NCBI GenBank assembly: GCA_963643205.1
Contig: CAVIJJ010000001.1
Location: 134,651 to 198,650, forward strand
Direction: 5' to 3'
DNA length: 64,000 bases
Source: a bacterium
GTDB taxonomy: Bacteria; Bacillota; Clostridia; Christensenellales; CAG-138
Positions 1-64,000 of the stretch are shown piece after piece. Under the pieces are notes generated by a model. That model had not been told where the DNA came from. It was given only the letters and a program-made list of their open reading frames with translations, and made no database searches. How positions within the stretch are numbered: position 1 is the first letter of the stretch; every line of letters begins with the position of its first letter. The translations under genes were made by a program, and so were the position numbers.

Positions 1-923
1 ATGTCGCGTTTGACAATAACTATTGCAGGCCTAAAATGCAGCTTAACGGAACAATAAATATAACCGAAGGTCGGCATCCTGTTGTTGAAAGCGGAATGAA
101 AGGCGCTTTTGTTCCGAACAATGTTATGCTTGATCAAAAAGATAATCGCTTGCTTATTATTACCGGACCGAATATGGCCGGAAAAAGCACCTACTTGCGC
201 CAGGTAGCGATAATAACGCTTATGGCTCATATAGGTTCATTCGTACCGGCAAAGAAAGCCGCCATAACAATAGTGGATAGAATATTCACGCGAATAGGCG
301 CTTCGGATAATTTGGCTGGCGGGCAAAGTACGTTTATGGTTGAAATGAGCGAGGTTGCCGGAATACTGAACAACGCTACGAACCGAAGCTTACTTATACT
401 TGACGAAATAGGCAGAGGCACAAGCACTTTTGACGGGTTGAGCATTGCCTGGGCGGTTCTTGAATATATAGCGGATCCCGCAAGATGCGGAGCTAAGGCA
501 CTGTTTGCTACGCATTATCATGAGCTTACGGAGCTTGAAGGGAAATTGCCTGGCATAAAAAACTATAGAATTACCGTAAAGGAAGTTGGAGACGATATTA
601 TATTCCTTCGCCGAATTGTACGCGGCGGGGCCGACAGAAGCTTTGGCGTGCAGGTGGCGAGGCTTGCCGGGCTGCCGGACGATGTTATTTTAAGGGCAAA
701 GGAACTGCTGAAGCAGCTTGAAGCGGCCGATATAAATCATGATATCGAACCAATGCTGAGCGGCGATGAAAATCAGCAAATGTCGCTTTTTGGATCGTGC
801 TCGGCGGATGATATAATAGAATCGCTTAGCGAAATGCAGCTTGATACCATGACACCGATGGATGCGATGAACGCATTGTATGATTTACAGATGAGAGCGA
901 AGCTCAGAAAGGGCAGAAAATGA
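1..923 (+). CDS. mutS: DNA mismatch repair protein MutS, C-terminal part (5' end lies outside the window)
   Basis: The frame is open from base 3. Walker [26 protein letters not shown] and THYHEL motifs are present. The stop overlaps the mutL start (ATGA). Confidence 0.95.
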
Positions 924-2875
924 GCCGTATTCATGTTTTGGACAGCTATACCGCAAACCGTATAGCCGCTGGTGAAGTCGTTGAACGGCCGGCATCGGTT
1001 GTGAAGGAACTGCTTGAAAACGCGATAGATGCCGGAGCAACCGCCGTTACCATAGAGACAACCGGCGGCGGCCTTGAATCTATACGCGTAAGCGATAACG
1101 GCGTCGGTATAGCCGCAGAAGACGTTGCCACAGCTTTTTTGCCGCACGCGACGAGCAAAATATCAAATACCGACGATCTGTTTTCCATTAATACTCTTGG
1201 GTTCCGCGGAGAAGCCTTGCCAAGCATAGCCGCCGTTTCAAAGGTTACCATGCGGACAAAGCAGAAAGACGCGCCAAATGGCGTGCTTCTGCGCATAAAC
1301 GGGGGCGACATAATAGAAAATCACGAGGCTGGTGTTCCGGACGGAACTACCATTGAATGTAATGATCTGTTCTATAATGTTCCCGCAAGGCTGAAATTTA
1401 TCAAGAGCGCCAGAGCCGAATCCGCACATATAAGCGATTATGTGTCAAGAATGATAATGGCAAGGCCCGATATAAAGATTAAACTTATTCAATCCGGCAG
1501 AACCGTATACCATAGCGAAGGTGACGGGGAACTGGACAGCGCGATTGCCTGCGTATACGGAAACGATATTCTTAAAGACCTTCGTGATATATATTATGAC
1601 GACGGATATTTCACTCTTGTAGGCTTTATAGGAACGGAGCAGATTGGGCGCGCTACAAGGGCGGCACAATCCTTTTACGTAAACTGCCGATATATTCGCT
1701 CGCAAAAGCTTTCGTATGCGCTTCAGAGAGCATACGACACTCGTCTTATGCAGGGCAGGTTTCCTTTTGCGGTGATGCATATAGAAATCGCACCGGAAGA
1801 AATCGATGTAAACGTTCATCCTAATAAGCTTGAGGTTAGATTTAGGCACGAAGACAGAATAATGGGAGCGTTTGTAACGGAGTGCAGAAAAGCGCTGGAA
1901 AGAGCCGAAAATGAGGAGTTTGACTTTAACGCGCCTGAAATAAAAAAGCTGATTATGCTTGAAGACTGCTATGCGGAGGCAGGAATAGTTCCGACGAAAA
2001 TTGAACCTGATGTAGCGTTGAGGACAAATACTGAAACACATATAGACTTAACGGCTCTGCCGCCAAGTGCTTTTATGCCAAAGTATGATGTTTCGTCTGC
2101 TATGACTGTGCATGACAAAGAATCCGGCAAGCAAACTTACGAAGATAGCTCTGATGTCTCAAGCAAGGAAACGGATGAAATTAATTGGCCGTCTTTTCAA
2201 AAAAGCGAGCAACCTGTTTCAGAAGATTTGAAAGAAGCAAGTGAAGAGGAAAAGACAAGCGTTGAAAAACTGAATATAACTCCGGTGCAGCAAAGGGTGG
2301 ATTTCACACAGTACGAGATAATAGGTCAGCTTTTCAGCTGTTACTGGATAGTACAGCATGACGATGAAGTTATATTTATAGATCAACATGCCATGCATGA
2401 GCGCAGACTTTATGAAAGAATAATAGAAAAAGACATTCCTGCGGATTCACAGCAGCTGCTTGTACCGCAAATAATCAAGCTGAGCCCGATGGACTTTGCT
2501 CTGCTTACTGAAAACTTGGACAGGTTCAAAGAAATAGGATTTGACATTGAAGAGTTCGGTGCTCTGTCTGTAAGCGTTAGGGCTGTGCCTGTAATAATGG
2601 ATAAAAAGGACGTAAAGCAGTTTCTAACGGACGCGATAGCGCTCTTTGATGCGAAAAACAAGCTCACAACGATTGATATGAAGCGCAGCGCTTTGATAAC
2701 ACGCGCGTGTAAATCGGCGATAAAAGCAGGGGAGAGGATAAGCGAAAGTGAGATAAGAGCGCTGCTGGATCAATATGACAAAGAAGGCGTTCCTCTGACC
2801 TGCCCGCACGGACGACCGATTATGGCACGCATGACCAAGACGGAGTTTGAAAAGTTGTTTAAGCGTATAGTATGA
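920..2875 (+). CDS. mutL: DNA mismatch repair protein MutL
   Basis: N-terminal GHKL ATPase motifs ([31 protein letters not shown]) and a C-terminal dimerisation/endonuclease region. Classic mutS-mutL order. Confidence 0.95.
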
Positions 2876-3831
2876 AGAAGCCAAATTTATTTATCATAAC
2901 GGGGCCAACTGCCTCCGGGAAAACCGCGGCCTCAATTTCGGTCGCTCGGCTGATTAACGCAGAAATAATATCCGCGGATGCGATACAACTTTATAAAGGC
3001 CTTGATATAGGCTCCGCGAAACCCACGGATGAAGAGAAATGTGGCATAAAACATTATATGATGGACTGCATATCTCCGAATGAAGCGGATTTTACTGTGT
3101 CCAGGTTTAGAGATGGTGCGCTCGAAGCCGCAAGAGAAATAATTAACAAGGGCAAAAAACCGCTGGTTGTGGGCGGTACGGGTTTGTATATAAACTCTCT
3201 CACGTACCCGTTGACTTTTTCAAATATTGCTCCGGACAGTGAACTGAGGCAGGAACTTATCAGAAAAGAGCAGGAGCAAAAAGGCTCTTTGCATGAACTG
3301 CTTTGCCAAATGGATGAAAAAACTGCGGATCGTTTGCATCCTAATGATATAAAACGAATAGTCAGAGCCCTTGAAATATGCATAAAAAGCGGACAAAAGG
3401 CATCTGAACAGGGGGAAGGGTTTGGCCATAGGGACGACGACTCGCTGGAATTTGAGCCTGTAATGGCCGGAATTACAATGAATAGGGCTGCTCTTTACAA
3501 ACGTATTGAAAAGCGCGTAGACAATATGTTTAGTGATGGGCTTGTTGATGAGGTGCGTTCTTTACTTAAACAGGGCTGCACACATAACCTGCCCGCTATG
3601 CAGGGACTTGGATACAAAGAAACGATAGCGTATATAAACGGCGAGTGTACATTGGATGAGGCTAAGGAGAAAATAAAGCGAGAAACGCGACGATTTGCGA
3701 AGCGTCAATTAACATGGTTTAGAAGAGAAGAACGTATACGCTGGTTTGATTCGGATGAATATAAAAACAGCGATGAACTTGCAAAGGCCATAACAGAGTA
3801 TTTTATGTTGCAGGAGGGACAAAATGGGTGA
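2872..3831 (+). CDS. miaA: tRNA dimethylallyltransferase MiaA
   Basis: P-loop GPTASGKT. Length and mutL-miaA-hfq synteny fit. 4-nt overlap with mutL. Confidence 0.93.
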   Translation: MKKPNLFIITGPTASGKTAASISVARLINAEIISADAIQLYKGLDIGSAKPTDEEKCGIKHYMMDCISPNEADFTVSRFRDGALEAAREIINKGKKPLVVGGTGLYINSLTYPLTFSNIAPDSELRQELIRKEQEQKGSLHELLCQMDEKTADRLHPNDIKRIVRALEICIKSGQKASEQGEGFGHRDDDSLEFEPVMAGITMNRAALYKRIEKRVDNMFSDGLVDEVRSLLKQGCTHNLPAMQGLGYKETIAYINGECTLDEAKEKIKRETRRFAKRQLTWFRREERIRWFDSDEYKNSDELAKAITEYFMLQEGQNG

Positions 3832-4072
3832 TATACGCGGCAATCTGCAGGATGAGTTTTTAAATCAAATACGCAAGGATAAACTTCCTGTAAGCATACA
3901 TGTTATAAACGGCTACCAGTTTAACCACCTTAAGGTGATAAGCTTTGATAATTATGTCATTCTTGCGGAGGATGACAGGGGAGTGCAGAGAATGATTTAT
4001 AAGCATGCCGTGTCAACTATAACTTTGGAGCAAAAAAACGTTAAGGAGGAGAAATCGGAAACAGATGACTAA
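3824..4072 (+). CDS. hfq: RNA chaperone Hfq
   Basis: 82 aa with Sm1/Sm2-like blocks (VSIHVINGYQFNHLKVISFDNYVILAED...YKHAVSTI), located immediately after miaA. Confidence 0.9.
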   Translation: MGDIRGNLQDEFLNQIRKDKLPVSIHVINGYQFNHLKVISFDNYVILAEDDRGVQRMIYKHAVSTITLEQKNVKEEKSETDD

Positions 4073-5363
4073 CGATGGAATAAACGCGATAGTACGCGAA
4101 TTGGGTATATCTAAGCAGGCCTATGAATTCGTACGCACGGCCGAAGACAGCATAAAAGGTGTTTATGAACGAATAGACGCAACGGCAGAGGTAAATTTTG
4201 CCAGGGTTTTAGCCGGATTCAAGGAGGAAAACGTAGGCCTTAGGCATTTTGCGCCTACTACTGGTTATGGTTATGATGATACCGGGCGCGATACGCTTGA
4301 CAGACTGTTTGCGCACGCCCTGTTTGCAGAAGACGCGCTGGTCAGGCCGCAGATTACATCCGGAACACACGCACTGTATTTAGCTCTTTCGGGACTTTGC
4401 CAAATGGGAGACTCGGTAGTCGCGGCATCGGGAAAACCTTATGATACTCTTGAAAACGCTATAGGACTGAGCGGAGACCATCCGCATTCATTAAAAAAAC
4501 AAGGCGTAACATTTGATTATGTTGATCTGAATGAGGACGGAAGCATAAATATAGCCGCTGTGCTTGACATGATAGAGAAGAAAAACGCCGCCGTGCTTTA
4601 TGTTCAACGTTCGCGCGGATACGCTTGGCGTGATTCATTGCTTGTGAATGAGCATATGGCACCGCTATTTAAGATTGTTAAACAGAAAAAGCCGGATATA
4701 GCAATATTTGTTGATAATTGTTACGGCGAATTTACGGATGTTGTCGAGCCGCTGAGCGTTGGAGCCGATATAATAGCGGGTTCGCTGATAAAAAATCCGG
4801 GCGGCGGAATTGCACCCACAGGCGGGTATATAGCGGGAAAGGCAAAATATATCAAACGAATAGAAAACCTGCTCACGGTGCCCGGAATGGGCCGTGAGGT
4901 AGGCTCTTACGCGGCAAGCTATCGCCCGTTCTATCAGGGATTGTATATGGCACCGCATACTACTGCTCAGGCCTTAAAGGGCGCGGCATTGTTTGCGCGG
5001 GTATTTGAGATGCTTGGAATGGAGACAATGCCGGCTTCGGACGCTAAACGTTCCGATATAGTTCAGGCGGTTCGCTTTAATGAGGCCGAAGGACTCATAT
5101 CATTCTGCCGCAGCATACAGAGCGCGTCTCCTGTTGACTCTGCCGCCGTACCCGAACCGTGGGATATGCCGGGATATACGTCCCAGGTTATAATGGCCGC
5201 AGGGGCATTTGTGCAGGGCTCATCAATAGAACTCAGTGCAGATGCGCCCATAAGAAAACCCTACACGGCATATGTGCAGGGAGGGTTGACATACGAGCAT
5301 TGCTCTCTTGCGGTTATGATGGTACTTACGGATCTTATAAAGAACGGCATTGCCAAGCTTTAA
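4065..5363 (+). CDS. ynbB: PLP-dependent Cys/Met-metabolism family protein (aluminium-resistance / YnbB family)
   Basis: 432 aa. Overall similarity by eye to the YnbB-type methionine gamma-lyase-like family. Overlaps the hfq end by 8 nt. Confidence 0.75.
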   Translation: MTNDGINAIVRELGISKQAYEFVRTAEDSIKGVYERIDATAEVNFARVLAGFKEENVGLRHFAPTTGYGYDDTGRDTLDRLFAHALFAEDALVRPQITSGTHALYLALSGLCQMGDSVVAASGKPYDTLENAIGLSGDHPHSLKKQGVTFDYVDLNEDGSINIAAVLDMIEKKNAAVLYVQRSRGYAWRDSLLVNEHMAPLFKIVKQKKPDIAIFVDNCYGEFTDVVEPLSVGADIIAGSLIKNPGGGIAPTGGYIAGKAKYIKRIENLLTVPGMGREVGSYAASYRPFYQGLYMAPHTTAQALKGAALFARVFEMLGMETMPASDAKRSDIVQAVRFNEAEGLISFCRSIQSASPVDSAAVPEPWDMPGYTSQVIMAAGAFVQGSSIELSADAPIRKPYTAYVQGGLTYEHCSLAVMMVLTDLIKNGIAKL

Positions 5364-5992
5364 TACTGCCTATAAAGACCTATAAGTTTACCGATTATTT
5401 CTACATCTTTAATATCGACGATAATTGGCTGCATGCCTCTGTTTTCAGGCTGCAGCCTTATTTTATCGTTTTTTTCATAAAATATGCGTTTTAAGGTTGC
5501 ATCCTCACCCGAAACTCGCACAACACCTATTTCCCCGGAATCAATGCCCATTCCGCGATGAACTACTATTGTGTCGCCATCGTTTATGCCGGCCTCTATC
5601 ATGCTTTGACCATGAACGGTTAACATGAATACCTCATTTTCTTCGGCACCTTTCAGCAGATGCTTCGGCATAAGGTAATAATCCTGAATGCTTTCAACAG
5701 CCAATATCGGCATACCGGCGGCTACGCAGCCAACCAGCGGTACTGATTGCATATCGGTATCGGCAGTACGCTTAAACGCATTCTCGGGAAGGGTGATGGT
5801 ACGTTGCTTTGACGGGTTGCAGATTATAAGCCCCTTCTCGGCAAGGTTGGATAAGTGCATATGCACGGTAGAAGTGGATTTTAGCCCAAGCGCTGCTCCT
5901 ATTTCGCGTACGGTCGGCGGATAAGAGTTAACGGATATGAACTCCTTTATATAATTATATACCGCTTTTTGTGTTTCGCCGGATTTGCGCAT
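5360..5992 (-). CDS. lexA: SOS repressor LexA
   Basis: N-terminal winged HTH, an Ala-Gly cleavage region (VAAGMPI), and the S24 peptidase part (GQSM...LKR). I chose the start at 5992 (MRKSGE...) because a GGGAGG RBS lies 8 nt upstream; the longer ORF start at 6037 has none. Confidence 0.93.
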   Translation of the reverse strand: MRKSGETQKAVYNYIKEFISVNSYPPTVREIGAALGLKSTSTVHMHLSNLAEKGLIICNPSKQRTITLPENAFKRTADTDMQSVPLVGCVAAGMPILAVESIQDYYLMPKHLLKGAEENEVFMLTVHGQSMIEAGINDGDTIVVHRGMGIDSGEIGVVRVSGEDATLKRIFYEKNDKIRLQPENRGMQPIIVDIKDVEIIGKLIGLYRQY

Positions 5993-6036
5993 ATGGCTAA
6001 CCTCCCTAGATTGTGGTATCATATATCTGCAAGCCA

Positions 6037-6065
6037 ATTATAGCACAAGCTGTTGGCTGATGCAA
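6037..6065 (-). promoter_or_regulatory. lexA promoter (TTGCAT -17 nt- TATAAT)
   Basis: On the minus strand: -35 TTGCAT (6065-6060), an exact 17-nt spacer, and -10 TATAAT (6042-6037). Confidence 0.65.
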
Positions 6066-6076
6066 ACTTTTGTTCT
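6063..6076. promoter_or_regulatory. Candidate LexA (Cheo-type) box AGAACAAAAGTTTG
   Basis: Plus strand reads CAAACTTTTGTTCT. This fits the Firmicutes core GAAC-N4-GTTC in 7 of 8 core positions. It overlaps the -35 of the lexA promoter and lies 50 nt upstream of the divergent small ORF. Confidence 0.55.
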
Positions 6077-6125
6077 GTATTCAATTGATATTACGGAACG
6101 CTTTACAAAGGAATGGTGTGCGATA

Positions 6126-6506
6126 ATGAGTGCTAAAAAGCCATACAGAACCCCGGAAGGGGATATGTGCGATCTTGATCCGAACAAGATATGCGATAAT
6201 TGCATGAAGTGCGTAAATAAAACCGGCGCGGATTATACCGAGATCCTTGCTGATTTTGACCCCGAGTCTATAAGAGTTTTTACTCCCGGGGAAGGTGACG
6301 AAGAGATAAACGAGCCAATAGAGCCTCTGGATATAGATCCGGAGCTTGTGGCGGAGTGGGAAGAGAAGCTGCGCGCGGCGGAAGAAGCCGAAAGAAACGG
6401 CGAGAAGGTCGAAATGGTAGAGGAGGAGCTTATTGAACCGATAGGCTTCCGCGGCGTACGTAAAAAGAGCGAGCACATTTCGCATATACGCCACGGCCAT
6501 AACTAA
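6126..6506 (+). CDS. Hypothetical small acidic protein with an N-terminal C-x6-C-x2-C-x2-C motif
   Basis: 126 aa starting at MSAKKP, with AAGGAA upstream. The sequence is protein-like: a Cys cluster followed by an E/D-rich helical tail. No family recognised. Confidence 0.6.
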   Translation: MSAKKPYRTPEGDMCDLDPNKICDNCMKCVNKTGADYTEILADFDPESIRVFTPGEGDEEINEPIEPLDIDPELVAEWEEKLRAAEEAERNGEKVEMVEEELIEPIGFRGVRKKSEHISHIRHGHN

Positions 6507-7559
6507 TTAATCATCTCTAAGCTTTATTACTTTTGCGGCAAGCCTGCGCCTGTCCTCGGATACGGCGGCGTAATGCTTGCGCGTTGTATTAACGTCTTTG
6601 TGGCCAAGAACGTCGGCCACCAAATAGATGTCGCCGGTTTCTCTATAAAGATTGGTGCCATACGTGCTCCTTAGCTTATGAGGCGATATTTTCTTTAGAG
6701 GGACTGCAATTTTAGCGTATTTCTCAACCAAATTTTCCACTGCCCGCACGGTAATGCGAGTTTTTTGCAACGAGAGAAAAAGAGCGTTTTCGTGCCCGGG
6801 AGCCGCTTGAATATGCTCCCTGTCGAGCATATATTGCAGCAGGGCCTCGCGTGCCTCATCTCCGAATACCAAAATATCCTGCTTGCCGCCTTTACGTATG
6901 ATAGAAAACTCATTTGAAGTGAAGTTTATATCATCCATGTCTATGCCGACGAGTTCACTTATACGTATTCCCGTACCCAGAAAAAGGGTGAGTATTGCCA
7001 GGTCGCGAGCCTGCGTTTTTTTGTGATATGCTTTTTGCTTTTCTGTCAGTCCGTCACCGTTTTGCACAATATCAAGCAAATCGGCAACCTCATTCGGCTC
7101 AAGGCGGATTATAGCCTTATCCCTGATTGTCGGCAGATCAACGAGCGAGGGAGCGTTGTGACTAAGTTTTTCTTTTTTATAAAAGTACTTATAAAGCGAA
7201 CGAAGGCTTGAGAGCTTTCGCGCTTTAGACCGCTCCTGATTAACTTTTTCCCGTTCCTCATCATCAACGTAAACACTCACATAGCTTAGATATATTTCGA
7301 TATCGGTAACGCTGACCGTATCTATATCCGAAAGGGTAAGGGATCTGATATCGGCATAATCAAACCTAGATGTTTCCTTTATTAAAAACGAAAAGAAGTT
7401 TTTAATATCGCCCGCGTAAGCTACACGGGTTCTGATAAGCGTTTCATTTTCTATGCCGCGAAAAAACTCGGCGCAGAATGCCGGCAACTCTGAAATCAGA
7501 TGCTTTAGTTGCAGCATGTATTGTTTGTACTGGGCGGAGTCAAAAGTTTGGTTAGCCAT
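6507..7559 (-). CDS. Site-specific tyrosine recombinase, XerC/XerD/integrase family
   Basis: Complete catalytic set is visible (GIRISE Arg, HKLRST, LGH, terminal HY Tyr) and there is an N-terminal SAM-like core-binding domain. 350 aa. Confidence 0.85.
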   Translation of the reverse strand: MANQTFDSAQYKQYMLQLKHLISELPAFCAEFFRGIENETLIRTRVAYAGDIKNFFSFLIKETSRFDYADIRSLTLSDIDTVSVTDIEIYLSYVSVYVDDEEREKVNQERSKARKLSSLRSLYKYFYKKEKLSHNAPSLVDLPTIRDKAIIRLEPNEVADLLDIVQNGDGLTEKQKAYHKKTQARDLAILTLFLGTGIRISELVGIDMDDINFTSNEFSIIRKGGKQDILVFGDEAREALLQYMLDREHIQAAPGHENALFLSLQKTRITVRAVENLVEKYAKIAVPLKKISPHKLRSTYGTNLYRETGDIYLVADVLGHKDVNTTRKHYAAVSEDRRRLAAKVIKLRDD

Positions 7560-7584
7560 AAAAGAGTGACCGATCCTTTCAATA

Positions 7585-7624
7585 TATAACTATTCGCTAA
7601 ACACAAGTTTAACGAATAGTTATA
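7585..7624. repeat. 40-nt near-perfect inverted repeat / hairpin (TATAACTATTCG..CGAATAGTTATA)
   Basis: Two 12-bp perfect arms plus an inner TAAAC/GTTTA pairing. It lies between the rnhA stop and the recombinase start. There is no flanking U-tract. Confidence 0.8.
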
Positions 7625-7658
7625 CCAAAATCAAGACTAAAAATTGCTTTTTTCGCGA

Positions 7659-8102
7659 TTATTTGGAAATAAGCGCTTTTATTGCTTCCCGAGCAAGCTT
7701 ATCACAGCGGTTGTTGTTTTCGTTGTCACTATGACCTTTAACCTTAATGAAGCAGACGTCATGTTCACTTGTAAGCTCAATTAATCTTTCCCAAAGATCG
7801 CGATTCTCAACAGGCTTTCCGGAAGATGTTGTCCAGTTGTTTTTAGTCCAGCTTTTAATCCACCCTTCATTGAAAGCGCGGCACAGATACGCGCTGTCTG
7901 AATACAGCCGAACCTTACAGGGTTCTTTAAGTATGTTTAGGGCTTCTATGGCTGCGGTCAGCTCCATTCGGTTATTGGTTGTGTCCGCGCAAGCACCGCT
8001 GAGTTCTTTTACGAATGCTTTATATATCAGTATTGAGCCCCAGCCACCCGGCCCCGGATTGCCGGAACAGGCGCCGTCAGTATAGATAGTTAGCTCTTTC
8101 AC
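7659..8102 (-). CDS. rnhA: Ribonuclease HI
   Basis: DGACSGNPGPGGWG, TNNRMEL and HSDNENNNRCDKLA motifs. I prefer the GTG start at 8102 because AAGGAG lies 10 nt upstream; the ORF-track ATG at 8174 has no RBS. Confidence 0.88.
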   Translation of the reverse strand: MKELTIYTDGACSGNPGPGGWGSILIYKAFVKELSGACADTTNNRMELTAAIEALNILKEPCKVRLYSDSAYLCRAFNEGWIKSWTKNNWTTSSGKPVENRDLWERLIELTSEHDVCFIKVKGHSDNENNNRCDKLAREAIKALISK

Positions 8103-8221
8103 GAGTGCATTTCTCCTTAAATCTCTTGATTTATGAACGCAGAAATTATACCATATATAAGCATTTTTTACCAAGTAAATGCACTATATTGATTTTTTTG
8201 CATAAAAATGAAATTTATGTG

Positions 8222-8250
8222 TTGACATTCTGAGGGATATGCGGTATAGT
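8222..8250 (+). promoter_or_regulatory. tRNA operon promoter (TTGACA -17 nt- TATAGT)
   Basis: Consensus -35 at 8222-8227, a 17-nt spacer, and -10 at 8245-8250. It sits 30 nt upstream of the first tRNA. Confidence 0.7.
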
Positions 8251-8280
8251 ATCACTTGTCGCTAAGAGCGAACGGTGCTT

Positions 8281-8357
8281 CGGGGTGTAGCGCAGTCCGG
8301 TAGCGCACGTGCTTTGGGAGCATGGGGCCGGGGGTTCAAATCCCTTCACCCCGACCA
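8281..8357 (+). tRNA. tRNA-Pro (anticodon TGG)
   Basis: Cloverleaf folded by eye: acceptor CGGGGTG/CACCCCG, anticodon loop TTTGGGA, T-loop GGTTCAAATCC, encoded CCA. Confidence 0.9.
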
Positions 8358-8363
8358 ATATAT

Positions 8364-8439
8364 GGCCCCTTGGTCAAGCGGTCTAAGACACCGCCCTTTC
8401 ACGGCGGTAACAGGAGTTCGAGTCTCCTAGGGGTCACCA
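8364..8439 (+). tRNA. tRNA-Glu (anticodon TTC)
   Basis: Acceptor GGCCCCT/AGGGGTC, anticodon stem CCGCC/GGCGG with loop CTTTCAC, T-loop GTTCGAGTC, encoded CCA. Confidence 0.9.
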
Positions 8440-8468
8440 CTTCCCCATAGCGATGGGTGTTAAGAAAT

Positions 8469-8545
8469 GGGCCTTTAGCTCAGTTGGTCAGAGCGGTCGG
8501 CTCATAACCGATTGGTCCGGGGTTCGAGTCCCTGAAGGCCCACCA
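8469..8545 (+). tRNA. tRNA with CAT anticodon (elongator Met or Ile2; not initiator-like)
   Basis: Anticodon loop CTCATAA. The anticodon stem lacks the three consecutive G-C pairs typical of an initiator. Encoded CCA. Confidence 0.85.
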
Positions 8546-8574
8546 TTTTCTTAGCTTCGAACTTTTTAAATCAT

Positions 8575-8651
8575 GGCCCGGTGGTGCAGTTGGTTAGCAC
8601 GTCAGCCTGTCACGCTGAAGGTCAGGGGTTCGAGCCCCCTCCGGGTCGCCA
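8575..8651 (+). tRNA. tRNA-Asp (anticodon GTC)
   Basis: Acceptor GGCCCGG/CCGGGTC, anticodon loop CTGTCAC, T-loop GGTTCGAGCCC, encoded CCA. Confidence 0.9.
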
Positions 8652-8659
8652 AACTTCCT

Positions 8660-8735
8660 GCCTCGGTAGCTCAGCTGGTAGAGCAAGGGACTGAAAATCC
8701 CTGTGTCGGTGGTTCGACTCCACTCTGAGGCACCA
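8660..8735 (+). tRNA. tRNA-Phe (anticodon GAA)
   Basis: GCCTCGGTAGCTCAGCTGGTAGAGC 5' half, anticodon loop CTGAAAA, encoded CCA. Confidence 0.9.
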
Positions 8736-8753
8736 TATGCCATTACAGTGTTT

Positions 8754-8829
8754 GCTGGTGTAGCTCAATTGGCAGAGCAACTGATTTGTAATCAGTAGGT
8801 TGCGGGTTCAAGTCCCTTCACCAGCTCCA
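8754..8829 (+). tRNA. tRNA-Thr (anticodon TGT)
   Basis: Acceptor GCTGGTG/CACCAGC, anticodon loop TTTGTAA, encoded CCA. Confidence 0.9.
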
Positions 8830-8848
8830 TTGATAAATGATTTGCCGT

Positions 8849-8933
8849 GGATGGGTTCCCGAGCGGCCAAAGGGAGCGGACTGTAAATCCGTTGTCACAG
8901 ACTACGATGGTTCGAATCCATCCCCATCCACCA
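8849..8933 (+). tRNA. tRNA-Tyr (anticodon GTA), class II with long variable arm
   Basis: Acceptor GGATGGG/CCCATCC, anticodon loop CTGTAAA, extra arm, encoded CCA. Confidence 0.88.
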
Positions 8934-8939
8934 ATATTC

Positions 8940-9026
8940 GCGGGAATGGCGGAATTGGCAGACGCGCACGGTTCAGGTCCGTGTGAGGGCGACTTCATGC
9001 AGGTTCAAGTCCTGTTTCCCGCACCA
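8940..9026 (+). tRNA. tRNA-Leu (anticodon CAG), class II
   Basis: Acceptor GCGGGAA/TTCCCGC, anticodon loop TTCAGGT, long variable arm, encoded CCA. Confidence 0.88.
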
Positions 9027-9061
9027 GAGAAGGCTTCAATGAGATTGGAGCCTTCTCTTTT
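9027..9061 (+). terminator. Rho-independent terminator of the tRNA operon
   Basis: 9-bp perfect stem GAGAAGGCT/AGCCTTCTC followed by TTTT. Confidence 0.75.
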
Positions 9062-9137
9062 ACACTCTGAATGATTTTATCATTCTCCCCTGCCTTCTTT
9101 ATATCTAATATGAACTGAAACGGAGGACTTTGGTTTT

Positions 9138-9704
9138 ATGGGTATCGGCATAGTGGATCTGCTTTTGATTGCAGTGGCACTTTCCATGGATGCGTTTGCG
9201 GTTGCCGTATCAAGCGGCATTGTGTCTGACTCTCCGGGCTGGAAGAACATAGTTAAGCTTGGATTCTTCTTTGGCTTCTTTCAGTTTATGATGCCGGTTA
9301 TCGGATGGCTGCTCGGCAGCAGCGTAAGCACATATATTGAGTCTATTGACCATTGGGTTGCGTTCGGACTGCTTGCCTTTATAGGCATACGAATGATCAT
9401 AGAGGCTGCCAAGGGCGGTGACGAAGAGAAAAAGGTATCTGACCCGTTCGGCACAAAGAACCTGTTTGTTATGGCTGTAGCCACAAGCATAGATGCCCTT
9501 GCTGTTGGTATCAGCTTTGCGCTTACCGGTGTAAGTGTATGGTCTTCATCTGCCATTATAGGCGTTGTAACCTTCACTATTTCCTCAATTGGTGTGCTTA
9601 TCGGCAAAAAGGTCGGATCAATGTTTGAAAAAAGCGCCGGTATTTTGGCCGGAATTATACTGGTCGGCATAGGTGTAAAAATACTGATAGAGCACCTGAT
9701 GTAA
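9138..9704 (+). CDS. mntP: Manganese efflux pump MntP
   Basis: 188 aa polytopic membrane protein. N-terminus LLLIAVALSMDAFAVAVSSG and an internal repeat ATSIDALAVGISF are typical of MntP/YebN. Confidence 0.88.
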   Translation: MGIGIVDLLLIAVALSMDAFAVAVSSGIVSDSPGWKNIVKLGFFFGFFQFMMPVIGWLLGSSVSTYIESIDHWVAFGLLAFIGIRMIIEAAKGGDEEKKVSDPFGTKNLFVMAVATSIDALAVGISFALTGVSVWSSSAIIGVVTFTISSIGVLIGKKVGSMFEKSAGILAGIILVGIGVKILIEHLM

Positions 9705-9742
9705 GTTTTTCTGCTAACGTTTGAAATATACAAAAACAATAG

Positions 9743-9771
9743 TTGACAAACTAATGCGTTGGTGGTAATAT
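9743..9771 (+). promoter_or_regulatory. Promoter of the solo tRNA-Pro (TTGACA -17 nt- TAATAT)
   Basis: -35 at 9743-9748, a 17-nt spacer, and -10 at 9766-9771. Confidence 0.65.
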
Positions 9772-9801
9772 ATACAAGGTTGCTGAAGCAACCAAGATCG
9801 T

Positions 9802-9878
9802 CTGGGTGTGGCGCAGTTTGGTAGCGTGCTTGAATGGGGTTCAAGAGGCCGGAAGTTCGAATCTTCTCACCCAGACCA
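9802..9878 (+). tRNA. tRNA-Pro (anticodon GGG)
   Basis: Acceptor CTGGGTG/CACCCAG, anticodon stem CTTGA/TCAAG with loop ATGGGGT, T-loop GTTCGAATC, encoded CCA. Confidence 0.88.
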
Positions 9879-9881
9879 CTC

Positions 9882-9916
9882 AAAACCTGTTATCGTTTGA
9901 TAGCAGGTTTTTGTTT
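9882..9916 (+). terminator. Rho-independent terminator after tRNA-Pro(GGG)
   Basis: Stem AACCTGTTATC/GATAGCAGGTT (one G-U pair) followed by TTTTGTTT. Confidence 0.75.
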
Positions 9917-10007
9917 ATCTCTTTTCAGGCTTATAAGAGACTTATAGGACAAAACGTGTTCATATAGAATCTTTATCTAACCCTATTTAACCCTTCTCGA
10001 GCATTAT

Positions 10008-10232
10008 TCATATAGCTAATTCAAAGCCCTTGTTGAAGGTTGTCTCACCTGCTGGCACAAGGTTGTTATAGCGGCACTCTTTGCTACCCGTATTGCGCTT
10101 GCTTATAGCAAACAGCACGGCGTTCAGTATGTCAAAGTGCTGCGCCTTGTAGTCTTGCCCTAACATATCCAGATAAAGCTGATACGCCGCATAAAACTCA
10201 GTCTCGGCTGCTTGCGCCTTGTCGTTGTGCAT
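10008..10232 (-). CDS. Orphan hypothetical ORF (74 aa), possibly a gene remnant
   Basis: The translation is protein-like and helical, but the RBS is weak and no promoter or family is recognisable. It sits in a 470-bp poorly coding gap next to a tRNA. Confidence 0.3.
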   Translation of the reverse strand: MHNDKAQAAETEFYAAYQLYLDMLGQDYKAQHFDILNAVLFAISKRNTGSKECRYNNLVPAGETTFNKGFELAI

Positions 10233-10305
10233 ACCTGCCTATAGTACGTTTTGCATCACGGTTTGCAAAGGTTGTGCTTTTGGTTGTTCCTCGACCCATT
10301 ATAAC

Positions 10306-10333
10306 GCAAAAAAGCCCGCCATGCGGCGAGCTT
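10306..10333 (-). terminator. Rho-independent terminator of der
   Basis: Minus strand reads GCTCGCC-GCAT-GGCGGGC followed by TTTTTTG, directly after the der stop. Confidence 0.7.
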
Positions 10334-10349
10334 TATAATGATCTTCTCT

Positions 10350-11675
10350 TTATACTTCGGGCTTTGCTTTGCCTCTTATATTAAGCCGAATCGGGGTTTG
10401 TGTGAGCCCGAATGATTTACGGAAGAAGTTCTCAAGATAGCGCTTGTACGAAAAATGCATAAGCTCCGGATCATTAACAAACAGTACAAATGTCGGAGGA
10501 TTCGTGGACGGCTGCGTTCCGTAGTATATTCTGAGCCTTCTGCCTTTATCGGAAGGCGGCTCAGTAACGGATACGGCTTCGGCTATAATATCATTAAGCG
10601 TACCGGTTGATATGCGCGCGCAGTTCTGAGCGTACGCCTCATTTGCCACGTCCATAATCTTGTTTACACGCTGACCGGTAAGCGCAGAAATGAATATCAT
10701 GGGAACATAGTCCATAAACGCAAGGTCTACGGTAAGTTTCTTCTTAAACTCGTTCATGGTATGGGTATCTTTCTCTATAAGATCCCATTTGTTGACCACA
10801 AGCACACTTGCTTTGCCCTCTTCATGAACATAGCCAGCAATGCGCACATCCTGCTCGCTCAGCCCCTGATCCGCATCAACCACTATAAGTGCTATATCGC
10901 AGCGCCGTATTGCCGCAAGGGAACGGATTACGCTATATCGTTCAATACTTTCGTCTTCTATAGAACGCTTACGGCGTATGCCGGCAGTATCAACAAGTAT
11001 ATAATCCTTGCCCGCGAATTTGAACGGAGAGTCTATAGCATCCCTCGTTGTTCCGGGTATATTGCTTACTATTGTGCGCTCATCGCCAAGCAGAGCGTTT
11101 ACAAGGCTGGATTTGCCAACATTAGGTCTGCCCACTACCGCTACGCGTGTAGCCTCTCCCTCGTCCTCTCCGGCGTTCTCAGGGAAATAGGACACAACCT
11201 CATCGAGAACATCTCCGAGGCCAAGTCCCTGTTCAGCAGATATTGTAATAGGCTCACCTATACCAAGCTCGTAAAAGTCATACAACGCATCCGCGTATTT
11301 AGGATGGTCAATCTTATTTACGGCAAGTACTACCGGTTTTTTTGAGCGGCGAAGCATTTCGGCAACCTCTGTATCGGCCGCTGTCAAACCTTCACGTCCG
11401 TCTACAATAAATACTATGACATCAGCTGTTTCTATAGCCAATTCTGCCTGCCTGCGCATTTGCTTACTTATAATATCCTCGCGCATCGGTTCTATACCGC
11501 CGGTATCTATAAGCGTAAACGAATGAGTAAGCCACTCTCCATCGGCGTAAATACGGTCTCTGGTGACGCCGGGAGTGTCCTCAACTATCGCTATGCGCTT
11601 CCCTGTTATTTTGTTAAAAAACGTGGATTTGCCCACGTTTGGGCGGCCCACAACGGCCACAAGCGGCTTTGCCAT
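10350..11675 (-). CDS. der: Ribosome biogenesis GTPase Der (EngA)
   Basis: Two tandem G domains (GRPNVGKST twice, DTPG/DTAG, NKID/NKWD) plus a C-terminal KH-like domain. Confidence 0.95.
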
Positions 11676-11676
11676 A

Positions 11677-12990
11677 TTATTTCACCTCATTCAACCTTTC
11701 AAACAGGTTATATACAAATTCTTCACCATCGGCGGCACTCATAGGCCACAACGGCATCCCCATCTCGGAAGCAAGCCAATCGGTATCTTTTCCGTCCAAG
11801 AAAACTCTGTCGCGTTCCCTTAACATATCGTCCGGAATGAGCATAGCATCGGCTTTAAGGCCGCGCAGCTGATTCGCTATATCTGTTGCCGTGACAAGCC
11901 CGGAGACGGTTATCGTATGCCCCAAAAAGTCATTTTTTACACTATACAGTGTAATATCGATACCATACGGCTTCAGCTTATCAAAAAGCACCTGCAGGAA
12001 TGAGCGCGCCGATACGCCTGTTGCGCCGACTAAGCACACCTTTCGTTCTAGCGGCTGCATTTCACTCAATGCTTCATTAAAGCCGTGCTCAAACTGGCGC
12101 ATAAGTCCCACACCGTTTTCTATTTGAAGAAAATCGCCGTAGCTTTCATAGCTTGGCAGCTCACGTTCGGCAATCATATACATTTCATCTGAAGCGTAAA
12201 CGAAGCCTTCTTCGCCGCAAGACTCAACCTTAGCGTTAAATCCCTCTGCATAATCAATTATATCCGATGCTTCCTGTTTTGTCAGCAGTCTTAACGGATA
12301 TAAACCATCTCTGTATTTCGTTAGGCCAACGGGTACTAACGCCAATGTTTTGCAGGCCGGTCTAAGCGAATAAAGATCGGAGATACTCTTTTTTAATATT
12401 TCCCCGTCATTCAACTCCGGACAAACAACAATCTGCCCATGGAAACTAAGGCTATTCTCTTTTAGTGCCGTTAAACGCTCCATTATGCGTGAAGCAGTAG
12501 GATTCGCCATCATACGTGTCCGTACGGCACCGTCCGTTGCGTGCACAGAAACATACAAGGGGCTTACCCTTCGCCTCAACATACGATCAAATTCTTTGTC
12601 GTTAACATTTGTGAGGCTTACATAATTGCCCATTATCAGAGAAAGTCGCCAGTCATCATCCTTAAAATGTAGAGTCTCGCGTCCACCCCTAGGCATTTGA
12701 TCAATAAAGCAGAATACGCACTTATTTTTGCAGCTTCTTACTTTACTCATCAGGCCGCTTTCGAAGTATAGTCCAAGGGGCTCGTACTCTTCTTTATCAA
12801 CCCGCGTAACAAAAGTTTTGCCGTCGCCTGTCTCAAATTCCAGACTAATATGCGTTTCGGCCGTAAGGTGTTCGTAATCTATTACATCTTCGACATCTTC
12901 GCCGTTTATACGCAACAAGAAGAAGCCGGGCTTGATACCCAGCTTCTCCGCTATGGAATCGTTGTCTATTGCTATTATTCTTTGGCGCAT
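11677..12990 (-). CDS. Radical SAM protein with PDZ-like N-terminus and DUF512-type C-terminus
   Basis: CKNKCVFC (Cx3Cx2C) radical-SAM motif. I chose the start at 12990 (MRQRII) because AGGAG lies 5 nt upstream, inside the recA 3' end. Confidence 0.82.
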
Positions 12991-12991
12991 A

Positions 12992-14035
12992 TCACTCCTG
13001 ATCATCGCCCTCATTGATATCATTCTGCGAAGGCTCTTCAGCCGGCGCGGCAGAAAGTATCTTGCGAAGTTTAGCTTCTATTTCATCGCAAAGCTCCATG
13101 TTGTCCTTCAGGAAAAGCCTTGCATTATCTCTGCCCTGTGCCATGCGCATGTCGCCGTAATAGTACCACGCACCGGATTTGGATATAATCTTGTTAGCCA
13201 AAGCAAGGTCCAGAACAGAGCTTTCTTTTGAAATACCCTCACCGTAAATTATATCGAATTCGGCTGTTTTGAACGGTGGCGCAACCTTGTTTTTCACAAC
13301 TTTTATGCGGGTTCTGTTGCCGACAACTTCATTGCCGTTCTTAATCGAATCTATGCGGCGTACATCAAGACGTATGGAAGCATAGAATTTCAAAGCCCGA
13401 CCGCCGGTAGTAGTTTCGGGATTGCCGAACATTACGCCTACCTTTTCACGCAGCTGATTTATAAATACGAGTATTGTATTCGATTTTGATATTATACCGG
13501 TCATCTTCCTGAGAGCCTGGCTCATCAGCCTAGCCTGAAGACCTACGTGGCTGTCGCCCATATCCCCTTCTATTTCGGCCTTAGGTACAAGCGCCGCCAC
13601 AGAGTCTATTACAACAACGTCTATTGCACCGCTGCGAACAAGTGTTTCGCAAATATCAAGGGCATCTTCTCCTGTATCCGGTTGGGATACATAAAGTCCA
13701 TCCACATCAACGCCAAGGTTTTCGGCATATACAGGGTCAAGCGCATGCTCTGCATCTATAAACGCAGCCGTGCCGCCAAGCTTTTGTGCTTCCGCAATTA
13801 TATGGAGCGCAATCGTCGTCTTGCCGGAGGATTCGGGACCGTATATCTCAATTATTCTTCCGCGGGGAATTCCGCCAACACCAAGCGCAAAATCAAGTTC
13901 CAAGCACCCGGAAGGAATTGTTGATACGGATATCTTTGAAGCCGCATCTCCGAGCCTCATTATGGCTCCCTTGCCGAAGTCTTTTTCAATTTGGTTTAGT
14001 GCCATTTCCAACGCTTTAGCTTTTTCCATTGCCAT
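12992..14035 (-). CDS. recA: Recombinase RecA
   Basis: [22 protein letters not shown], Walker [10 protein letters not shown], and L1/L2 loop regions. Start at 14035 (MAMEKAK) is preceded by GGAAGGAAA. Confidence 0.97.
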
Positions 14036-14115
14036 AGTGCAAAGTTTCCTTCCTTTCACTTCTTTTTCCTGCAAGGAAATTATAACATATACGCTTATAC
14101 TTGTACAGTATAAAA

Positions 14116-15345
14116 TTAAAAAATGTTTCTTCTAAGGATATCAAGCGCGTACAAACAAGCCATATTGCGTACGCGCTCACGGCTGCCTGGAATTTGCAAG
14201 CGTTTTACGATGGATTTATCGCCATAAGAAACGCCTATATATACAGTACCGACAGGATTGCTGTCCGTACCGCCGTCAGGTCCCGCAAAACCGGTTGTTG
14301 AAACACCGACATCGGCTCCGCTCGATAAGCGTATGCCTTCAGCCATCTCTAAGGCCGTTTCGGCGCTTACGGCATCAAATTTATCCAACGTGGACTTTTT
14401 AACGCCGAGCCTGTGCATTTTTGCTTCGTTTGAGTAGGTAACGCAGCCTTCCTCAAACCATTTCGAACTGCCGGGGACAGATAAGAGCTTTGATGCCAGC
14501 ATACCTCCCGTGCAGCTTTCCGCAACGGCTAATTTCAGATCGCCGGCAGCGAACAACCGTGCTACTTCTTCATGAAGCTCAAGCCCATCCTCAGAATAAA
14601 TATACTCCCCTATTCTGCGCTTAATCTCTTCAATTATCGGGGCCATTATAGCATCAGCATCCTCACCTGCGCGGCAGCGTGCAGTAACGCGCAGCTTCAT
14701 CTCTCCGTTTAGCGCATACGGAGCTACCGTAGGATTCGTTTGCGCAGCCATGATATCCTTCAGCTCATATTCTACGCTTGACTCGCCTTTGCCGAATATT
14801 CGGAGCATTTTTGATTTAAGAGTATAACCGCTGCGTTTTTCAAGATAAGGCAGCACGCTTGCCTCAAACATGGGCACCATTTCCTTGGGAGGACCCGGCA
14901 TAAGTATGGCGGCCTTACCTTCATTTTCCACTATGCAACCGGGAGCGGTGCCGTTAGGATTGGGCATGATAATGCATCCTTCCGGGAAATAAGCTTGCTT
15001 TACATTGTTTGGGGTCATCGAATGCCCCATCTTTGAGAACCTATACTTAATATAATCAAGCGATTTCTCGTCAAGTTTAAGCTTTCTGCCAAAGGCATCA
15101 GCCACGGTTTCCTTCGTTAAGTCATCAGCCGTAGGACCAAGACCGCCCGTAAGTATAATGATATCTGCGCGATTAAGCGCATTATGAACCGCTTCAACAA
15201 GCCTGTCATGATTATCGCCAACGGTTGTTTGAATATAGCAATCTATGCCAAGATCAGCTAAACGTTGAGATATATATTGAGCGTTTGTGTTGACAATATT
15301 GCCCATAAGCAATTCGGTGCCTACGGAAATAATTTCTGCCGACAT
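14116..15345 (-). CDS. cinA: Competence/damage-inducible protein CinA (MoCF-binding + PncC-like amidohydrolase domains)
   Basis: N-terminus [22 protein letters not shown], 409 aa. The cinA-recA order is classic for Firmicutes. Confidence 0.92.
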
Positions 15346-15355
15346 TGTGTACCTC

Positions 15356-15895
15356 TTACGCTTTTTTCACAGATTTATTTGTTTTGACTATGTAGTCTAT
15401 GCAGCTCCATATAGCAAGCCCAACGGATATCCAAATGATAATTTGGTCTACCGGTACACCGCATTTGACGAATACCGGATTAAGGAACAGCATCAGGGTT
15501 ATGCCTACAAACTGGGTCAGGGTTTTAAGCTTGCCTAAAGGACCGGCGGCTATAACAATATTCTTGCTGGCATATATAAGTCGGAAACCGCTTATAACAA
15601 ACTCTCGGGATATCGTAATAAGGGTAGCTATAGGCGAAAGCAGACCGACTGATGTAAGCATTATCAACGCGGCTGCGGAAAGTATTTTATCCGCTATCGG
15701 ATCCATAAGCTTGCCAAAATCGGTTACTATGTTGCGACGACGTGCTATTTGTCCGTCAAGCATATCGGTAAGGTATGCGATTACGAAAAGCGCACCCGCA
15801 AGATACATATTCCAGCTCACCGGAATATAAAAGCATATTACAAATACGGGCGTAAGCACCATGCGTGCGATAGTAAGCTTGTTGGGAAGGTTCAT
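15356..15895 (-). CDS. pgsA: CDP-diacylglycerol--glycerol-3-phosphate 3-phosphatidyltransferase
   Basis: CDP-alcohol phosphatidyltransferase motif DMLDGQIARR...G...DPIADK. 179 aa membrane protein. Confidence 0.9.
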   Translation of the reverse strand: MNLPNKLTIARMVLTPVFVICFYIPVSWNMYLAGALFVIAYLTDMLDGQIARRRNIVTDFGKLMDPIADKILSAAALIMLTSVGLLSPIATLITISREFVISGFRLIYASKNIVIAAGPLGKLKTLTQFVGITLMLFLNPVFVKCGVPVDQIIIWISVGLAIWSCIDYIVKTNKSVKKA

Positions 15896-17190
15896 TTTAT
15901 ATATTCTCCTTTCAGGTCATAAGCGGAAGCATCCGTTATTTTAACGCGCACAAAGTCACCGGGATTTACTGTGTTCGGCACGTTCAAAATCTTTATTATT
16001 CCATCTACATCAGGGGCTTCGGCATAGCTTCTGCCGCGTGCTATACCATTATTGATGTATTCAACCAAAACATCGTACTCTTTGCCAATCCTGTTTTTGT
16101 TCAGTTCAAGTGAAACCGCTTGCTGCATGCGCATTATTTCATCAAGCCTTGCGTTAGCTACGGATTCGTCAATTTGGTCATCCATAAGGGCGGCTTTGGT
16201 GCCGTCTTCCGGGCAGAATACGAAGGCTCCGATCCTGTCGAAAGGTTCTTTTCTGAGAAAATCATACAGCAGTCTAAACTGCTCTTCCGTTTCTCCCGGG
16301 AAGCCGAGCATAACGGTTGTTCGCAGTATAAAATCGGATGAGCTTTCGCGAATATAGCGTGTTATTGCCCGTATATGCTCCGCCGAACCATGGCGATTCA
16401 TTGTTTCAAGCATAATCGGATCTATGTGCTGTATTGGCATATCTATGTATCGCACGATTTTTTCATTATTAAGCATCGTGTCTACAAGTTTTTCGGTAAC
16501 AGTATTGGGATAAGCATACAGTACTCTTAACCACTTTATGCCGTCTATTTTTGAAAGTTCGGTAAGCAATTCGGCCAACCGTGGCTCTCCGTATATATCG
16601 GATCCGTATGCGGAAGTATCCTGGGCAATAAGGGTAAGCTCCTTCACTCCGCCGGCGGCAAGTGCTTCAGCCTCAGCGATAAGATCTTCCATCGGCACGC
16701 TGCGCCTGCCGCCGCGTATAAGCGGTATGGCACAGTAAGTGCAGCGGTTGTCGCATCCGTCCGCAATGCGGAGATATGCGCTGTATTTAGGCGTAGAAAG
16801 CATACGTTTGCCGCTGTAAGCACAGCCGCATTTTACGCCAAACATTGCCCGTATGGCATCAACCAGTTCTTTATGCCTTCCAACCCCCCAAAATAGATCA
16901 ACCTCGGGCAGGCTCTCTTTAAGTTCCTCCGGATATCTTTGGCTGAGACATCCCGTAACCACAAGTTTGGCTTCTTCCCTTTTGTCTCTTGCCGCTTCAA
17001 GAATTGTGTTTATAGATTCCTCTTTAGCGGAAGCTATAAAACCGCAGGTATTTACAATCACAACATCTGCATCTTTTTCATTCGCGGTTATTTCAAAATC
17101 AGCATCCTTAAGGCAACCCAAAATAAGCTCTGAATCTACCAGATTCTTGGAGCAGCCTAAGGATATGATTCCGGCTTTATATTTCCTCAT
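15892..17190 (-). CDS. rimO: Ribosomal protein S12 methylthiotransferase RimO
   Basis: UPF0004 N-domain (GCSKNLVDSE), radical SAM motif CDNRCTYC, and a C-terminal TRAM domain. Size and the rimO-pgsA context favour RimO over MiaB. Confidence 0.86.
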   Translation of the reverse strand: MRKYKAGIISLGCSKNLVDSELILGCLKDADFEITANEKDADVVIVNTCGFIASAKEESINTILEAARDKREEAKLVVTGCLSQRYPEELKESLPEVDLFWGVGRHKELVDAIRAMFGVKCGCAYSGKRMLSTPKYSAYLRIADGCDNRCTYCAIPLIRGGRRSVPMEDLIAEAEALAAGGVKELTLIAQDTSAYGSDIYGEPRLAELLTELSKIDGIKWLRVLYAYPNTVTEKLVDTMLNNEKIVRYIDMPIQHIDPIMLETMNRHGSAEHIRAITRYIRESSSDFILRTTVMLGFPGETEEQFRLLYDFLRKEPFDRIGAFVFCPEDGTKAALMDDQIDESVANARLDEIMRMQQAVSLELNKNRIGKEYDVLVEYINNGIARGRSYAEAPDVDGIIKILNVPNTVNPGDFVRVKITDASAYDLKGEYIK

Positions 17191-19837
17191 CAGTGTTATT
17201 TACCTCGCATTCCGTATCATCGGATATATCATCATTGGCGACGGGCGAACCGTTTCCGAAGCGTCTTTCAAATTCAGCCCTGTCTATGAGCAGTTTCCTT
17301 GCTTTGCTTCCGTCAAATCCGGATACAATCTTTTGCTGTTCCATTATGTCTATCAATCTTGCCGCCCGCGCGTAACCGACTCTAAGCCTGCGCTGTATCA
17401 TGGAAATAGAAGCTTGTCCGCTATCCATAACTATACGCACGGCCTCAGGAAGAAGCTCGTCCTCCTGCTTACCATTGCCATGAACAGGGCCTTGAGTCGC
17501 GTCATTCGTTATCCTGTCAAACGCCTCTTCTTCAAGCGGAGGCTGTGAGCTCGTTTGAGCGAAGAAATCCATAACCCGCTCAACCTCTTCGTCAGAAACA
17601 AAAGCACCTTGTGCGCGTATCGGTTTGCTGGCACCGTTTGCATGGAAGAGCATATCGCCTTTGCCAAGCAGTTTTTCCGCGCCGGTAGTATCCAATATTA
17701 CGCGTGAATCAACGCCGGAAGAAACGGCAAACGCAATCCTTGAAGGAATGTTTGCTTTAATCAAGCCGGTTATAATATCGGTAGAAGGCCTTTGCGTTGC
17801 CACTATAAGATGAACTCCAGCTGCGCGCCCAAGCTGGGCAATGCGGCAAATAGAATCCTCAACATCTTTTGCGGCAACCATCATAAGGTCCGCAAGCTCG
17901 TCTATTACTATCACGAGCTTAGGCAAACGCTCACTTTCATCAACCAGCGCATTATAGCGGGCGAGATCGCGGGCATTAACCTTAGCCATGTTTTGATAAC
18001 GCTGCTCCATCTGAAGCACTGCCCACTTTAAGGCTCCCGCGGCTTTCTTAGGATCTGTTACCACCGGCAGCATAAGGTGTGGCAAGGGCGCGTACACACG
18101 CATCTCAACCACTTTGGGGTCTATAAGCACCAAGCGTAAATCACTGGGCGAAGCCTTATAAACCATGCTGAGGAGTATATCGTTAATGCACACACTTTTG
18201 CCGGAACCTGTGGCACCGGCTATAAGCAAATGCGGCATCTTTTCAAGATTTGCACAAACAATACGTCCCGCAATGTCTTTACCAAGCGCAAACGATATAG
18301 GGGAACGTTCGGATTGAAACTCCTTTGATTCTATAACTTCACGCAGCAGAACCTGCGCCGCGTTCTTATTGGGAATTTCTATACCTATTGCGGCCTTGCC
18401 CGGTATCGGAGCTTCTATACGTACAAGCGGAGCGGCCAAAGCGAGCGCTATGTCCTGGCTTAGAGACGTAATTCTGTTCACCCTTATGCCCTGCGCGGGC
18501 TGAAGTTCAAACCTAGTTATAACCGGACCTACGCTTATATTAATAATCCTGGCAGGTATATTAAATGTGGCAAGAGTTTCTATAAGCAGCTTTGCCTTTT
18601 CCTGCGGTGACTCATTGCCGGTTGGCATATCCGAGGCGGGGCTGTTCAGCAAGCTGTAAGGCGGCCTTTGATAATCAACCACGGGCGCTGCTGATGTCGG
18701 AATGTCCTCATCCTGTTCCGGTTCAGGGGCATCGGTTACGACAGGTGTTTCCTCCACTGCAGTCTCGATTATCGGCTCATATACAGGAACGGCCATATTA
18801 TCATCTTTGGCCGGAGCATTCTTTACAATACGATTATCTTCATCCGGTTGGAATTCGTGGTAATATTCCGTATTTACCGTTTCCTCGTCAAGTTTATCAA
18901 ACGCTTTTTCAATAGCCTTTTCTTTGGCGGCACGCTTTCTTATTTGGCCCTTTGATGGAATAAATTCAGGGCCATCATCTTCATTGTTTGTCGGACGCAC
19001 GGGCTCGGATTTACGTATCGGAGCAGTAGTCTCTACAGAGGGTTCATCCGCTTGATTGAATGAAGGATCCAAAGTAAATATATTGCTCTCAAAAGAGTTT
19101 TTCTTCTTGCCGCTTTTGGCAGAAGTTTGTTTGGTTGTTTTCTTTTTATTTGTTACCGGAGCTCCCGAAAGGACCTCTTCGGTTATATTTTCAGTATATA
19201 ACTGCTGCTGTTGTGCGTGGACATTTTGTTTATGCTCAGCTATGCGCTCATTGGCGTTGGATACACCGGTTCTTATTGTTTGCCCAAGCTTTGTGCCCGC
19301 ATTCTTTATTGAAAGATGCGTTATAAGCAAAAACGAGACCATAATGCAAGCTATAAAGAGAATGTACGAACCTATACGGCCTATAAGGAGCAGCGATGGA
19401 TATGCCAAAAGCGCGCCGATGATTCCTCCGCCTTCGCGGTAACTAAAGCCGAGATCATACGCGTCTTTATAGTAGGCGAGCGCTTTTATGTTTTCTATCG
19501 TGTCTCCGCGGCGGGCGATATGAATTATTGTAAGTATCGCAATTAAGCTTATTACTCCAAGCAAAGTAGGCAACGCGTCTACATCGCCTTCGCTGAATAT
19601 TATAATCAGCACACCTGATGCTATTATGCAAACAGGGGCGGCATAGCCGGCTATTCCAAACAGGCCAAATAAAAATTCGCTTATTGCTTTTCCAAGAATG
19701 CCTACGGCATCCGAGTACATGCTCGCACCTAAAAAAAGACCGAGCGCGATAACTACAACACCCCAAACTTCCCTCTTGGTTTGGGCTGATCTATCCGCCG
19801 CTTTCTTTTTTTGCGAGCTTTTTTTAGTGGTTGCCAT
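17177..19837 (-). CDS. ftsK: DNA translocase FtsK/SpoIIIE
   Basis: N-terminal TM helices, a long low-complexity linker, a motor domain (GATGSGKS, DELADLM) and a gamma winged-helix C-terminus. I prefer the start at 19837 (AAGGAAGG upstream); 19855 is an in-frame alternative. Confidence 0.92.
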   Translation of the reverse strand: MATTKKSSQKKKAADRSAQTKREVWGVVVIALGLFLGASMYSDAVGILGKAISEFLFGLFGIAGYAAPVCIIASGVLIIIFSEGDVDALPTLLGVISLIAILTIIHIARRGDTIENIKALAYYKDAYDLGFSYREGGGIIGALLAYPSLLLIGRIGSYILFIACIMVSFLLITHLSIKNAGTKLGQTIRTGVSNANERIAEHKQNVHAQQQQLYTENITEEVLSGAPVTNKKKTTKQTSAKSGKKKNSFESNIFTLDPSFNQADEPSVETTAPIRKSEPVRPTNNEDDGPEFIPSKGQIRKRAAKEKAIEKAFDKLDEETVNTEYYHEFQPDEDNRIVKNAPAKDDNMAVPVYEPIIETAVEETPVVTDAPEPEQDEDIPTSAAPVVDYQRPPYSLLNSPASDMPTGNESPQEKAKLLIETLATFNIPARIINISVGPVITRFELQPAQGIRVNRITSLSQDIALALAAPLVRIEAPIPGKAAIGIEIPNKNAAQVLLREVIESKEFQSERSPISFALGKDIAGRIVCANLEKMPHLLIAGATGSGKSVCINDILLSMVYKASPSDLRLVLIDPKVVEMRVYAPLPHLMLPVVTDPKKAAGALKWAVLQMEQRYQNMAKVNARDLARYNALVDESERLPKLVIVIDELADLMMVAAKDVEDSICRIAQLGRAAGVHLIVATQRPSTDIITGLIKANIPSRIAFAVSSGVDSRVILDTTGAEKLLGKGDMLFHANGASKPIRAQGAFVSDEEVERVMDFFAQTSSQPPLEEEAFDRITNDATQGPVHGNGKQEDELLPEAVRIVMDSGQASISMIQRRLRVGYARAARLIDIMEQQKIVSGFDGSKARKLLIDRAEFERRFGNGSPVANDDISDDTECEVNNTDEEI

Positions 19838-19954
19838 AGTGCCTTCCTTTTTCATGCATTTGTGTGTATTATACTATATTATTCCGTTTGAGAAAAGCAT
19901 AAGAATTGGCGCCGGCAAGAAACCGGCGCTTAAGCCTTACAAGGATCACTTCTA

Positions 19955-21874
19955 TCAGTCAATGCTGAGAGCGTATGTTGCTCGTACAACATCGCCGAGA
20001 GTTTCTTTATCTATATAGCATACATACACCGTATTTGCATCCGAACCGGATATTAATGAGGTACTTGTTAAATCCGCAATTGCTTTATTTTCGGCGGATT
20101 CAATATCGTAAACCCAGAGCGTGTAAGGATATTCATCCCAAACCATCTCTGCACTCGATTCTTCGCTTTCATCGCCGCCGCTTGCCCTGTTTTCAAAGTA
20201 ATATATCTTACTGGTATCTGAGGACCAGATAAAACTGAAAACGCTGAAATTTTCTGTTATCTCGTGTATTTCCCCGGACTGAATGTCTATATAAGCGAAC
20301 AAAGGCTCCTTTGTTCCGGTTGCGTCTTCACCGGAAACAGTATATGCCATATAACGTGAGTCCGGACTTATACGAAAATTGTCGCCCGTTATAAACTCGC
20401 GGCGTGATCCGCCCTCCGGTTTTATTCGGTATATCGTGCCGCCGTTTTCCATATCGGTTTCAACAAAGTAAACCTCGCCATCAGCAAAGCCAATGATGCT
20501 TTCATCGCAACCATTTTTATCCACATCACTATGGCGCTTTGTCTCATCGGGCACATTAAAATCATACTGATGTATGCCTATATCGCTCGATCCTCCTATT
20601 GAGAACAGCCTTCCGCCAAGGCTGTCCCAGCAGTATGCGCTTATGGTGTTTCCAAAGCCAACGGCGGAAAGATCCGTTATAAGATCACGAGAATCAACAT
20701 CAAAAATATATAAATGCGAGCTCTCCCCTGCCATTTCAAGCACCGCCAGGCGACGTCCGTCGGGTGAATATGACGCGGAAACTATTTGCTCAAATTGATA
20801 TTCCGTGAATGTTCTGCTTTTGCCGGAAAAATCATGTATCCATAGCTGCTCATACTCAAGCGTATCTCCGCTGTCGGTATATTCACTTATATGCTTTGAA
20901 TAGATGCAGGCATTTCTGTCGGGAGTGACTGAAAGCGCAATACCATCGGGTATTATAACGACACTTTCAGCTTCATTGTCACTTATTCTGCAAGGCTGCA
21001 CATCATATGCCGCAAGATATTCCATTTCGTTGTTGTATTCCGGCAGTTCACCGTTTTTGAGCTTAACTACACTCCATTGTGCACTTACGGCACCATCGCA
21101 TGAAGAGAGCAAACTGCTCATTAAGGCCTCAGCTTCAGATTTTGAACTTTGACCGTGAGAAATCAGCAATATTGTTTTAAGGTTGTTTGACAATGTAGGT
21201 GTCATTTCATCGCCGCAATTGAGCGTGCCGTTTCGATACATATCAAATGCGTTGGCAACAACATAATATGCTTCACCAAAAGCGGCTTTATCGGCAGAGC
21301 TGACATCTATGGCCGTGTCATCTGCCGCTGATGTTTCTTCCGGGATTTCATCGTTTGCTACAGGGCGAAGAGAAATCGTTAAAGTGCCTTCGGATTCTTC
21401 GGCAGAGTATAAAGCCCTATTGTTTAATTGAAAATACAGTGTATATGATTCATCCGTTCCGGAAAGGCTGAAATAGCCGTCTACAAGGCCATGCCGTACA
21501 TCCGGTTCATTCAAGATATAATCCGTATGCTCCAGTTTCCCAACTCTTATTGCTAAACGGTATGGCTCATCAAGCAGCTGAATACCGTAATCAGGTAGAG
21601 TCCTCAACTGTATTTCGGTATCTCCAGAGGTAAGATTACTGCCGATGCAAAAATCAAGCGAAATAACCGTGTCCGAATTGAGCTCGGTTACAGAGAGCGA
21701 GCGCAGGTTACCGTCGTTTAACTCTGCCCCGCCGCTTATCAAATCAGATGTGAATCCTTCGTATGAAAGTTCTGAAATTATCGGTGTATCGGTTGAATCA
21801 GAATTGCTGTCGCAAGCGCTGAAGATAACCAGTATAACCAACGCCAGAGCAATGACCGTAAAGTTTAATCGCAT
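19955..21874 (-). CDS. Hypothetical lipoprotein with a C-terminal TolB-like beta-propeller region
   Basis: Signal peptide with lipobox (VIFSAC-DSNS). PD40-like repeat signatures (YSPDGRRLAV, ISPDSRYMAY). 639 aa. Confidence 0.7.
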   Translation of the reverse strand: MRLNFTVIALALVILVIFSACDSNSDSTDTPIISELSYEGFTSDLISGGAELNDGNLRSLSVTELNSDTVISLDFCIGSNLTSGDTEIQLRTLPDYGIQLLDEPYRLAIRVGKLEHTDYILNEPDVRHGLVDGYFSLSGTDESYTLYFQLNNRALYSAEESEGTLTISLRPVANDEIPEETSAADDTAIDVSSADKAAFGEAYYVVANAFDMYRNGTLNCGDEMTPTLSNNLKTILLISHGQSSKSEAEALMSSLLSSCDGAVSAQWSVVKLKNGELPEYNNEMEYLAAYDVQPCRISDNEAESVVIIPDGIALSVTPDRNACIYSKHISEYTDSGDTLEYEQLWIHDFSGKSRTFTEYQFEQIVSASYSPDGRRLAVLEMAGESSHLYIFDVDSRDLITDLSAVGFGNTISAYCWDSLGGRLFSIGGSSDIGIHQYDFNVPDETKRHSDVDKNGCDESIIGFADGEVYFVETDMENGGTIYRIKPEGGSRREFITGDNFRISPDSRYMAYTVSGEDATGTKEPLFAYIDIQSGEIHEITENFSVFSFIWSSDTSKIYYFENRASGGDESEESSAEMVWDEYPYTLWVYDIESAENKAIADLTSTSLISGSDANTVYVCYIDKETLGDVVRATYALSID

Positions 21875-21982
21875 TCACCTTATCTCCTTAATATATTGCT
21901 GTTATTATACCCTAAAGCGTATTAAAAAGGAATAAAAGTCCAATTTTAATACAATGTTTGCAAATGCAACGCTGAAAAGACT

Positions 21983-22010
21983 TTGCATAAGGGCATAAAT
22001 TTGCTATAAT
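21983..22010 (+). promoter_or_regulatory. Promoter of the zinc-ribbon membrane protein gene (TTGCAT -16 nt- TATAAT)
   Basis: -35 at 21983-21988 and -10 at 22005-22010. GGAGGA RBS at 22038-22043. Confidence 0.6.
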
Positions 22011-22050
22011 AACCCTAATTGACGATATCCCTATTCAGGAGGATTTATCT

Positions 22051-24054
22051 ATGAAATGTAAAGTATGCGGAGCGTACAACGAGGATTACCTTGAGTATTG
22101 CGAAAAGTGCGCTGCTCCGCTGACTGCTGATGAGGAGCCCGAACAGGTTGAAGAAACTCAGCAGCCGGAAAACAATCAAAATAAAGGGCAGGATTATCAG
22201 TCCTATGTAGCCTCAACCGGTGAAACCCCGCCGGCCTGGGGGTTTGTTAAGGCACCCAATTGGCCAAAGCCGGACTTTGACGCAAATACCGTGACCGAAG
22301 ATGACATACCGCAGGGCTACGGAGCACGATTCAATCCCCGTCCCGCCGGCTCAACAGCGCCTAAAATGACAGCGTTAAATGACGACGAAAATTTCACGAA
22401 CAATGTTCGTGTGCATAAAGCGGAAAAGCCGCAGGCAACCCGCACTGCCGTGCAGCCCAGCCGTAAGCACGAGCAAGAAGCCCCCGCGCAGGCCGCGAAA
22501 TCCACCGTTGAATATACCGACAACGATATAGACGGCGTTGTATCACCTGTGCGCAGCACAAAGACGAGACAGACTGTCAATAAGGTTACAAAGACGCCTT
22601 TAAAAAATATCGAGGAAGATATAGATATTGACGATGATGATTATGGTTACGACGAGGATGAATATGACGATGACGATCGTCATTCCCGCCGTGGCAATGG
22701 AAAGAATTCGAGCGGCGGCTTGAAGAAAAACATATTGTTTATAGCTGCTGCGGCTGCACTGGTTATACTTATAGCCATATTGGGCGTTGTTTATGTAAAC
22801 AAGGTTCACGGCGGGGACTTCTCAAAGTTCATTAGCTGTACCTTCGGCGGTGATCCTATAACACGTACACCCACTATAGAGGCTTGGGAAACCGATGACG
22901 GAGATCCCGCGTACCTTATAACCATCTACGCAAAGCGTAATTATACTGTACGTTACAGCAACGGCGACATTCAGCTTGAGCGTACCATAGAAAAGAATCA
23001 GCGCTATATACCGTTTGTGGTGCCGCAGTCCATATTGGTTCCCGATGAGCCGCTTGATGTTGCGCAATACAGTGTTAAACCCGATTTCTTTACGGTAATC
23101 AGCTCATCCGGAGAGGAAACCAAGGTTGAAATCGATGAGGTTATAACAATTGATATCCCAGCAATCGAGCTTAATGTTTCTCAGCCGAGCGTAACGGATT
23201 TCAGCGTTGATTCCCCCGTTGTTCCAATCGCGGGTTCTGTGAGCGATAATACGGTAGGCGTGTTTATTAACGATGAACAGATTGCCATTGACGAAGCAGG
23301 CAACTTCTCAACGACCTATACGCTGCCCGGCGAAGGTGTGACCGCCATAACCATTGAGGCTCGTAAGAACGGTTATCAAACCGCGTCGGCCGTTTTCAAT
23401 GCCACATACAGCTCCGGCGGCACTGCAACAACCGATCCGACGGGTCAAACCTCCACTTCCACGGATACACAGACTCAAACTCAGGCAAGCAATGTTGAGT
23501 TCTCAGTGAATTCTGATGTTACACGCGCTGCCGCAACATCCACAATGACTGTTAGTGGCACCATGGAAGCCGGAGCCACTATAAGCGTAAGCGGTGTTGA
23601 ACTTGATGGATCCGTAACTCAGGATTCAAACGCCGGCACATTCAGTTTTACTGTAAAGACTGCGAATGTAGGCATCTATGAAGCGGTGATAACAGCCACC
23701 AAGGGTGACGCGGCAAAGACCTCAACGCTTTATCTTGAGCATCAGCCCGATAAAACCTCTTATATGGAGAGCGTCTATAAGATGGACTATGATAAGATAA
23801 AGAACTATCCGAATCACGAGCAGGGCTATAAGATAGTCGGCAAGGTAACCGAAGTTATCCAGGCTACACCTTATGTAAAGGCCAGGATACAGACCAGCGA
23901 TGGCGATATGATATTCTATTATTACAGCGGTGTTGCTACCATTGAAGCCGGTGACGGCAAAACCTACGAGCTTTACGGTGATCCGTACGGTACGGATTCC
24001 TCCACGGGACTGCCTCAGCTGCATGCCTGGTTCATACTTAAGCGTTCAAATTAA
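22051..24054 (+). CDS. Hypothetical single-pass membrane protein: N-terminal zinc ribbon, acidic cytoplasmic linker, extracellular Ig-like/Thr-rich region
   Basis: CKVCGAYN...CEKC zinc ribbon, a D/E/Y-rich tract, one TM helix (ILFIAAAAALVILIAILGVVYV) and a T/Q/S-rich linker. 667 aa. Confidence 0.7.
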   Translation: MKCKVCGAYNEDYLEYCEKCAAPLTADEEPEQVEETQQPENNQNKGQDYQSYVASTGETPPAWGFVKAPNWPKPDFDANTVTEDDIPQGYGARFNPRPAGSTAPKMTALNDDENFTNNVRVHKAEKPQATRTAVQPSRKHEQEAPAQAAKSTVEYTDNDIDGVVSPVRSTKTRQTVNKVTKTPLKNIEEDIDIDDDDYGYDEDEYDDDDRHSRRGNGKNSSGGLKKNILFIAAAAALVILIAILGVVYVNKVHGGDFSKFISCTFGGDPITRTPTIEAWETDDGDPAYLITIYAKRNYTVRYSNGDIQLERTIEKNQRYIPFVVPQSILVPDEPLDVAQYSVKPDFFTVISSSGEETKVEIDEVITIDIPAIELNVSQPSVTDFSVDSPVVPIAGSVSDNTVGVFINDEQIAIDEAGNFSTTYTLPGEGVTAITIEARKNGYQTASAVFNATYSSGGTATTDPTGQTSTSTDTQTQTQASNVEFSVNSDVTRAAATSTMTVSGTMEAGATISVSGVELDGSVTQDSNAGTFSFTVKTANVGIYEAVITATKGDAAKTSTLYLEHQPDKTSYMESVYKMDYDKIKNYPNHEQGYKIVGKVTEVIQATPYVKARIQTSDGDMIFYYYSGVATIEAGDGKTYELYGDPYGTDSSTGLPQLHAWFILKRSN

Positions 24055-24066
24055 CAGTTAACTAAT

Positions 24067-24095
24067 GGGCGGTGTAAAAACCGCCCTGTATTTTT
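24067..24095 (+). terminator. Rho-independent terminator
   Basis: GGGCGGT-GTAAAA-ACCGCCC followed by a T-rich tract. Confidence 0.7.
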
Positions 24096-24106
24096 ATATA
24101 AAATTT

Positions 24107-24129
24107 AAGGAGCGGACAAACCGCTCCTT
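24107..24129 (-). terminator. Hairpin downstream of the DivIVA-like gene (possible bidirectional terminator)
   Basis: 9-bp perfect stem AAGGAGCGG/CCGCTCCTT. The T-run is good on the plus strand but weak on the minus strand. Confidence 0.4.
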
Positions 24130-24151
24130 TTAATGTGCTTTATATATTTTT

Positions 24152-25003
24152 TTATGAATCTTGAAGTACGTCGTCGATTATAGCATTAAGCGCATCGTTT
24201 ATTCTGTCCTCACCTTCACGAGCCTCAATCTCTTCTGAAGTTTCCGCACTTCTCATGCCCATTATCTCATTAACCGTCATCATAGGCTGTTCTTCTTCTG
24301 AATCGGATACTTCTTCTTTGAGCATGGCAGTGGGACCGCGATCCTCATAATTTTCGGTTACATTCTCTGCGGGGTCATCTTCTTCAGGTTCCTCATCAGA
24401 AGTGGGAACCGTCGGACGATTCTCTATTTTATAGATGCTCTTCATCAGCTCGGACGGATTGTTGTAGGATTCCGGAAGTTCCTTTGCATCCACGCTGAGG
24501 TTCCCGGCGTTTACATACTCCTCTGCCATCTCTATTTCATTATCCAAATTAGTGTCCTTTATGCAGGAACGGAAATATTCAGCCTGCGCTGCCGCTGTTT
24601 CTGCGGCTCGCTGCAATGCTTTATTAAGCTGCTTAGCGCTTTCTATATAGTTTTGCATAAAGGCCTCTGCGCGAAGCGCGCTTTGGCGTGAGTCTTCCTC
24701 GGCTTGAAGTTTTATCTTATCAGCCTCATCCTGCGCCGCTGCAATTATGCTTTCGGCTTCGGCATGTGCGGCCGCTTTATCCTCGTTAGCCTTTTCAATA
24801 ATGCGATTTCCTTCGGCTTGTGCTTCCCTAAGAACCTTGCCGGCATCGCTTTGCGCGCGGGTAAGGGCGTTGGCTATAGCGCTTTCTTTTGATTTATATT
24901 CCTCGATAGATTGCTCCAATCGTGCGTTAAGCGCTTCCTGCTCGCTAAGCTTCGATTTCAGTTCCTCAATTGTTGCCTCAAGTTCCTTTTTCTTGCCAAA
25001 CAT
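24152..25003 (-). CDS. DivIVA-like coiled-coil protein with an acidic C-terminal tail
   Basis: Heptad-rich N-terminal 150 aa. The block SAIANALTRAQSDAGKVLREAQAEGNRIIEKA resembles the DivIVA central domain. GGGAGGA RBS. No N-terminal DivIVA lipid-binding segment is visible. Confidence 0.6.
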   Translation of the reverse strand: MFGKKKELEATIEELKSKLSEQEALNARLEQSIEEYKSKESAIANALTRAQSDAGKVLREAQAEGNRIIEKANEDKAAAHAEAESIIAAAQDEADKIKLQAEEDSRQSALRAEAFMQNYIESAKQLNKALQRAAETAAAQAEYFRSCIKDTNLDNEIEMAEEYVNAGNLSVDAKELPESYNNPSELMKSIYKIENRPTVPTSDEEPEEDDPAENVTENYEDRGPTAMLKEEVSDSEEEQPMMTVNEIMGMRSAETSEEIEAREGEDRINDALNAIIDDVLQDS

Positions 25004-25036
25004 AATTTATATCCTCCCTCGTATATAATAATTCGT

Positions 25037-26080
25037 TTATTTGATATCCATGCGTTCTTGCCTAGGGTCAATGCTGTCCTTGGGCAGATCATACCCCATG
25101 TGCAAATATGCCGCAGGCATCGGGATTCTTCCGCGTGGTGTTCGCGCTATAAAGCCAAGTTGCAATAGATACGGTTCATACACATCTTCTATTGTGGAAG
25201 CGTCATCACCGGTTGCGGCCGCTATTGTATCAAGTCCCACGGCACGGCCTCCAAACTTTACAATCATGGTTTCAAGTATGCGCCTATCTACCGTATCAAG
25301 GCCAAGCTCATCTATTGAAAGCATATCAAGCCCGGCTCGCGCTGTGGCAAGGTCTATTTTACCTTCTCCGCGCACTTCGGCATAGTCCCTTACACGCCTG
25401 AGCAATCGGTTAACAATTCTCGGCGTTCCGCGTGAGCGTGAAGCTATTTCAATCGCGCCATCCCTATCTATCGGTATATCCAATATGCCGGCACTTCTTA
25501 CTATTATTTCAAGCAAATCTTCCGGCGCGTATGGCTGAAGCTGTTCTTTTATGCCAAACCTGTCCCTTAGAGGAGCTGTGAGCAAGCCCATGCGCGTGGT
25601 CGCACCAATCAAAGTAAAATGAGGAAGATCAAGGCGAATTGAGTGCGCGCTCGGTCCTTTGCCGATTATAATGTCGAGCGCGTAATCCTCCATAGCCGGA
25701 TACAGTACTTCTTCAACCGTTGCGTTGAGCCGATGAATTTCATCTATAAAAAGCACGTCTCCCGGTGCTATATTGGTAAGAATCGCGGCCAATTCACCCT
25801 TGTGCGATATAGCGGGACCGCTGGTAATATGAAGCGTACCGCCCATCTCGTTAGCTATTATTGAGGCAAGAGTGGTTTTGCCAAGACCCGGAGGCCCATA
25901 GAACAGCGCATGGTCGAGCGGCTCACCGCGCCGTTTAGCCGCCTCTATATATATTTCAACATGCTCCTTTACAGCCTTTTGACCGATATATTCCTTCAGG
26001 TATTTGGGCCTTAGGCTAAATTCGTTCACTTCATCTTCCGCAAGCATTGAAGAGGAAATAAGCCTGTCGTCATTTGCCAC
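25037..26080 (-). CDS. ruvB: Holliday junction branch migration helicase RuvB
   Basis: AAA+ motifs [11 protein letters not shown] and DEIHRL, with a winged-helix C-terminus. Confidence 0.96.
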
Positions 26081-26086
26081 TTTGAT

Positions 26087-26695
26087 TTACCTTTTGCCCT
26101 TTCCGGCTAGCCATTTAAGTGCGCCTGTTATCATATCCTCCACCCTGTCGCAGTCATTAACCTCTGCAACAGCCCTGCCGGCGGTTACGCCGTCATACCC
26201 AAGCGACACCAGTGCCGCAATCGCTTCACTACGTATGCCCATACTGCCATTGCTCTTTTCACTTGCCGCTTCGGTTTGAACAGCATCATCTGCGGTAACC
26301 TTTTCTTTTAATTCAAGCAAAACACGAGCGGCTGTCTTTTTACCCATGCCGGGTATTTTATCAAATGCGGCCGTATTTTCGGTTAATATAGCGAGCGTTA
26401 TATCCTGCACGCTCAGCGCCCCCAAAATGCTTAAAGCCAGTTTGGGACCGACGCGCGTAACACCTATAAGCCTTCGAAACATTGCGCGTTCTTCTTTTGT
26501 TTCAAAGCCGTAGAGTGCCATAACATCCTGAGAAAGAGACAGATGAAAATGCGTGTAAAGTCTATGAGTTTCCCCTTGCTTTAGGCATTTTAAGGTTTGA
26601 GACGAGCAGAACAGTTCATAGCCCACGCCGCCGGCTTCAATTACGGCACGATCCTGCGTTACTTCATCAACCGTTCCAGAAATATATGCATACAT
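26087..26695 (-). CDS. ruvA: Holliday junction DNA-binding protein RuvA
   Basis: OB-fold N-terminus (MYAYISGTV...GGVGYE) and HhH motifs (IPGMGKKTAARVLLELK). Confidence 0.93.
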   Translation of the reverse strand: MYAYISGTVDEVTQDRAVIEAGGVGYELFCSSQTLKCLKQGETHRLYTHFHLSLSQDVMALYGFETKEERAMFRRLIGVTRVGPKLALSILGALSVQDITLAILTENTAAFDKIPGMGKKTAARVLLELKEKVTADDAVQTEAASEKSNGSMGIRSEAIAALVSLGYDGVTAGRAVAEVNDCDRVEDMITGALKWLAGKGKR

Positions 26696-26720
26696 ATCTG
26701 ATTACTCCATTTTTTTGAAA

Positions 26721-27218
26721 CTACTTTATGCGGAAGCTTTCCGCTGCAGGACCTGAAGTATTAGCGTGACATAGGGCCGCCGCCAATGCATCGGCCGCAT
26801 CGTCCGGCTTTGGAATACTGTTTAACGAAAGCAAAAGCTTTATCATCTGCTGAACCTGTTTTTTGTCCGCATGGCCATTGCCGGACACCGCAGACTTTAT
26901 CTGCATTGGGGTATACTCATAAAGCGGCAATCCGGCCTGCTGCGCAGAGAGCAGTGCTACACCGCGAGCCGCTGCTACCTGCAGCGCCGTAGTTGTATTT
27001 CTTGCGAAGAACAATTCCTCAAAGGCTACGTGGTCCGGCTTATAAAGCTTTATAAGCTCATTCATGCCTATATACAGCCGCTCAAGCCTCTGCGGGAAAG
27101 GCGTATGCGCCTCGGTTTCTATTACGCCGTAGTCTATAGCCTTTGATTTGACCCCTTCCGTGCTTATCACACCGTAGCCGAGTATGGCGTAGCCGGGATC
27201 TATACCCAAGATAATCAA
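26721..27218 (-). CDS. ruvC: Crossover junction endodeoxyribonuclease RuvC
   Basis: MIILGIDPGYAILGYGVI start, an RNase H-fold with catalytic acidic residues, and DAADALAAALCH at the C-terminus. Confidence 0.93.
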   Translation of the reverse strand: MIILGIDPGYAILGYGVISTEGVKSKAIDYGVIETEAHTPFPQRLERLYIGMNELIKLYKPDHVAFEELFFARNTTTALQVAAARGVALLSAQQAGLPLYEYTPMQIKSAVSGNGHADKKQVQQMIKLLLSLNSIPKPDDAADALAAALCHANTSGPAAESFRIK

Positions 27219-27248
27219 TGCTTATCTCCCGTGTACTTATAATAGTTA

Positions 27249-27277
27249 ATTTTAACATGCGGACTTTATATTGACAA
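27249..27277 (-). promoter_or_regulatory. ruvCAB promoter (TTGTCA -17 nt- TAAAAT)
   Basis: Minus strand: -35 at 27277-27272, a 17-nt spacer, and -10 at 27254-27249. Confidence 0.55.
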
Positions 27278-27281
27278 TATT

Positions 27282-27311
27282 AAAAAAGAGGGTATTGTCT
27301 CATACCCTCTT
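27282..27311 (-). terminator. Rho-independent terminator of htrA
   Basis: Minus strand reads AAGAGGGTAT-GAGACA-ATACCCTCTT followed by TTTTTAA. Confidence 0.75.
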
Positions 27312-27324
27312 GCGTGTTTAATTC

Positions 27325-28698
27325 TTATTCACCAAAGAAATTATAGTCAGCCTCACCGCCATAGTTTTCTTCACCAAGGCTGTTCAAATCGGCAAGTACA
27401 AGCGTTGTTGTATAGTATTCACCACTGCGCCAATACTTTATTTCTACGCTGTCGCCTACAAGTTTACCTCTTATCAGTGAGACAAACTCATCCTGAGTCA
27501 TGCCGCTGTGCCCATCTATCTCAATTATTATATCATTGGGCAGTAATCCGGCCTTATGCCCGGGGCCATCCTTTATTACGGATGCTACCAATATTCCTTC
27601 AGGGGTTCCGTATACTTCGGCATACATTTCGTTCCATGTGGCTACGCTTATGCCGATGCCTGGTCTGGCTACGCTACCATCAACAATCAGCTGCTCAACC
27701 ACCTTTAATGCCTGATTTATGGGTATGGCAAAGCCCAGACCTTCCGCGCTTATGGCGTTGCCGTATTCATCATAGCTTGCGGTAGTGGTTTTTGCGGTTA
27801 CAATTCCTATTACCTCACCGGACATGTTTATAAGCGGGCCGCCGCTGTTGCCGGGGTTTACGGCTGCGTCAGTTTGCAGATAATCGTTTGTAACGCCGTC
27901 TATATTAACGCTTCTAGCAGTCGCGCTGATAATGCCATATGTGGTCGTCCCGGAAAGCTCACGACCGGTTGGATCACCTATGGTTATAACAAACTCACCG
28001 ACACGTACCGCCTCAGAGTCCCCCAGTTTCAAAGCCTTAAGCCCTGTTTTATCAACTTTAAGCACAGCTATGTCAAATGTTTTATCGTATCCGACGAGGT
28101 CAGCCTCAACCTCCTCCCCATCTACGAACATCACGCCAAGCTTTGTCGCGCCTTCGACCACATGCGCATTAGTAAGAATGTAGCCTTCCGAAGAAATTAC
28201 AAAACCGGAACCCGAGCCGGCTTCAAGCTCACGACTGTATTTTTCGCTGTAAGCATAGTTTACTATACCAACTACGCCTTCGCTGACATTCTCTATAACA
28301 TCTGATAGCGGACTTGAAGAGCCGCTTATTTCCGGAGCGACTCCGTCAAACTCCGGCAGCGTTCCCGTAGGCGGAATAGGTGTTACCTCCGGAACCACGC
28401 TCGACGAAGCGGGTTTTTCGGTAGCGCCGGCTTCAGGCGCAGGCGTTGCGCTTGGAAGCTGGGGCAAGTTCTCCTTAACGGAGGGAGTTGGAGTAGCCTG
28501 TACGGTATTGTCGGCTTCTTCTATACTCGTCTTATAAGATGCCAATACCGCCGGCATAAAAATCGTGGCAAGTAGTGCGCCCACAATTGTAAAAATTATG
28601 GCCGTAATAATGTAGCCGCCAATGCCACGTTTGGGCGGTTTTTGCTCCGGTTGAGGAGCGTTGTTGTATCCGTCAAAATAATAGTTGGGATACTCCAT
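27325..28698 (-). CDS. htrA: Membrane-anchored HtrA/DegP-family serine protease with C-terminal PDZ domain
   Basis: N-terminal TM helix and the trypsin-like catalytic triad context (TNAHVV, DIAVLK, GNSGGPL), then a PDZ domain. Confidence 0.9.
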   Translation of the reverse strand: MEYPNYYFDGYNNAPQPEQKPPKRGIGGYIITAIIFTIVGALLATIFMPAVLASYKTSIEEADNTVQATPTPSVKENLPQLPSATPAPEAGATEKPASSSVVPEVTPIPPTGTLPEFDGVAPEISGSSSPLSDVIENVSEGVVGIVNYAYSEKYSRELEAGSGSGFVISSEGYILTNAHVVEGATKLGVMFVDGEEVEADLVGYDKTFDIAVLKVDKTGLKALKLGDSEAVRVGEFVITIGDPTGRELSGTTTYGIISATARSVNIDGVTNDYLQTDAAVNPGNSGGPLINMSGEVIGIVTAKTTTASYDEYGNAISAEGLGFAIPINQALKVVEQLIVDGSVARPGIGISVATWNEMYAEVYGTPEGILVASVIKDGPGHKAGLLPNDIIIEIDGHSGMTQDEFVSLIRGKLVGDSVEIKYWRSGEYYTTTLVLADLNSLGEENYGGEADYNFFGE

Positions 28699-28704
28699 TT
28701 TCTT

Positions 28705-30189
28705 TTACCTCCGTTGTAGGGAATTTGTTTTCTGCTTTCCCTGTTGTTCATATAACTTAAGCGTAAACGTAAACGTTGCGCCCTTGCCCTGTTCTGATTC
28801 GACATTTATGGTTTGGCCATGCTGTTCTATTATTCGTTTCACTATGCTTAATCCAAGTCCCGATGATGAACCTGAAGGCGTATGAGCCTTTTCTGCCTTG
28901 TAGAAACGATCAAATACGTATGGCAAATCATCGGTGGATATTCCTTCACCGTTGTCTATAACGCTCATAACCGCAAGCTTTTTATCGGTTGCTATGCGAA
29001 GAGTAAGTTTGCCGCCATCCGGAGAAAACTTAATCGCGTTATCGACAAGATTGCGTATTACCTGCGCTATCTGGGACTGATCAGCCTCAACCATTGTCCT
29101 GTCCGCTGCAAAGTTCATATTTACATCTATGTGCTTAGCATTGATGCGGGCCTCAAATGTAAGCACGGTACGAATAACAAGTTCATTTAAGTCAAAAGGC
29201 TCCAGCTTGAGCTCGTATTGTCCCGATTCTATTCTGGCAAGATCCAGCAAATCGTTAACCATACCCGTCATGCGTTTACATTCGTTAATGACAATATCCA
29301 GATATTTAGGCTGATCCTCGCTTGAAATTGTGCCATCCTGCATTGCCTCGAGAAATCCCCTCATGCTGGTAAGCGGGGAGCGCAGCTCATGAGACACGTT
29401 CGCAACAAAGCTTCGTCTTGATTGCTCAAGAGTATTGATTTCATTCGCCATTTCATTGAAGCTTTGGCCAAGCTGACCAACCTCGTCATGACTCGTTATA
29501 GCTACTCTGGCCTCATATTCTCCTTTGGAGAAGCGAGTTATGGCATTATTCATGTCAACTATAGGCTTTGTCATGCGGCCGGTAATATATGTTACGGCAA
29601 GAACGGCAAGCATAACAGCTATGCAGGCAGCAAGCAAAACATCCAAATATACCTGGCGTATAGAGGTATTGTAGCGGCTCATATCGGTATGGAAAAACAT
29701 CGCTCCTATAACTTCACCGTCAGTAGTGATTATTTGCCTTTTAAGAGTCATTATCGGAATGTTTCCCGATGATGAGCCGTCGGTGGTAATTTGTATTTCC
29801 CCGTTTCCGGAGATTATTTCGTCTGCCTCCTTACTTAAGTTGATATCCGACAGAGCATTCCATTTCTCCTCACTCAGCTCATCGCGCAATATTACTTTGC
29901 CGTATGCAGAATCTATAAAATACAGCTGTAGCATGGCATCGTATTTGCGCATAATCGTTCTTAACGTATCTTTGGCAACAGATCTCTTTTCGGCTTCTAT
30001 GTACTGCGTAACTATTATGCGGTTTATTTCGGAAGCCTCACGGCGAAGCTCGTTCTCGTTTTCCGTTGTATACTGGCTTTTGAACATGGCGCTGATTGTT
30101 ATGCCCAAAAGAAACACTATCAGCAATATTATTGCAAGATACGTGCTAAGCATACGTGAGAATAGCGTATTAAACAGCCCTTTGCTCAT
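28705..30189 (-). CDS. Sensor histidine kinase (two TM helices, extracytoplasmic loop, HAMP, HisKA, HATPase_c)
   Basis: H-box SHELRSPLTSM, N-box DNAIKF, and G-boxes DNGEGI / GLGLSIV. Confidence 0.9.
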   Translation of the reverse strand: MSKGLFNTLFSRMLSTYLAIILLIVFLLGITISAMFKSQYTTENENELRREASEINRIIVTQYIEAEKRSVAKDTLRTIMRKYDAMLQLYFIDSAYGKVILRDELSEEKWNALSDINLSKEADEIISGNGEIQITTDGSSSGNIPIMTLKRQIITTDGEVIGAMFFHTDMSRYNTSIRQVYLDVLLAACIAVMLAVLAVTYITGRMTKPIVDMNNAITRFSKGEYEARVAITSHDEVGQLGQSFNEMANEINTLEQSRRSFVANVSHELRSPLTSMRGFLEAMQDGTISSEDQPKYLDIVINECKRMTGMVNDLLDLARIESGQYELKLEPFDLNELVIRTVLTFEARINAKHIDVNMNFAADRTMVEADQSQIAQVIRNLVDNAIKFSPDGGKLTLRIATDKKLAVMSVIDNGEGISTDDLPYVFDRFYKAEKAHTPSGSSSGLGLSIVKRIIEQHGQTINVESEQGKGATFTFTLKLYEQQGKQKTNSLQRR

Positions 30190-30212
30190 TAAGCCTCCAA
30201 TGCTAAGAACTT

Positions 30213-30896
30213 TTACTTAGACGTTTCAAACTTATATCCTACTCCCCAAACAGTCTTTATTTCCCATTGCGGCCGTTCACCTATCTTTTCCCTGATGCGC
30301 TTTATATGCACGTCAACCGTGCGCGAATCACCAAAGAAATCGAATCCCCAAACCTGTTCAAGCAGCTGCTCACGCGTAAACACCTTGCCTTCGCGGGAGG
30401 CCAAGAAGAAAAGCAGTTCTATTTCCTTAGGCGGCATATCCAAAGGCTTACCATCCAGCATAACGGTATAATTGTCAAGCGATATGGTTAGCCCCGGGAA
30501 CCTGAGCTCTTTTTCATCGCCCGGCGCTGAGCTGCGCCTTAATACGGCCCGTATTCGAGCTAAAAGTTCCTTTGCCTCAAACGGCTTTGGAATATAGTCA
30601 TCAGCGCCAAGTTCAAGCCCCTGAATTCTGTCTAACGTATCGCCTTTAGCCGTAAGCATTATTACAGGCACGGTGCTTTCTTCGCGCAGTTTTTCAAGCA
30701 CCGTCCAGCCGTCCATACCCGGCAGCATTACATCGAGCAAAACTAAAGTCGGTTTAACGCTGCGGAATGCGTCCAATGCGGTATCACCGCGCGTACATGT
30801 CGCTACGGTGTAACCTTCCTTCTTTAGATACATTTCAATTATAGCCAGTATATTAGTGTCGTCATCAACAACTAAAATAACACTGTTGTTATCCAT
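30213..30896 (-). CDS. OmpR/PhoB-family response regulator
   Basis: Receiver domain (VLVVDDD, LLDVMLPGMDG, T...K) and a winged-helix output domain (TVWGVGYKF). Start at 30896 has an AAGGAGG RBS. Confidence 0.92.
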   Translation of the reverse strand: MDNNSVILVVDDDTNILAIIEMYLKKEGYTVATCTRGDTALDAFRSVKPTLVLLDVMLPGMDGWTVLEKLREESTVPVIMLTAKGDTLDRIQGLELGADDYIPKPFEAKELLARIRAVLRRSSAPGDEKELRFPGLTISLDNYTVMLDGKPLDMPPKEIELLFFLASREGKVFTREQLLEQVWGFDFFGDSRTVDVHIKRIREKIGERPQWEIKTVWGVGYKFETSK

Positions 30897-30917
30897 GCTT
30901 AGCCTCCTTGCGTTGCT

Positions 30918-30946
30918 ATTATGAGCTTGCACAAGCTCCCGCGCAA
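30918..30946 (-). promoter_or_regulatory. Candidate promoter of the two-component/htrA operon (TTGCGC -17 nt- CATAAT) with an embedded 16-nt palindrome
   Basis: The 17-nt spacer contains the perfect palindrome GAGCTTG-CA-CAAGCTC at 30923-30938. Confidence 0.45.
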
Positions 30947-31004
30947 ATATAATAGCATTAATTTGTGAACATGGTATGAATAACTTCAAAATGCCCTAAA
31001 TAGT

Positions 31005-33362
31005 TTACTTTTTAAGCGTAACCACCGTTACGCCGGCATCGCCTTCGCCATAACTGCCCATGCGGTAGCTCTTCACAAGTGAATGATGCTTCAAGAATGC
31101 CTGTATACCGGCTCTCAGTGCGCCTGTGCCTTTGCCGTGGATTATATTCACTTCATTAAGCCCTGCGTTATAGGCATCATCAAGGTAGCGATCAACGACT
31201 ATATTGGCCTCATCTACGAGCATTCCCCGAACATCAAGCTCAAGCCCAACTTGCTTGCCCGCGCCCAATCCAACTTTGCCGGAAGCCGGCATTTCTGGCT
31301 TTTTTTCTTCAATCAGGCGTATATCCTTAAGCTTTACATTAAGCTTCATAACACCGGCCTGTACTGTTACCTCCCCTTTTGAATCGGCTGCGGTAAGCAC
31401 AGTGGCTTTTTGATCAATTGAAACAATCCTTACGGTTTCGCCGGGACGTACGGTCTTGGGCGGTTTGGTATTATCCTCCTTCTTTACCTCTTCTTTTCCA
31501 TTTATCGAAGTTTCCGCCGCCCTTAATGTATCGCGGGAGGATTGTATAATTCTATCGGCGGCGCTGCGGTCAATATCCTTAATGGAATGAATCTGCGTAA
31601 TCAGCTTTTCCATTTCTCGCTTGGTATCGGCTACTATTCGCTTGGCATCTTCTTTTGCTTTAGCTTGCAGACGGCTGCGGTCATCTTCAAGCTTTTTTCG
31701 TTCGCGTTCAGCTTCGGCGCGAAGTTTATCCAACTCCGCACGAGCTTCTTCGGCCATTTTACGCTCTTCCTCAGCAATGCGGTGCTGCGATTGGGCACTG
31801 GAAATAATATCTTCAAAGCGTACATCTTCGCCCTTCAGAAACCCTTTTGCGTTTTCGATAATGCCGGTAGGCAATCCGAGGCGGGAAGAAATCTCAAAAG
31901 CATTGGATTTACCGGGTATGCCGATATAAAGCCTGTATGTAGGGCAAAGCCTATCCACATCAAACTCCATGGAAGCATTCTCCATGCCCTCATGAGTCAT
32001 GGCAAAAGCCTTTATTTCGCTGTAATGCGTTGTAGAAACACATATACAATTGCGATTATTCAGTTCCTCCAATATGCTCATCGCAAGGGCCGCTCCCTCA
32101 ATGGGATCAGTACCGGCGCCAAGTTCATCAAGCAGCACAAGGGAGTGGTTGTCAGCCTTATCCAATATTCCGACTATAGTTTTCATGTGCGAGGAAAATG
32201 TTGAAAGAGACTGTTCAATCGATTGCTCATCGCCTATATCGGCATATATATTTTCAAATACCGGGAATTCACTTCCCTCATTTGCGGGTATAAATATGCC
32301 GCTTTGTACCATTAAGGCGAACAAGCCAACTATCTTTAGAGTAACGGTCTTGCCGCCGGTATTGGGGCCTGTAATTATAAGCGAACGATAATCCTTCCCT
32401 ATCCAAATATCAATCGGCACAACCCTTTCGGACGGTATCAGCGGGTGACGACCGCGCACTATGCGAACATAGTTAGAGCGGTTAAGCTTAGGCATAACGG
32501 AATTAAGTTCACGCGAAAGCTTAGCCTTTGCAAATACCAAGTCTACGCGGCCCATTATATTTAGATTTTCTCTTATTTCTGAAGCGTAAGGCGCAAGCAT
32601 AGCCGTAAGTTCGGTAAGAATTCGCTCTATTTCATCAGATTCCTCGGCAAGCAGTTTTTTATATTCATTTCCAAGTTCAACAACAGCCGCCGGCTCTATA
32701 AAAAGTGTAGCACCACTGCCGCTTTGGTCATGTATAAGTCCGGGTACCTGTTGGCGGTACTCTTGCTTAACGGGAATAACAAAACGACCATTTCTTATCG
32801 TTATTATCGGTTCCTGAAGATACTTTTGATAAGAAGCAGACCTTATCATCCCATTAAGCCTTTCGCGTACTTTTTCGTTCGCAAGGCGCATGGAACGGCG
32901 AATTCGAGCTAATGCAGGCGATGCGCCGTCAAATATCTCGTCTTCGTTAATTATGCAGCGGCCTATTTCTTCCTCAGCACTTCTGTGCGTTATTAATAAT
33001 CCTGCAAGATTGCGGAGATAACTCTCCTCTCCCATTTCTTTCAGCAGCACATCTTTAGCTATTCTTGCCGCTTTAAGACAGCTTGCTATACCGAGCAATT
33101 CGCCGGTGGACAGAAATAGAGCAGCGTGCATCCTCTCGAGGCAATTCCGCATATCCGGGAAATCATCTATAGGTGATCTGCCGGTTTTATAATAAAGTGT
33201 CTCTGCCTCCGCGGTAAGCTTAAGCTCACGCTCGACTGTGTCAAAATCGCAGGATGGTTCAAGCTCATCAACAAGCTCTCGTGATACGCAGCACGAGGCG
33301 TGTTGCTTCAGCATCACGAGTATTTTATCAAATTCCAGTGTTTTTAAAGTTCTTTTTTCCAT
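31005..33362 (-). CDS. mutS2: Endonuclease MutS2
   Basis: MutS domain V ATPase (GPNTGGKT, DELGAGTDP), a coiled-coil region and a C-terminal Smr domain (LDVRGM...HGKGTGALR). Start at 33362 has a GGAGA RBS. Confidence 0.93.
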   Translation of the reverse strand: MEKRTLKTLEFDKILVMLKQHASCCVSRELVDELEPSCDFDTVERELKLTAEAETLYYKTGRSPIDDFPDMRNCLERMHAALFLSTGELLGIASCLKAARIAKDVLLKEMGEESYLRNLAGLLITHRSAEEEIGRCIINEDEIFDGASPALARIRRSMRLANEKVRERLNGMIRSASYQKYLQEPIITIRNGRFVIPVKQEYRQQVPGLIHDQSGSGATLFIEPAAVVELGNEYKKLLAEESDEIERILTELTAMLAPYASEIRENLNIMGRVDLVFAKAKLSRELNSVMPKLNRSNYVRIVRGRHPLIPSERVVPIDIWIGKDYRSLIITGPNTGGKTVTLKIVGLFALMVQSGIFIPANEGSEFPVFENIYADIGDEQSIEQSLSTFSSHMKTIVGILDKADNHSLVLLDELGAGTDPIEGAALAMSILEELNNRNCICVSTTHYSEIKAFAMTHEGMENASMEFDVDRLCPTYRLYIGIPGKSNAFEISSRLGLPTGIIENAKGFLKGEDVRFEDIISSAQSQHRIAEEERKMAEEARAELDKLRAEAERERKKLEDDRSRLQAKAKEDAKRIVADTKREMEKLITQIHSIKDIDRSAADRIIQSSRDTLRAAETSINGKEEVKKEDNTKPPKTVRPGETVRIVSIDQKATVLTAADSKGEVTVQAGVMKLNVKLKDIRLIEEKKPEMPASGKVGLGAGKQVGLELDVRGMLVDEANIVVDRYLDDAYNAGLNEVNIIHGKGTGALRAGIQAFLKHHSLVKSYRMGSYGEGDAGVTVVTLKK

Positions 33363-33475
33363 GCCGCGTCTCCGATTATTTATATCATAAATACATAAAA
33401 AGGCGACCGAAACAAAACGCTCCGGCCGCGCCAAATTTTCCAGTCACAAACAGCCGTGACTTTATAATAAATTTC

Positions 33476-33799
33476 TCAGTGCACACCAGTCTCTTGCTTA
33501 GCGGCAAAAGGACGCTTAACGGGAGCGGATGCGCCATTACGCTTAGGCATTTCCCTAAGATCAGATATACGCTGATCAAGAGCCTCATAGTCGCTACGCA
33601 ATTTGGTAAGCTCATCAGCCATATTCAGCGCCGCAAGCAACACACAATTGCCCGTGCTGAGCATGGGATATTTAAGCTTTACGTCGTCAACCCTCGCGTT
33701 TACCATATCCGCCAGAGAATCCATATACTGTTGGCTTTCGTCACCGGTAAGTTTAAATTCCATTCCGGCAATACGAACTATAGTACGATTATTATCCAT
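33476..33799 (-). CDS. zapA: Cell division protein ZapA
   Basis: 107 aa. The pattern IAGMEFKLTGDES...YMDSLADMVNARV...LLAALNMADEL is typical of ZapA, and a C-terminal coiled coil is present. Confidence 0.8.
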   Translation of the reverse strand: MDNNRTIVRIAGMEFKLTGDESQQYMDSLADMVNARVDDVKLKYPMLSTGNCVLLAALNMADELTKLRSDYEALDQRISDLREMPKRNGASAPVKRPFAAKQETGVH

Positions 33800-33819
33800 A
33801 GATACAACACCTCGATAAA

Positions 33820-33848
33820 ATTATACTATGTGTTGTATCAAGATGCAA
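33820..33848 (-). promoter_or_regulatory. zapA promoter (TTGCAT -17 nt- TATAAT)
   Basis: Minus strand: -35 at 33848-33843, an exact 17-nt spacer, and consensus -10 at 33825-33820. Confidence 0.65.
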
Positions 33849-33884
33849 CACTTTTCATCTATATATTGTATAAAATGGCTGAAT

Positions 33885-34604
33885 TTATTCTGCGTCATCA
33901 TTTATCTCAATATCTATTGCAACGCTCTTTTCGTCCTTTGAGCCGATTGTATAAATTCTAAAGTCCGTACTAAGTGAATTGAATGAATTGACTTTGCTGC
34001 TTTCTTCGGCTGAAATAGCGGCGCTGTGCAGCATATTAAGCGTTGTGTCTATATCGTCTGATCCCCCACTTAATGCTGTTAATAAAGCGTTGAGCATTAT
34101 ACGTACTTCATTACAGTGCCCTTCATAATTGCTGTATTCTTTATTATAAATGTATTGCTGTATCGGGGTAAGATCTCCGTCAGGCTTATCCGGTTCACTT
34201 ACAACGGAATATTGAATTTCAATCGTGTTAAATACGCCATCGGTACTTTCAAAGTTTATTTCAATGCTGAATAGGTCACTTGAAATTGTATATTCTTCTT
34301 TGCCGGCATCCGCATATATCATTTGCGAAGTGCTGTTCGGCCATTCGGCTAAAATTGCTTCAACTATATCGGCAGGTTCGGATAACGTGTCATAAAACTC
34401 GTCAGTATCGCTATTTTCACCTATAACGGTATAATCATCATATTCGGTATTGCCTTTTGATAATCCGATTGAAGCAAGCATTTCAGAACCTTTGTCGGTC
34501 ATCAAAAAAAGCATTATGCCAATCAGCAAAATGATAGCAGTAAGAAGAGTATTTGCCAGCTTTTCTTTCTTGGCGCTGCTTTTTTGATCTTTCTTATCCA
34601 TCAA
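33885..34604 (-). CDS. Hypothetical membrane-anchored protein
   Basis: Basic N-terminus, one TM helix (LLTAIILLIGIMLFLM) and an acidic extracytoplasmic domain. 239 aa. No family recognised. Confidence 0.6.
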   Translation of the reverse strand: MMDKKDQKSSAKKEKLANTLLTAIILLIGIMLFLMTDKGSEMLASIGLSKGNTEYDDYTVIGENSDTDEFYDTLSEPADIVEAILAEWPNSTSQMIYADAGKEEYTISSDLFSIEINFESTDGVFNTIEIQYSVVSEPDKPDGDLTPIQQYIYNKEYSNYEGHCNEVRIMLNALLTALSGGSDDIDTTLNMLHSAAISAEESSKVNSFNSLSTDFRIYTIGSKDEKSVAIDIEINDDAE

Positions 34605-35586
34605 ATTCAGCCTCGTCTATCAATTTATCCAAATCAGTATTTGCATCAAGCCCGGCTTTTTTTAATGCCTGTACGAACCATTCGGGTACAGGCGCACGGA
34701 ACGTTATTAGCTTGTTTGATGATGGATGCGTTAGCGTGAGCCTGGCGGCATGCAGTGCCTGCCCATCAAGGCCCAGACTGTTTTTTTCGGAACCGTATAC
34801 GCAGTCTCCCGCCACAGGGTGCTTAATATACGCCATATGTACTCTTATTTGGTGAGTTCGCCCGGTTTCCAGCTTAGCCGCTATAAGCGTATAATTTCCA
34901 AGCCTTTCAAGCACACTAAAGTGAGTTATCGCGCTGCGTCCATCCGGTCTTACGGCCATTTTTTTCCTGTCAATCTTGTGCCGACCGATCGGGGCGTTAA
35001 CGGTTCCGACATCTTCCTTTATGTTGCCCATAACCAATGCCAAATATACCCGCCCCGCCTCATGAGTTTTCATTTGAGCGGCAAGGTTCCTGTGCGCGTT
35101 ATCGTTTTTAGCTATTACTATCAGTCCGGAGGTTAGCTTGTCTATTCTATGTACAATACCCGGGCGCAGCTCTCCGCCTATACCGGACAAATCTTTTATG
35201 TGATACATGATCGCATTTACCAATGTACCCGATTCATTTCCGGGCGCCGGATGAACAACCATGCCTTTGGGTTTATCTATAACAGCGATATCTTTGTCTT
35301 CATATACTATAGACAAAGGAATATCTTCAGCCTTAAGCTCGGTAACCGCGGGCAAAGAGATAAAAAGCTCCACCTCATCGTTATTCTTAAGCTTATACCC
35401 TGCCTTTGTTTCCTCTTTGCCGTTCACGCAGGCGTTCCCGTCTTCTATAAGTTGTTTAACGTAGGAACGCGTTTCTCCGCAAATGGATGCAAGAAGAACA
35501 TCAAGTCTTTCTCCTCCTAAAGCCAAGGCCTTTATCGTTCGACCATACTCACTGTATTCTATTGTGGGCGAGTTCGGCTTTTCCAT
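34594..35586 (-). CDS. rluD: 23S rRNA pseudouridine synthase, RluA/RluD family
   Basis: S4-like N-terminus and the catalytic HRIDKLTSG motif. lspA-rluD synteny. Confidence 0.9.
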   Translation of the reverse strand: MEKPNSPTIEYSEYGRTIKALALGGERLDVLLASICGETRSYVKQLIEDGNACVNGKEETKAGYKLKNNDEVELFISLPAVTELKAEDIPLSIVYEDKDIAVIDKPKGMVVHPAPGNESGTLVNAIMYHIKDLSGIGGELRPGIVHRIDKLTSGLIVIAKNDNAHRNLAAQMKTHEAGRVYLALVMGNIKEDVGTVNAPIGRHKIDRKKMAVRPDGRSAITHFSVLERLGNYTLIAAKLETGRTHQIRVHMAYIKHPVAGDCVYGSEKNSLGLDGQALHAARLTLTHPSSNKLITFRAPVPEWFVQALKKAGLDANTDLDKLIDEAEFDG

Positions 35587-35594
35587 CTGCCTTT

Positions 35595-36098
35595 TTATTT
35601 CTCCTCGTCAATATCATTCCCACTATGCTTTTTACCGTAATTATCGAAGTAAGTTTTTCCCTTAAAAAACAACACATCTATTATCAGTATTGCGGCACCT
35701 ACGCAAATCGCGCTGTCCGCTACATTGAACACAGGGAAGTCAATCAATTCAAAGTAAATCATATCCCGCACATAGCCAAGAATCACTCTGTCGATAAAAT
35801 TGCCAAGCGCTCCGGCAAATATGAGTGCAAGAGAAATTCTCATCAGAGCATGCATTTTAGAGTATTCCTTAATCATGAAATACGCAAGCGCACCGCAAGC
35901 CAAAATGGTTGCAATTATAAAGAAAGCCTGCGCATTTTGGAGTATGCCGAATGCGGCTCCGCGATTTTCGACATAAGTAATGGACAGCACGCCCTTTATA
36001 ATATCTATACCCTCACCAAGTTTGAGAGCTCCCGCGCTGACTATTTTGGTAATTTGATCCAGCACGACCACGGCAAGTATTACAATTATGCTCAGCAT
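35595..36098 (-). CDS. lspA: Lipoprotein signal peptidase II
   Basis: NRGAAFG and FNVAD motifs with four TM helices. I prefer the start at 36098 (MLSIIV), which leaves no overlap with the upstream gene. Confidence 0.9.
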   Translation of the reverse strand: MLSIIVILAVVVLDQITKIVSAGALKLGEGIDIIKGVLSITYVENRGAAFGILQNAQAFFIIATILACGALAYFMIKEYSKMHALMRISLALIFAGALGNFIDRVILGYVRDMIYFELIDFPVFNVADSAICVGAAILIIDVLFFKGKTYFDNYGKKHSGNDIDEEK

Positions 36099-36151
36099 AA
36101 ATATTCCCCCATATTTTCTGGATGCTATTTTATCATGCATCGCTATTTCAA

Positions 36152-37789
36152 TCAACTTTCGATATACCAATTTGAAACGTTGCTCAACAAATCGGGTTCT
36201 CGTTCATTTTCAAGTCCTTTAACCGACGCATGGTACAGAATACTCGAAAGCCTAAAATACAGCGTAATGAACGGAACATTCTCCACAAAGCTTGTCTGCA
36301 GCGCATCGGCGGCGCTGCGGCAAGAGGATTCGTCACGAGCTGTATTGAGGGCTCGTGCCAATGAGGATAGGTCATCATTTCTGTACCCGCCGTAATTATA
36401 AGCACCATTATAGTCTATATACGGCAATATATCGCAATCTCTTGACAGATTAAATCCCACAAGGGCGATGTCAAATTCTTTGTTTTCAAGCTTTTGAATA
36501 TATTCGCTGTTATCATCTCCAAGAGTATATCCTGCCGTAACAATTTCAACATGTATACCTATCTCCTCAAGCTGATCGGCAATAACACCAGCCGCGGTTT
36601 CTCTGGCTGAATCGGTAGTCTTATTTACCAATAGCTTTAACGTAAGCTCATCGTAATAGTGACCATCCTTTTCAACGTAACCATCGCCATCGGAGTCCTT
36701 CCAGCCGGCTTGTTCAAGCAAGCTTAAAGCGAGCTCGGTATTATAGTCATAAACCTTTGACTTGCTGTTATAAAGCCAGCTGTCCGGCGCTATCGGAACA
36801 TCGCAAGCCCTGGCGCGATTCATGTAAACGTTTGTGATTATTGTGCTTCGATTTATGGCATATGCAATTGCCTGCCGAACGAGCACATCATTAAGATTCT
36901 CATTATTGTAGTTAAAAAGCATAACTTCGGCAGTCTGTGTCATAACATCCGTTACGTTTGTTACGCCGTCCTCGCGATAACGTCCTACGGAAAGTGAAGA
37001 TGTAAATACCATATCCAACTGACCGGCGACATATGAAGCAATAGAAACCTCGTTACTGCTCCTTTGATAAAACTCTATTTTCTGTATATAGGGTTCTTCC
37101 TTCCACCAATTTTGGTTTATCTCAAGCACAGCCTTTTCGTCCGTTACAGACGAAATATAATATGGGCCGGTTCCTGCGCCGTATTGTGAAGTGGATGTTG
37201 TTGGTGATTCAACAATAGGAAAATTCAGAGCATACAAAGAAGACAAGCCTTGTTGCTTCATGGTTACAATAACGCTTCCGTTTTCTCCCACCGAGATGCT
37301 GTCTATTTTGTCCGCAACGTAGGAATAGTATCCACCGTTTTGCTTAATGCGGTCAAACGAGTATATAACATCTTCAGCCGTCACCCTTGCGCCGGTATCT
37401 TGCCAACGGGCAGAAGAACGTAAATTCATCGTCCAAATAAGGCCGGTATCGTCACAGCTCCAGTTTTCAGCAAGTTTAGGCGATACAACCCCGGTTTGAT
37501 CAATAACAATTAAGCTTTCGTATATCAAAGAAAAGAATCCCAGCATTTCTTTGGTGTTTACTGAAATAGGATCGGAAGTATCGGCATTTTCAGGCATTGC
37601 CAGCCTAAGTGTGCCGCCGCACACCGGTTCCGGGGAAGGTGTTGGTGCAAGCAAAGCTGCGGATTCTTCAGGAACATCTTCTGCCGTATCGTTTTGCTGT
37701 GTTGCCGCACAGCCACAGGAAATTGTTGTCAAAGCGGCCAGAAACAGAGCGAGAAGTCTTTTTATTTTAACTGCAAAGTTCTTTTTCAT
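36152..37789 (-). CDS. ABC transporter substrate-binding lipoprotein, family 5 (peptide/nickel type)
   Basis: Lipobox LTTISCGCA. 545 aa with family-5 SBP-like blocks. No cognate permease genes are adjacent. Confidence 0.82.
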   Translation of the reverse strand: MKKNFAVKIKRLLALFLAALTTISCGCAATQQNDTAEDVPEESAALLAPTPSPEPVCGGTLRLAMPENADTSDPISVNTKEMLGFFSLIYESLIVIDQTGVVSPKLAENWSCDDTGLIWTMNLRSSARWQDTGARVTAEDVIYSFDRIKQNGGYYSYVADKIDSISVGENGSVIVTMKQQGLSSLYALNFPIVESPTTSTSQYGAGTGPYYISSVTDEKAVLEINQNWWKEEPYIQKIEFYQRSSNEVSIASYVAGQLDMVFTSSLSVGRYREDGVTNVTDVMTQTAEVMLFNYNNENLNDVLVRQAIAYAINRSTIITNVYMNRARACDVPIAPDSWLYNSKSKVYDYNTELALSLLEQAGWKDSDGDGYVEKDGHYYDELTLKLLVNKTTDSARETAAGVIADQLEEIGIHVEIVTAGYTLGDDNSEYIQKLENKEFDIALVGFNLSRDCDILPYIDYNGAYNYGGYRNDDLSSLARALNTARDESSCRSAADALQTSFVENVPFITLYFRLSSILYHASVKGLENEREPDLLSNVSNWYIES

Positions 37790-38381
37790 ATAATTTGCTG
37801 TATTTCTCCTTTGCGGACTGCACTTTTATGGCGTAATCCGCTGTTTCGGTATACGGGATATTTTCAAGGCCATTTATGCCGGCATATTGCGGATCTTTCA
37901 GCCACTTATCTACGTTGCCCGGGCCCGCGTTATAAGCGTATAACGCCATGCGTTCATTGCCGCCGTATTTATCAAGTAAATACCTAATATACCAGCAACC
38001 GAGCCTGATATTAAGAAGGGGCTCTTTAAGCCTCTCTTCGCTGTAATTCGACACGTCCAGTTTGGAGGCTATCCATTCCCCTGTTGATGGCATTATCTGC
38101 ATCAGGCCTATTGCTCCTTTGGGCGATACAACCTGAGCTCTGTTTGAACTCTCGGTTTGTATAACCGCCGCAACAAGGCACGGATCAAGCGAAAATTCAT
38201 CGGCGCATGCAAGTATCTCATCCGGATAAAGAAGCTTATATGTACGGCGATCGAGAATATTTTTAGCTGTAATTGCGCAAAAAACAATCAAAAACGATAC
38301 GACAACGCTAATAGCAGCATAAACCATACGTTTGTGCTTTTTCGTTACGTTTTTGCATTTTATACGCTTACAGGAAGGCAT
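37767..38381 (-). CDS. Lytic transglycosylase (SLT domain), membrane-anchored
   Basis: TESSNRAQVVSPKGAIGLMQIMPSTGEW and YNAGPGNV motifs, with an N-terminal TM helix. Confidence 0.85.
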   Translation of the reverse strand: MPSCKRIKCKNVTKKHKRMVYAAISVVVSFLIVFCAITAKNILDRRTYKLLYPDEILACADEFSLDPCLVAAVIQTESSNRAQVVSPKGAIGLMQIMPSTGEWIASKLDVSNYSEERLKEPLLNIRLGCWYIRYLLDKYGGNERMALYAYNAGPGNVDKWLKDPQYAGINGLENIPYTETADYAIKVQSAKEKYSKLYEKELCS

Positions 38382-38390
38382 AAAGCTACC

Positions 38391-38999
38391 TCAAATATTT
38401 TCTTGTGCGCATCGCTTATAAAGCTCATCAATTTGCGCGTAAAGCTTTTCAAGCGTTGAACTGTTGTCAATCACTTCGTTGCTGTACTTTAGCTTTTCAT
38501 CTTCGCTCATCTGAGCGCGGATACGCATTTCAGCCTGTTCAGCGGTGCAATTATCACGCCTTATTATGCGCTCAATTCTCACATTTTCCGGTGCCGTAAC
38601 AAGCCATACGCTGTCTACAAATTCGTTCCACCCTACCTCTATCAGCAGCGGCACATCCCAAACAACAACGCGGTTCGGGTTATTTCTTATTTCAGCCGCT
38701 GTCTTATCTTCCAGCGTATTCAATACCGCCGGATGTATTATAGAGTTGAGCAAAAGTCGCTTTTCTTTATCGGCAAAAACCAATTTAGCCATAGCTTTTC
38801 TGTTAAGCGTACCGTCCGGGTTTGTTATGCTGCCGCCAAATGAAGCAATAATTTGCTTTAGTCCCTCCGTTCCCGGTTCGACGACCTGCCGAGATATAAT
38901 GTCCGCATCAAGCACAAGAGCGCCCAATTTTTTCAGATGCTCTGATACGGTAGATTTTCCGGATCCTATCGTTCCTGTAAGACCTATTATCATAAGCAA
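38391..38999 (-). CDS. coaE: Dephospho-CoA kinase
   Basis: IGLTGTIGSGKST P-loop, 202 aa, polA-coaE synteny. Confidence 0.92.
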   Translation of the reverse strand: MLMIIGLTGTIGSGKSTVSEHLKKLGALVLDADIISRQVVEPGTEGLKQIIASFGGSITNPDGTLNRKAMAKLVFADKEKRLLLNSIIHPAVLNTLEDKTAAEIRNNPNRVVVWDVPLLIEVGWNEFVDSVWLVTAPENVRIERIIRRDNCTAEQAEMRIRAQMSEDEKLKYSNEVIDNSSTLEKLYAQIDELYKRCAQENI

Positions 39000-39014
39000 T
39001 CGCTACCTTTTTAC

Positions 39015-41582
39015 TTATTTGGTATCGAACCAGCTATGTCCCATATGCACATCAGCCAGCAGAGGCACTTTCAGCTTTATTACATTTTCCATGCAGTCCT
39101 TAAGTATTTCGGCTATTAAATCGGCTTCTTCTTCAACAGCGTCTATTATCAGCTCATCGTGTACCTGCAAATTGAGTACGGACTTTAAGCCACGTTCCTT
39201 AAGTTCATTGCTCACGCGCACCATGGCCAGCTTTATTATATCCGCGGCTGTGCCTTGTATCGGCATATTCATAGCCACACGCTCGCCAAATGAACGCGTA
39301 TTGTAATTGGAGGATTTAAGCTCCGGCACTTCTCGCCTTCTGCCGAAAAGCGTAACCGCATATCCTTGCTGTTTCGCTTTTTCAATACATTCGTTTAAGT
39401 ATGCATGCACACGAGGATAACGCGAAAAATAAAGTTCTATATATCGTGCAGCCTCTTTTCGCGATATGCCCAATTGCTTTGCAAGGCCAAAGTCACTTAT
39501 CCCGTATACTATGCCGAAATTCACGGCTTTCGCCGCACTGCGCATCTCACCGGTTACGTTTTCAAACGGAACTCCAAATACCTCACTTGCTGTTTTGCGG
39601 TGAATATCTGCCCCTTCTATAAACGCACGGCACATTCCTTCATCCTCACTCATTGCCGCAAGCAGTCTAAGCTCAATTTGAGAATAATCGGCATCCACCA
39701 ATACTCTGCCTTCGCTTGCTACAAACGCCTTACGAATCTCTCTTCCGAGGCTTGTGCGCACAGGAATGTTTTGCAGATTGGGTTCAGTGCTCGATATTCT
39801 GCCGGTAGCCGTAACGTTTTGGTTAAACCGAGTATGAACTCGTCCTTGCTTATCTATAAGCGGAAGCATGCCGTCTATAAAGGTTGAGCAAAGCTTTGTA
39901 AGTGTCTTATACTCCAGTATTTTCCCAACTATGGGATGCTGATCTATAAGGCCATCAAGTACTTCCGAATCGGTTGAATACCCGCGTTTTGTTTTCTTTG
40001 TCGGAGGCAACCCCAATTTTTCAAAAAGGATCGTCCCCAACTGCTTGGGTGACAGTATGTTGAATTTTTCTCCGGCGCAGTCGTATATATCCTTTTCAAG
40101 CTGCGAAGCGCGAGCATTAAGCCCTTCGCTCATCGAAATAAGCGTGTTTCTGTCAACGGAGAAACCGGTACATTCCATGTCGTAGAGTACATTCACCAAA
40201 GGCAGCTCGATTTCATTGAACAGCTTCTGCAGATTATTTGATTTAAGCTCTGTCATCAGCTCATCTTTTAAGCGCATGAGCGCGGCTGAACCGCATTCAG
40301 AGGAATTCAGTCGTTCGGCCGAAAGCGTTTTTAAGTTCGTTGCAGGATGAATTGCGTGCAGCAGATAGTCGGCTATCATAGCATCAAAGCATACATTGGA
40401 TATACTAATCCCAAAGTTTGATGCGATATGCCTCATCGATTTACTGTCGAAGAATACTTTGGCAACAGTGCCGTCTTCCAATATAGGCTTAAGTGACGCG
40501 TATACATCATTTTCACTAAGGCCCATATCCAGCAGGGTTTGCCCGAGAACTATATCGTATTGTGTTTCACAGTCTATGCTGACGCTGAACACTCCGTCAA
40601 GGTGGAATGCTGCTACGCTTGTTTTAGCAAGTTTATGGCAAAGCTCTTCAAGTGAAGCCATGTTATCAATTACTATATGCTTTGCCGTAAATGTTGAAAC
40701 CTGATTTTCATTTGAAGTCATCTTATTATGCGGTATTCGCTCTATCAGATTTCTAAGTTCAAGCTCTCGCATCATTGATATGCCGCCACAAAGCTTGCTT
40801 TGATCAAACTTTGTATCGTCAAGCGTTATTTCAACCGGTGCCGCGGTATTTATAGTGCCGAGATAATAGCTCATCCTTGCGCTTTCGGCACCGTTTATCA
40901 GCTTTTGATTTAACGCTCCTTTTTCGTCGCAGGCGTGGGAAAGCGTATTTTCCATTGTGCCGTATTTTGAAAGCAACTTAAGCGCGGTTTTTTCGCCTAT
41001 TCCCGGTATACCCGGGATATTATCGGAACTATCGCCCATTAGAGCTTTTAGATCTATCATACGCTTCGGTTCAAGGCCGTACTGCTCCATTAAGGTTGCT
41101 TCATCGTATTCAACCGTTTCAGTTATGCCTTTTTTGGTCATGAGTACATGCGTATGCTCATTTACAAGCTGAAAAGCATCTCTATCCCCGGTAACAAGCA
41201 GTGCATCCACATTGTTTTCGTTGGCAATGCGCGCAAATGTACCTAGTATATCATCTGCTTCATAGCTTTGGCATTGGCATATAGTAACACCCATCTGGGG
41301 CAGTAATTCACGAATAAGCGAAAGCTGCGTTCTTAATTCATCAGGAGTTGCTTTTCTTCCGGCCTTGTATTCGCTGTATTTTTCGTGTCTAAATGTAGGT
41401 CCGTGCATATCAAACGCTACGAGCATATATTCAGGCTCCCGCTTAGCTAATTTAAGCAGCATGCTTATGAATCCATATATGGCGCCGGTAGGAGTACCGG
41501 CTCTGTTGGTCATATCAGGTAGAGCATAATAAGCCCTATGCATAAGGCTGTTACCATCTATCGCTATAAGCTTAGGCATCAA
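39015..41582 (-). CDS. polA: DNA polymerase I
   Basis: 5'-nuclease domain (LIAIDGNSLMHRAYYA), a central 3'-5' exo-like domain, and polymerase motifs A/B/C (DYSQIELR, RSAAKAVNFGIVYG, QVHDE). Confidence 0.96.
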   Translation of the reverse strand: MMPKLIAIDGNSLMHRAYYALPDMTNRAGTPTGAIYGFISMLLKLAKREPEYMLVAFDMHGPTFRHEKYSEYKAGRKATPDELRTQLSLIRELLPQMGVTICQCQSYEADDILGTFARIANENNVDALLVTGDRDAFQLVNEHTHVLMTKKGITETVEYDEATLMEQYGLEPKRMIDLKALMGDSSDNIPGIPGIGEKTALKLLSKYGTMENTLSHACDEKGALNQKLINGAESARMSYYLGTINTAAPVEITLDDTKFDQSKLCGGISMMRELELRNLIERIPHNKMTSNENQVSTFTAKHIVIDNMASLEELCHKLAKTSVAAFHLDGVFSVSIDCETQYDIVLGQTLLDMGLSENDVYASLKPILEDGTVAKVFFDSKSMRHIASNFGISISNVCFDAMIADYLLHAIHPATNLKTLSAERLNSSECGSAALMRLKDELMTELKSNNLQKLFNEIELPLVNVLYDMECTGFSVDRNTLISMSEGLNARASQLEKDIYDCAGEKFNILSPKQLGTILFEKLGLPPTKKTKRGYSTDSEVLDGLIDQHPIVGKILEYKTLTKLCSTFIDGMLPLIDKQGRVHTRFNQNVTATGRISSTEPNLQNIPVRTSLGREIRKAFVASEGRVLVDADYSQIELRLLAAMSEDEGMCRAFIEGADIHRKTASEVFGVPFENVTGEMRSAAKAVNFGIVYGISDFGLAKQLGISRKEAARYIELYFSRYPRVHAYLNECIEKAKQQGYAVTLFGRRREVPELKSSNYNTRSFGERVAMNMPIQGTAADIIKLAMVRVSNELKERGLKSVLNLQVHDELIIDAVEEEADLIAEILKDCMENVIKLKVPLLADVHMGHSWFDTK

Positions 41583-42896
41583 TCAATTCACCTCTTTATA
41601 AATCAAAGGAACCTTTGCCGGTTCATCATTGTCTATTTTAATCGCATCAAGAAGAATTCTTTTTGCTTCATCAAGCCTTGAATCATTGTTTACATACAGC
41701 GTTGCCAAACTATCGGCAGTTGTTATTTTTGATCCGAGGCTTATATGCATAACCAAACCGGCTGAGTAGTCTATACTATCCCCTCGTTTGGCACGACCTG
41801 CGCCAAGCATCTGCGCCGCTATGCCGATTCTATCCGTTTGCATATGGCTTACATAGCCGTTTTTTGCGGGATATATATCAATTTTTCTTGAAATACGCTC
41901 AATCATTTTGCGAGGATTTACTATAAATTCATCCTCTCCGCCCAAAGCGCTTAGCATAAGCTGTAGTTTCTTCAAGGCCTCACCGGACTTGAGAGCAAGC
42001 ATTAGCCTTGTCTGCGCTTCATTAGTATCTTTTGCAAGGCCGGAAAGCGTAAGTGCTTTGTTGGCAATGGCCAGGCTTAAAGTAAGCAGCCGGTTTCCCG
42101 CACAAAGCTTATTTGACAAAGCATCATAAACCTCTATTATTTCAAGCGCATTGCCGATAGCCGATCCCAAGGGCTGATTCATATCCGTTATTATGGCAGA
42201 TGTGCACCTTCCGGCGCGTTTACCTATATCTACCATAGTGACGGCAAGCTTTTCGGCATCTTCTATATCATGCATAAAAGCACCGCTGCCTGTTTTTACG
42301 TCCAGTATTATGGCATCGGAACCCAGCGCAAGTTTTTTGCTCATTATGCTGGAAGCAATAAGCGGAATACTCTCCACCGTACCCGTTACATCTCTAAGAG
42401 CATACATCAGTTTATCTGCGGGAACAAAGCTATCTGTTTGTCCGGCGATGCACAAACCAATATCAGAAACAATTTTTTTGAAGTGCTCCATATCTAATGT
42501 AGTGCTTAAAGATGGTATGGATTCAAGCTTATCGAGTGTGCCGCCGGTATGTCCGAGCCCGCGCCCACTGAGCATAATCGCATTGCCGCCACAGGCAGCA
42601 ACAAGCGGGGCCACAATTAACGAAGCGGAATCCGCAACACCGCCGGTAGAATGTTTGTCTATCTTAATGCCCTTAATATCACTTAAATCCAGGCTATCTC
42701 CGGAATTTTTCATTGCCATGGTCAAATCGGTGATCTGCTCAGCTGCCATCCCCTTTAGACATACAGCCATCATCCATGCCGACATTTGATAATCCGGAAT
42801 TTCTCCGTTTGTAAATCCGTTTACTAAGAACGTTATTTCATCCTTACTCAGCGGTTCGCCGCGACGGGCCTTCATTATCAGATCAACCGTTCTCAT
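41583..42896 (-). CDS. pdp: Pyrimidine-nucleoside (thymidine) phosphorylase
   Basis: Glycosyl transferase family 3 blocks (KHSTGGVADS, GRGLGHTGGTLDKLES) and a PYNP C-terminal domain. Confidence 0.92.
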   Translation of the reverse strand: MRTVDLIMKARRGEPLSKDEITFLVNGFTNGEIPDYQMSAWMMAVCLKGMAAEQITDLTMAMKNSGDSLDLSDIKGIKIDKHSTGGVADSASLIVAPLVAACGGNAIMLSGRGLGHTGGTLDKLESIPSLSTTLDMEHFKKIVSDIGLCIAGQTDSFVPADKLMYALRDVTGTVESIPLIASSIMSKKLALGSDAIILDVKTGSGAFMHDIEDAEKLAVTMVDIGKRAGRCTSAIITDMNQPLGSAIGNALEIIEVYDALSNKLCAGNRLLTLSLAIANKALTLSGLAKDTNEAQTRLMLALKSGEALKKLQLMLSALGGEDEFIVNPRKMIERISRKIDIYPAKNGYVSHMQTDRIGIAAQMLGAGRAKRGDSIDYSAGLVMHISLGSKITTADSLATLYVNNDSRLDEAKRILLDAIKIDNDEPAKVPLIYKEVN

Positions 42897-42912
42897 GGCA
42901 ATATTTCCTTTC

Positions 42913-43809
42913 TTATTCGTACCCCAGTTCTTTTAAAGCTCCGGGGCTGTTTCGCCAATCATCTCTCACCTTTACCCAAAGCTGTAAGTTCACGCGCGTA
43001 CCCAGCATCCACTCCATGTCTTTGCGCGCTTCGCTGCCTATTTGTTTCAGCATGGATCCTTTTTTCCCTATGATTATTCCCTTGTGCCCCTCACGTTCAC
43101 AATATATGGTTGCCCACATATCGTACAATTCGCCGTTTGGACGCAGTACCATTTTATCTATACCTACACCTATTCCGTGAGGTACCTCATCCTTCAGCAG
43201 ATTTAACGCTTTTTCCCGTATAATTTCCGCGCAAACAACGCGCTCCGGCATATCGGTAACCATATCTTCCGGGAAATACATTGGGCCCGGAACAAGATAA
43301 TTGGCTATGGCCGCCTCCAGAGCATCCACTCCAGTTCCCGTTTCAGCTGAGATTTCGAATATATTCTTAAAACAGCTTTCCTTTTCAAGCCTCTTTCTGG
43401 CAGTGTCTACCGCGTTTTTTTCAGCAATGTCGCATTTGTTTATTGCAGCAATTATAGGAGCTTTCGCTTCTCTAAGCTTCGCGATTATAGCCTCATCGCG
43501 TTCACGAATGCCATTCGCGGCGTCCGCCATAAAAAGTACGCACTCCACCTCGTTTAGCGATTCATACGCGACTTTGAGCATATACTCGCCAAGCCTGTTC
43601 TTTGGCGCGGCAACGCCGGGAGTATCAAGAAAAACTATTTGATATTCAGGCCTTGTAGCAACGCCCATTATGCGGTTCCTGGTTGTTTGAGCCTTGGGAG
43701 AAACTATTGATACCTTCTGGCCTACAACACGATTCAGCAGCGTGCTTTTACCGGCGTTCGGAGAGCCGATTATAGATACAAAGCCTGAGCGAAAGGTTGA
43801 ATTTATCAT
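42913..43809 (-). CDS. era: GTPase Era
   Basis: G motifs GSPNAGKST, DTPG and NKCD, plus a KH domain at the C-terminus. Confidence 0.95.
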   Translation of the reverse strand: MINSTFRSGFVSIIGSPNAGKSTLLNRVVGQKVSIVSPKAQTTRNRIMGVATRPEYQIVFLDTPGVAAPKNRLGEYMLKVAYESLNEVECVLFMADAANGIRERDEAIIAKLREAKAPIIAAINKCDIAEKNAVDTARKRLEKESCFKNIFEISAETGTGVDALEAAIANYLVPGPMYFPEDMVTDMPERVVCAEIIREKALNLLKDEVPHGIGVGIDKMVLRPNGELYDMWATIYCEREGHKGIIIGKKGSMLKQIGSEARKDMEWMLGTRVNLQLWVKVRDDWRNSPGALKELGYE

Positions 43810-44222
43810 AAATTCATATCCTTTTTAGAAAATGCGTACGGCAACAGCTCCTCTAGCGACATTATTTTATATTCGCCCTTCTTGTTGGCGCATATTATAG
43901 GCATTTCGCCGTCGCAAAACTCGCTCAGCACCTGGCGGCAAACTCCGCACGGAACGGCAGGAGTATCCCCGTCCCAAACTATCGCAAGCGCGTCAAACTG
44001 GCGCTCACCCTCATATATTGCCCGAAGCATAGCAACGCGTTCTGCACATACGGTTGGTGAATACGCGGCATTTTCAATATTGCAGCCAAAATAATACGCG
44101 CCTGACGCGCCCTTAAGGCATGCCCCCACCCTGAATTTTGAATACGGCACATAAGCACGCTCCTTGGCATCATTAGCCATTCTTAAAAGATTTTTAACCT
44201 CAAACTCATGTATGCTTCTCAT
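43806..44222 (-). CDS. cdd: Cytidine deaminase
   Basis: Zinc motifs CAERVA and PCGVCRQ. 138 aa. Confidence 0.92.
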   Translation of the reverse strand: MRSIHEFEVKNLLRMANDAKERAYVPYSKFRVGACLKGASGAYYFGCNIENAAYSPTVCAERVAMLRAIYEGERQFDALAIVWDGDTPAVPCGVCRQVLSEFCDGEMPIICANKKGEYKIMSLEELLPYAFSKKDMNL

Positions 44223-44656
44223 CTTGTTATCCCCATATCATTTAATATTTTATCCTGAAGGGCAAACATTTCTTGCCTCTCTTCATCCGTCATATGATCA
44301 TAGCCAAGTATATGCAGACAACCATGAACAGTCAAAAACGAAAGTTCCCTTTCAAAAGAGTGCCCGTATTCCTCGGCCTGCGCCTTGGCTCTGTCTATCG
44401 AAATCGCGATATCGCCCAAGAAACCGTCTGGAACGGAAGAAAGCTCCTCTCCTTCACTTGAAGGAAAGCTCAATACATCCGTAGGCCTGTCAACATTGCG
44501 ATAATCCCTGTTCATAGCCCAAATGCCATCATCATCCGTTACAAGAACGCTTATATTACCCGAAACTTTCTCGGCGGCCAGCGCTCCATTGGCGGCCCGT
44601 TTAATTATCACCTCGGTATCCTTTGGACAATCCGTTTCAAGTATAACATCTATCAT
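44219..44656 (-). CDS. ybeY: rRNA maturation endoribonuclease YbeY
   Basis: HGCLHILGYDH metal-binding motif. 145 aa. Confidence 0.92.
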   Translation of the reverse strand: MIDVILETDCPKDTEVIIKRAANGALAAEKVSGNISVLVTDDDGIWAMNRDYRNVDRPTDVLSFPSSEGEELSSVPDGFLGDIAISIDRAKAQAEEYGHSFERELSFLTVHGCLHILGYDHMTDEERQEMFALQDKILNDMGITR

Positions 44657-46791
44657 TTTTTAAGATCCTCCATGTTCGGATATTCTATCCTATCATGCAT
44701 CAAACCGGCGAAAGTTTTCAAAAAGCTCTTCTCTATTTCGCTTATCTCGGCGATTGTAAGCGGCGCGTTAGACATCATATTCTCGTTTTCGTTAAGCTTG
44801 CCCCATATTATCTTGTGCACCATTTGCTCAACGGCGGCGCTGTTTGTATCTCCCAATGATCTAACTGCGGCTTCACAACCATCGGCCATCATAACAATTG
44901 CGCTCTCTTTTGAAGACGGCCTATTTCCGGGATAGCGGAATCCTTTTTCCTTCACGCTGTCATCCGCCTGTTTTGCCTTAAAATAGAAATAAGTCATAAG
45001 CGAATTGCCATGGTGCTCTCCGCATATCTTTATAACGGCGGAGGGGAGCTTATATTTTGTTAATAAGGTTACGCCGTCCTTTTGATGGGCGATAATAGTT
45101 TGAGCGCTTTCAAGCGGCGGAAGAGTATCGTGTATATTCTCGCCGTTTTTCTGATTTTCCTTAAAATACAGCGGACGCCTCAGCTTGCCTACGTCATGAT
45201 AATATGCCCCTACACGCGCAAGCAATGCATCTGCGCCTATGCGCTCAGCGGCGCCTTCCGCAAGAGCCGCAACCATAACACTATGCTGATAGGTTCCCGG
45301 AGCTTCGCTCATAAGCTGTTTCAAAAGAGGGTGGTTGGTATTGCTCAATTCATTTAACCTTGCCGGCGTAGCAACATCAAATAAGGTTTCCCATATAGAC
45401 AGCGAACCCGTAACCAGCAGGGAGCAAACTATCGCACTGCCGAATATCCAGGCGATTGACTCCATCAAACTCCAGAATTCGCATTTTAGCATAAGCTGGA
45501 GCATCAGCATGACAAACGCTGCATATCCGCCGCCTACCGCGCCGGCAGCTATCATGGACGCCCTGCTTTGTGCCTGCTTAAGAGCAAGGATAGCGGCGAA
45601 GCCGGAAACCATATTGCATATTATCATTATTGTGCAATGCGAACCGAGTATTCCGCTGCCTGATCCGCCGGCCATTATGCCGAATATAACGCTCAGAAGC
45701 ATGTTAACAGCATACGCCGTGCCCTCGCCAACAAGTAAAGAAGTTAGCATTATAGGGATGAGTATAGGCGTAAAACGGTAATCAACGCGATTGGTAAGAT
45801 AAGCTAATCCGCAGGAAAGCATTATCAGCACAGAAACAATGGCCATGCATTTTATGCTGGAAAGAGTTTCCTTTTCCATAAAACGCATATAAATTGCAAA
45901 TAAAGCAAACAGCAGCAGAATAAAGAGAAGTATTCCTACTGTAAGGCTTATGTTGCTGTCTTCTCCCTTGACCAAATCCATGCTTTCAAGCAGCGCAAAT
46001 TGGGATTCGCTTACTATGCTGCCTTTTTCCACCACAATTTGGCCTTTCTTTACCGTTATCGGTTCAACGCTTTCAATAGCCGCGGCATGTTCAGCCTCTG
46101 TCGCAGATGTATCCACTCCCAAAGTAGGCTGAAGGAAGTTGTCAAATATGAGTACCGCGATTTTCTTAAGCCCGGCCGGTATTGCGCTCATTGCGTTTAT
46201 TTCACGCGTGCAGCTGGATACCAAGCTATCTCGACCGTCCTCCGACACCCCGGCTTCGAGTGCGGTATTAAGCTTTGAAAGTGTAACATCCTTTAGGGTT
46301 TGCAGCTGATCACTGCTTGCGGACAGTACAGCCAGCAGACTTGATTCATCTATCGCAGGCGATACGGCAGAGCAAAGAGAAGCCTTTGATGCGTCCGAGA
46401 GAGCTTCTCCCCACTGAGATGATGTTGCGGGCATATCCGCATCCTGTGGTACTTCAGCCGCTGCTTTTACGTAAAGTTTTTCAAGGCCCAAAAAGAAATC
46501 TTCCGCGTTATTTTCGTATTCGCTAATCTTTGCCGAGTCGATTGCATATACGCTGCCTGCTTCGCTGCGTGCCTTTTCGCGCATTATTTCCGTATTTATT
46601 TCGTCTACTGCCTCGCAGGTAGCAAGAATGGTAGCAGGTGACACCTCTCCGACTTTTACATCATATCTTACAGGCGTGAGCATGCCTTTAACAAATATAA
46701 AGGCCACAGCTAAAGACAGCAAAAGCATACAAAGCGAAATTAACCTTGCATTTTTCCTGGTAATCTGTTTTGTTGCTTCACGTTTTGCCAA
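44653..46791 (-). CDS. pgpH: 7TM-HD membrane phosphohydrolase (PgpH/YqfF family, c-di-AMP phosphodiesterase type)
   Basis: Extracellular N-domain, 7 TM helices and a C-terminal HD domain (HSVMVA...YHDVGK). phoH-pgpH-ybeY synteny. Confidence 0.85.
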   Translation of the reverse strand: MAKREATKQITRKNARLISLCMLLLSLAVAFIFVKGMLTPVRYDVKVGEVSPATILATCEAVDEINTEIMREKARSEAGSVYAIDSAKISEYENNAEDFFLGLEKLYVKAAAEVPQDADMPATSSQWGEALSDASKASLCSAVSPAIDESSLLAVLSASSDQLQTLKDVTLSKLNTALEAGVSEDGRDSLVSSCTREINAMSAIPAGLKKIAVLIFDNFLQPTLGVDTSATEAEHAAAIESVEPITVKKGQIVVEKGSIVSESQFALLESMDLVKGEDSNISLTVGILLFILLLFALFAIYMRFMEKETLSSIKCMAIVSVLIMLSCGLAYLTNRVDYRFTPILIPIMLTSLLVGEGTAYAVNMLLSVIFGIMAGGSGSGILGSHCTIMIICNMVSGFAAILALKQAQSRASMIAAGAVGGGYAAFVMLMLQLMLKCEFWSLMESIAWIFGSAIVCSLLVTGSLSIWETLFDVATPARLNELSNTNHPLLKQLMSEAPGTYQHSVMVAALAEGAAERIGADALLARVGAYYHDVGKLRRPLYFKENQKNGENIHDTLPPLESAQTIIAHQKDGVTLLTKYKLPSAVIKICGEHHGNSLMTYFYFKAKQADDSVKEKGFRYPGNRPSSKESAIVMMADGCEAAVRSLGDTNSAAVEQMVHKIIWGKLNENENMMSNAPLTIAEISEIEKSFLKTFAGLMHDRIEYPNMEDLKK

Positions 46792-46808
46792 TATTATGCG
46801 CCTCCTTG

Positions 46809-47813
46809 TCAGCTTTTTCTGTTGTAAGCCCTATCGTACGCGGTTATTATCCGCTGCACCATCTCGTGACGAACAACGTCCTTGTACGTAAGATAAACCT
46901 GCGCGATACCCTCTACATCTTTAAGTACGCCAAGCGCGTGTACCAGCCCGCTTTTTCTTTCCGGCGGAAGGTCAATTTGCGTTATATCTCCGGTAACGAC
47001 AACGCGGGAGCCTTCTCCGAAGCGAGTAAGGAACATTTTCATTTGCTCTATGGTGCAGTTCTGCGCTTCGTCCAGTATTATGTAAGCATCATTTAGAGTA
47101 CGTCCTCGCATATACGCAAGGGGCGCAACCTCTATAACTCCGCGTTCCGAAAGATTCTTGAAAGTTTCAGGACCAAGGAAATCATACAGTGCATCATAAA
47201 GCGGCCTAAGATAAGGATCCACCTTATTCTGAAGATCCCCGGGAAGAAAGCCTAGCTTTTCGCCGGCCTCAACTGCGGGTCTTGTAAGTATAATCTTTTC
47301 TACCTCTTTATTTTTGTACGCAAGTACAGCCATTGCCACCGCAAGATATGTTTTGCCGGTACCGGCCGGACCAACTCCAAACACGACCGTGTTTCGTTTT
47401 AATGCGTTAACATACTTCTTTTGCCCAAGCGTTTTGCACTTTATGCGCCTGCCCTTCGCGGTAAAAGCAACCACATCGCTTTCAAGCTCCGTTATAAGAT
47501 CCGCGTTGCCCTCTTTCGCAAGGTCAACGGCATAGCGAATACGACTGCGATCTATATTTTCTCCTCGTCTGACGGTTATAAGAAGTTTTTCAACAACCGT
47601 TTGCGCCAGCGTTACAGCCTCTTCAGATCCTTCAATACGTATGCAATCACCTGCCGCTATTATATGTGCGCCGGTTTCCGCATCAATAACCCTTAAATTT
47701 TCATCAAACACACCAAAAAGCTTTATCATTTCATCCATCGACTCTACGCTGCATTCTGCGGTGCAAAGCTTTTCGGAGTCTTCAGCAAGCTTGGTCCTTA
47801 AATAATCTTCCAT
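46809..47813 (-). CDS. phoH: PhoH-family ATPase
   Basis: Walker A GPAGTGKTYLAVA and Walker B ILDEAQN, with a KH-like N-terminal extension. Confidence 0.92.
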   Translation of the reverse strand: MEDYLRTKLAEDSEKLCTAECSVESMDEMIKLFGVFDENLRVIDAETGAHIIAAGDCIRIEGSEEAVTLAQTVVEKLLITVRRGENIDRSRIRYAVDLAKEGNADLITELESDVVAFTAKGRRIKCKTLGQKKYVNALKRNTVVFGVGPAGTGKTYLAVAMAVLAYKNKEVEKIILTRPAVEAGEKLGFLPGDLQNKVDPYLRPLYDALYDFLGPETFKNLSERGVIEVAPLAYMRGRTLNDAYIILDEAQNCTIEQMKMFLTRFGEGSRVVVTGDITQIDLPPERKSGLVHALGVLKDVEGIAQVYLTYKDVVRHEMVQRIITAYDRAYNRKS

Positions 47814-47990
47814 ACATAATACCTCTTAATCACGCATGGGAATCACCCGATCTTTACTGCAACATAAATGAAGGTAATTCTCCGCTACATTAATAATATC
47901 ATATTCGTCCTGATTATTCCATACATCATTGCCGTGCCTTGTCATTCAAAAGTCTGAGAAAAAACAAAATTAACGAAATATACATTATTT

Positions 47991-48049
47991 GTACAATAAT
48001 ACAGCCGCACTCAATAGCCGGTGTTAAGCCAACGCTATCGGTACGGCTG
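47991..48049 (-). terminator. Long imperfect hairpin after tcdA (probable terminator)
   Basis: Outer stem CAGCCG/CGGCTG, inner ATAGC/GCTAT and GG/CC pairs, followed by UAUUAUU on the minus strand. Confidence 0.4.
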
Positions 48050-48062
48050 CAATGTTTATGCT

Positions 48063-48785
48063 TTAATTGCGGTTAAAAGCGATGTCTTTTATTACTTCAC
48101 CGGCTAGTATCAAGCCGGCTGCTCCCGGTACAAACGATATACTGCCCGGCGTTGAACGTCTTTTAGAATCTGTATCGGCATTATTGCTGAATGCTGGCGT
48201 TAGCGGCTCCTCCTTTGAATATACGACTTTCAGATTATCGATGCCCCGTTTTTTCAGTTCTCTGCGCATAACGCGGGCAAGAGGACAAACTGAAGTTTTA
48301 TATATGTCCGCAACCTCAAAGCACGAAGCATCAAGTTTATTGCCCGCGCCCATACAGCTGATAACATTTGTTCCTGCTCGTTTTGCTTGCTCTATAATCA
48401 ATAGCTTAGATGATATGGTGTCTATTGCATCGATTACATAATCATATTCCGAGAAGTCTATAATATCTTTGTTTTCCTCGGCATAAAAACAATTTAGGGC
48501 TGTTATATTGCAATCCGGATTTATATCCAGCGCTCGCCCGGCCATAACATCAACCTTGGGAATGCCGACTGTTGAATCCAGCGCTATTAGCTGGCGATTA
48601 ATATTGCTCTTAGCAACAGTGTCACCGTCTATAAATACCAGCGTGCCGATGCCGCTTCTGACAAGTGCTTCCGCCGCATACGATCCTACACCGCCCACTC
48701 CGAAAAGGACTACCTTTGCGTTCAATAGTCTAATCATTCCTTCATCGCCTATCAAGGCTTTTGTTCTTACAAATCTTTCTTCCAT
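48063..48785 (-). CDS. tcdA: tRNA threonylcarbamoyladenosine dehydratase (ThiF/MoeB-like E1 fold)
   Basis: Rossmann motif GVGGVGSYAAEALVRSGIG. 240 aa, of the TcdA/CsdL type. Confidence 0.82.
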   Translation of the reverse strand: MEERFVRTKALIGDEGMIRLLNAKVVLFGVGGVGSYAAEALVRSGIGTLVFIDGDTVAKSNINRQLIALDSTVGIPKVDVMAGRALDINPDCNITALNCFYAEENKDIIDFSEYDYVIDAIDTISSKLLIIEQAKRAGTNVISCMGAGNKLDASCFEVADIYKTSVCPLARVMRRELKKRGIDNLKVVYSKEEPLTPAFSNNADTDSKRRSTPGSISFVPGAAGLILAGEVIKDIAFNRN

Positions 48786-48831
48786 GGATAACAGTATACT
48801 TTAGCTGAATAACTTTGGCAACAGGTTGCGT

Positions 48832-49476
48832 TTACTCCGAATAGCCCGCTAAGCACACGGCAGCGCCGTATACTGCTAATGCGCCGTTTGCCTTTAGAAC
48901 TTTGGCGCATTCGTTCATCGTAGATCCGGTTGTATATACATCGTCTATTATCAATATACGCTTGCCGTTTGCCGCCTTTGCTGCCCCAAAAGCATTTTTC
49001 ATATTTTCAACTCGTTGAGTTTTATCAAGTTCTCTTTGGCTCTTAGTGTTCTTTTTTCGAATTACGAGTGACTCATCCAGCACAAGACCATATTTTTCGC
49101 AAAGTTCACGGGCTATCAGTTCGCTCTGATTATAGCCTCTTTTACGTAGTTTTTTAGGATGCAGAGGTATCGGAACAACTGCATCCGGATGCCATTCATC
49201 GGGCAGTTCAATAAGTGAAGCAAAGAATTTGCATAAGTAACGCGCATCATTATATTTGTAGTTATGCACGGCAGCTGCGATATGCTTCGTGTAGTGAATT
49301 GCGCAGTATATGCTGTCAATATATTCAGTACAGCCAACTATACCGGCGGTTTTAATCAAAGACGCGCACTCGTCGCAGAGCCCGTGATTATCCGTATGCG
49401 CTTCGCTGCCGCATATAGCGCACACAACATTATTGGGGTATATGGCATTCAATATACAATCAATTATCTGGTTCAC
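48832..49476 (-). CDS. comFC: ComF-family protein (ComFC-like, PRTase fold with N-terminal Cys4 zinc finger)
   Basis: CxxC...CxxC N-terminus and the PRTase motif ILIIDDVYTTGST. Confidence 0.85.
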   Translation of the reverse strand: MNQIIDCILNAIYPNNVVCAICGSEAHTDNHGLCDECASLIKTAGIVGCTEYIDSIYCAIHYTKHIAAAVHNYKYNDARYLCKFFASLIELPDEWHPDAVVPIPLHPKKLRKRGYNQSELIARELCEKYGLVLDESLVIRKKNTKSQRELDKTQRVENMKNAFGAAKAANGKRILIIDDVYTTGSTMNECAKVLKANGALAVYGAAVCLAGYSE

Positions 49477-49477
49477 A

Positions 49478-51691
49478 TCAATTACCGTCCAGCACTATTG
49501 TATCAAGCTCCATTAAAAGGCACTTAAGCGCGCTGTATCGCCGGCGAATCTGATTATTGTTCACCATGTCATAAACACATTTGCTACTGCCAAGTATATA
49601 AACCTGCTCTCTGGCCCTTGTTACTGCGGTATAGAGAAGGTTTCTTGTCATTAGCTGGGGAGCGCCTCCCGCCAACGGCATTATCACAACAGGATATTCA
49701 CTGCCCTGGCTTTTATGTACGGTTGCGGCGTAGGCCAGGCTCAGTTCGTCAAGCATTGAGTAATCGTATGCCGCGGCGCGTTCATCGTCAAACAGAACCG
49801 TAACCTCCTGCTCGGATAAATCTATACGCTCTACCGTACCAAGATCTCCATTAAATATCCCCGTTCCTTCCTCTCCTGTTTTGGTACGCTTCCAGGGTAT
49901 TTTATAGTCGTTCTTTATTTGCATAACCTTATCGCCCTCACGCAGCGTAACTTCGCCCTGCTTACGCTCCTTTTTGGCCGGTGAAGGTGGATTAAGCGCA
50001 GCCTGTAAGCGCGAATTCAAATTCATGGCACCTAAAGCGCCTTTTTTCATTGGAACAAGAACCTGCACATCTTTTATAGGTTCATTTGTTGAAAGCTTAT
50101 TTGTTTTGCCGGAGTTTAAGGCGATAACACGCCGTATTATCTGTTCGGCCCCGGATATTTCCTCAAAGCAGAAATCTTCTGAGCCCGCAAAAAGATCCGG
50201 CTGTTTGCCGTTGTTTATACGGTGCGCATTCTCAACAATCATACCGCGCTCAGCCTGGCGGAATATATCGGTTAGCCTTATTACCGGAACAACTCCGCTC
50301 GCTATGATGTCCCTAAGCACATTGCCCGGGCCAACAGGCGGAAGCTGATCGGCATCACCAACCATTATGAGGTGCGTACCGCTCGGCGTAGCCCTTAATA
50401 GAGCGCGCATAAGCAACACATCAACCATGGACATTTCATCAACTATTATTACATCCGTTAACAGTGGATTATCTTCATCATACAAAAATTTATCACCGGA
50501 TGCCCCATAACCAAGCATACGATGAATGGTGCGCGCTTCGGTGCCGGTAGCCTCGCTCATTCGTTTTGCGGCACGCCCCGTGGGAGCACAAAGCTGATAA
50601 TCAAGCCCCATGCGTTCCAGCAAGCGAATTATAAACTTTAATATAGTGGTTTTACCTGTACCGGGACCGCCAGTTATTACCATTGCGCCGCTTTTTAGCG
50701 CCGTTTCCACAGCTTTTCTTTGCTGAGGTGCAAGCGGTATCTTCAGTTCCTTTTCAAGGGCGTTTATTTGAGCATTCAAGCCAAGCATAAGCTGCATTGC
50801 GTCGCGAGAAGCTACGTTCATTATTCTGCGGGCGCATTCACTTTCCGCGCTGTACATTCCGGGGAGAAATACTGAATCTACGTTGTCTATAAGTTTATAC
50901 AGTACATCGCCGGAAATTATCAGCTCATCAAGCATTTTCTCGGCAGGAAGTTCATCCGCCTGCAAAAGCTGACAGGCCACGCTTATCAATCGTTCACGCG
51001 GAAGGAACGTGTGTCCCTCCTGCCTTGCCCATTGAAGGGTATATTTTAACCCCGCCTTAATTCTAAAAGGTGAATCCGGTTCAAAGCCGGCCTTTACCGC
51101 AAGCTTATCCGCCGTGATAAAGCCTATGCCCTCTATGTCGTCTATAAGTCGATACGGGTTCTCCTTAAGTTTTGCTATGCAAAGATCTCCGTATGTATTA
51201 TACAGCTTCATGCTTTGCGCTACGGTTATACCGAATTCCTGAAGAGAAAGCATTACATCGCGCATGCCTTTTTGCATTGCGAATGATAAAGCTATTTTGC
51301 TTGCTTTTATGCGGCCTATACCCGGAACCTCTCGCAGTCGCTCCGGCTCTTTTTCCAATACGTTGAGCGTTTCCATTCCAAACGTTGATACTATATCACG
51401 CGCCGTGGCTTCGCCTACGCCTTTTATAAGACCGCTACCAAGATAATTAATTAGCGCACCAAGGGTTGCCGGCGCGATTGTTTGGCTTGATTTGGCCCTC
51501 AATTGCGGCCCATAAGTCGGATGCTCCGTCCATTCACCGGTAAACTCGGCACGTTCCCCTACCGTTACAAGCGGTAAGGAACCGACAATGGTACGCTCAT
51601 CGCCGTTATCATCGGTGATCTCGATAACACTGTACCCGTTTTCTGCATTTCTGAATATTATGCTTTTAACCGTGCCTATCAGCTTATCCAA
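49478..51691 (-). CDS. recD2: ATP-dependent RecD-like DNA helicase (RecD2)
   Basis: HhH N-domain, SF1B motifs (GGPGTGKTT, IVDEMSMVD, AATVHKSQGSE) and an SH3-like insert. TTG start has a GGGAGG RBS 9 nt upstream. Confidence 0.92.
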   Translation of the reverse strand: MDKLIGTVKSIIFRNAENGYSVIEITDDNGDERTIVGSLPLVTVGERAEFTGEWTEHPTYGPQLRAKSSQTIAPATLGALINYLGSGLIKGVGEATARDIVSTFGMETLNVLEKEPERLREVPGIGRIKASKIALSFAMQKGMRDVMLSLQEFGITVAQSMKLYNTYGDLCIAKLKENPYRLIDDIEGIGFITADKLAVKAGFEPDSPFRIKAGLKYTLQWARQEGHTFLPRERLISVACQLLQADELPAEKMLDELIISGDVLYKLIDNVDSVFLPGMYSAESECARRIMNVASRDAMQLMLGLNAQINALEKELKIPLAPQQRKAVETALKSGAMVITGGPGTGKTTILKFIIRLLERMGLDYQLCAPTGRAAKRMSEATGTEARTIHRMLGYGASGDKFLYDEDNPLLTDVIIVDEMSMVDVLLMRALLRATPSGTHLIMVGDADQLPPVGPGNVLRDIIASGVVPVIRLTDIFRQAERGMIVENAHRINNGKQPDLFAGSEDFCFEEISGAEQIIRRVIALNSGKTNKLSTNEPIKDVQVLVPMKKGALGAMNLNSRLQAALNPPSPAKKERKQGEVTLREGDKVMQIKNDYKIPWKRTKTGEEGTGIFNGDLGTVERIDLSEQEVTVLFDDERAAAYDYSMLDELSLAYAATVHKSQGSEYPVVIMPLAGGAPQLMTRNLLYTAVTRAREQVYILGSSKCVYDMVNNNQIRRRYSALKCLLMELDTIVLDGN

Positions 51692-51721
51692 CCTAAAAAG
51701 CCTCCCTTATATATCAATGCC

Positions 51722-51750
51722 ATTCTATCATACATAATCGTATGAGGCAA
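51722..51750 (-). promoter_or_regulatory. recD2-comFC promoter (TTGCCT -17 nt- TAGAAT)
   Basis: Minus strand: -35 at 51750-51745, a 17-nt spacer, and -10 at 51727-51722. Confidence 0.55.
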
Positions 51751-51824
51751 AGAATTTATAAGAGAGGACAAAACTAAGCAATTAGCGCCATTTAGCCGTT
51801 TTAATCAGCTATGAACAAGTTCTT

Positions 51825-52646
51825 TTATTCCAAGGTTTTCGCAATATTAAGGAATTCTTCATCTATCGGTCCGCTGTATTCGCTGATCTCGTAAGTTTCT
51901 ACATACTCGATAAGATTAGCGGATTCGCCGTAAAGTTCGACAAGCTTATCGTGTACTGTCTCAGCTTCTTTATGGCTTTCCGCATGATAGCGTTCACTAA
52001 GATGCGCAATTTGTTTCTCCCGCGGCCAGTCTATGCGTTCTGTATGGTGCGGCCAATACATCCAATCGAAATACTGGCACTCGTGGCTTGATGCAAGTTT
52101 TACCTTAAAGTCTACCCTTTCGCTGCTGATCGGAACTATAATATCTGGCTGATGCGGGTAAGGCTTTTTGAAATCATCTGCCCAATACAGTATGCCGGGA
52201 GTATCATCAAGATATGGCGTATCCGGGCAAATTTTCGGTACGGTAAGCAAAAAAGAAGCATCTTGCAGAAGTAAGGACACGTTTCTATGATCGGCGTGAT
52301 AATCGTTTGGCCTATTTGTTATTATGATATTCGGCCTAAATGTGCGAATATATCTGATTAGTCTTTCACGCGCTTCAAGCGTAACCTGCAGTTGTCCGTC
52401 AGGATAATCCAGCACGTCATAACGCGCGTCAAGCAATCTTCCGCTTGCTGCGGCCTCACTGCGGCGCTGCAGCCTAAGCTCTTCTCTTGTTACATCCGCG
52501 TGATATGTGCCGGCGCTTCCGTCAGTAACGGAAAGCAATCTAACCTTCCACCCTTTTTCTTGAAGTTTTTTTAGAAGACCCCCGGTGTAGGTATCGGCAT
52601 CGTCAGGATGAGCGCCTATGCTCAGTATGCGTTTTTCCTCTTTCAT
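51825..52646 (-). CDS. PIG-L / LmbE-family N-acetylglucosaminyl deacetylase
   Basis: N-terminal zinc-site motif SIGAHPDDADTYTGG and a later HADH motif. 273 aa. 5 nt downstream of nagB on the same strand. Confidence 0.85.
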   Translation of the reverse strand: MKEEKRILSIGAHPDDADTYTGGLLKKLQEKGWKVRLLSVTDGSAGTYHADVTREELRLQRRSEAAASGRLLDARYDVLDYPDGQLQVTLEARERLIRYIRTFRPNIIITNRPNDYHADHRNVSLLLQDASFLLTVPKICPDTPYLDDTPGILYWADDFKKPYPHQPDIIVPISSERVDFKVKLASSHECQYFDWMYWPHHTERIDWPREKQIAHLSERYHAESHKEAETVHDKLVELYGESANLIEYVETYEISEYSGPIDEEFLNIAKTLE

Positions 52647-52651
52647 TTTGT

Positions 52652-53380
52652 TTACTCCTTTATTTTCGATAAATCAAAATCACAAACTATAGTTACATTT
52701 GGATGAAGTTGCAAAAAGCTGGCCGGAGTATGCGGATCTATGTTGCCGAAAACAGCTTTTTGCACGGCATCATGCTTAGCTTTTCCCGATGCAAGCAATA
52801 TTATTTTCTTTGCGCGCATTATGCCGGCCATTCCAAGAGTTATGGCTTTGGTCGGTACTGACTCATAGGAGGCGAAATTATGCTGATTCGCTTCTCTGGT
52901 GCTTTCGCTGAGCGATACAACATGGGTTGCGGAATAAAGCACATCTCCGGGTTCATTAAAGCCTATATGTCCGTTAATTCCTATGCCCAACAACTGAATG
53001 TCGGCAGGGCCTATACCGGCGTATAGGTCATCATAGCGAACACATTCAGCGTTCAGGTTGCAGGCCATACCATTAGGCACATGTGTGTTAGCTTTATCGA
53101 TATCGATATAATCAAACAGATGAGTATTCATAAAATATCGATAGCTTTCTTTATCGTTACCGCTTAACCCGATATATTCGTCAAGGTTTATGCTTTTTAC
53201 GTCTCTAAATGATACACTTCCCTGATTATAAGCATCAATAAGCTTGTTATAGGTCCCTATCGGTGTATTGCCTGTAGCCAGTCCAAGTACAGTTGACGGA
53301 TTCTGATTTATCTCTTCGATGATCATATCAGCGGCTGTACTGCTAAGTTCATCATAGTTATTTCTGATTATCACTCTCAT
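52652..53380 (-). CDS. nagB: Glucosamine-6-phosphate deaminase
   Basis: LGLATGNTP, GIGINGHIGFNEPG and ITLGM motifs. 242 aa. Confidence 0.93.
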   Translation of the reverse strand: MRVIIRNNYDELSSTAADMIIEEINQNPSTVLGLATGNTPIGTYNKLIDAYNQGSVSFRDVKSINLDEYIGLSGNDKESYRYFMNTHLFDYIDIDKANTHVPNGMACNLNAECVRYDDLYAGIGPADIQLLGIGINGHIGFNEPGDVLYSATHVVSLSESTREANQHNFASYESVPTKAITLGMAGIMRAKKIILLASGKAKHDAVQKAVFGNIDPHTPASFLQLHPNVTIVCDFDLSKIKE

Positions 53381-53443
53381 GACATCGTTTCTCCCAATAC
53401 GCTTTATTCATCATGGTTTCAAAGTAATTTCGAATTCTATCAA

Positions 53444-53472
53444 AACATATCATCTTAAATTGGCTTTGTCAA
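53444..53472 (-). promoter_or_regulatory. nagB operon promoter (TTGACA -17 nt- TATGTT)
   Basis: Minus strand: -35 at 53472-53467 and -10 at 53449-53444. A near-palindrome TTCGAAATTACTTTGAA lies just downstream at about 53419-53435. Confidence 0.5.
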
Positions 53473-53561
53473 CTGCATGAATATAGGGGGCTATCTGTTA
53501 ATCCTTCGGAAGTTTGTGATATACTGTACACAAGATAGAAAGAAAGGCTCAATAAACGGCA

Positions 53562-54404
53562 ATGAAATCAGCGGTATTTGATATAGGTGGAACATTTGTT
53601 AAATATGGAGTGTATGAGGACGGACTTCTTAAAGAAATATCCTCATTTCCAACTCAGGGGCAAGATGGTGCGGATGCGCTGATATCTCGCCTGGTTAAAA
53701 CATGTGAGGGTATTGCTGACGCAAATGCGATTGGGATTTGTACACGCGGACAGGTTAACTGCGATACCGGGAGCATAATATACGACCCTCCGCATATTAT
53801 ACCCGGATATACCGGCAAAAATTTAAAGGATGAATTCGGCATATTCGGCGTACCGGTTGCAGTTGAAAACGACGCAAACTGCATGGCGATTGCAGAAGGC
53901 GCTGACGTTTCGGCAGGCAATACTGCGGACGTACTCTGCCTTACATACGGCACATGCGTTGGCGGCGCAATAGTAAGGAACGGTAAAATATACCATGGGG
54001 CGAACTGGTCCGCAGGTGAATTCGGTATGATGTACTTAGGCAGTGAATACTATGAGAATGTTGCGAGCGTTACCCGCCTTGTAGAGCGTGCTAAATCCAT
54101 CGATAAAGCCCTTTGCGACGGGCATGCGATAGCCAAAGAAATGCATCGTAAGGAAGTTTTTGAGCTTGTTAACGACTGGGCCGAGAACGTGGCCGAGGGC
54201 ATAGCTTCCCTAATACATATATTTAACCCATACTGCGTTATAATCGGCGGAGGGTTGATGGAGAATGACGATATATTCCGTCTTGTGGCATCAAAGGTCA
54301 GAAAACTGACCGCTCCTGGTTTTGATGTAATAATACAGAAAGCCAAATATGGCAACAGCGCTGGGCTTATCGGAGCAGGAATGCTGGCCGAAAAAGAAAT
54401 ATAA
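53562..54404 (+). CDS. ROK-family sugar kinase (no ROK zinc-Cys motif seen)
   Basis: N-terminal ATP-binding FDIGGTFVKYG, and DANCMAIAE and GGGL blocks. 280 aa. Divergent from nagB. Confidence 0.82.
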   Translation: MKSAVFDIGGTFVKYGVYEDGLLKEISSFPTQGQDGADALISRLVKTCEGIADANAIGICTRGQVNCDTGSIIYDPPHIIPGYTGKNLKDEFGIFGVPVAVENDANCMAIAEGADVSAGNTADVLCLTYGTCVGGAIVRNGKIYHGANWSAGEFGMMYLGSEYYENVASVTRLVERAKSIDKALCDGHAIAKEMHRKEVFELVNDWAENVAEGIASLIHIFNPYCVIIGGGLMENDDIFRLVASKVRKLTAPGFDVIIQKAKYGNSAGLIGAGMLAEKEI

Positions 54405-54414
54405 CCAAGTAAAA

Positions 54415-54463
54415 GACTCCCCTATATGCACCAGAATAAAATCAAAGTGTATATAGGGGACTC
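54415..54463. terminator. Long imperfect hairpin between the convergent ROK and 101-aa genes (bidirectional terminator candidate)
   Basis: 17-nt arms GACTCCCCTATATGCAC / GTGTATATAGGGGACTC with 2 mismatches and a 15-nt loop. Confidence 0.5.
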
Positions 54464-54495
54464 ATCGGGAGCTGTTCAGTTTTGCCGACGAAACA

Positions 54496-54801
54496 TTATG
54501 AGTCGGCTTTTATGTTCATAGGGTAGAAAATAACATAACATTCGCTCATTTCGCCTAAAAAAAGGAATATGTTCTCCCCCATTTCAATATGTCGTTTAAA
54601 AGTAAGGTCCGGTATGAAAAGCCTTCCGCTTGTACGTTTAGGACCTTTTAGGGTGTAACCCACATCGTTCGGATTGGCGTGCAAAGACTCAACAGCTTCG
54701 CAAAGTCCGGGAAGTTTAAGCGTTTTTTCAAGTTCCGGAAGCATCGTTTCGGCGTTTATGTACACAAGATTATCAGGATCCGTAAACCAATTTATATTCA
54801 T
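54496..54801 (-). CDS. Hypothetical 101-aa soluble protein, the only gene downstream of the cobalamin riboswitch
   Basis: GGAGGA RBS 5 nt upstream of the ATG. Protein-like composition with no TM segment. No family recognised. Confidence 0.7.
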   Translation of the reverse strand: MNINWFTDPDNLVYINAETMLPELEKTLKLPGLCEAVESLHANPNDVGYTLKGPKRTSGRLFIPDLTFKRHIEMGENIFLFLGEMSECYVIFYPMNIKADS

Positions 54802-54899
54802 AGTTATCCTCCGAATACAAAAATACCGCCGGATTTCTCCAACGGTACAGATAAAAAGCTATCGCCAAAGCTGCTTCCTTGTCCAAATCCGCGTGGAGA

Positions 54900-55070
54900 A
54901 GCATGCTCCGTGCAGGTCTTCTGGCTTACGCATCGTTGCTCAGCTTCGCCTTCCCATATAATACAGTGGCTCAATGAAGCTTCGCTAGCGCATACAGCGG
55001 CGGGACCGCGCAGGCTTTTAACCTGCTTCCCTTTTAACCAATCTATTACCGATTGGACACGAAACATTTA
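54900..55070 (-). promoter_or_regulatory. Cobalamin (B12) riboswitch aptamer; the leader continues to the RBS at 54807
   Basis: The minus strand carries the conserved blocks in the canonical order. First, GGTTAAAAGGGAAGCAGGTTAAAAGCCTGCGCGGTCCCGCCGCTGTA (55039-54993). Then GCCACTG...GGGAAGGC (54970-54948). Then the B12 box AAGCCAGAAGACCTGC (54927-54912). A 10-bp closing P1 helix, ATGTTTCGTG (55067-55058) pairing with CACGGAGCAT (54912-54903), encloses them. Confidence 0.85.
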
Positions 55071-55080
55071 TTTCATGGTT

Positions 55081-55109
55081 ATTGTATCATCACCTGATGA
55101 ATATGTCAA
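55081..55109 (-). promoter_or_regulatory. Promoter of the riboswitch transcript (TTGACA -17 nt- TACAAT)
   Basis: Minus strand: consensus -35 at 55109-55104, which overlaps the MATE stop codon; an exact 17-nt spacer; -10 at 55086-55081. Confidence 0.65.
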
Positions 55110-56437
55110 ATCTGCTGATACCTAATCCACCTAATGCAAAAAATCAGCGAAATCGCGGTTGCTATGCTCCACCCTATCGGCCACGCCAACCATATACCAA
55201 CTGAGCCGAGCGAAGTAGCCGACAATGCTATAGCTAAAAGCACCCTTAATAACAAATCACTGAATGTGGAAGCCATAAATTGCTTCATTAAACCTGCACC
55301 GCGAAGTACACCATCCGCCACAAGTTTTGCCGCTACCACCGGATAAAACGGCGCAAGAATTCTAAGGTATATTACCGAAGTGCTCATAGCAAGATCGGTT
55401 GGATTATCCAGGAACAGCATCGAAAGCTTGTCTCCAAATAAAAAGTATAGTGCTATAAGCGGTATAGACAACAGCCATACCATTTTTGTTCCTGCCCAAT
55501 ATCCGCTTTTTATGCGTTCCGGCTTTTGAGCACCTATGTTTTGCGCCGTAAAGTTTGATACGCCATTACCCAACGTTGTAAAAGAGGATATAACCAAATT
55601 ATTGAGCTTTACGCCGGCAGAGTATCCTGCCATTACGGCTGTACCGAACGTGTTTATAACGCCCTGTATAATGATATTTCCAACCGAAATAAAGCTTTGC
55701 TGCAGTATGCTCGGTATTGCGATACGGGCAATTTTGCTCATTATTGCCGATGAGAATACCGGTGCGGGTTCATCCGTTTCAACCTTTTTAAGCCTAAAAA
55801 GAACAAACAAGAGAGCTAATACGCAGCTGATTCCCTGACAAATAAATGTTGCCCATGCAACACCCGCAACACCCATGTCGAAGGCCGTTACAAACAGTAT
55901 ATCGGCACCTATATTGCTCAATGAAGAAGCCGCAAGAAAGTAAAACGGAGTTTTTGAATCGCCCAGAGCGGAGAAAATACCGGTTGCCACATTATAAAAG
56001 AATACAAACGGCAAGCCGTATATGTATATACGAAGGTAAAGCAGCGAATCCGCCATAACATCGGCAGGCGTATTTATGCAAAGAAGCATTTCTTTTGCGA
56101 ATAGCAAACCCAACGTCATAAGCAGAACACACAGAGCTCCGCCGGCAATAAACGTGGTTGACACCGCCGTTTTCATATCCTTCATTTGCTTGGCTCCGAA
56201 AAACTGAGCCGTAATAACAGAACCGCCAATATTGCAGCCAAACGCGAAGGCTATAAATATAAGCGTTATTTCATAGCTGTTGCCAACCGCCGCTAAAGCG
56301 TTTTCGCCTATAAACTTGCCAGCGACAAGGCTATCCGCAATATTATAAAGCTGCTGGAATATAATGCTGCCAAACAACGGCATACAAAAGCGCCAAAGTA
56401 CTTTTTCGCTCTTTCCTACAGTTAGGTCAGTATTCAT
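55106..56437 (-). CDS. MATE-family multidrug/toxin efflux transporter
   Basis: 12-TM profile. The N-terminus ...LWRFCMPLFGSIIFQQLYNIADSLVAGKFIGENALAAVG is typical of MATE. Start at 56437 has a GGAGG RBS. Confidence 0.9.
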   Translation of the reverse strand: MNTDLTVGKSEKVLWRFCMPLFGSIIFQQLYNIADSLVAGKFIGENALAAVGNSYEITLIFIAFAFGCNIGGSVITAQFFGAKQMKDMKTAVSTTFIAGGALCVLLMTLGLLFAKEMLLCINTPADVMADSLLYLRIYIYGLPFVFFYNVATGIFSALGDSKTPFYFLAASSLSNIGADILFVTAFDMGVAGVAWATFICQGISCVLALLFVLFRLKKVETDEPAPVFSSAIMSKIARIAIPSILQQSFISVGNIIIQGVINTFGTAVMAGYSAGVKLNNLVISSFTTLGNGVSNFTAQNIGAQKPERIKSGYWAGTKMVWLLSIPLIALYFLFGDKLSMLFLDNPTDLAMSTSVIYLRILAPFYPVVAAKLVADGVLRGAGLMKQFMASTFSDLLLRVLLAIALSATSLGSVGIWLAWPIGWSIATAISLIFCIRWIRYQQI

Positions 56438-56501
56438 TGAATAACCTCCGTCACACAATATATGCGTATGCAGCATTAATTGTATGCTTCTACAGGGCGG
56501 T

Positions 56502-56531
56502 ATTTTAAGCCCCGCGCTATCTTTTTGTCAA
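56502..56531 (-). promoter_or_regulatory. MATE gene promoter (TTGACA -18 nt- TAAAAT)
   Basis: Minus strand: -35 at 56531-56526 and -10 at 56507-56502. Confidence 0.5.
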
Positions 56532-56536
56532 GTATC

Positions 56537-56566
56537 TTGAAATCTGCTGTTTTCCATATGTATAAT
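56537..56566 (+). promoter_or_regulatory. Promoter of the GTPase-NYN gene (TTGAAA -18 nt- TGTATAAT extended -10)
   Basis: -35 at 56537-56542, and -10 TATAAT at 56561-56566 preceded by a TG. Confidence 0.55.
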
Positions 56567-56600
56567 GTATAAGAAGGAATTTTTTTGATTGGAACGTATA

Positions 56601-59231
56601 ATGAAGCGATTGACTGTAGGCATAATGGCCCATGTAGACTCCGGTAAAACTACGCTAAGCGAAGCTATGCTTTACGCAAGCGGCATGATCAGAAAACCCG
56701 GCAGGGTGGACCACGGCAATGCCTTTTTAGACACACACGAGTTAGAGAAGCAACGCGGCATAACCATTTTTTCAAAGCAGGCCATAATCAATTATAAAGA
56801 TTGCAGTTTTACGCTTCTCGATACACCGGGCCATGTTGATTTCTCTGCGGAAACAGAGCGGGCACTCGGCGCTATGGACTACGCTATATTGGTTATAAGT
56901 GCGCCTGACGGCGTGCAAAGTCATACCGAAACATTATTCGGCCTTATAAAGCACGCAAACGTCCCTACATTTGTATTTGTAAATAAAAAAGATATAACAT
57001 CTAAAACCAATGCCGAGATTATAGCTGAGTTAAATAGGCTTTCATCAGGCTTTGTTGACTTTTCAGCCAATAGGCCGAAAAATATCTTTTACGAAGAAAT
57101 TGCAACTTGTTCCGAAGATATGCTAAGCGAATATCTTTCAGACGGTATTATCAGCGACTTGAAAATAGCGCGAGCTATAAAAGGAAGGCAGCTATTCCCC
57201 TGCCTCTTTGGCTCCGCGCTAAAATTCGAAGGGGTTTCGGAACTGTTAGATGGTATGGACCAATACACATTGCCTATTATGGATTCCGGCAAGCTTGGAG
57301 CAAAAGTATTCAAAGTATCCCAAGATTCTCAAGGAGCTAAATTAACTTTTGTTAAAGTCAATTCCGGCAGCATAAAAATTAAAGACATGCTCAATGGTAC
57401 AAACGGAAGCGAATCCTGGAGCGAAAAAGCGGATCAGTTAAGAATATACTCAGGCGCTAAATTCAAGACGGTAGATGAAGCCTATGCCGGAAGTATATGC
57501 GCTGTATGCGGTTTAACAAAAGCTAAGCCCGGCGATGGCATTGGAACGGAGCATCCTTCTTCCAGACCAACACTTGAACCCGTATTAACATATAAAGTTA
57601 TCGTAGACAACGCTTCGGATACAAATAAAGTTTTTGACGCATTAAAAAAGATCGGCGATGAGGATCCTGAACTTCACGTGGTTTGGAACGAAGGATTGAA
57701 AGAAATACGCTTAAGCCTGATGGGAGAAATTCAGCTTGAAGTGCTGAAAAGCCTGATGAAGAGCCGTTATGGTTTTGATATTTCTTTTGACCAGGGCGGT
57801 ATACTATACAAGGAAACTATAAGTGATAAAGTAGAAGGCGTCGGCCATTATGAACCCTTAAGACATTATGCGGAAGTGCATTTAGTATTAGAACCTTTGA
57901 AGCGTGGCAGCGGGCTTGTTTTTGCCGCTAAATGCTCCGAAGATAAGCTTGATAAAAACTGGCAAAGGTTGATTTTGACTCATCTTGCCGAGAAGAGTCA
58001 TATAGGTGTGCTAACAGGTTCACCTATAACCGATATTAAAATTACGCTTGCCGCAGGCAGGGCTCATATTAAGCATACAGAAGGCGGAGATTTTAGGCAG
58101 GCTACCTACAGAGCTGTTCGTCAAGGGCTAATGCAGGCAAAAAGTGTTTTGCTTGAACCATGGTATAAATTTATATTGAGCGTTCCTAATGAGAACATTG
58201 GACGCGCGCTTAGTGATTTACAGCTTATGTATGCCGATTTTAACGCACCGGAACAGCATGAAAACAGCACTGTAATTCATGGCTTTGCTCCCGTTTCAAA
58301 AATGCGCGGATACTCCAACCACCTTGCGCTCTATTCCCATGGCTTAGGCAAGTTGAGTTTTACGGGCAGCGAATATCGTGAATGCCATAACAGTGAAGAG
58401 ATTATCGAGCAAATAGGTTATAATGCCGAAGGCGACACATTCAACACCGCCGATTCTGTATTTTGTGAGCATGGCGCGGGGCATATCGTAAAATGGAATG
58501 CGGTTTGGGACAAAATGCATGTAGAGCGAGTATTAAAGCCAAGTGTTGAACACATAAACATTAATGATGTACCCGAATATAAGCCCCTATCCCGAGCGGA
58601 TGAGGCCGAGCTTATAAAAATATTTGAGCGCACATATGGGCCTGTAAAATATAACCCTCTTGCGGCATTCAGGCAAACCTCTAGGGCGCAGGCACAAAGC
58701 AGCGCGAACATGCCTTCCTTCCCTGCCGGACCGGATTATCTGTTTGTCGACGGCTACAATATGATATTCGCCTGGGAAGACCTAACCACCATCGCCAAAG
58801 AAGATATGGATTTGGCTCGCAGCAGGTTAATCAACCTAATGTGCAACTACAACGGAGTAAGACAATGTGAATTGGTAGTTGTATTTGATGCTTACCGTAT
58901 AAAGGGTCACACTGTAAGCACCGAAAAAGTAAACAACATAACCGTTGTATATACAAAAGAAGGAGAAACTGCCGATACATATATAGAGAAAGCTACGCAT
59001 GACATTGGCAAAAATTGCCGGGTTCAGGTTGCTACATCTGACCGAGCGGAGCAATCAATAATTTCCGGCAACGGAGCCGCGCGACTGAGCGCAAACGAAT
59101 TTAGGCGGCAAGTAGATACGGCGATGTCCGCCATACGAGATTTAATGGATGAATACGCCCTTAAGGATAAATCCTCTATAAAGCTTGTTCAGGGGCGTAT
59201 AGTCGGTTTAGATAAGAATATTAATCAATAA
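56601..59231 (+). CDS. Translational GTPase (TetM/EF-G-like, five-domain) fused to a C-terminal Rae1/YacP-type NYN ribonuclease domain
   Basis: G1 AHVDSGKT, G2 RGITI, G3 DTPGH, G4 NKKD. The N-terminus is collinear with ribosomal-protection proteins. The C-terminal 166 aa (nt 58731-59231) carry LFVDGYNMIFAW, VVVFDAYRIKG, VVYTKEGETADTYIEK and VATSDRAEQ, matching B. subtilis YacP/Rae1 blocks. I chose ATG 56601 by alignment to the TetM-type N-terminus; TTG 56589 is an in-frame alternative. Confidence 0.85.
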   Translation: MKRLTVGIMAHVDSGKTTLSEAMLYASGMIRKPGRVDHGNAFLDTHELEKQRGITIFSKQAIINYKDCSFTLLDTPGHVDFSAETERALGAMDYAILVISAPDGVQSHTETLFGLIKHANVPTFVFVNKKDITSKTNAEIIAELNRLSSGFVDFSANRPKNIFYEEIATCSEDMLSEYLSDGIISDLKIARAIKGRQLFPCLFGSALKFEGVSELLDGMDQYTLPIMDSGKLGAKVFKVSQDSQGAKLTFVKVNSGSIKIKDMLNGTNGSESWSEKADQLRIYSGAKFKTVDEAYAGSICAVCGLTKAKPGDGIGTEHPSSRPTLEPVLTYKVIVDNASDTNKVFDALKKIGDEDPELHVVWNEGLKEIRLSLMGEIQLEVLKSLMKSRYGFDISFDQGGILYKETISDKVEGVGHYEPLRHYAEVHLVLEPLKRGSGLVFAAKCSEDKLDKNWQRLILTHLAEKSHIGVLTGSPITDIKITLAAGRAHIKHTEGGDFRQATYRAVRQGLMQAKSVLLEPWYKFILSVPNENIGRALSDLQLMYADFNAPEQHENSTVIHGFAPVSKMRGYSNHLALYSHGLGKLSFTGSEYRECHNSEEIIEQIGYNAEGDTFNTADSVFCEHGAGHIVKWNAVWDKMHVERVLKPSVEHININDVPEYKPLSRADEAELIKIFERTYGPVKYNPLAAFRQTSRAQAQSSANMPSFPAGPDYLFVDGYNMIFAWEDLTTIAKEDMDLARSRLINLMCNYNGVRQCELVVVFDAYRIKGHTVSTEKVNNITVVYTKEGETADTYIEKATHDIGKNCRVQVATSDRAEQSIISGNGAARLSANEFRRQVDTAMSAIRDLMDEYALKDKSSIKLVQGRIVGLDKNINQ

Positions 59232-59234
59232 ATA

Positions 59235-59263
59235 GAGAAAGCCCGGTTTTTACGGGCTTTCTC
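59235..59263. terminator. Bidirectional rho-independent terminator
   Basis: 11-bp perfect stem GAGAAAGCCCG/CGGGCTTTCTC between the convergent GTPase-NYN and AGCS genes. Confidence 0.7.
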
Positions 59264-59271
59264 ATATTCTT

Positions 59272-60708
59272 CTATTCTTTTATTTTGAGAGTATTTTTGT
59301 TACTAAAATGAGTTAAAGAAACAACCAAGCCGGAGCACGCGATCAAGCCTATAATGTTCGGCAAAACCATCAGATAGTTAAAAAAGTCCGTAAGCTCCCA
59401 AACCAAATCATTGGAGGCAACCGTGCCAAGGAATATGAACGCAAGGGCGATAACTGTATAAACCTTAACCGCAGCCTTTTCACGCCTTTCGTTTTTGCCG
59501 AACAGATAACACACATTGATCTTTCCGAACATGTTCCATCCAAGCACGGTTGAATACGCAAAGAAGAAGAGCGCGATTGCTATAAATATATTTCCGCCTG
59601 TTTGACCAAACAATGTACCGAATGCCATCTGGGCTAAGCTTGTTTTTTGCACGGCCAGTCCATTGTATGTCATTCCTTCCTGATAACCGTTGCAAAGAGG
59701 TCCTCCATCCGTATAAAGAGTGAGAACTATCGTTACGGCTGTTATGGTCAGAACAACAAACGTATCAATAAACACGCCTATCATAGCTACAGTACCTTGC
59801 TCATGAGGGTCCTTAACATTAGCCTGTGCGTGCGCATGCGGAGTTGAGCCCATGCCTGCTTCATTTGAGAAAAGTCCGCGTTTGGCTCCCTGAGATACCG
59901 CTTTCTTTATTGCCGCGCCAAACGCGCCGCCAATAATTGCCTGCGGTTCAAAGGCATATTTGAATATCATTCCAAAAGCCTGCGGGACCTTGGTAATATT
60001 TGCGACAAATATTATGATACCGCCAAGCAAATAGAAAGTGGCCATAATCGGTACAATTTTTTCGGTAACAGAAGCCAATCTGTCCATACCACCCAAGAAT
60101 ATGAACGCGGATATTGCAACAAGCAATAAACCAGTTATCCATGTAGGTATATTAAAAGCGTTATTTACAACTTCGCCAATTGAGTTGGACTGAACCATAC
60201 AGCCAAAGAAACCCAGCGCAAGTATTATCGCTACGGCAAAAAAGCCGGCGAGGAATTTTCCGAAGTTGCCCTTAAACGCGGTACGAATATAATATACCGG
60301 CCCGCCAAGAACGTCGCCATTTTCTTTTACTATTCGTGTTTTCTGCGCCAATACGGCCTCAGCATAGATTGTAGCCATTCCAAGAAACGCTATAATCCAC
60401 ATCCAGAATATTGCGCCGGGTCCGCCGAGAAGTATAGCCCCCGACGCGCCGACAATATTTCCGGTACCTACCTGTGCCGCAATAGCCGTAGCCAAAGCCT
60501 GAAAAGAGCTCATTCCTCCGCCATGTTTGCCTCCCTTTAGTGAAAGCTTGCCGAACACATTCTTTATTCCCTCAGTGAAACAGCGGACCTGAACAAACCT
60601 TGTTTTTATGGAAAAATAGAGACCGCAACCAACAAGCAAAAATATAAGTACATAATCCGTAAGATAGCTGTTGATTGTCTGAACAATTTTCAGTATAGTA
60701 TCGCTCAT
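59272..60708 (-). CDS. Alanine/glycine:cation symporter (AGCS family)
   Basis: 478 aa polytopic protein. Blocks SSFQALATAIAAQVGTGNIVG and GLFSNEAGMGSTPHAHA are characteristic of AGCS. Confidence 0.92.
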   Translation of the reverse strand: MSDTILKIVQTINSYLTDYVLIFLLVGCGLYFSIKTRFVQVRCFTEGIKNVFGKLSLKGGKHGGGMSSFQALATAIAAQVGTGNIVGASGAILLGGPGAIFWMWIIAFLGMATIYAEAVLAQKTRIVKENGDVLGGPVYYIRTAFKGNFGKFLAGFFAVAIILALGFFGCMVQSNSIGEVVNNAFNIPTWITGLLLVAISAFIFLGGMDRLASVTEKIVPIMATFYLLGGIIIFVANITKVPQAFGMIFKYAFEPQAIIGGAFGAAIKKAVSQGAKRGLFSNEAGMGSTPHAHAQANVKDPHEQGTVAMIGVFIDTFVVLTITAVTIVLTLYTDGGPLCNGYQEGMTYNGLAVQKTSLAQMAFGTLFGQTGGNIFIAIALFFFAYSTVLGWNMFGKINVCYLFGKNERREKAAVKVYTVIALAFIFLGTVASNDLVWELTDFFNYLMVLPNIIGLIACSGLVVSLTHFSNKNTLKIKE

Positions 60709-60774
60709 AGCACGATATACCTCCCTGCAAGCAAAATAGAAATTTTGAATCTATTTGCATAAATTTTAGTCGCA

Positions 60775-60803
60775 AGTATATCAAATTTCATGCTTATGCG
60801 CAA
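60775..60803 (-). promoter_or_regulatory. AGCS gene promoter (TTGCGC -17 nt- TATACT)
   Basis: Minus strand: -35 at 60803-60798 and -10 at 60780-60775. Confidence 0.5.
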
Positions 60804-60815
60804 TTAATTTTATGT

Positions 60816-60847
60816 TAAAAAATGCGAGCCGTTTGCACGGCCCGCAT
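60816..60847 (-). terminator. Rho-independent terminator of the ABC exporter operon
   Basis: Minus strand reads ATGCGGGCCG-TGCAAA-CGGCTCGCAT followed by TTTTT. Confidence 0.75.
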
Positions 60848-60870
60848 ATGTATTTGAATTTTTAAGCTGA

Positions 60871-62688
60871 TTAGTTTGCTTCGTGCTCATATTGCAGCTT
60901 ATAAAGCTTATAATACACTCCACCTTTTTCAAGCAGTTCCTGATGCGAACCCTCCTCCACTATGCGGCCTTTATGCATTACAATAATGTTGTCCGCATTT
61001 TGAATTGTCGAAAGGCGATGTGCAACCATTATTGTGGTACGGCCTTCCATCAGCTTGCCTAAGGCATCCTGTATAAGCAATTCAGTTTCCGTATCGATAT
61101 TAGCCGTTGCTTCGTCCAGTATCAGCACAGAAGGCTTAAAGGCCAATGCTCTGGCAAACGATATAAGCTGCCGCTGTCCGGCCGAGAACGCAGCACCACG
61201 TTCTATAACGCGATGAGAATACCCGCCATCAAGTTTTTCTATGAATCCGGCGGCGTTTACGGTCTTTGCGGCTTCTACTATTTCCTCGTCACTGATGCTT
61301 GTTTCGTTCAGGCGAATATTATCATTTACATCTCCGCTGAACAGGAAAACATCCTGAAGCATCTGGCCGACATTACGCCTAAGATCTTCAAGTCTTATCT
61401 TTTTAACATCTATGCCATCAATGGTAATGCTGCCCTTTTGAATGTCGTAATATCGGCATATCAGGTTTTGGATAGTGGTTTTGCCGGCACCGGTCGCGCC
61501 TACAAAGGCTACTCTCTGCCCCGGCTCAACGGTAAATGATACGTCTTTCAGTACCCAGTCCTCGCCCTTATACGCAAACCAAACATTTTTGAACTCTATT
61601 CTACCTTTGAAGCTGTCTACGCTTACGGCATCCGGATCGTTCTCTATTTGCGGTTCGGTATCCATCAGCCAGAATATACGCTCGGCGCACGCGTTTGCGG
61701 ATTGGATGGTATTAAACTGCTCCGCAAGCTCCTGTATAGGCTGGAAGAAGTTGCTTATATAACGCTGAAATACAACCAGTGTACCCAATGTTACTATGCC
61801 GTCCATAGCCATATGACCGCCAACGAATATAAGTATGCCAAGGGCTGTTATGTTCATAACATAGGATACGGGGCTGTATAGCGCAAACGCCATAAGCTGC
61901 TTCATATTTGTTTGGCGAAGTTTTTCGGTTTTTGTTTCAAACTCCTCTTTAACATCATCTTCTGCCGTAAACGCCTGCACAACCTTCATACCCGACACAT
62001 GCTCGGCTACAAACCCATTCAAATCAGAAATCTTTGCCCGCATTTCGCGATATATTTTTCTGGTTGCCTTACGGAACACAAAAGTAGCAACAGTTATAAA
62101 CGGAATTACGATGAAGATATACAGCGCAAGCTCAACATTATAGCTCAGCATCATAACCATTACGCCGGCAAGTACAAAGAAACTCTTCAATATATTCACT
62201 ATAACGCTTGTAAACATTTCGTTTACGGTTTCACAGTCGTTAGTTACGCGCGTAACCAGCCTGCCTATAGGATTATCGTTATAGAAGCCTATGTGAAGCT
62301 TCATCATATGGCTGAATATGTCGTTGCGCAGGTTGTATATTATCTTTTGTCCAACAGTGGCCAATATGCTGGCCTGAGTATACGTTAAAGCCATTACCGC
62401 AATAACGGTAGCAAGATAAAGTAAACCAAGCTTTATAACCTTTGCCAGATCATCCGCGCGAAGTTCTTTTAATTCCTCTATGCTGAAACCATCATTCGAT
62501 ATTTCTTCATATTTAGCAACGCATTCGTCAACGGCCTCTCCGAGTATTTGCGGCTGGTACAGCTCTAGCCACACCAATATAAGAATTATCGCAAGAGCAA
62601 GCGCAAAATAACCTATATATGGTTTAGCATAGCCAAGAAGACGGCGAGTGGGTGAGAGCTTTTTTGTGGTTGTTTTATTCATGCTCAC
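60871..62688 (-). CDS. ABC exporter, fused permease/ATPase subunit (type I exporter, heterodimer partner B)
   Basis: Six-TM domain followed by an NBD with Walker A GATGAGKTT, signature FSAGQRQ and Walker B ILDEAT. Confidence 0.92.
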   Translation of the reverse strand: MSMNKTTTKKLSPTRRLLGYAKPYIGYFALALAIILILVWLELYQPQILGEAVDECVAKYEEISNDGFSIEELKELRADDLAKVIKLGLLYLATVIAVMALTYTQASILATVGQKIIYNLRNDIFSHMMKLHIGFYNDNPIGRLVTRVTNDCETVNEMFTSVIVNILKSFFVLAGVMVMMLSYNVELALYIFIVIPFITVATFVFRKATRKIYREMRAKISDLNGFVAEHVSGMKVVQAFTAEDDVKEEFETKTEKLRQTNMKQLMAFALYSPVSYVMNITALGILIFVGGHMAMDGIVTLGTLVVFQRYISNFFQPIQELAEQFNTIQSANACAERIFWLMDTEPQIENDPDAVSVDSFKGRIEFKNVWFAYKGEDWVLKDVSFTVEPGQRVAFVGATGAGKTTIQNLICRYYDIQKGSITIDGIDVKKIRLEDLRRNVGQMLQDVFLFSGDVNDNIRLNETSISDEEIVEAAKTVNAAGFIEKLDGGYSHRVIERGAAFSAGQRQLISFARALAFKPSVLILDEATANIDTETELLIQDALGKLMEGRTTIMVAHRLSTIQNADNIIVMHKGRIVEEGSHQELLEKGGVYYKLYKLQYEHEAN

Positions 62689-64000
62689 AGCTTATACTCC
62701 TCCTTCTTCATCTTTTCAAGCAGCTGCTTATGATACAAATCAGCGTACATGCCGCCCAAGGCAACCAGCTCTTCATGATTGCCCTCCTCTATTATTTCGG
62801 CACCGTCTAAAACAATTATCTTATCGGCGTTTTGCAAGGTTGAAATGCGGTGCGCTATTATTATGTTAGTTTTTCCACTTCGCACGTTTTTCAGATTTTC
62901 GAGAATCTTTTCCTCTGTATCCGTATCTACGGCTGAAAGTGCATCATCAAGAATCAATATTTCAGGATTCAGTATAAGTGCACGCGCTATTGAAATTCTT
63001 TGCTTCTGCCCGCCTGAAAGCGATACGCCGCGCTCGCCCACCATGGTTTCGTAACCATCGGGGAAATCAACGATATTGTCATGAACGCATGCCATTTTTG
63101 CGGCCTGCTGTATTTCATCGAATGTTTTGCTGTGATCGCCAAAGGCGATGTTGTTGCTTATTGTATCGGAAAACAGGAAGTTATCCTGCATAACATAGCC
63201 CGTTGCGGCTCTTAAATCATGCAAAGGTATTGAGTGTATCTCCCTGCCTCCGACATACAGCATATTTTCGCCGGGATCAACGATCCTAAGCAGCAAGTTA
63301 ACAAGAGTGGTTTTGCCAGCACCGGTACGTCCGACGATGCCAAGCGTCTGACCCGGCTTTATATGGAAAGACACATTTTTCAGCACATCCTTATCGGTCC
63401 CGGGATAACGGAACGTAAGATCGACAGCCTCAATTTCTCCCTTCACCTGCTCGTGGTCAGTTACCTCCGGCAGGGCATCCTTTATGTCTGATTCTGTGTG
63501 CAGCACATCTTCTATACGCTTAAGCGACGCGGAACCTCTCGTTACGACATTGATTATTCGGCCTATAGATGCTATCGGCCAAACCAGCATATTAAGATAC
63601 TGCACAAATGCCGAAAAATCGCCTACCGATATTCTGCCGAGAATCGCAATGTATCCGCCGTAAGCAATCGCTATGGCCATTGAGCAGCCCGCAATCATAT
63701 GCATAAACGGGAACATGAATGCCTGTACCTTCGCGTCCCGTATATTAGCCGTACGTGATTCGCTGTTAACAGCCTCGAATGCCGCTATTTCTTTCTCTTC
63801 CTGCACAAAAGCCTTTATAACCTTCATTCCACTAAGCTTTTCCTGCACAAAGTCGGAAACATTTGAAAAAGCTTCCTGTCGCCTTGTAAAACGCTTATGC
63901 ATCTCACGCCCTACGAACATGCTTACAAACGCTACCATGCTCAGCGGTACAACGGCAACAAGGCTGAGCCTTAAGTCTATCTGTATTATCATCTTCAATA
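62685..64000 (-). CDS. ABC exporter, fused permease/ATPase subunit (partner A; N-terminus lies beyond the window end)
   Basis: The frame is open to base 64000. Walker A GRTGAGKTT, signature LSGGQKQ, Walker B ILDDALS. 4-nt overlap with the downstream subunit gene. Confidence 0.9.
   Translation of the reverse strand, partial: LKMIIQIDLRLSLVAVVPLSMVAFVSMFVGREMHKRFTRRQEAFSNVSDFVQEKLSGMKVIKAFVQEEKEIAAFEAVNSESRTANIRDAKVQAFMFPFMHMIAGCSMAIAIAYGGYIAILGRISVGDFSAFVQYLNMLVWPIASIGRIINVVTRGSASLKRIEDVLHTESDIKDALPEVTDHEQVKGEIEAVDLTFRYPGTDKDVLKNVSFHIKPGQTLGIVGRTGAGKTTLVNLLLRIVDPGENMLYVGGREIHSIPLHDLRAATGYVMQDNFLFSDTISNNIAFGDHSKTFDEIQQAAKMACVHDNIVDFPDGYETMVGERGVSLSGGQKQRISIARALILNPEILILDDALSAVDTDTEEKILENLKNVRSGKTNIIIAHRISTLQNADKIIVLDGAEIIEEGNHEELVALGGMYADLYHKQLLEKMKKEEYKL

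Follow-up and report, generated by a model that had tools for sequence, protein, structure and literature searches.

In the 64-kb stretch of DNA analysed here (64,000 nucleotides, hereafter the window), a cobalamin riboswitch with its own promoter and an intrinsic terminator precedes a single gene, which encodes a 101-aa protein of an unannotated family that we call HOM. Three independent lines connect HOM to B12, namely the riboswitches, the synteny with cob operons, and the fusion or adjacency to the cysteine-rich PF04071 domain. Genomic context makes HOM a credible, so far undescribed player in B12 metabolism, and thereby supports the candidate new B12-related function which the sequence-only reading of this DNA had put forward. 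The features which that reading described were all found at the coordinates it gave, and each of its refuting conditions was decided in its favour. We regard it as fairly probable that the locus is a B12-repressed single-gene attenuator and that HOM assists, as an accessory protein, in the late assembly of cobamides or in their salvage.

The aptamer

On sequence grounds, the element ahead of HOM is an RF00174-class cobalamin riboswitch, for which ligand binding and a change in expression are predicted. The minus-strand match to RF00174 at 55077-54894 scored 121.2 bits (E 7e-30), about four times the curated gathering score of 31.5 bits, and covered model positions 1-189 without truncation; an above-threshold match on this strand had been expected. 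All hallmark blocks listed in the sequence-only reading were recovered. The core runs in the right order from GGGAA-P5, whose loop is GGU..AA..CC, through CUGUA and GCCACUG...GGGAAGGC to the B12 box AGCCAGnAGACCUGC (AAGCCAGAAGACCUGC in the aptamer). These blocks align to the RF00174 consensus at high posterior probability and are invariant across nine related aptamers. The 10-bp P1 helix had also been placed correctly, and forms the outermost helix of the cmscan alignment.

Across 23 related aptamers, in an alignment that had been fitted to the model, 94.9% of the cells were paired, compared to 35-38% in slid controls. Double-sided compensatory changes were found in 25 of the 37 aptamer pairs, and the observed covariation was reached by none of 500 shuffles. 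The RF00174 E-value and the covariation together rule out chance. The features of the locus are collected in Table 1.

Table 1. Features of the riboswitch-HOM locus (window coordinates)
Feature	Position	Strand	Details
Sigma-70 promoter TTGACA-17-TACAAT	55081..55109	-	Extended -10 TG; 11/12 matches
Cobalamin riboswitch aptamer	54894..55077	-	RF00174, long form with P6 extension
P1 helix, 10 bp	55067-55058 / 54912-54903	-	8 Watson-Crick and 2 G-U pairs
L5 loop UUAAAAG	55021-55015	-	Within the aptamer
Candidate anti-antiterminator hairpin H1 (UGCUUCUCCA...UGGA...GAAGCA)	54872..54903	-	Directly 3' of P1
Candidate antiterminator	54835..54900	-	UUCUCCA(CG) 54900-54892 pairs with (CG)U-UGGAGAA 54844-54835
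Leader intrinsic terminator	54813..54848	-	11-pair stem with GAAA loop (54848-54823); tail UUUUGUAUUC (54822-54813)
Shine-Dalgarno GGAGGA	54807..54812	-	5 nt upstream of the ATG; a GGAGG-type motif is conserved ahead of homologues
Spurious 87-aa ORF	54804..55067	-	Mechanically listed; overlies aptamer and expression platform
Gene for the 101-aa protein HOM	54496..54801	-	Sole gene under the riboswitch
3' hairpin, GGGGAGUC-type stem (54460-54418) and UUUUAC	54412..54460	-	Ends the HOM transcript

The HOM family and its genomic neighbourhoods

Judged by its conservation, HOM is a real protein under strong constraint, with 17 residues invariant in 71 distinct sequences. Cys88 is invariant, and both His71 and the acidic motif LFIPDL...HIEMGEN are near-invariant. 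The AF2 model (pLDDT 83) has a predicted alpha/beta fold, which characterises HOM, as modelled, as a small soluble alpha/beta protein. It had been described as unlike the usual members of B12 regulons, and this was borne out: no family in Pfam-A or NCBIfam matched at E <= 1, single-sequence and profile searches of the PDB returned no match, and a search of the AF2 model against PDB and BFVD gave no fold match with E < 0.1. RelE/HigB toxins and RNase Sa were rejected as the HOM fold (best Foldseek E 0.13, probability <= 0.28, TM 0.2-0.3, rmsd ~14 A).

The family is very small. A profile search of 1.84 billion protein representatives yielded 103 representatives, and the relatives, with 47-97% identity, comprise 67 database clusters and 80 genomic loci, whose neighbour genes were assigned by clustering and Pfam. 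Outside one expanded subfamily there are 35 loci, and 34 of them are linked to B12 in cis, as the sequence-only reading had asked of the homologues. A riboswitch of the RF00174 type heads HOM or its operon at 23 of these 35 loci, a variant cobalamin-like RNA precedes HOM at four, and one HOM gene adjoins a riboswitch-CbiK unit. At six of the 35, HOM stands at the end of a cobT-cobU-cobS-cobC operon, after cobT-cobU-cobS-cobU'-cobC~PF04071. At four loci, a riboswitch-CbiK unit is followed by HOM and then by cobT-U-S-C. No riboswitch, canonical or variant, was found upstream of the cobT operons of the L043 type.

The other 45 of the 80 loci belong to the MRINWF subfamily, which has only its own promoter and a leader of ~28 nt without a riboswitch. 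Its neighbours are unrelated genes (LysR, DUF1275, TetR, recombinases). This derived subfamily has, by all appearances, lost the riboswitch regulation, and B12 control is therefore not required for the HOM family to function.

PF04071 is adjacent or fused to HOM at 19 of the 35 loci. It also provides the only genuine fusion in the 103 profile-search matches, occupying residues 106-185 of 194-aa forms; other long HOM matches look like miscalled starts, frameshifts or chimeras. PF04071 is itself found within cob operons, where it follows cbiP or stands between cobT and cobU. Its multi-Cys motif is CxxxPCH...CxFCYCPLY...CxxC, and the protein is probably metal-binding. Proteins with this domain are annotated as "Zn-finger protein" or hypothetical. 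The PF04071 partner had no match in the PDB, a single-sequence AF2 model of a natural HOM~PF04071 fusion (P0069) reached a pLDDT of 38, and literature searches on PF04071, on cysteine-rich small domains with cobalamin, and on DUF2284 found nothing relevant. In the window, no cob, PF04071, CbiK or DUF2284 gene lies within 64 kb, and any partner would be encoded elsewhere. The earlier description of HOM as a lone gene holds for this window, but not for the family, in which a PF04071 partner or cob genes usually lie alongside.

These neighbourhoods suggest that the most likely site of action of HOM is the nucleotide-loop stage (CobT/CobU/CobS/CobC) in the late assembly or the salvage of cobamides. 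The PF04071 protein would be its likely physical partner, and HOM would be needed when B12 is scarce. Against this reading stand the lack of any Pfam, NCBIfam, PDB or fold clue for HOM, its solitary position in the window, and the 45 of 80 loci without a riboswitch.

A different role in the B12 economy could be the acquisition or trafficking of corrinoids, with HOM acting, for instance, as a B12-binding chaperone or escort in the cytoplasm instead of as a nucleotide-loop component. Several contexts are uptake-like, consisting of a riboswitch, a secreted CbiK-like lipoprotein, two small secreted proteins and then HOM, and ECF/ABC transporter genes are found nearby in L008, L026, L056 and L076. 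The variant RNA heading some HOM operons otherwise controls surface proteins, and Cys88 together with His71 could ligate cobalt. However, HOM lacks a signal peptide, and fusions to transporter domains do not occur; PF04071 is its sole fusion partner. The tightest synteny of HOM is with cobT-U-S-C, and PF04071 also belongs to biosynthetic cob operons. We consider a trafficking role unlikely, while giving it some weight.

That HOM has no B12 function at all, being a B12-independent substitute or a small mobile or toxin-like protein found behind riboswitches by happenstance, is very improbable. Genes switched off by riboswitches are known to include B12-independent isozymes, the MRINWF subfamily is multi-copy per genome (e.g. 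L033 and L036, L012 and L044) with recombinases near several loci, and the toxins and RNase Sa were the top, insignificant fold matches. Yet these matches (E > 0.1, TM 0.2-0.3) are meaningless, HOM has neither a PADLOC match nor a conserved antitoxin-type small partner gene, and 101 aa are too small for the known isozyme replacements. Moreover, the linkage extends to biosynthetic cob genes and to a cob-operon protein, by adjacency as well as by fusion.

Promoter, leader and terminators

The consensus promoter noticed previously is present. As had been pointed out, it overlaps the stop codon of MATE, the gene upstream (ORF end, 55106), and does so with its -35 hexamer; the promoter is invariant in the relatives L001-L004. 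Downstream of the aptamer, the leader contains an intrinsic terminator (-15.8 to -16.8 kcal/mol), located 22 nt before the ATG of HOM. The last U of the stem and the tail read UUUUUGUAUUC, with the U-tract as UUUUUG; the U-rich tract reported earlier belongs to this hairpin (54848-54823). In relatives, the stem shows a compensatory change from UACCG/CGGUA to UGCCG/CGGCA, as well as a change from G-U to A-U. Because an equivalent terminator occurs in 18 of the 18 riboswitch-linked leaders examined, often 50-300 nt before the ATG, the control of HOM is most likely transcriptional.

The candidate antiterminator is the minimum free energy structure (-20.9 kcal/mol) of a nascent transcript ending at 54833. 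Its UUCUCCA/UGGAGAA duplex (-11.6 kcal/mol), both strands of which are invariant in five relatives, closes a long hairpin in which the GCUUUU stretch at 54859-54854, with which L5 would likely pair, is buried as well. A kissing duplex between L5 and L13 is predicted to be weak (-0.6 kcal/mol). Hairpin H1 has -8.8 kcal/mol alone and is part of the minimum free energy structure of the full platform. In the five relatives the paired arms of H1 do not vary, and thus give no covariation signal. The sequence-only reading had also proposed CGGATTT/AAATCCG pairings. Both segments exist, but L002-L004 do not conserve AAATCCG, and this pairing was for that reason dropped as the main antiterminator, UUCUCCA/UGGAGAA being better conserved.

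In the attenuator that we favour, transcription would start at ~55074 from the strong sigma-70 promoter, and the first ~180 nt would fold into a class-I-type cobalamin aptamer. In the absence of corrinoid, the emerging leader would form the long antiterminator hairpin, and the RNA polymerase would read through into HOM. Binding of a corrinoid would stabilise P1, and a kissing contact between L5 and the GCUUUU stretch is probable. Next to P1, the anti-antiterminator hairpin would then be favoured and the antiterminator lost, so that the terminator could form and transcription would stop ahead of the gene. For the full leader, computation ranked the terminator state as the most stable, both with P1 and without it (-28 to -36 vs -21 to -24 kcal/mol), and it is thermodynamically favoured whether or not the 3' strand of P1 is blocked. 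Kinetics and family precedent, rather than this computation, are what point to ligand dependence and to the OFF direction.

Translational or dual control, by which the ligand would free TTCTCC (54900-54895) to sequester the Shine-Dalgarno sequence GGAGGA (54812-54807), appears improbable. The complementarity of the two segments, already remarked upon, is real (-8.3 kcal/mol). UUCUCCA, however, has a better partner, to which it is fully complementary, in the UGGAGAA of the terminator's 5' arm. In addition, a canonical hairpin and U-tract separate aptamer and Shine-Dalgarno sequence here and in all 18 related leaders, and the surroundings of the Shine-Dalgarno sequence vary among close relatives, whereas UUCUCCA and UGGAGAA do not.

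At the other end of the transcript, the hairpin proposed to follow HOM was seen at 54460-54418 with UUUUAC. It sits between HOM and a convergent ROK-family gene (53562-54404, plus strand), and the 106-nt fold containing it has -28.4 kcal/mol (z -2.9). A simple terminator scan missed this hairpin because of its large loop.

The 87-aa ORF overlying the leader is, by comparative evidence, a gene-call artefact and almost certainly not a protein-coding gene: its frame is open for 87 codons from an ATG, but it has no ribosome-binding site and a TAA directly before the ATG (both as first described), in L001, the closest relative, a 1-nt indel interrupts the frame (longest open run 46 codons), other relatives have 35-81 open codons, none of 17 related leaders maintains it, and the stretch 54804-55067 carries the 121-bit RF00174 match and, in the cross-species alignment suggested as a check, compensatory pair changes of the RNA type.

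Wider meaning and relation to known systems

The regulatory element, ordinary in itself, is valuable as a pointer: it marks an unannotated and structurally unmatched family as belonging to the B12 economy of gut Clostridia, and its analysis also corrects the 87-aa gene call. Corrinoid salvage and remodelling shape the competition within the gut microbiota. The late cobamide pathway is usually regarded as fully enumerated, and an extra conserved component would therefore be of real interest. The comparative data turn a "hypothetical protein" into a testable hypothesis, namely that HOM works with PF04071 at the nucleotide-loop or salvage stage.

As a side-finding, a widespread cobalamin-like RNA motif heads some HOM operons, and lies upstream of HOM in L006 and L068. 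Other targets of this variant RNA include DUF4430 and DUF4465 surface proteins. At 16 loci (L006, L068 and 14 from metagenomes), it matched no Rfam family at E <= 1, the cobalamin clan included. Six whole loci with a variant copy (among them L006, L005, L028, L072 and L073) contained no match at gathering score to the clan models RF00174, RF01482 and RF01689, and model R1 found nothing there. Our own canonical riboswitch model gave only weak matches, in two of 80 loci, and in one of these the match fell on a canonical riboswitch distinct from the variant element. Literature searches on DUF4430 with riboswitches and on signature sequences of the variant RNA returned nothing relevant. If Rfam misses this RNA generally, the B12 regulons of Oscillospiraceae are under-annotated.

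A more speculative reading, which we offer tentatively, as possible though rather doubtful, has two separate parts: HOM and PF04071 would form a two-part metal- or Fe-S-dependent cobamide module, and, independently of this, the variant RNA would be a distinct riboswitch class. If so, the module would carry out or chaperone an unrecognised anaerobic nucleotide-loop or salvage step in gut Clostridia; reduction, hand-over or lower-ligand-specific processing of the corrinoid between CobS and CobC would be examples. The textbook CobT/U/S/C scheme would then be incomplete for these organisms, and an RNA class missed by current models would control corrinoid-capture surface proteins.

Among known systems, the variant RNA resembles the class-II and variant cobalamin riboswitches (RF01689, AdoCbl-variant, and RF01482). 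Like them, it has no P6 extension, keeps the GGAA-P5 core (GGUG loop), the CACUG element and a B12-box-like AGUCAGAUACGCC, and precedes B12-related genes.

The PF04071 "zf-like" proteins share with HOM a size of ~100 aa and the niche of cob operons and B12 riboswitch units. HOM is nevertheless not a member of that family: it has no match to the PF04071 profile or any other in Pfam, one conserved Cys compared to ~8, and a different predicted fold (alpha/beta). PF04071 is also far more widespread, with >2,400 clusters vs 67 for HOM. To CobT, CobU, CobS and CobC, HOM has no sequence or fold similarity, and the textbook pathway is not known to have a vacant step that obviously calls for a 100-aa protein. 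The likeness to these enzymes lies in their being operon partners of HOM in 11 loci, and in a need expected under the same B12-limited condition.

The closest counterpart of the locus as a whole is the RF00174 riboswitch (class-I, AdoCbl-type, with P6 extension) combined with an intrinsic terminator, as known from the leaders of btu and cob genes in Firmicutes. Both have the full-length match, the B12 box, GCCACUG...GGGAAGGC, the closure by P1, an L5 loop and, downstream, a GCUUUU stretch complementary to it, and a terminator with a candidate antiterminator. Structurally the two do not differ. What sets this locus apart is its cargo, one 101-aa protein of an unannotated family in place of a btu, cob, cbi, metE or nrd product.

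The riboswitch ahead of HOM and its expression platform

The cobalamin riboswitch proposed by the sequence-only reading was recovered on the minus strand by the whole Rfam model RF00174, with 121.2 bits (E 7e-30) against a gathering score of 31.5 bits, and it is the sole riboswitch in the 64-kb window. Its P1 helix, TTCTCC segment, GGAGGA and the start codon of HOM, the 101-aa protein that it controls, are all present where that reading had placed them (see table). The 87-aa ORF at 54804-55067 was listed by mechanical ORF calling only. A 1-nt indel breaks its frame at L001, a locus whose HOM protein is 97% identical to the window's, leaving a longest open run of 46 codons, and a comparable frame is kept in none of 17 related leaders. 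Aligned with four close relatives, the region has compensatory substitutions in P2, where CAAUC/GAUUG becomes CGAUC/GAUCG, and in the stem of the terminator, where UACCG/CGGUA becomes UGCCG/CGGCA and G-U becomes A-U. In an alignment of 23 related aptamers, itself fitted to the model, standard pairs fill 94.9% of cells vs 35-38% with partners slid, double-sided changes occur at 25 of 37 pairs, and 0 of 500 shuffles reach the observed pairing values. The broken frame and the RNA-type changes therefore reject a protein here in favor of structured RNA, and the element is almost certainly a riboswitch plus terminator.

The leader terminator ends 22 nt before the HOM ATG. All 18 riboswitch-linked leaders examined, the window's included, carry a hairpin and U-tract between aptamer and start codon, so transcription attenuation is the conserved mode. 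UUCUCCA(CG) is perfectly complementary to (CG)U-UGGAGAA, the terminator's 5' arm, and the UUCUCCA and UGGAGAA strands are both invariant in five relatives. The alternative CGGATTT/AAATCCG pairing, also suggested earlier, fared less well, as AAAUCCG, unlike these strands, varies among the five. Folded up to 54833, the transcript takes a long antiterminator hairpin as its minimum-energy structure (-20.9 kcal/mol); this hairpin rests on the UUCUCCA/UGGAGAA pairing and also buries GCUUUU, a segment complementary to loop L5 (AAAAG). UUCUCCA is also contested by the hairpin that immediately follows P1 on its 3' side, a candidate anti-antiterminator. Folding of the complete leader favors the terminator state (-28 to -36 vs -21 to -24 kcal/mol), with or without the P1 3' strand blocked; the termination decision must therefore be kinetic. 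Judging from family precedent and HOM's operon partners, B12 would cause termination, making this an OFF switch.

In the window, L001-L004, L040, L053 and L073, the gene immediately preceding HOM or its riboswitch encodes a MATE-family efflux protein; in the window and L001-L004, the riboswitch promoter and the MATE stop codon lie no more than a few bases apart. This neighborhood may be synteny only. A nine-tRNA gene cluster at 8281-9875 (+) is ordinary and unrelated to the riboswitch finding.

Features of the window, arrangements of HOM loci, and examples of PF04071 genes and the variant RNA
Feature	Location	Strand	Remarks
MATE-family gene	55106-56476	-	stop codon overlapped by the promoter's -35 hexamer
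Promoter TTGACA-17-TACAAT	55109-55081	-	extended -10 TG
Cobalamin riboswitch (RF00174)	54894-55077	-
P1	55067-55058 with 54912-54903	-	10 bp
Hairpin 3' of P1	54903-54872	-
TTCTCC	54900-54895	-
UUCUCCA(CG)	54900-54892	-
GCUUUU	54859-54854	-
Terminator-like hairpin	54848-54823	-	11 pairs, GAAA loop, then UUUUGUAUUC
(CG)U-UGGAGAA	54844-54835	-
Shine-Dalgarno GGAGGA	54812-54807	-
HOM gene	54801-54496	-	101 aa, ATG at 54801
Second hairpin + UUUUAC	54460-54412	-	3' of HOM; faced by the end of a convergent ROK-family gene
RF00174-type riboswitch directly before HOM	L001-5, 7, 8, 23, 26, 56, 58, 60, 76-80		17 loci
Riboswitch, PF04071 protein, HOM	L066, L067		2 loci; Rfam 35.9 and 36.7 bits
Riboswitch, secreted CbiK-like protein, two small secreted proteins, HOM, cobT-cobU-cobS-cobU'-cobC	L059, 64, 65, 69		4 loci
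HOM 9-16 nt after cobT-cobU-cobS-cobU'-cobC~PF04071	L043, 52, 54, 57, 63, 70		6 loci; no riboswitch detected
HOM behind variant RNA	L006, L068 directly; L072, L073 via DUF2284 + PF04071		4 loci
HOM divergent from riboswitch-CbiK unit	L071		1 locus
HOM locus cut by contig end	L074		1 locus
PF04071 protein	L084 5001-5354; L086 5001-5300; L005 6311-6616; L081 5113-5988
Variant RNA	L006 5709-5905 (core 5738-5809); L068 core 5723-5794; L072 2510-2581; L073 3964-4035; L005 6679-6750
Variant RNA	L028 2616-2686	-
Variant RNA, metagenomes	L094-L173

The HOM family and its link to B12

HOM has no match in Pfam, NCBIfam or PADLOC, nor a PDB sequence match as single sequence or profile. Its AlphaFold2 model, from a 28-sequence alignment, is a confident alpha/beta fold (pLDDT 83, pTM 0.72) of five strands and four short helices, for which Foldseek found no significant match in PDB or BFVD. 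Members of the family are very few: a 5.8-billion-protein database contains 67 clusters, each of them unnamed or "hypothetical", and 103 representatives turned up in a set of 1.84 billion. In the 71 distinct sequences encoded at the loci, M1, W5, Y14, L33, P44, G48, G53, R56, L61, P64, I72, M74, G75, G83, E87, C88 and Y89 are invariant, and T57, F62, D65, H71, E73, E76 and N77 are conserved to 97% or more; the motifs are LFIPDL, HIEMGEN and GEMxECY. A degenerate second paralogue (L077 6723-7022), 137 nt downstream of a HOM~PF04071 fusion gene, has PMEQGKK in place of HIEMGEN and Lys for the conserved Glu87, with the Cys kept. Two divergent relatives (P0093, P0110) have N-terminal extensions, one with a weak HNH_repeat match.

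We scanned 80 HOM loci from reference genomes of Oscillospiraceae, Christensenellaceae, Anaerovoracaceae and other Clostridia with Rfam, a custom cobalamin model, neighbor clustering and Pfam. One subfamily accounts for 45 of them. A cis link to B12 is found in 34 of the 35 loci outside it, which goes against the refuting condition set by the sequence-only reading, that HOM homologues are never linked to B12 elements.

The 45-locus subfamily (MRINWFKDENHLVYING..., 100 aa; Oscillospiraceae, L009-L062 range, e.g. L036 5925-6303), which frequently occurs twice in a genome, comes with a conserved promoter of its own, GTGACAAA-17-TGnTATACT, and a leader just ~28 nt long. Its neighbors are unrelated (LysR, DUF1275, TetR, recombinases, occasionally DUF2284), and copies of the variant RNA described below lie within ~2.5 kb in seven loci. 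Since its nearest relatives by sequence motif (L007, L008, L023, L056) are all riboswitch-HOM-PF04071, the subfamily looks derived, with riboswitch control apparently lost.

At L026, L076, L078 and L079 the arrangement is riboswitch-HOM-riboswitch, with another full cobalamin riboswitch beginning ~50-200 nt past HOM and controlling the gene that follows (e.g. L078 5538-5734 and 6633-6830); HOM is here a self-contained B12-controlled unit, like the window's. ECF/ABC transporter genes follow ~1.8 kb further downstream at L076, and L079 and L026 carry a third, divergent riboswitch copy. Between the CbiK-like protein, which bears a signal peptide and is riboswitch-controlled, and HOM, two small proteins of ~165 aa, secreted or membrane-anchored, are encoded at L059 (4840-5337, 5450-5950), L064, L065 and L069. 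They have no Pfam match and may be corrinoid-capture components. A recurrent ~125-aa ORF between cobS and cobC (L043 4733-5116; equivalent position in L052, 54, 57, 58, 59, 63, 64, 65, 69 and 70) aligns with CobU in the C-terminal third alone (PF02283 117-167, E 9e-9) and is, by sequence, a truncated CobU paralogue.

Candidate partner and role

HOM now has one specific candidate partner, the cysteine-rich "zf-like" domain PF04071. HOM is fused C-terminally to it in ~190-aa forms (E about 4e-28), and at other loci a stand-alone PF04071 protein or cobC~PF04071 adjoins HOM; fusion or adjacency occurs in 19 of the 35 loci outside the large subfamily. PF04071 proteins are common (>2,400 clusters), and in two of the three independent contexts that were sampled they are part of a cob operon, once between cobT and cobU and once after cbiP; they also occur fused to CobC phosphatase. 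They have no solved structure, and the literature searched held no relevant paper. The window has no PF04071, cobT/U/S/C, CbiK or DUF2284 gene. On balance, HOM probably works with PF04071. At the end of a cob operon in L086, a stand-alone PF04071 gene comes right after one (4722-4976) for an 84-aa protein that matches Pfam HNH_repeat; taken with the N-terminally extended relatives P0093 and P0110, this may hint at a second small partner family for PF04071.

Three kinds of association, counted as independent, tie HOM to cobamide metabolism: riboswitch control, nucleotide-loop operon membership, and fusion or adjacency to a cob-operon protein. Thus, HOM is very likely B12-related. B12 repression and the synteny with cobT/U/S/C favor a late assembly or salvage role, although placing HOM in a nucleotide-loop or salvage step specifically is tentative, the main rival being a corrinoid-trafficking protein. 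In a late assembly or salvage role, HOM would be needed when B12 is scarce, probably together with the PF04071 protein.

A cobalamin-like variant RNA

The leaders of L006 and L068 are ~310 nt long, with promoter and terminator. Their RNA element is compact: P1 and a P2 hairpin, both variable, then GGCGGAAYGGGGUG-loop-CCCCRCGAG, GGUCACUGUGA, another variable hairpin and AGUCAGAUACGCC. Downstream of these, a hairpin has a "CACC" loop, a potential kissing partner of GGUG. No Rfam family matched it at E <= 1 in L006, L068 and 14 metagenome loci (16 scanned) or at gathering score in six whole loci containing a copy, and the custom canonical cobalamin model missed it. A metagenome scan with two core motifs found >120 stretches, mostly human gut, of ~20 distinct sequence types. 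P1 and P2 form from unrelated sequences in 23 of 24 distinct sequences, the core helices and CACC hairpin show compensatory changes, and R2, a core model, retrieves four held-out copies with 81-86 bits. Covariation as U..G or C..A links the base that precedes GGGG to the one that follows CCCC (alignment A9 columns 8 and 24; e.g. L006 5745, 5761), with A..G at L158 the lone exception. This fits an isosteric U-G / C-A(+) wobble closing the P5-like hairpin.

Besides a DUF2284-PF04071-HOM operon, the variant RNA, which is widespread in gut metagenomes, precedes genes for large secreted proteins. Among eight such proteins, DUF4430 is strong in two (about 5e-17) and just under the Pfam cutoff in two more; one has DUF4465 (3e-39), the DUF4430 and DUF4465 ones being surface proteins, and others match weakly to an alpha/alpha-toroid segment. 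Its core, structural support and downstream genes make the variant RNA look like a pared-down cobalamin riboswitch relative missed by current models.

The sequence-only interpretation is upheld, and the finding is real. The window RNA adds one more member to a well-known class; what makes it interesting is its cargo, an unannotated family without a detectable structural match that now stands firmly in the B12 regulon.

Follow-up and report, generated by a model that had tools for sequence, protein, structure and literature searches.

A TetM/EF-G-like GTPase fused to a Rae1-type endoribonuclease in Clostridia: a possible GTP-gated, ribosome-docked mRNA nuclease

Introduction

What might a protein do that carries a translational GTPase and a Rae1/YacP-type endoribonuclease on one and the same chain? 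This question is raised by a gene found in the window analysed here, by which we mean the whole 64-kb stretch of DNA. It was plausible to suppose, as an earlier note on this DNA had done, that such a protein could bring a nuclease to the ribosome under the control of GTP.

Cleavage of mRNA by Rae1 is confined to translating or stalled ribosomes, and it feeds the tmRNA pathway (PMC10351889, PMC13622287). [quoted passage not shown] Rae1 binds ribosomes transiently, the mode of recognition is unknown and there is no ribosome-bound structure, and the protein has recently been placed centrally in the ribosome-collision rescue pathway of Gram-positive bacteria (PMC13622287).

The architecture itself is not new. 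A TetM-like/NYN_YacP combination was already catalogued by Atkinson in 2015 (BMC Genomics, PMC4342817, Additional file 8), and Matelska et al. (NAR 2017, PMC5499597) reported a TetM-NYN_YacP fusion in some Clostridia. The published examples come from Ruminococcus albus 7, [Eubacterium] rectale and [E.] eligens (PMC4342817, PMC5499597), that is, from the same taxa as the homologues detected here. As the domain order is identical (trGTPase domains I-V followed by NYN_YacP) and there is no architectural difference, the protein in the window is, judged by its domains, a further member of this catalogued family. The two catalogue papers contain no analysis of function, of the linker, of the domain IV loops or of the catalytic residues (PMC4342817, PMC5499597), and we found no functional study of any family member in the literature searched.

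The fusion is encoded by one uninterrupted reading frame

The transcription unit comprises the following features.

56537..56566, + strand: sigma-70-type promoter, TTGAAA-18 nt-TATAAT (promoter scan, 11/12 matches, no TG extension)
56601..59231, + strand: coding sequence of the trGTPase-NYN fusion, 876 aa plus stop (ORF; homologue starts)
59235..59263, either strand: bidirectional terminator hairpin, 11 bp, 7 G-C, common to the fusion gene and the convergent Na+/alanine symporter gene

An ORF check of the frame (56601-59231) revealed neither a stop codon nor a frameshift. Two candidate starts share the end at 59231, namely a TTG at 56589, giving 880 aa and chosen in the NCBI gene call, and an ATG at 56601 (MKRL...), giving 876 aa; since homologues begin with MKRLT, the shorter form is favoured. 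An identical protein entry is present in NCBI, and the 90% identity cluster has 13 members drawn from NCBI, ENA, JGI and Logan assemblies. Together with the single ORFs at the loci of other species, this cluster gives independent support for a continuous frame. The claim of a single-polypeptide fusion holds, at least 67 loci of other species having single ORFs of 800 aa or longer.

The gene is monocistronic and stands alone. The genes adjoining it encode a MATE protein, a ROK protein and the alanine symporter, the latter (59272-60708, - strand) being convergent with the fusion gene. What had been claimed about transcription was thus right as regards the monocistronic unit, the promoter and the terminator, but the "extended -10" was not borne out, as the scan found no TG. 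The promoter is constitutive-looking.

Both catalytic centres of the fusion protein are intact

The GTPase module covers the first two thirds of the chain.

56601..57269, + strand: G domain with a short helical G' insert, aa 1-223 (Pfam GTP_EFTU, 4e-50)
57300..57536, + strand: EF-G domain II, aa 234-312 (Pfam EF-G_D2, 3e-07, above cut-off; AF2 beta-barrel, pLDDT >90)
57576..57788, + strand: EF-G domain III, aa 326-396 (Pfam EFG_III, 2e-12)
57801..58142, + strand: EF-G domain IV, aa 401-514 (Pfam EFG_IV, 8e-19)
58146..58394, + strand: EF-G domain V/EFG_C, aa 516-598 (Pfam EFG_C, 4e-15)

The GTP_EFTU match spans aa 3-223, and all the motifs expected of a translational GTPase are present: G1 AHVDSGKT (10-17), G2 RGITI (52-56, with T55), G3 DTPGH (74-78, with H78) and G4 NKKD (128-131). 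We assessed conservation in 84 diverse homologues (38-75% identity) with the same domain order and linker. D13, G15, K16, T55, D74, P76, G77, K129 and D131 are invariant in this set, and the catalytic His78 as well as N128 are at least 90% conserved. The best Foldseek matches of the AF2 model are ribosome-bound EF-G structures (E 1e-52).

The nuclease part lies at the other end of the protein.

58737..59171, + strand: NYN_YacP endoribonuclease domain, aa 713-857 (Pfam 3e-47; 5MQ8/5MQ9 alignment)
59172..59228, + strand: C-terminal helical tail, aa 858-876 (AF2, low confidence at the extreme end)

NYN_YacP (PF05991) matches aa 714-857 at 3e-47, with 161 bits against a cut-off of 24.6, and the motifs LFVDGYNMIFAW (714-725), VVVFDAYRIKG, VVYTKEGETADTYIEK and VATSDRAEQ are all present. 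The C-terminus aligns with residues 2-135 of the B. subtilis YacP/Rae1 crystal chains 5MQ8 and 5MQ9 (E 1.8e-22), at 42% identity to rae1 over about 130 residues. According to this alignment, D717, D763, D792 and D814 correspond to D7, D53, D81 and D104 of B. subtilis Rae1, and all four are invariant in the 84 homologues; the D7N D81N double mutant of Rae1 is a published, catalytically dead mutant (PMC10351889). GTP_EFTU, EF-G domains II-V and NYN_YacP are thus found on one chain, all above the Pfam cut-offs, and from the conserved residues we conclude that both the GTPase and the nuclease centre are intact.

The domain assignments of the earlier note and its statement that the acidic active-site residues are retained were hence correct. 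It had also named beforehand what would speak against the fusion, namely a stop or frameshift, a missing NYN profile or unconserved aspartates, and none of these was found.

The resemblance to Rae1 concerns the NYN_YacP fold family and the four acidic residues, but not the setting. In B. subtilis, Rae1 is a separate single-domain protein of some 170 aa whose gene lies in the gltX-cysE-cysS-mrnC-rlmB-rae1-sigH cluster, whereas here the nuclease is the C-terminal domain of an 876-aa GTPase encoded at an unrelated, stand-alone locus.

The two enzymes are joined by a conserved linker

The region between domain V and the NYN domain (aa 591-713) has no match in Pfam and none to PDB sequences. It can be divided into four parts.

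58371..58523, + strand: mini-domain following domain V, aa 591-641 (conservation; AF2)
58524..58595, + strand: spacer 1, variable, mildly acidic, aa 642-665 (predicted disordered, pLDDT <50 at 650-659)
58596..58640, + strand: conserved short helix, aa 666-680 (AF2 helix 665-679)
58641..58736, + strand: spacer 2, variable, aa 681-712 (predicted disordered, pLDDT <50 at 694-706)

The mini-domain, with the consensus GY.xCHN..EVI..GYDPE.D..N..DSVFC.HGAG..V.W..V...MH, is modelled as a helix, a beta-hairpin and a second helix (pLDDT about 94). Its residues S619, F621 and G625 are invariant, and Y592, C595, Y607, D612, C622, W632 and H640 are at least 90% conserved. It is tempting to speculate, from this conservation, that C595, C622, H624 and H640 form a metal (zinc) site. 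The short helix has the consensus E-L-x-x-I-F-E-R-T-Y-G, with E670 and I674 at least 90% conserved.

Across the family, spacer 1 ranges from 17 to 95 aa and spacer 2 from 25 to 87 aa. The latter is rich in Lys and Arg (median net charge +5), and in the window's protein it is weakly basic (+2). The tether that follows the mini-domain consequently measures 62-143 residues, and it is largely disordered and, in most members, basic. Disorder in the AF2 model is limited to the two spacers and the extreme C-terminus; this model was built with the 84-sequence alignment (pLDDT 90.6), while a single-sequence run gave a pLDDT of 32.6. Because all members have the same layout of mini-domain, helix and spacers, the spacers being basic in most, the linker argues for one ancient fusion event that was retained by selection.

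Protection against tetracycline is very improbable

RefSeq names and Atkinson 2015 (PMC4342817) would make the fusion a tetracycline ribosomal-protection protein (RPP) with an accessory RNase domain, and part of the evidence agrees with this. Like Tet(M) and Tet(O) (PDB 3J9Y, 4V6V), it has the five trGTPase domains in collinear order and a short G' insert. Among the NCBIfam models, tet_protect (NF012153) matches best, collinear over residues 5-584. A rough neighbour-joining tree places the GTPase module as the sister clade of the RPPs relative to EF-G, and RefSeq names the Agathobacter rectalis homologue a TetM/TetW/TetO/TetS family RPP.

Nevertheless, tet_protect requires 775 bits and the match has only 399. 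The Tet "exception" models all stay far below their thresholds as well, and the models for Tet(M), Tet(O)/(W), Tet(Q) and Otr(A) give 230-284 bits, where 900-1425 would be needed. Sequence identity is only 26-35% with Tet(M), Tet(O), TetB(P) and OtrA, and 36-45% within the fusion family. The tetracycline-displacing domain IV loops of Tet(M), Tet(O), TetB(P) and an OtrA-like protein have in common ..NPFWA..GL in loop I and [YF]x[SG]PxST[PA]ADFR, which holds the TetM YSPVS tip, in loop III; in the fusion family both are replaced, by the near-invariant EPLRHYAEV and AHxKHTEGGDFR. The C-terminal segment of TetM does not align to the fusion protein, which has 280 extra C-terminal residues. Finally, the gene is chromosomal, in core surroundings with no mobile-element genes beside it, and the family is vertically spread in commensal Clostridia. 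These comparisons set the fusion apart from the tetracycline-protection proteins. To judge from them, it most likely does not protect against tetracycline, and a resistance function seems very improbable. The TetM-family resistance names on some RefSeq records are then probably wrong, and they can inflate resistome counts in gut metagenomes.

Canonical EF-G (fusA) has the same fold, and H489 of the fusion aligns with its domain IV His573 (T. thermophilus numbering). However, the EF-G model TIGR00484 gives 295 bits against a cut-off of 659, with the match split into 3 stretches, the G' insert is shorter (G domain of 221 aa), and loop I lacks the GGRGQ tip and has a 4-residue deletion. The tip loops of domain IV, GHYEPLRHYAEV (about 415-426) and GRAHIKHTEGGDFRQ (486-500), are near-invariant within the family and unlike both the RPP and the EF-G motifs. 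R. albus 7 carries the fusion in addition to canonical EF-G and EFGII, which makes the fusion an accessory factor, not the translocase.

The fusion family belongs to the core chromosome

The family is common in gut Clostridia, and the GTDB species genomes with confirmed relatives number at least 584. All of the 80 best matches are fusions, and 67 of them, in other species-level loci, are single ORFs of at least 800 aa; these come from Ruminococcus, Faecalibacterium, Oscillospiraceae, Monoglobus and Lachnospiraceae. Longer members, of up to 1156 aa, have insertions and no extra Pfam domains. The surroundings of the gene are those of a core chromosome (mutL, ftsK, mutS2, polA, recD2), and no neighbouring gene is conserved across the 80 loci. 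The tRNA-modification gene trmO lies directly downstream in 4 of them.

A role in defence or growth arrest, which had also been considered, found no backing. PADLOC gave no match to a defence system, its one hit being a TIR-like match at chance level (E 0.005). No partner gene recurs in the 80 loci, and a single fragment was found among 2.9 million viral contigs, which makes phage association essentially absent.

There is no second NYN domain within the 64-kb window. Among the "stand-alone" NYN proteins nearest to the fusion, P0286 turned out to consist of frameshifted or fragmentary fusion genes, and P0254 of ambiguous 777-nt contigs. If fusion-bearing genomes also keep a stand-alone rae1, a distinct role for the fusion would be required.

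Ribosomal RNA or tRNA is an unlikely substrate

The nuclease might, in principle, be directed at the ribosome itself. The docked NYN domain would then cut either ribosome-bound tRNA or rRNA, such as 16S in the vicinity of the decoding centre or of the 3' end, or 23S close to the factor site, and in this way inactivate or dismantle ribosomes in starvation, sporulation or other stress. On one hand, the anchoring module should contact rRNA directly, by homology to EF-G and TetM, a tether that is basic in most members is expected to bind RNA non-specifically, and the position of trmO at 4 of the 80 loci would fit as well. On the other hand, the NYN domain is close to Rae1, having the same four acidic residues, and the documented Rae1 substrates are all mRNAs. 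An rRNA-killing enzyme would moreover be dangerous behind a constitutive-looking promoter and with no antitoxin or regulator gene, and neither defence nor toxin families gave a match. We thus consider such a function, including the rRNA targets named, unlikely.

A further idea is that of a checkpoint in ribosome maturation, in which the EF-G-like module would "test-drive" new subunits and the NYN domain would meanwhile trim one end of a pre-rRNA. The fusion would then be analogous to the eukaryotic PIN nuclease Nob1, which cleaves pre-18S within 80S-like particles in a step that the GTPase eIF5B drives. YacP was, in addition, first proposed to act in rRNA or tRNA maturation, from its operon with mrnC and rlmB, and the Rae1 cut at the mRNA exit would lie near the 16S 3' end. 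Rae1 has since been established as an mRNA nuclease, however, and the fusion gene is linked to rRNA-processing genes in none of the 80 loci. The family is also restricted to some Clostridia, while rRNA maturation is a universal need. All this makes a maturation role quite improbable.

The fusion may act on stalled or collided ribosomes

That the nuclease is brought to the ribosome under GTP control is still the most plausible idea. Delivery into the A site, as formerly imagined, is unlikely, since domain IV of the GTPase would itself fill that site, and the A-site premise for Rae1 is outdated. Our tentative explanation, which we prefer to its rivals at somewhat less than even odds, is that the fusion might be a Rae1 docked to the ribosome and gated by GTP, which cleaves the mRNA of ribosomes that have stalled or collided. 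It would be a chromosomal, housekeeping-type factor of translation surveillance, in which a Rae1-type endonuclease is permanently tied to a docking GTPase of its own. What we infer in this explanation is that the protein binds ribosomes, that it is gated by GTP, that mRNA is its substrate, where it cuts and that it is linked to rescue.

In this scenario, the EF-G/TetM-like module in its GTP form would bind the ribosomal factor site (the sarcin-ricin loop and the GTPase-associated centre), and the family-specific tip of domain IV would probe the decoding centre. The tether behind the mini-domain would give the NYN domain access to mRNA that lies outside the A site. The likeliest stretch is the one at, or close to, the entry channel of the ribosome to which the factor is bound; in a collided pair, it is that between the trailing and the stalled ribosome. 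The NYN domain would cut there, GTP hydrolysis would then release the factor, and the truncated mRNA would make the ribosome a case for trans-translation, in the manner of the B. subtilis "CART" pathway of Rae1. The role proposed is that of SmrB in Escherichia coli and Cue2 in yeast, which are collision-dependent mRNA endonucleases (PMC13622287); this likeness is functional and hypothetical, as those enzymes have an SMR fold and no GTPase module, and the NYN fold is unrelated.

Some points count against this explanation. A nuclease anchored at the factor site would reach the exit-side Rae1 cut most easily from the trailing ribosome. Non-rotated ribosomes whose A site is empty are the preferred targets of RPP-like factors, whereas collided trailing ribosomes are described as rotated. 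Lastly, the NYN domain could act on rRNA or tRNA and not on mRNA.

A bolder version of the mRNA-cutting explanation, possible in our view and rather doubtful, would see in the fusion a new bacterial no-go-decay factor, that is, a GTPase that reads the state of the ribosome and licenses a tethered Rae1 to cut mRNA. It would engage ribosomes unable to translocate or having an idle A site, the time spent bound or the hydrolysis of GTP would serve as a timer before the cut, and it would replace or supplement free Rae1 in many gut Clostridia.

A natural and conserved fusion of Rae1 to a factor-site GTPase hints at where and how such a nuclease meets the ribosome. If the explanation is true, an anchored form that is GTPase-dead or locked with GDPNP could be caught on ribosomes for cryo-EM, possibly yielding the first structure of a Rae1-type nuclease at work. 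The family occurs in bacteria that rank among the most abundant of the human and ruminant gut (Faecalibacterium, Agathobacter rectalis, Ruminococcus).

A translational GTPase and an NYN nuclease share one uninterrupted reading frame

The gene occupies one open frame at 56589/56601-59231 (+), encoding 880 aa from a TTG codon or 876 aa from an ATG, and the ATG start agrees with the N-termini of homologues (MKRLT...). An earlier note, made from the sequence alone, had proposed a continuous GTPase-nuclease frame, and this is what we found: six Pfam domains lie on one chain, all above their gathering cut-offs, and every motif quoted in that note is present in the protein.

Features of the fusion gene and its product (nucleotide positions in the window; aa, residues of the 876-aa form)
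56537-56566: promoter TTGAAA-18-TATAAT, from a promoter scan
aa 3-223: GTP_EFTU (4e-50)
aa 234-312: EF-G domain II
aa 326-396: EF-G domain III
aa 401-514: EF-G domain IV
aa 516-598: EFG_C
aa 714-857: NYN_YacP (3e-47)
59235-59263: 11-bp hairpin, common to the fusion gene and the convergent symporter gene

The C-terminus also matches the B. subtilis YacP/Rae1 crystal sequences 5MQ8/5MQ9 (residues 2-135, E 1.8e-22). As to the flanks, the promoter and the terminator hairpin do border the gene as had been claimed, but the scan gave no support for an “extended” -10 element. An identical protein is present in NCBI, with 13 members of independent origin in its 90% cluster, and a single ORF of at least 800 aa with the same domain order was found at 67 other species-level loci (among the best 80 of at least 584 relatives); an assembly accident is thus ruled out as the source of the continuous frame.

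Both catalytic centres are fixed across the aligned family members

We aligned 84 diverse family members, 38-75% identical to the query. On the GTPase side, every member has D13/G15/K16 of the P-loop, T55 of switch I, D74/P76/G77, K129 and D131, and the catalytic H78 as well as N128 are at least 90% conserved. The nuclease side shows no variation at D717/Y719/N720, D763, D792 and D814. In Rae1, the counterparts of D717 and D792 are D7 and D81, and a D7N D81N double mutant of that enzyme has been published as catalytically dead (PMC10351889). Judged by these alignments, both centres are maintained throughout the family, and the fusion is a real, well-conserved GTPase-nuclease with intact catalytic residues.

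The GTPase module differs from both EF-G and the ribosomal protection proteins

Ribosome-bound EF-G structures were the best Foldseek matches to the AlphaFold2 model, while the top NCBIfam match was tet_protect, collinear over residues 5-584, which raises the idea of a true tetracycline ribosomal protection protein (RPP) equipped with an accessory RNase. However, this match reached 399 bits where the cut-off is 775, and none of the Tet and EF-G equivalogs in NCBIfam attained its own cut-off. The fusion GTPase modules are 36-45% identical among themselves, as compared with 26-35% to Tet(M), Tet(O), TetB(P) and an OtrA-like protein and 25-30% to EF-G, and in a rough neighbour-joining tree they form their own clade, sister to the RPPs. 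The four RPPs compared carry the domain IV loops ..NPFWA..GL and [YF]x[SG]PxST[PA]ADFR, which dislodge tetracycline according to Atkinson’s summary of TetM/TetO structures (PMC4342817), whereas EPLRHYAEV and AHxKHTEGGDFR, both near-invariant, take their place in the fusion family. The C-terminal segment of TetM has no alignment to the fusion. A tetracycline-protection role is therefore not supported on this evidence, and we regard it as very improbable.

In comparison to EF-G, H489 of the fusion aligns with EF-G His573, but the GGRGQ loop tip is deleted. Moreover, R. albus 7, which carries a fusion, also has a canonical EF-G and EFGII, which argues for an accessory factor. The fusion is thus such a factor, with a putative decoding-centre probe of its own, and not a translocase.

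The annotation of homologues is mixed. RefSeq names the Monoglobus homologue “translation factor GTPase family protein”, and the one from Agathobacter rectalis (WP_306784676.1, 933 aa; locus L084 6631-9432, NZ_CP143948.1) [quoted passage not shown]. The latter label is doubtful, as the family does not reach the curated Tet thresholds and the loop motifs of the RPPs are missing from it; it is probably a false-positive resistance annotation, and part of RefSeq thus probably mislabels the fusion family as a tetracycline-resistance gene. Although labelled plasmids, both NZ_CP143948.1 and the 518-kb Monoglobus “plasmid 12” contain housekeeping genes and have been classed as non-mobilizable.

The region between domain V and the nuclease is more than a plain linker

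The 115 residues that separate the NYN domain from domain V are more than a simple connection, to judge by their conservation. The stretch begins with a mini-domain, followed by two spacers flanking a conserved helix.

Elements between domain V and the NYN domain
Mini-domain: aa 591-641 (58371-58523)
Spacer 1, after the mini-domain: 17-95 aa across the family, variable
Conserved helix, between the spacers: E-L-x-x-I-F-E-R-T-Y-G
Spacer 2, before NYN: 25-87 aa, Lys/Arg-rich in the family with a median net charge of +5 (+2 in this protein)

Across the 84 homologues, S619, F621 and G625 of the mini-domain are invariant, and conservation reaches at least 90% for Y592, C595, Y607, D612, C622, W632 and H640. 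In 44 of the 84, positions 595/596/622/624/640 read C-H-C-H-H, the most frequent pattern, so C595-H596...C622-x-H624...H640 could be a metal-binding site. Together, the two spacers and the helix make a tether of 62-143 residues (median 82) between mini-domain and NYN. No match to the linker was found in Pfam or among PDB sequences. AlphaFold2, run with the 84-member alignment, gave a pLDDT of 90.6 and a pTM of 0.72; the mini-domain and the helix are confidently predicted, since pLDDT fell below 50 only at 650-659, 694-706 and the final 8 residues.

The family is far larger than published surveys suggest

TetM-like/NYN_YacP fusions were catalogued by Atkinson 2015 (PMC4342817), whose deposited sequences come from R. 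albus 7, [E.] rectale and [E.] eligens among others. A fusion of TetM to NYN_YacP was also described for some Clostridia by Matelska et al. 2017 (PMC5499597), who considered its role unclear. Full-text literature searches returned no functional study of the family. The fusion described here is thus not a new discovery but a further member of an architecture catalogued in two surveys and never characterised. With aa 590-876 as query, phmmer found 383 matches at E ≤ 1e-30 among 1.84 billion representatives, and 80 of the best 150 were full-length proteins of at least 820 aa; the two shorter matches that we inspected proved to be truncated or frameshifted fusion genes or were ambiguous. When one genome per GTDB species was scanned, at least 584 relatives were confirmed, of which the best 80 were all fusions; they come from Ruminococcus, Faecalibacterium, Oscillospiraceae, Acutalibacteraceae, Oscillibacter, Monoglobus, Blautia, Lachnospiraceae and others. 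The family is therefore far larger, and much commoner in gut Clostridia, than the two surveys suggest.

At locus L089 (5921-8681), on a 559-kb metagenome contig, the gene call splits the fusion into three neighbouring genes on one strand (GTP_EFTU, EFG_IV and NYN_YacP), most likely owing to indel errors. Such split calls lead to spurious “stand-alone” NYN proteins in protein databases.

A proposed role in mRNA cleavage outside the A site of stalled ribosomes

Domain IV of EF-G/TetM-like factors fills the A site, so a tethered NYN domain must act outside it. The earlier note had pictured factors of the TetM/EF-G type as reaching toward the A site; the view that Rae1 acts there has been superseded by recent work. 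Rae1-dependent cleavage on collided ribosomes feeds trans-translation in the “CART” pathway, and there is no ribosome-bound Rae1 structure because the binding is transient (PMC13622287). In a disome, Rae1 has been reported to cut the inter-ribosome mRNA.

The most economical reading, to which we give slightly less than an even chance, is docking at a stalled ribosome, cleavage of mRNA by NYN and rescue by tmRNA. The GTP-bound module would dock at the factor site of a ribosome whose A site is idle or, in a collision, of the trailing ribosome that cannot translocate, and the family-specific domain IV tip would check the decoding centre. The flexible tether would then bring NYN to the entry-side mRNA, which in a disome is the inter-ribosome mRNA; GTP hydrolysis would release the factor, and tmRNA would rescue the ribosome left on a truncated message. 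Ribosome binding, GTP gating, substrate and cut position are what we infer here from the architecture and its conservation, the only parts seen directly.

Alternatively, the nuclease might be directed at rRNA or tRNA and serve ribosome inactivation or turnover, which we consider rather unlikely; rRNA RNase activity was named by Atkinson 2015 (PMC4342817) as something to test. Less likely still is a checkpoint on ribosome maturation that would resemble Nob1/eIF5B, and the leftover probability we assign to something as yet unimagined. Since the collision-rescue work on Rae1 dates from 2025-2026, the fusion is now a timely experimental target.

The gene resides in the core chromosome

The window is core chromosome (mutL, ftsK, mutS2, polA, recD2 and a tRNA array), and the genes adjoining the fusion, which encode a ROK-family protein, a MATE transporter, a Na+/alanine symporter and an ABC exporter, are unrelated and divergent or convergent. 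Across 80 related loci, the commonest neighbour family was generic ABC ATPases (at most 14 loci), and no antitoxin-like or regulator partner was found. PADLOC gave no match for the fusion, and 2.9 million viral contigs yielded a single fragmentary one.

Only one translation-related neighbour recurred among these loci, namely trmO (Pfam TrmO_N and TrmO_C), whose product is the tRNA m6t6A37 methyltransferase. It lies directly downstream on the same strand, at about 10-30 nt, in four of the 80 (L006, L014, L024 and L029) and nearby in four more (L011, L016, L048 and L074), which is a weak signal.

Other features of the window
8281-9023 (+): array of nine tRNA genes
9802-9875 (+): one more tRNA gene
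31005-33434 (-): MutS2 (TIGR01069, 945 bits)
44653-46791 (-): 711-aa 7TM receptor with an intracellular HD hydrolase domain (7TMR-HDED, 7TM-7TMR_HD, HD)
54496-54801 (-): 100-aa ORF
54894-55077 (-): full-length cobalamin riboswitch (121 bits)

MutS2 senses and splits collided ribosomes in the RQC pathway of B. subtilis, so this genome has that rescue route as well; mutS2 lies 23 kb from the fusion gene, and there is no evidence that the two are linked. The 100-aa ORF has no match in Pfam or NCBIfam and, with the riboswitch directly upstream, is predicted to encode a B12-controlled small protein.
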